From: Chrysomallon squamiferum
Lineage: Eukaryota > Animalia > Mollusca
Assembly: GCA_012295275.1 (NCBI GenBank)
Contig: CM022665.1
Coordinates: forward strand, 48,794,001 to 48,858,000
Direction of reading: 5' to 3'
Length of the DNA: 64,000 nt
Below the pieces are notes generated by a model. The model was not told the origin of the DNA and did no database searches. It was given only the letters and a program-made list of their open reading frames with translations. Positions 1 through 64,000 of this stretch are shown here, in pieces. Each line of letters opens with the position of its first letter. Position 1 is the stretch's first letter. The position numbers and the translations under genes were made by a program.

Positions 1-228
1 AAGAGTTAGGGACATTTCACCAGCATACCCTGTGAAAAACCTCCATTATATCACATCCACACACTCGCCCACATCTACAAACACGTTCAATTTTATATCA
101 CAGCGTGGTTGGCTGGAAAACGGCAATCCGATAAAAACAAAGAGTTAAGGACATTTCACCAGGATACCCTGTGAAAAACCTCCATTATATCACATCCACA
201 CACTCGCCCACATCTACAAACACGTTCA
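1..228 (+). repeat. Local duplication of the family's upstream (putative promoter) block
   Basis: 1-89 repeats at 140-228, and about 95-330 recurs near-identically at about 9229-9470 upstream of copy B. Confidence 0.85.
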
Positions 229-1469
229 CATTCAGCCGTCCACATAAACGTGTGGCCAGATTTCAACAGATGTTTCTATCTAAATTATTATAAGTATAAA
301 ATGAACCAATCAAAACACATTCTTATCTTCAACATTTCTCTGTGAATTAATTTGACAATTTTCGAAACTATAAAATAGAAAAGACAAGGTTCAGAGTTTT
401 ATTTCAAAATGAATTTCAACGTTTTCTTCTTCTGTTCGTGGTTGGCAGCATTTCCAAACAAAAGAGAGGTGACTAAATTTTTAAAATTATTATTATTATT
501 ATTATTGTTTCATTAGTTATTTTATTTTATTTTATTTTTGTATTTATTCTAAAATTAACATACACGCACGCAATCACACACATTTGGTGCTACTGTAATG
601 AATAGTATTTACTTATGTTCACAAATAAATTTGGTGAGTAAAGTTACTAGTTTTTTTCATAAGTTTACTTTTTTTTTCTTTAATTATTTTATTTTATTTT
701 ATTTTTTTTTTTCCTGTTATTTTATGTCATTTTTATTTATTTATTTATTTAGTTAGTTAGTTAGTTAGTTGAATTTCTTTTATGAATTTGATCTGTAAAA
801 CTTTGCTTTGTATGAAATCAACTTTTTTAATTCTCGTGATTTGAACGAGTTATTAATATAAGCTCATCCGATGTGTTTTGAAATACAAATGCGCTAAAAT
901 GTAAATGTTGAAACAGATGGAAGCTGCGACACGTACACACAAGCAGTAAACTAATCTATGTGCTGCCAACTGTCGTCCTCAACGAGCACAGGACGTTGAC
1001 GAATGCAAGAATCATTGTACTCGCGATCCACAGTGCTTGGTAGGAAACTACTTGCGAGTGTTTTCTGTGGACAAGCTACAGCCGTTAAAACATTCAGTCG
1101 CATGAAACTCTGTCCTCAGGGTAAGTGTTCACAGTACTGTGATTTCAGACATGATGTAGTGTTTATATCCAGGAAGCTTATGCTTTAGTGTCTACCCACC
1201 GATTTCTGTCTGTCTGTCCACCGCTCCGTCTGTCTGTCTATCTCTATCTGCCTATCTATCTATCCATCTATCTATCTATATCTATCTATCTGTTTGTCTA
1301 TCTCTCGATCTCTAAACATATTTTACTTATATTAATGGAGCAAAAATTCTATTAAAATTCTTTATATTTCTAAACCGTCATTTTATTAGTTCGGCCGACT
1401 TTTCATCAATAAACGAAGCAATAAAATGATACAATATTTACACTAGGATATTACTGTATCTTATTATAA

Positions 1470-1504
<35 letters not shown>

Positions 1505-2469
1505 AAAAACTAGTATAACAGTGTATGTTAGTTAAAACAACGTGTACACAGATTAGTATATCATTGTACACTTTTTAAAACCAACACTGTATATAACGGA
1601 ATGGAACGTATATGATTTGTTATGGTATTTGTCACAGATAATATATGTGGTCTCTTCTGCATGAATGGTGGGACTGTTAGTGACGACTGTTCTACTTGTA
1701 GCTGTGTCAAACCTTGGTCAGGACCTTTCTGTTGTAAGTAACATTTACGTGACGTGTGATTACCTGACTATTACATTTCTAATCTTGAGTAATATTTTGA
1801 TTGTTATTACAGTTCTAGTTTAGGAATAATGTTATTGTTATTTTCAATCTCAGCAGTATTATCCACAGTCTGAGAGTATTTTTGACTAACGTTTTCATGT
1901 AATGACTCTCTAATTGTTATTCGCGAATGCTGACATTTCAATAACGTTACAGATCTGATTTACTCGAGTTTTGTAGATGTGATTTTATCCAGGTTATAAT
2001 TTCGATTTCAGTTATTCTTTAGTTATTGCTATGACTAATTAATTAAATATAGATAATGATATTACGTTTTCTGTGTACATTAGACACTTTTCGTTCATTA
2101 AACATGATCCACGTATGAAACTTAATCTTCTCCTAGAAGTTACACATATCCACACCCTGAAATTATCAACGGGTTTGTTTTCAAGAACTTTTCTCCTGAG
2201 TTAAAGAAGAAAATGCGGGTTTAGACTGATACACGAATACTGATATATTTTGCAGAAAAATGTAACATCTCGTGTCATAATGGTGGAAAGAAACATGGTG
2301 CACCTTTATTTTGTTGTGAGTAAAGTTTTTAAGTAATACGATAAAGAAAACAATCAGTGAGATTTGAACACTATAGTTGAGAAACACTTCAATACGTCCA
2401 TTCCATTTAGAAAGCCTTGTAGTTACACACCATTTAATTTAAGACAATCTAGCTACAACATTTTATAGC

Positions 2470-2900
2470 CATACTGAATACAATATCATTACAATATTTA
2501 ATAACTACACTTGACATAGGATAACTACTCTTCATAATTACAGCCATCATAATAACACTGTACTTGTAAATATACTGAACACAGCATAACGTCAATGTTC
2601 TACCAGTACACTACATACAATATAACTACAAACAATGAACACAGTATAATCACATTTCACAGCTAAAACCATATCAATTACATTGTTGCTGCAATCACTG
2701 AACAAAATATTTATACAGTATTTTATGAAAACACTGAACACAATATAACTACAATGTTTTGTAACTACATGTACACAATATAACTACCATGTTTTATAAT
2801 TACACTGACCACAATATGACTAAAATAATTTATAACTACAGTGAACAGAATATAACTATAATGTTTTATAACTGGAATGAACACAAAATAACTAAAGTAT
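2470..2900 (+). repeat. Degenerate tandem repeat of about 36 bp (ACACTGAACACAATATAACTACAATGTTTTATAACT-like)
   Basis: Visible periodicity; the same repeat occurs inverted at about 24915-25110 in the equivalent intron of copy C. Confidence 0.65.
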
Positions 2901-3079
2901 ACTGTGCCAAATAAGTTTAGCAGTCACGTACACGATATGAAACACAGACAACATCATTGGATATTGAATTTATTTGTACACAGTATTCCACTGATAGAGC
3001 ATTTTTCAATGTAGCCAGCAGTAACACGTTGTCACCGTGTCAACGTCGTTGCTTTGATGTCAACTGATGAAACGGATAT

Positions 3080-3480
3080 TAAGAATATGAGGATGCTTTT
3101 CGCGTACCTACCATTCGCAAACTGAACACAAAGTGAATAGTGTCTGATCCTATTGTCAGCGTCGCCAGTGTTGGTGTATCCTGGCCCGTCTCAGACGTTC
3201 CTGAACGTGACGCGCTGTCAGAGGAACAGCTACAACAGGGCGACGTGCTTGTAATCCAGCATCAGGGAGACGGTTACGGACAGTTTGAGAGGACAGTTTT
3301 TTCCTTTTCTTTTTGGATAATGTTGGCTCACTCCATCAAAATGTGATTTCAGTACATCCTGTATTGCACGCGCTTCTTCGACATGCTTTCGGATATTATG
3401 TACTCTTTTTAATAACGTACTTATTATAGCAGATAATTGCGCTACGTTCGAAGACTGACGGGTCAGTAACCAGCCTAGTA
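3080..3480 (-). mobile_element. Degenerate Tc1/mariner (Tc1-like) transposase fragment in intron 3 of copy A
   Basis: A minus-strand frame not in the ORF track reads QTVRNRLPDAGLQARRPVVAVPLTARHVQERLRRARIHQHWRR*Q*DQTLFT. This matches the Tc1 pattern 'TVRNRL..GL.ARRP...P.LT..H...RL.WA..H..W....W..VLF'. It contains stops, and no TIRs were found. Confidence 0.75.
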
Positions 3481-5589
3481 AATAATATATGTACATGCAT
3501 TACACGTTTTAGTAAAATGTAGTTTAAACGTTTTAAACTGCTTTATATTATGAGTTCGAGGACTTATTTACATTTAGAAGAGAAAAATGCCACTTGTGAA
3601 ATTGTTTCCAGACAGTACTATTTTGTTATCATAGTTTGTTATTTGCTAGGATCTATTACAAAAAAGACTTATTATAGTTACTACGAGGAAAAAACACATT
3701 ACACACACTATAGATTCTACTAGTATATGTTGTAAAGTTAGAAACTATTTGCACACATTCTAATAAGAAATAAGAATTTGTCTTTATATTTATTACAGCC
3801 AATGACGGAAATTCAGACGGTTGTACCTGTTCTTTTTCTGGTAACTGGACGGGACTTGAATGTGGTAAATACAATATAAAATGTTTATAATATTTATTTC
3901 TTTACATAAAATGCTGAACTCATAGTCTTTTGAACTGTTAAACGTTAGGATATATCTTATAATGCTCTGCTGTTAAAACAAATCCTCAGTATCACTTAAG
4001 CTGTTTACTTTTATAACAAATCTAACTATTTTACTTACTATCACAATATCTTCTTACATTTATGACACTGTCAGGATCTCTTTACATGAAATATGTGACT
4101 CTTGTGTATCTGAAAAATAATATACTCATAAATCCATATAAAATAAATATTTCAAAATGCATAAAATATAAATAAATTGATAATATGCATCAAATATAAA
4201 GGACAATATTATTCATTTATCTGTTTATCTCTGTGTCTGTCGTTATTAATGTTTTTTTATTCGTACATTTTAGTTCAGCCATTACTCCATTAAATATGGA
4301 AAAAGAAAATCTTGCTTTTCTGACCAAAAACGAATATTTATTTCGTTTTATATAAATCGATGATCTTGATCCCAAACCTGAGAATGTTACTCATAACTAC
4401 ATGAGTCACTCAAGATTATTTTGTTTAAACTATTTTATTTTACACGCATAGATTTATAAAATAACGTATTAGCAGCTAACTGAATTTTGCACAAGAAATC
4501 TTCGTTTGATTCTCATAGCTTTCTGTTATTATTAATATTGAAGACAACTAACTAAAATTGACAAACATCCACAGTCTGAATACAGACATTTTAAAGATTT
4601 TTTTTGAACAAAGTCAACCTTAATCACAGTAAACTCATTTCAAGAGATTGTTTATCGAACTTGCTGGAACTATTCAATAATCTATTATTTTTATAAATAT
4701 CATAACACAGGTAGGTTTACTGAATTAAATATTAATAACGTGTGATTATTCTTAATCAATAAGAGTTGTCTTTCTTCATTTTTTTTTTCAAAATAAATTT
4801 TAATACTGTTAGTGAGAGTGCTCTCCCCTGAACACTGCTCTTAGTTTATATCCGTGGCCATATTAATATATTAAATTTAAATATCTGTTTTTGATTTTTT
4901 GATTTTATTTATAAATCGTCAGACCCTGCAGTTACTGAAAATATCAACTTTAACTTAAAATAATACAGAATTTATTATCATACTTTGTATTGTTTCTTTA
5001 TGTTTAACATCTTTCTAAAAATATACGAATGTCATATATTAATATTTTAGATTGGCGTTTGATAAAACATGTCTAAATCAAATATTTTGATTTCCAACGA
5101 GAACACATTGAAATGAAGGAATCTGTGGTTTAAGATTATGTAAAAAAAAATATTAAAATTGAAGTAAAAATAAAAATAAAATAAAATGTAAGACATTTAA
5201 TAAAAACAGCAACAACAACATAATTTAAAGGCATTTTACAATAAGTATTAATGCCAATAATAAAATGGTAGTTCCAGAGATTATTATACCTATTTAGCAG
5301 TGCAAACACACACAAACACACACTGATATGTTAGTTTTCTCCGAAGATCAATGACACAGAATATAAACAATATAAAAGCTGATATACTGCTTTCCTTTGG
5401 TTACAATTTCTATTTTAAGAAATATTAATATTTTAAGGATGTAATTTCTATGAATAGGTTTCAGGAATCGGTTATTTTTGAAAGCTAAGAAAATTTAAAC
5501 TAGACCATGCATTAACAACTAAACCTATTTCAAACAGGTTCCAACTTTCGGCATCACGTGACATCACGTGACAACTTCTGCAGAAAAGG

Positions 5590-5780
5590 AAGAACCGTGG
5601 GACATTATGTCATATAAGTAATGCTGAGTTGTCGGGTTTCCGTTAACTGGTGTGCCCTTCTGCCCTCCTGATCCAATCCCGTACTTTGAATCCCTCCACA
5701 CACCATGACACTCCCTCCGCCGTATGGCACGCCTTCCTGAAACCAAGGAGCCTGCGTTCTTTCTCTTGAGGAGCAATAAA
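5590..5780 (-). mobile_element. Degenerate Tc1-like transposase catalytic-domain fragment
   Basis: YGGGSVMVCGGI (Tc1 GGGSVMVWGGI motif) is followed, after a frameshift, by VNGNPTTQHYLYDIM (Tc1 'GNL.A..Y..IL'). Confidence 0.7.
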
Positions 5781-6049
5781 AAACCTGCCTAGGCCGGGTA
5801 TAATTTTCTTCATACAAAATTGCTGAGTTCCACATATGTTGTTTACTGAAATCGTTTATTGATACTGTGATAGGATAGCTGGATAAACTGTAAGCTATAC
5901 ACAGATTGTCTTTTCTTTACTACTAACGTGTTCGCTATTTTCTTCGCACGATTGATATATACATATATTTTTATTATTATTAATTTTTTTACTCAATTAA
6001 CTGAAGTTGAAATTCTTTTCAAAATGTCAGTGTGTTTTGTTTCATATTG

Positions 6050-8100
6050 TTCTGGCCTAAACTATAATACAAACAGAAAAAAAAATAATTTTAAATGAAT
6101 AAGTGTCATCTGGAATTCAGAAAATGAGAAGTCCATCTGTAGCTTTATTTTAATTTTGTTTCACATCAGGTAGCAGATGATAACATCGTATTAGTACTAG
6201 ATTCATACTTGATGACACTACCGTTTTATTTTTTATTTTATTTTATTATTTTATTTCACTATTTCGTTATTAAATACTTTGGAACTGAAATGATATTTTA
6301 GAAATGTGAAAAAATTCCATGTTGAGACTTACTGGTTAGGTCAACATGCGAGTATTTAGAAGTCAGAACTGGAAATATATTTTCAAACGATGAAACAAAA
6401 TCAATATTTAAAAATTTTGTTCAGATAAGTCGAAGGATCTTAAAACATTTAACTATTTATTAATGATTCAGAATATATTTTGTTTTAAGTGTACAAGAAT
6501 GCATTTTATAGTAACCTAATTTATCAGTTTTGACAGAAGATAATTTATGCTTGCTTAAACCGTGCTAGTGTATGAGTCAACATTTCTGTGAAAAAGTAAA
6601 TGGCATCAGCTCAAATACACTTAACATTTCAACTTTTAACACAAAGATGTTTTTGACTTCCCTGAGTACCCTGTATTATTTATACTTCAATAATAAACAG
6701 TTTAAAACTGCTGAAAGTTGTTTTTTTCAGACAGGTGTTTTTAATTACAGTGTGTAGACTGTATTATTTATACTTCAATAATAAACAAGAATATAAAACT
6801 GCTGAAAGCTGTAGGTTACTAGCAGGTGATTTATGAGTATTTGAATGTGTGTTGTGAATCGTTTGTGACTTCTTTATTGAATCTGTTCATTGTTGCTGTC
6901 ACAACATCTGTGAATAAACAGTACGCTGTAAACAGTTTTATTTTTACATTTTTTATACTTACAAGTTTGTTACTTTATTTACAGAATAGCTTTCCTTATT
7001 CATTTTTGATGAAGTAATCGAAATTTAAATGAATATCTTCTGTTGTAAATGTTTGCAGTGTATTTTGAAAATTTCCAGATGACTGTTTTATTTATATTTG
7101 TGCGTGTAACCATAATAAAAAATGGTCAAATTAATGATTTAAGATATTTCGATTTTATTTAGACTTTGGAATCTGAAAAGCCAAGCTGTAAGTTTATTTA
7201 ATTCAGTATCACATCAGGTAGTGGATGATAACATCGTATTTGAACTAGATTCATACTTGATGACGGTCAACTAGATTTGTTTTATAAATCATTTTATTTT
7301 ATTTGAATATTTGATTTCTTTATTTTGTTTATTAAATACCGTCTTCTTCTTTTCTTCTTTTCTTGTTCTTCTTATTATTATTATTTCATTGCTAATATTT
7401 GCAGACTAACTGCAGTTACGTATGGATGATATGTACTAGTGATGTGTATGTACTAAACAATTGTAAATTATCTACAGTTTAATGATATCACATCTAGAAC
7501 TACTGAAGTTTGTTTGTTACTGGGAGGTGTTTTATTGATATCTCAAAGTGCGTTGTGAACCGTTTGTCACTTGTTTACTGAAAGTGCTCTTTGTTGCCGT
7601 CACAGCGTTTCTGAATAAACTGTAAACTGTACAGACTTTTCTCTGTATCACATCAGGTAGTAGATAAAAACATCGTATTTGTACGTGACCCGTGTTTATA
7701 CTGACCTACCTTTCTTCATGCACTAATCATTTGTTTAATAGTAACGAAACATTTTTTTTTGTTTTTGTTTTTTTTTGTTCATGAATTAACTGAAATTTAA
7801 ATGTACATCTGCTGTTTATAGTATTTTGGGTTAATTTCCAAGTGAGTGTTTTATTTTGTACTCGCCATATGTTTGAAACAAACTGGACAAATCAATAATT
7901 TTAGTGAAATTGATGTTATCTGGATTTCAAAAATTAATAAGCCAACTTGTAGCTTTATTTCAATTTGTACCACGCCAGCTAGCAGATGAGAAAATTGATG
8001 TTATCTGGATTTCAGAAATGAATAAGCCAAGTTTTAGCTTTATTTAATTTTGTATCACATCAGGTAGTAGATGGTATCATCGACTTTGTACTGGAATTAT
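6050..8100 (+). repeat. Multi-copy upstream module (AGCTTTATTT...TCACATCAGGTAG.AGATGATAACATCG) in front of copy B
   Basis: Copies at about 6140, 7190, 7645, 7950 and 8035; also about 19480 (upstream of D) and inverted at about 29400-31750 (upstream of C). Confidence 0.7.
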
Positions 8101-8130
8101 GCCTTGTCTCACAGATTTTTGAAATTATTT

Positions 8131-8185
<55 letters not shown>

Positions 8186-8336
8186 TTTTTTATTTTTTTA
8201 TTTTATTTTATTTTATTTTATATTTTATTGATTGATTCTTTGATTGATTGATTTATTTCATTTCATTTCATTTCGTTTTCATTATTTGTTGTTCATCGTG
8301 ATATTATTCTTATTATCATTATTATTATTATTATTA

Positions 8337-8386
<50 letters not shown>

Positions 8387-8537
8387 TGTTCCTTTATGTT
8401 TCCGTGTTTATATCTGCCTAAAAATATTAATAATAATAACAATTAAAAACATTCGAAGTAGATGAAAGTTGTAAAACTTCAACGTCAGATAGAATACTAC
8501 CAAACACAGACAACGTGTGTGTGAGTGTGTGTGTGTG

Positions 8538-8587
<50 letters not shown>

Positions 8588-9005
8588 AAAACACAATAAT
8601 AAAAATAAATAAATAAAATACCTATTAGAAATAAAAGCACATCTTCAGTTTCATTGTAAGACAGGAGTTGCTAGTTAAAATCTTACCAAATAGCATCTAA
8701 TTATCTACATAATATATATCTGTCTACATAATATACTTGTCGTAATATATACCTGTTTACAAAATATACTTGTCAAAATATACTATGGTCTTTTATGGTC
8801 TCTTTACTTTGTATTAAATCAACTTTTTCAATTCTCGTGATTTGAACACGTTACTAATATAAACTACACAATATACATATACAGTGGTATACATGTGTAG
8901 CTGATTAAATGACACAAATAGCTACTTAATAACAAATTGATTATACTAAAAAAATCAAGTATATTATGCAAACAGAAAAACACATAATGTGGAGCATACA
9001 CAAAT

Positions 9006-9131
9006 AAACACACTCGTCTGTGTACACACATCAGTAACGTTAAACATGATAAACATCAAGCTCACTGAACACACTCGTCTGTGTACACACATCAGTAACG
9101 TTAAACATGATAAACATCAAGCTCACTGAAC
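9006..9131 (+). repeat. Perfect tandem duplication of about 62 bp
   Basis: AACACACTCGTCTGTGTACACACATCAGTAACGTTAAACATGATAAACATCAAGCTCACTG occurs twice. Confidence 0.9.
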
Positions 9132-9557
9132 AATTATAATCATGGATGATAAAGGTAAACTAAGTTGTATAAACTATTATTTTGAGGTAGCATTCGACAT
9201 TCTACAGCTTGTTGTATGATGATATTTGATATCACAGCGTGGTTGGCTGGAAAACGGCAGTCCGATAAAAACAAAGAGTCAGGGACATTTCACCAGCATA
9301 CCCTGTGAAAAACCTCCATTATATCACATCCACACACTCGCCCACATCTACAAACACGTTCACATTCAGCCGTCCACATAAACGTGTGGCCAGATTTCAA
9401 CAGATGTTTTTTTTTTTATCTAAATTATTATAAGTATAAAATGTACAAATCAAAACACATTCTTATCTTCAACATTGTGCCGGCTCTCTGCGAATTAATT
9501 TTACAATTTTCGAAACTATAAAACAAGAAACGAAAGGTTCAGAGTTTTTATTTCAAA

Positions 9558-9666
9558 ATGAATTTCAACGTCGTCTTCTTCTCTGTATGTCTTCAGTCCG
9601 TGGTTGTCAGCTTATCGAAAGAAACGAGGGGTGACTAAATTCTTTAAATTATTATTATCATTATTA

Positions 9667-9740
<74 letters not shown>

Positions 9741-9766
9741 TCATTGGTGCTTTTATTTTATTTGGT

Positions 9767-9807
<41 letters not shown>

Positions 9808-10675
9808 GCTAAAATTAATATACACACACCAGCGCACGCGCACACAGTTGGTGCTACTGTAATGAATAGTATTTACTTATTGAGTAAAGTTATTAGTTTT
9901 TTTCATAAGTTTACTTTCTTTAGGCAAATATCTTATTTATTTTATTTTTATTTATATTTATATTTATATTTCTTTATTTCTTTCTTTATTTGGTTATTTA
10001 TTTATTTATTTGAATTTCTTTTATGGTCTCTTTACTTTGTATTAAATCAACTTTTTCAATTCTCGTGATTTGAACACGTTACAGATGTAAGCTCAGTCGT
10101 TGTGTTTTGAATTACAAATGAGATAAAATGTACATATTGAAACAGGTGGAGGCTGTGACACGTACGCAGAAGGAGAAAACTATTTCATGTGTAGTTCTGG
10201 TTGTCGTAATATAGCTGTAAACAGCATTCAGGAATGCAAGGACATTTGTACTAGCGAGCCACAGTGCTTCATAGGAAACTACGTCGATGAAATCTGTTAT
10301 TTGTGTCCACAAAATGTAGCCGCTTTCAAACTGTTGAAGTTGAAATATTTCGCGAAATCCTGTATTCAGGGTAAGTGTTCACAATACTTTCATTTCAAAC
10401 ATAATGTACTGTCTATATACAGCAAATTTATGCTTTAGTGACTGCCCACCGATTTCTGTCTGTCTGTCCACCGCCCCGTCTCTCTGTCTGTCTATCTCTA
10501 CTTTCCTATCTACCCATCTATCTATCTATATATATATATATATCAATATAGCTATCGGTCAGTCTATCCCTCTATCTGCCACCGATATATATTTGTCTGT
10601 CAGTCTTTCTAAGTATCTATCTTTACCTGCCTATCTTTCCATCTATATATCGATATATCTGTATCTATCTATCTA

Positions 10676-10742
<67 letters not shown>

Positions 10743-23252: not shown

Positions 23253-26200
23253 CTGATGCTCTTAAAACAGGGCACAGTTTTATTTAATACAGGGTCCGGC
23301 TCTAATATGTCTAATCGTATGTTTCTACAAAACAAAGAAAGCTGCAATGAATGTTATGAAAATGGACAGAATGTCTAAGATGGACAAGAGCAATGGACAG
23401 CATGTTTGATATGTACAGAAGTCAGGGAGATGTACAGCAGACACGGACAGCATGAAAAGAGACTCACTGATTGCGATATCATTTATAAAATGCTGATACT
23501 ATCTGCCGAATGAAAAATATAAAATTCTGAGAAAAGTTATTCGATAACTCTGAAGACGTTTTAGAACTAATATCCTGTGTACCAGTCTCTGCCTTAATTT
23601 TTATGTACTTAAACTTTCAAGGGCTTGTTAATTAAGATCAAACATACCACAACGATCTCCAATCCACGATCCGTTACACACACAAGCATCGCAAGCAGCA
23701 TTACGAGTTCCGTGATCACCACACGTCATGTTACAAAACTCTGCCACAGAACAGAAAATACTAATCACAATACAAAGCGAAGATTCCTTGTGCAAAACTG
23801 ATTAAGTTGGTATACGTTGTGTTAAAAATCTACACGTGTAAAATAAAATAGTTTAAGTTATAGTGAGATTTGTGATATTGAGATTTATTTAAGATATAGT
23901 GAGATTTGTGATATTGAGATTTATTTAAGATATAGTGAGATTTGTGATATTGAGATTTATTTAAGATATAGTGAGATTTGTGATATTGAGATTTATTTAA
24001 GATATAGTGAGATTTGTGATATTGAGATTTATTTAAGATATAGTGAGATTTGTGATATTGAGATTTATTTAAGATATAGTGAGATTTGTGATATTGAGAT
24101 TTATTTAAGATATCGTGAGATTTGTGATATTGAGATTTATTTAAGTTATAGTGAGATTTGTGATATTGAGATTTATTATAAAAGTAAATAGCTATTGTAA
24201 TAGTGAAAGTTGTTACAACAGTAAACAGACAGTAATTTTAAGATTTGTTATAACAGTAAATATATATTGTGATTGTAAGATCTGTTATAATAGTAAACAG
24301 ATATTGTGATATGAGGTTTGTATTAAAAGTAAACAAATATTTTGATAGTGAGATTTGTTATAAAAAGTAAATAGTTTATAAAAGTAAACAGTTTAGTGAA
24401 ATGCATTATAAGATATCTACTGACCTCTGATAGTTTAAAAGACTATGAGTTCAGTATGTTGTATAACTTAGTTAATATTATATATATTTTATGTTATCGT
24501 ATTTACCACATTCAGATCCTTTCCAGTTACCAGCACATGAACAAGTACAACCTGTCACATGAGACTGGTCATCGCCTTCTGCAATAAATATAAACATTCA
24601 GATTATTTATTTGAATATGGCTGTGCAAATAGTTTTATAACTATAAAACATACACTACAGTAAAGCTTAGTTTTGGTGGTCGAACGAATATCCTATGTAT
24701 ACATACATATATATATATATCTTTGTTGTCTTTTGTACTTCCAAGTTACAAAAATAAAGGGTTTTTCAGATTGATCATCACAAACGACAGAGCATGTTCT
24801 CGTCTACTTCAGTGTACAAAACACATACTTACAGGGATATGTTATATAAGGCTGCCTTTGTGGCCTGAAGCCTTTCAGATTTTCCATTTTAGTTGCATTG
24901 TGTTCATTTTAGTTGTAAAACATTGCAGTTACATTGTGTTCAGTGTACTTATAAACGTTGAAGATATATTGTGTTCAGTGTAGTTATAAAACATTGTAGA
25001 TACAAAACATTGTTATTATTTTGTGTTCAGTGTAGTTATAAAGAATTATAGCTATATTTTGTTCAATGTAGTTATAAAACATTGTAGTTATAAAGAATTA
25101 TAGTTATATTTTTTCACTTGTCATGTTAACTAAAATCTTTAGTCTTTCTTATATTACTTGGAAATGTCACTCACTACAATATCGTTTTGCATTCTGTTTG
25201 CCTCCATTTTGACACGTGATGTTGCATAGTTCTGAGATAAGAGAAAAGTAGAATTCGTGTATCAGACTAAACTGTATTTTTTAAACTCATAATAACTGTT
25301 ATTTAAAAGATACAAACATCATTGTGGACATATTTTACAAAAGAATGACGCTGTATACAAATGTGATGGTTTTTTTTGTGACTAAAGGGAAGTTTATCAT
25401 GTACAAATTAAAAAAAAAAAAAAAAAAAAAATTTGCGATTATAACATCACTGACTTCATAAGACCTAAAACAAAACTTTAGTCCATATAATGTTACTGGT
25501 GAAATGAGAAACTATAACTACAATGTTAGTGAAATGACAACTACAACATTATTTTAAATCACAGCTACAGGTTTAACTAAGTTACAAATCCCACGTTAAT
25601 TAAATGACAACACCAACATTGCTGAACCTTAAAAAATTCATAACAAGAACGAAAGTTAAAACAGTACTTAACATTATTGAAATTACAAATTTACATCAAA
25701 TATCAGCCATACATTTCTGAAACTTCAATAATATTACAATAATAGATTTACTGAAATCAAAACTGTAGTATTACGGTAATTACGTATAAAATAATTGTTA
25801 CTTACCACAGAATGTTCCTGTCCAAGGGTTGACACAGCTACACCTAGTACATTCACCATTAATAGTCCCACCATTCAAACAGGCAACACCACAGATATTA
25901 TCTGAGACAGTAACATACAATACATTGACTCTGGTTTTAAATAATATACAATATTATAACAGTTTGTGTATACGTTGTTTTAAATAATATACAATATTAT
26001 ATAAGTTTGTGTACACGTTGTTTAAACAATATAGTGTTATATTAGTTTGTGTACAAGTTGTCTAATATAACATACAGTGTTATACCGGTTTGTGTACACG
26101 TTGTTTTAAATAATACACAGTGATATACTAGTTTGTGTACACTTTTTAAATAATACACAGTGATATACTAGTTTGTGTACACTTTTTAAATAATACACAG

Positions 26201-27598
26201 TGATATACTAGTTTGTGTACACTTTTTAAACAATATACAGTGTTGTACCAGTTTGTGTACACGTTGTTTTAAATAATATACAGTGATATACTAGTTTGTG
26301 TACACTTTTTAAACAATATACAGTGTTGTACCAGTTTGTGTACACGTTGTTTTAAATAATATACAATATTATACCAGTTTGTGTATACGTTGTTTTAAAC
26401 AACATCCAGTGTTATACTAGTTTGTGTACACGTTGTTTTAAATAATATACAACAGTATGGTAGATTGTGTACAGCTTTTAAATATTATACAGAATTATAC
26501 CAGTTTGTGTACACGTTTTTCAAATAATATACAATATTACAGTGGTTCGGGTACAGCTTTTAAATAATATACAGTTTTATACCAGTTTGTGTACACGTTT
26601 TTTAAATACTATACAGTGTAATACCAGTTAGTGTACACGTTTTTTAAATACTATACAGTTTTATACCAGTTAGTGTACACGTTTTTTAAATACTATACAG
26701 TTTTATACCAGTTAGTGTACACGTTTTTTAAATACTATACAGTTTTATACCAGTTTGTGTACACGTTTTTCAAATAATATACAGTTTTATACCAGTTTGT
26801 GTACACGTTTTTTAAATACTATACAGTTTTATACCAGTTAGTGTACACGTTTTTACGTTGTGTAGCGTAATCACAGCGTTTTAATATTTATGTAAAATTT
26901 AGTACAGCAGATAACAGTGGACAAGAATGGGTTTCTGATGTATACACATTACACGACTGTCAACACTTACCCTGAGGACAGGACTTTGCAAAAAATTGTA
27001 TTACACTGTTTCTCTCAACGTAGGTAAGGTTTTTATGCAGAAGACAAAGAGGTATGGCATACTCTCCCGCTGTGCATTGTGGGTCAGCAGTACACTTCCT
27101 CTTGCATTCATCCAAGCTGTTTACTGTGCTAGTGTCTAATGTGACCTCAGGACAGCCTGCAATTTGCTTTTCGTCGACGTACGTGTTGCAAACTCCACCT
27201 AGTTTAATATTTGAAACATATCTCATTTGTATTACGAAATAAAGCGACTTTTATTTCTAAAGTTAACTTGTTAACATGCTAAAAATCATCAAAATCAGAA
27301 AGTTACGGACTAGAATTATGAAGTAAGTTACTGACTTGGAAGTAACATTATTACTGAACCAAAAATAAATAATATTCGCTACAAGAGCCAAGCAACAAAC
27401 AAACACCAATCCTTATATACATAAGAAAGGTAGAAAACGAACAAAATCTGTTAGAATGAGCAGAAAAAAGGAAAATAATAAAATAATAATAATAATAATA
27501 ATAATAATTTAAAGAATACAGTCACCTCTCTTTTGCTTGAAAATGCTGCCAACCACGAACGGCAGACATAAGGTGAAGAAGAAAATGTTGAAATTCAT
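21715..27598 (-). CDS. Copy C: secreted Cys-rich modular protein, 331 aa, with one extra EGF exon; exons 27598-27526, 27198-26971, 25901-25806, 24578-24507, 23740-23648, 23076-22984, 22613-22515, 22309-22199, 21845-21715
   Basis: GT-AG phase-1 introns give a 996-nt open frame. It reads MNFNIFFFTLCLPFVVGSIFKQKR (hydrophobic signal peptide then KR), the PAN-like exon GGVCNTY...NSLDECKRKCTADPQCTAGEY...FAKSCPQ (ORF track 26960-27226), EGF exons, a ShK-like exon ending CSKTCGTC, and a terminal exon identical to that of copy B. Confidence 0.85.
23858..24178 (+). repeat. 36-bp minisatellite (TATAGTGAGATTTGTGATATTGAGATTTATTTAAGA) in a copy C intron
   Basis: About 9 near-perfect units. Confidence 0.95.
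25935..26855 (-). repeat. 36-39-bp minisatellite in intron 2 of copy C (same family as 11020-11430)
   Basis: CCAGTTTGTGTACACGTTGTTTTAAATAATATACAG-like units; reverse complement of the copy B array. Confidence 0.9.
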
Positions 27599-27784
27599 TT
27601 TGAAATGAAGCTCTGAATATTTGTCCTTTGATTTATAGATCAGAAAAGTGCTTAGATTTGTTTGTAAATCTGCACAAATTAGTTTGGCAGCTGTTACAGC
27701 ATTGATGCATAATAAATGTTACATTTAAAAAATAAAAATAAGTCTTGACACATATGGTGTGCGTGTGTTAGTGCACGTTTGTGC

Positions 27785-27825
<41 letters not shown>

Positions 27826-28145
27826 TGTGTGTGTGTTATGCCGAGCTTTTTAAGAGGGTGTGCTGGTAGAATGCAGCTAATTCTTTGGACTTTATTTTGT
27901 CGCTGTCCTATTATCAGAACAATATTTGATATGTTTTCGTGTGTGTGCGTGTGCGTTTGTGTTAATGTGACAGTAAGAAAAAAGTAAATAAAACAAAGAA
28001 AAAACGTTTGATCACTTCTATGTTGATAATGACACGAGTACTAATATATATGTAGAAAAGTATATCATAAAGAGAAGAATATATGTAAGCTTTACAGACA
28101 ACTGTACTATGAAAAGTATGTTATATAGACATATATTTGTAGATA

Positions 28146-28990
28146 AGTATATTATACAGACAAGTGTAGTGTGTAAAAAGTATATTATACAGACAAGTGT
28201 AGTATGTAAAAAGTATATTATACAGACAAATGTAGTATGTAAAAAGTATATTATACAGACAAGTGTAGTGTGTAAAAAGTATATTATACAGACAAGTGTA
28301 GTGTGTAAAAAGTATATTATACAGACAAGTGTAGTATGTAAAAAGTATATTATACAGACAAGTGTAGTATGTAAAAAGTATATTATACAGACAAGTGTAG
28401 TGTGTAAAAAGTATATTATACAGACAAGTGTAGTGTGTAAAAAGTATATTATACAGACAAGTGTATGTGTAAAAGATATTATACAGACAAGTGTAGTGTG
28501 TAAAAAGTATATTAAAAAAAGTATATTATACAGACAAGTGTAGTATGTAAAAGTATATTATACAGACAAGTGTAGTATGTAAAAAGTATATTATACAGAC
28601 AAGTGTAGTGTGTAAAAGTATATTATACAGACAAGTGTAGTGTGTAAAAAGTATATTATACAGACAAGTGTAGTGTGTAAAAAAGTATATTATACAGACA
28701 AGTGTAGTGTGTAAAAAGTATATTATACAGACAAGTGTAGTGTGTAAAAAGTATATTATACAGACAAGTGTAGTGTGTAAAAAGTATATTATACAGACAA
28801 GTGTAGTGTGTAAAAAGTATATTATACAGACAAGTGTAGTGTGTAAAAAGTATATTATACAGACAAGTGTAGTGTGTAAAAAGTATATTATACAGACAAG
28901 TGTAGTGTGTAAAAAGTATATTATACAGACAAGTGTAGTGTGTAAAAAGTATATTATACAGACAAGTGTAGTAGGTAAAAAGTATATTAG
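28146..28990 (+). repeat. 33-bp minisatellite upstream of copy C
   Basis: AAGTATATTATACAGACAAGTGTAGTGTGTAAA, about 25 units; produces the KKYIIQTSVVC ORFs. Confidence 0.95.
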
Positions 28991-29379
28991 CACAGTTGTA
29001 TGATAGTATTCATTAATAGTTCGTATCTTCAGCGTGAATAATATGAGCATACCAAGTCTGGAATATGTTTCATAAAAAAATAAAAAATATGTCATTTAGA
29101 AAAATTAATAGACTCGAGTAATCAATCTGAATTTTCAATTAAAAATTAAATAAATAAACAAAATAATTATTTTTACTAAAAAAAAAATGTCGATGATAAA
29201 ATATGAATGTTAATTTATTTAAAGAGTTTTAAAAGGATAATAAATTTTGAAGATTTTAAGAAGAAAAGAAATACACATTCAAGTATGCAAAGAATAAAAT
29301 AAAATGAAAACAACCAAATTTATTTATTTATTTTACTTTTAGACCAAATTTTTAAAGAGGATTTCAGCATTCATTTTAA

Positions 29380-31100
29380 ATGTTTAGCAGAGCTGTCATC
29401 AAGTGTGTCTGTTGTACAAAAACGATCTTATCATGTACTACCTGGCGTGATACAAAATTCAATACACCACAGCTTGCTTTTCCATTTTCTCAACAACACA
29501 AAACATCGTTTTATCTAAAAATATTAACTTGTTCAGGTTGTTTTATGGATATGACAAGCGTGATATGAAACAATAATTTGAAAATTCACAACATATATTG
29601 TCAGTTTGTATCACGAAAGATATACATTTAACTTCAGTTAATTCAGCTGTTTGGTAACAAACAAGAAGGTGTTAAAAAAAAAGACAGTATATTAAACAAA
29701 TGCAGTCAGTGTCATCAAGTATGAATCTAGCTCAAACACGATGTTATCATCTACCACCTGATGTCATAAAAACTGAAATAAACCCAGAGCTTGACTTTTC
29801 ATTTTCTGAACTGCATAGAACAGAGAAATTTCAAAAATTATTAATTTCTTCAGTTTGTTTTATGGATATGACAAACACGAAATAAAACAATCATTTGGGA
29901 ACTTTACAAATACGTCGTCAGTTTGTAAACCTGCATAAATACGTTTAAGCTGCAGTTAATTCTTTAAATAAGAAATGTATAGCAATTTTGTGAACAAACT
30001 CAACGAACTTGTTGGTATTAAAGAAAGAAAGAAAAAAAACCCAGAACAAAACAAAATATTAAATAAATGTCAGCTTTATCAACAGTGAATCAAGTACAAA
30101 CACGATGTTATCATCTACCAGCTGGCGTGATACAAAATTCAGTACACTTCAGCTTGCTTTTCCACTTTCTCAACCACACCACGCATCGTTTTATTTGTTT
30201 AAAAGCTCCAAATAACAGTGGTCAAGATATGGTATTAGTAAATATTCAAAAATTAACAGCTGCTTAGTACATACAGAGAACTAATAAATATCATATTAAT
30301 ATAGCTTCCGTACACAACTGCTGTTAGTCAACAAATAACAATAACAACAACAACAACAACAACAATAAAAATAATAATAATGATAATAATAATAATGAAT
30401 TAATTAGTTAATTAATTGATTAAATAATCAATTATAGAAATGAAATAAAAAGTGGTCAGTGTCATCAAGCATGAATCTGGTACAAACACGATGTTATTAT
30501 CTACTGTCTGATGTGATACGAACAGAAATAAAGCTGCAACCTGACTTTTGATTTTCTGAACTGCCGAGAACATGTATTTATCTAGAACTGTTAATTTGTT
30601 CAGTTTGTTCTATGGTTATAACAAACACGAAATAAAACAATCATTGAGAAATTTACAAACACATTGCCAGTTTTTACATCCGCGGATATACATATATAGA
30701 ACAACAAAAAATACGTTGTCACCTTCATCACGTGTGAATCAAGTACACGATGTTATCATCTACCACCAATGTGAAACAAAATTAAATAAAGCTACAGCAT
30801 GTTAATATAGGGTGCACATGAAATTAAAAACACTTTTCTGTTAAAAGTTTAAATGTTATCTATATTTAAGCTGCTGTCATTTACCGTTTCCTACAAATAT
30901 TGACTCGTATACATGCACTGTATAAGCAAACATAAGTAATCTCACAGGCATATTTTGTTCTGTTAAAATTATTTAATTTATATAATATAATACTGATAAA
31001 TTCTGTTACCATGAAATGCATAACTGTACACTAAAAACAAAAAATATTCTGAAACATTAATAAATATGTAAAAAAATGTGTTTTATTTTAGAACTGTTTA

Positions 31101-31135
<35 letters not shown>

Positions 31136-31414
31136 AGCTTAGCTTTTTAACATTCTTCGACTTATTTAAACAAAATTTTTAAATATTGATTTCTTTTCAT
31201 CTCTTGAAAATACATTTCCAGTTCTGACTTACAAAGACTCGCATGCTGATCTTAACAGTAAGTCTGAACATGGATTTCTTTTCATCTTTTTTGTAGTAAT
31301 AGTTGTCAAGATGTGGTATTACTAAACAGAAAATTAACAGCTGTTTAATACGTACACACAACTAATAAATATCATATAAATATAGATTACATATGTAACA
31401 GTTGTTAGTCAACA

Positions 31415-31492
<78 letters not shown>

Positions 31493-31750
31493 AAGAAGAA
31501 GAAGAAGACGGAATTTATTAAATCAAATAAAGAAACCAAATAATAAAATAAAATAAAATAAAATAAAACGTTTTATTTAACAAAGCTAGGTGAGCGTCAC
31601 CAAGAATGAATGTGATAAAAATACAGTTTTTTCATCTACCATCTGATGCGAAACAAAACTGAACAAAGCTACAGCTTGACTTTTCTGAAGTCCAGATAAC
31701 ATCGATTTTACCATCTAGTACCTGAAGTGATGCAAATTGGAATAAAACAA
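29380..31750 (-). repeat. Inverted paralog of the upstream module region of copy B
   Basis: Repeated CGATGTTATCATCTACC..CTGATGTGATA units; 31145-31280 is the reverse complement of 6310-6445. Confidence 0.7.
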
Positions 31751-32354
31751 CTACGAATACAATAATGATAATATTATATTATAAATAAACATTGTCTTTG
31801 TTCTTCTGTAGGCAGATTTCTTTGGTTCTGCGAATGGTTGACGTCCATGGCTGGACATCGACGTCCGTGAGCTACACCATCTTCTCGTGTGTAGCAGTGA
31901 GTCGTGGAACAAGCACGGAACATGATGCAGCTGACAATTTGTATTTTTTTGTAATGTTAAACTCACTTAAAAGCTGACGGTAACTTTTATTCATACCAAG
32001 AGCAAAGATTCGTTGTCTGGCCTTTGCGGTATTCCCTAGGTATACATTATTACAACAATAATAATATATAAACAGTGGCAGTACTAAGATATGGCACCTC
32101 TGAACGAACTGTGGATGCGATTTAAAGAGGGCGCCACTGAACACTTTCTACTAAACTTGACTGGTGTTTTTCAGCTTATTTCTATGGAAAGGTTACCTGA
32201 ATAACGTGTCAGATGTCTGATCAGAGACGTAATTTCATTGCTTCCCTTAGACACTATTTTCCGTAGTTATAGCCCAGCTTATAAAGTAAATAAATAAATA
32301 AATAAAAACTAATAATAATAATACAAAATATATTCAACTGTATAACTGTAACAC

Positions 32355-32558
32355 CTCTACCTGTTGGTGCCCCGCAGACTTCAGTTCAATAATCTGGATT
32401 ATTGTTTTTTAATGATTTTCACATAACGACCTGCTTTTTTCTGCCGGCAATCAATAGCATCTGTTGTCCAGATTCGGGTAGCGTCTTTGCACAGTGTATC
32501 GTTATCAGATGTCCTTGACGGGATTAGAACCAGGACAAAGCTCAAGCGGAGAACAGAC
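32355..32558 (-). pseudogene. Possible degenerate exon resembling the C-terminal part of an F-type (fucolectin-like) domain
   Basis: Acceptor (T)nAAATCGTAG, then ...TLCKDATRIWTTDAIDCRQKKAGRYVKIIKKQ*, then EVCGAPT and a GT donor. The C....GRYV.I...EV pattern is only suggestive. Confidence 0.25.
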
Positions 32559-33732
32559 CTACGATTTAAAAAAAAAAAAAAAAAAAAAAAAGTATTAAAT
32601 ATGTGTTATACATACAGACGGAAACACACACACACAAAACGTCGTCAAACTTACTTACAAATACATACACACACAAAGATAAATATAGATACACATAGAG
32701 AATATATATATATATATATATATATACATACAACATCATCAGGATATAATTATATAGATAATTTAACCATATATATCTGTATATGTCTACCTATCTATAT
32801 ACGAGTATGTGTGTGTAAGTATGTACATGTATATGTAATCTTATATACATATGTGTGTTTATGTGTGTCTCCGTGTGTGTGTGTCTCCGTGTGTGTGTCT
32901 GTGTGTGTGTTTTGAAACTAATGTTTTACTCAACGTCATAAAGACAGCAGGATTGCAATATAGCTGTCTTGTGCTATATTAACGACAAATTAGAAAATAA
33001 GCTAACTGGCTGCTAAGAAGGAATTAACCCGCAATAACAACTCACGTGTCACTATAACTGTTAAAAATTCCGTTTTAAGATTTTTCTTCACTGCATTGAA
33101 ATATGTTCAACAGTCTTCAAATGCACATTGGCTAGTTGAAGAATCACGCATACATTATATCAATATAATAAAGTTAATCGAAAATAATAAAGTTAATTTA
33201 GATTTTAACATTTCTCTCTTTGTATTACTCAGATTACGGCCGGATGAGACAATTAACCAGTGGAGCAGACGACAGGGAATTATTGCCAGGATAAACAAGT
33301 TTATTCCTTAGCTGGTAACAATATTTGGGTTTTTCTTTTTTCCTTTTCTTATATTGCTTTTACTTTACTATTTTATATTTATATATATCACACAAACTCA
33401 TTAGAAGAAAAAAAAAAAATGATTCTCTTTTAAGTTTATATTCCCGTTTCTAGATAACCAAGACACCAAGTTACTAAGTGAAATAATAATTATTTTATTA
33501 AATTAGGTGTTTTTACAAGCGAATGAAAAAAATTACTTATTTAAGCAATATTTGACTGAATATTTTGTTACGTAGAAATCTTTATATTACATATCATAGC
33601 TCCGAAAATAACAAACATTCACCATGAGTAGAGGCATGTTAACTGAAATTATATTTATAGTTGTTTGCAGTTTAATAATAATAAATGTAGTGTAACTTGT
33701 CATTCACAGTTACGTCCCTTGATACTTTAGTT

Positions 33733-33810
33733 GAACCGAAAGTAGAATGTACAAGGAAGCAAAATATGTTTCTTAGAAATCCAAAGATGATGACGTCGAG
33801 CTATAAAGTA
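33733..33810 (+). promoter_or_regulatory. Candidate TRANK1 proximal promoter: IRF-like GAACCGAAAGT, STAT GAS TTCTTAGAA, CRE-like TGACGTC
   Basis: Motifs at 33733-33743, 33770-33778 and 33791-33797, all within 100 nt upstream of the ATG-G micro-exon. These are motif matches only. Confidence 0.4.
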
Positions 33811-33827
33811 TAGAGAAAACAGTGAAA

Positions 33828-63022
<29,195 letters not shown>

Positions 63023-64000
63023 TTAACAGTAATAAGTCTTTACATTCTGAGCTTTTAAATGTTGTTAGTTAAATCTGGAATTATTAGCTACAGTGAGGGG
63101 TTTTCTGGCACATACAAAGTTGTGACATTTTTGTTGCACATTCTGCAGAATCGTAGGTATATTACTTTTGTACATGGTGTAAGTCATAATGTATAAATTA
63201 AATGTTTTATTCTCATCTTAGGTTCAAATGTTTTACATTTTCAGTAGTTTTTGTCAACATTTATATTAGAAAACATTTAAAACTAAATTCTTTGTTTCTA
63301 TTATTATTATTATATTTTTTTTTTTACATTTTTAATTATTAATCAGTGTATCTTAGAAGATATTTATTGCTGGTAATGAACTACAATTTCTTTGTGCCTT
63401 TATATAGGAATGGGCAACATCTTCTGTTTTATATAATAATATTGATTATATGTCATTAAGCTCTAGTAAGTATTCTGATTTATATTATCTTCTTAATCAT
63501 GAGACATTTCATATTATACAACAATAATGTCATGTATGTTGTGTTCAGCAAAAATAATAATGTTTTGGCAAAGGAACTTCATAGAGCAGTATGGATGAAA
63601 TAACAAGAGTAACTGTAATTCTTTGTACATCCGTATATTATTTGTTTTAACATGTTTGAGAAAAATAAAATTTATAAATGTTTTGTATACACAAAGACAG
63701 ATAAAAAAATAAAAGCCTGCTGAATCCACCATACTAATATGATGGAGAATTTTCTCTGACAAAAACTTACATAATTTTATTAGTTTATTTCATATTCATG
63801 TTTTACATTGTGAGAGGTTTTTTGGTAATCACACTTTAAATATAAAATGTATTTTTAAAAAAAAGTGTTTAAATAGTTCTACAAGTTTTTAATTATTTAA
63901 TAGTAATAGAATTATTTTTATATACCTTTGTGGTTTTAATTTTCTGGGTTGAATTTTCATTTTAACAAAATAAAATAACAAATTACCAGGGTTTTCAGTA

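Follow-up and report, generated by a model that had tools for sequence, protein, structure and literature searches.

A PAN exon probably driven apart by selection, beside exons that bear the marks of gene conversion, in tandem genes of Chrysomallon squamiferum

Tandem genes for a predicted secreted, disulfide-rich protein occur in the window (the whole stretch of Chrysomallon squamiferum DNA analysed, 64,000 nucleotides). We put a probability of roughly 60% on the reading that their PAN exons were driven apart by positive selection while other exons were overwritten by gene conversion, with the PAN domain binding a changing external target, likeliest a microbial surface. The argument for selection comes from one pair of copies, A and B, and that for conversion from near-identical tracts that reach into introns.

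The window is AT-rich animal DNA in which self-comparison and splice-site mapping located three copies of the family, A, B and C. Copy B (plus strand, 9558-15448) has nine exons with an open reading through of 315 aa. Copy C (minus strand, 27598-21723) has ten exons and 348 aa, including one EGF exon (EGF5b) additional to those of B. B and C lie tail to tail at a spacing of 6.3 kb, and all of their introns are in phase 1; the PAN exon of B has AG..GT borders, also in phase 1. Exon order is a hydrophobic leader, PAN, four to five EGF-like modules (one of them divided between two exons), a ShKT-like exon with five Cys and a last exon with six Cys. The features are:

9558..9630, plus strand: copy B exon 1, carrying the start codon; its hydrophobic leader is, on inspection by eye, a predicted signal peptide
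10146..10370, plus strand: copy B putative PAN/apple exon, 74 aa, 9 Cys; Pfam PAN_1 E=0.012, below the cut-off; spliced in an X8 RNA contig
11488..11583, plus strand: copy B EGF1 exon, within the A-B near-identity tract 11435-11689
12100..12159, plus strand: copy B EGF2 exon, first half of the split EGF-like module
12519..12584, plus strand: copy B EGF3 exon, second half of the split module, within the A-B tract 12457-12591
13727..13819, plus strand: copy B EGF5 exon, Pfam EGF_2 E=1.3e-4, within the B-C tract 13724-13844
14434..14532, plus strand: copy B EGF6 exon, in the tail yet diverged from C (19/32 aa)
14969..15079, plus strand: copy B ShKT-like exon, 5 Cys, within the B-C tract 14877-15202
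15326..15448, plus strand: copy B last exon with stop codon, 6 Cys, cationic, no family found in the searches described below, within the B-C tract 15288-15490
27526..27598, minus strand: copy C exon 1 (predicted signal peptide)
26971..27198, minus strand: copy C putative PAN/apple exon, 75 aa, 7 Cys; Pfam PAN_1 E=3.2e-4; ESM Atlas PAN clusters at 0.95
24507..25901, minus strand: copy C EGF1 (25901-25806), EGF2 (25231-25175) and EGF3 (24578-24507)
22515..23740, minus strand: copy C EGF5 (23740-23648), EGF5b (23076-22984, absent in B) and EGF6 (22613-22515)
21723..22309, minus strand: copy C ShKT-like exon (22309-22199) and last exon (21845-21723)
409..3864, plus strand: copy A, broken and truncated, with exon 1 (409-468), PAN (917-1120), EGF1 (1638-1733), EGF2 (2256-2315) and EGF3 (3799-3864), and no tail exons
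20364..20555, plus strand: orphan relic lying between B and C, derived from the upstream region and exon 1 of this family

Exon 1 of copy A is 13 nt shorter than those of B and C, and its PAN exon carries stops and frameshifts. tblastn found no EGF5, EGF6, ShK-like or last exon for this copy; these were likely lost by deletion, because A keeps DNA resembling the region downstream of B. The first-pass annotation had called the PAN exon of A different again; it does differ from that of B, but it is not an intact third variant.

Several further observations concern the locus. No PAN exon follows exon 1 of the orphan relic (20364-20555). The B and C proteins hold 45 and 49 Cys outside exon 1, both odd numbers, so each has at least one free Cys, and disulfide-linked dimers are possible. 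A tandem repeat of about 42-43 bp is common to the intron before EGF1 in A (1502-1581), B (11008-11431) and C (25934-26854), with very unequal copy numbers; the intron arrays at 12775-13672 and 23852-24374 are copy-specific. Short local duplications lie upstream of A and B (1-89, 140-228, 9274-9362; 9007-9132), and further family copies may lie before position 1, since the window begins inside an upstream duplication. Repeats of about 150 bp that form a dispersed family, 65-85% alike (6033-8230, 19361-19522, 29394-31746), cluster in the spacer between B and C and in those upstream of each. The neighbouring gene (36441-62173) is TRANK1/LBA1-like, multi-exon and intact-looking, with TPR repeats and a UvrD-like helicase; its best relatives are Gigantopelta aegis TRANK1-like proteins (79-81% identity; next mollusc 65%).

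Three weak lines of evidence point to a PAN domain. The exon of C scores 20.9 bits against a Pfam PAN_1 cut-off of 21.4 and that of B 15.9 bits; all of the ten best family-assigned ESM Atlas matches fall in the PAN family or clan (best score 0.95); and comparison with a kallikrein apple domain gives E=7.6e-5. Both exons carry C-x3-C-x5-C-x9-C and a terminal Cys, in agreement with the six-Cys pattern C...C-x3-C-x5-C...C...C that we take to be that of PAN/apple domains (PF00024), and both have extra Cys. Structure models are poor, with a mean pLDDT of 43.8 for AlphaFold2 from a two-sequence alignment and a pLDDT of 62 for a second model.

The tail is harder to place. The ShK-like exon has five Cys at spacings of 15, 9, 3 and 2, one fewer than the six of ShKT (PF01549). 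The last exon has six Cys at spacings of 5, 15, 7, 3 and 0, ends in CC and holds four Lys, four Arg and four acidic residues. No Pfam family matched either exon at E<=1. Against the PDB, the ShK-like exon gave only three matches, none significant (E 0.57-0.73): ShKT-Ts1 and aurelin, which are ShKT-family by name or paper, and Hui1, which we take to be ShK-type. The last exon had no PDB match and no usable ESM Atlas match, and a fold search with its weak model returned 0 of 48,161 chains at Z>=2. Neither exon contains Tyr, so the Lys-Tyr dyad of ShK-type K+ channel toxins is absent from both; according to the accessible part of PMC6409789, lack of the dyad does not exclude channel activity. The constant effector tail proposed by the first-pass annotation is thus not borne out: five of six Cys, no Tyr and no Pfam match in these two exons do not identify an effector, and identity between paralogs within one genome is not constraint.

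Relatives of the whole protein were not found in homologue searches, which returned no orthologue. Scoring of six candidates among longer proteins gave no PAN-C homologue, and an alignment search with the ShK-like and last exons gave none from three candidates. The PAN profile, run against 1.84 billion representatives, gave 53 matches, all weak per-domain hits in multi-PAN proteins, and 0 of the 53 had any match to a non-PAN exon or the tested EGF/ShK motifs. All these misses are weak evidence of absence. No description of a PAN + EGF + ShKT-like architecture was found in the literature within scope, which lay outside subscription papers and bioRxiv supplements. PAN, ShK and EGF are absent from the main text of PMC7142155, and its supplements, searched apart from file 13, gave no match; the family is also not one of those that the accessible text of PMC7895826 gives as receptor classes of these snails.

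Exon-by-exon comparison of B and C gives a patchwork rather than a variable head joined to a constant tail. The PAN exons share 27/70 aligned residues or 26/75 columns, concentrated at Cys and the VNS..EC and FAKSC motifs, much as the first-pass annotation had counted (about 27/76). Its figures for three near-identical exons also hold: EGF5 matches at 29/30 aa and 91/93 nt, the ShK-like exon at 36/36 aa and 110/111 nt with the single change synonymous, and the last exon at 40/40 aa and 123/123 nt. The other five shared exons have diverged (exon 1 13/24, EGF1 18/31, EGF2 8/18, EGF3 12/21 and EGF6 19/32 aa). There is no clean head-tail split, because EGF6, which lies between the near-identical EGF5 and ShK-like exons, is among those diverged; the C-terminal exons are not the invariant block that had been described. 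PAN is the most diverged exon of this pair, with nonsynonymous differences of 0.45 against 0.24 in the other unconverted exons (p=3e-6). With shared Cys removed, 19/67 residues are identical in PAN against 40/83 (p=0.018). Synonymous differences, 0.46 against 0.34 by count, do not differ significantly (p=0.26). As a separate observation, EGF6 (14434-14532 in B, 22613-22515 in C) has 16 nonsynonymous and 2 synonymous differences (dN/dS 2.4, p=0.24); it may be a second module under selection.

Seven near-identity tracts of 87-326 nt, each with 2-5 differences, were found in a scan for stretches of at least 80 nt, run for B-C on five segments around exons with the intervening repeat arrays left out. 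Three are shared by B and C (13724-13844, 14877-15202 and 15288-15490, on EGF5, the ShK-like exon and the last exon) and four by A and B (9229-9406, 11435-11689, 12457-12591 and 16085-16171). The A-B tracts include EGF1 and EGF3, and those of B-C cover different exons. Five of the seven cover an exon and extend into intron, with sharp ends, and two lie in non-coding DNA; exons make up about 16% of the gene span, yet five of seven tracts fall on them. Synonymous differences number 2/69 in the three B-C tract exons against 49/128 elsewhere, with exons grouped post hoc, and the intron beside the ShK-like exon is identical between B and C for 90-120 nt on either side. The tracts are likely the product of interlocus gene conversion, because silent sites and intron flanks are also near-identical and different pairs share different exons. 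The idea of homogenised exons therefore stands, in that conversion-like tracts run into introns, but homogenisation is not confined to the tail, given the A-B tracts on EGF1 and EGF3 and the divergent EGF6. Since conversion would explain the identical tail exons, their identity does not imply constraint on the tail. PAN lies outside all seven tracts, perhaps kept there by selection against conversion.

Other origins of the pattern were considered. Assembly artefact is rejected: A-, B- and C-type sequences form separate contigs in runs X1, X2 and X4, and the tracts hold their 2-5 differences. cDNA-mediated conversion is not favoured, as the tracts take in 20-120 nt of intron at one end or both. 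Nor is a PAN exon swapped in from a distant donor, as dS in the A-B exon does not exceed that of the introns.

Diversifying selection on PAN is supported by sequence comparison of A with B. The introns flanking PAN align without gaps between these copies and differ at 30/211 sites (14%, distance 0.158). In the exon, 37/128 to 53/134 zero-fold sites differ (29-40%; p<=0.0012 against intron in four of four alignments), as against 0/17 to 3/19 four-fold sites (0-16%). A codon model gave dN/dS 3.6-8.2 and dS 0.07-0.16 in five of five alignments (p 0.001-0.008), for one pair of which one member is a pseudogene, with 17-19 four-fold sites and p values uncorrected over several exon pairs; these fits skip gapped triples and one stop, and the exon of A was aligned across frameshifts. 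Over the gap-free codons 26-46 of B, a residue is changed in 9/20 codons and none has a silent change only. Neutral simulation at the intron distance of 0.158 predicts 17.4/61 changed codons where 34 were observed, a number reached in 0 of 5000 runs. At a distance of 0.29, the JC value of the most diverged A-B intron stretch (46/192), the PAN excess weakens to P=0.05; that stretch is the highest of the four A-B non-coding stretches measured besides the PAN flanks (5%, 10%, 18% and 24%). Changes fall on both lineages, with 26 A-only and 21 B-only columns. Decay of pseudogene A is not sufficient as an explanation, because decay cannot lift replacement sites above the silent rate. Four other exon pairs have no significant excess (dN/dS 0.55-2.4, p 0.24-0.71).

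The pair that the first-pass annotation had used for the same claim is uninformative. For B-C PAN, three alignments give dN/dS 0.78-0.96 (95% grid 0.4-2) and dS of about 1.0, a ratio indistinguishable from 1 (p 0.5-0.9) and from the EGF exons; EGF1, 2, 3 and 6 pooled give dN/dS 0.59 (0.4-1.0) and dS 0.48. Diversifying selection is thus upheld by A-B and left undecided by B-C. A PAN dN/dS well below 1, with dS equal to neighbouring intron divergence, had been named as the mark of an old duplicate under no positive selection; the B-C ratio is not well below 1, and its dS of about 1 stands beside introns that are barely alignable.

The PAN exon of B does not differ from the window in X1, X2 or X8, all of them contigs, which drop rare variants; X3 does not cover it. 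X1 or X2 may be the same source as the window, though three sites near EGF3 distinguish X1 from it. The variation observed so far is thus one of paralogs and not of alleles. X2 has no A-type PAN contig and X3 no PAN-B contig, at depths too low to imply absence.

RNA contigs of run X8 join PAN to EGF1, EGF1 to EGF2, EGF2 to EGF3 and EGF3 to EGF5 at the predicted GT..AG sites, so that B is shown to be spliced from PAN as far as the beginning of EGF5. One 476-nt contig (depth 6.3) runs from the last 30 nt of EGF3 (ending at 12584) into the first base of PAN-B (10146), with both ends exactly on splice sites, and goes on to include EGF1-3. This makes a loop of 447 nt that keeps the frame and has no stop codon. 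A second contig reaches the same 31-nt node from an A-type EGF2 end, and a third connects that node to EGF5. X2 and X8 also hold an EGF3 variant absent from the window, which X8 RNA splices to an A-type EGF2 end; an additional paralog or allele therefore exists, and this extra EGF3 type would come from another transcribed paralog or from a transcribed allele of A that differs from the window's. The X8 contigs contain no junction between exon 1 and PAN-B, and the introns flanking the loop share no long complementary repeat (best 11 nt). The EGF3-PAN-B junction fits either a back-spliced circle or read-through from an upstream A-like copy, and evidence from contigs of one run at depth 6-11 cannot separate the two.

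The pattern might also have arisen if the duplicates are old, constraint on them has relaxed and conversion left neutral tracts, PAN having merely escaped conversion with fewer structural Cys, copy A having decayed, and the bias towards the tail reflecting the tail-to-tail layout of B and C, in which the 3' exons lie closest. We consider this account without positive selection rather unlikely. It accords with B-C, where the PAN ratio is 0.78-0.96 and dS is about 1, and with tracts that include introns and also occur in broken copy A and, in two of seven cases, in non-coding DNA. The 5% to 24% spread of A-B non-coding divergence means that the PAN flanks could be partly converted, and the simulation at 0.29 then leaves only P=0.05. 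It is harder to square with A-B silent sites in PAN that change no faster than the introns alongside replacement sites that stand 2-3 times higher, or with changes on both lineages, 26 A-only and 21 B-only columns.

The model first put forward, a variable recognition head with a toxin-like or antimicrobial effector tail kept identical by selection, seems unlikely. Complete residue identity in the ShK-like (36/36) and last (40/40) exons, the cationic last exon, PDB matches of the ShK-like exon (E 0.57-0.73), two of three of them ShKT-family by name or paper, and the five of seven tracts on exons that are about 16% of the gene span would all suit it. Silent sites and 90-120 nt of intron are identical too, however, so that recent copying suffices; exons may, by inference, seed conversion merely by staying pairable; EGF6 has diverged despite its place in the tail (dN/dS 2.4, p=0.24); and the ShK-like exon is one Cys short, lacks Tyr and has no significant match. 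Less probable again is that A and B form one transcription unit, in which an A-like PAN-EGF-EGF cassette is spliced into PAN-B to give a two-PAN protein, the window haplotype having a dead first cassette and the PAN exons having diverged as tandem domains within one protein. The 476-nt contig, the A-type EGF2 entry and the EGF5 exit can be joined by a single path that uses all of them, the exon 1-PAN-B junction was not seen, and A lies upstream on the same strand without tail exons. A 447-nt circle back-spliced from B, together with a separate A-like gene, would give the same contig graph; the A of the window differs from the RNA at 1/30 bases; the second contig does not match EGF1 of B at 80%, though window A is 98% like B there; and the data are contigs of one run at depth 6-11, with B's own exon 1 intact.

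The preferred reading, positive selection on PAN with conversion elsewhere, would start from duplication that gave several copies of a secreted binder. Selection would favour new PAN specificities and remove conversions that erase them, while conversion would copy other exons between neighbours where similarity permits; PAN would act as the specificity module on an EGF stalk. For the putative PAN target our estimates are about 40% for microbes, 15% for gamete or self proteins, 15% for matrix or mineral partners and 30% for others. A microbial surface is the best guess because of what PAN domains bind, protein or carbohydrate in the accessible text of PMC7588048, and the symbiotic life of these snails as covered in part by PMC7895826. 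A bolder and quite speculative extension, for a chemosymbiotic vent snail, is a recognition system peculiar to its lineage in which PAN heads under positive selection would be combined in RNA: phase-matched PAN-EGF cassettes of tandem copies would be spliced in series (or as the stop-free 447-nt circle) onto a shared ShKT-like antimicrobial tail, conversion would keep stalk and tail interchangeable, and the bacteria bound would be tuned.

A predicted secreted domain with replacement sites 2-3 fold above its own introns suggests a likely arms race, and the PAN protein is a candidate binder in a group of animals reliant on symbiotic bacteria. The locus would show, within a small region, selection keeping a single exon free of gene conversion. 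It also carries a caution: exons that are identical in two paralogs do not by themselves point to a conserved effector.

Among known systems, aurelin and ShKT-fold peptides (accessible portion of PMC10608444) have in common with the ShK-like exon the C-x3-C-x2-C end motif, and antibacterial aurelin has no functional dyad either; here there are five Cys in part of a 300-aa protein, at E>0.5. PAN/apple proteins (PF00024; plasma kallikrein, factor XI and, in the part available of PMC7588048, a PAN-bearing FREP of Biomphalaria glabrata) have the Cys spacing in common, with weak profile matches, whereas the present proteins have a single PAN with an extra shared Cys15 and no protease, fibrinogen or IgSF domain. 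FREP-type immune receptors have allelic or somatic diversity in the locus; PAN-B is identical to the window in X1, X2 and X8 contigs (a format that drops rare variants). The nearest described layout, by analogy, is that of the CAP-ShK type II proteins of Cumia reticulata, likewise a gastropod, which are secreted and have C-terminal EGF-like, poor ShKT and unclassified 6-Cys modules; its ShK-like peptides are generally without a Lys-Tyr dyad (accessible text of PMC6409789). The N-terminal domain is PAN here and CAP there, Cumia's are salivary proteins of a blood feeder, and the likeness noted is one of layout. In the variable exons of protocadherins, exon 7 of RHCE/RHD and exon 5 of the red and green opsins (available parts of PMC3966226 and PMC3924837), neighbouring paralogs likewise have some domains homogenised and a divergent specificity region; here, by comparison, the tracts differ by pair (A-B against B-C), two intact copies lie in the window, the product is predicted to be secreted and the pattern is seen in one genome. 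Selected sites under conversion show a divergence peak in the available text of PMC3924837, and PAN outside the tracts is as expected where selection rejects conversion (PMC3924837, PMC3966226, same parts). The locus has near-identity tracts over silent and intron sites with sharp ends, and a candidate selected region outside them with excess replacement in A-B, the B-C dN/dS being 0.78-0.96; the B-C PAN dS of about 1.0 against 0.48 in EGF1/2/3/6 matches the divergence-peak description. The protein family appears undescribed within the searches given above, and the evolutionary pattern is one already known from protocadherins and opsins.
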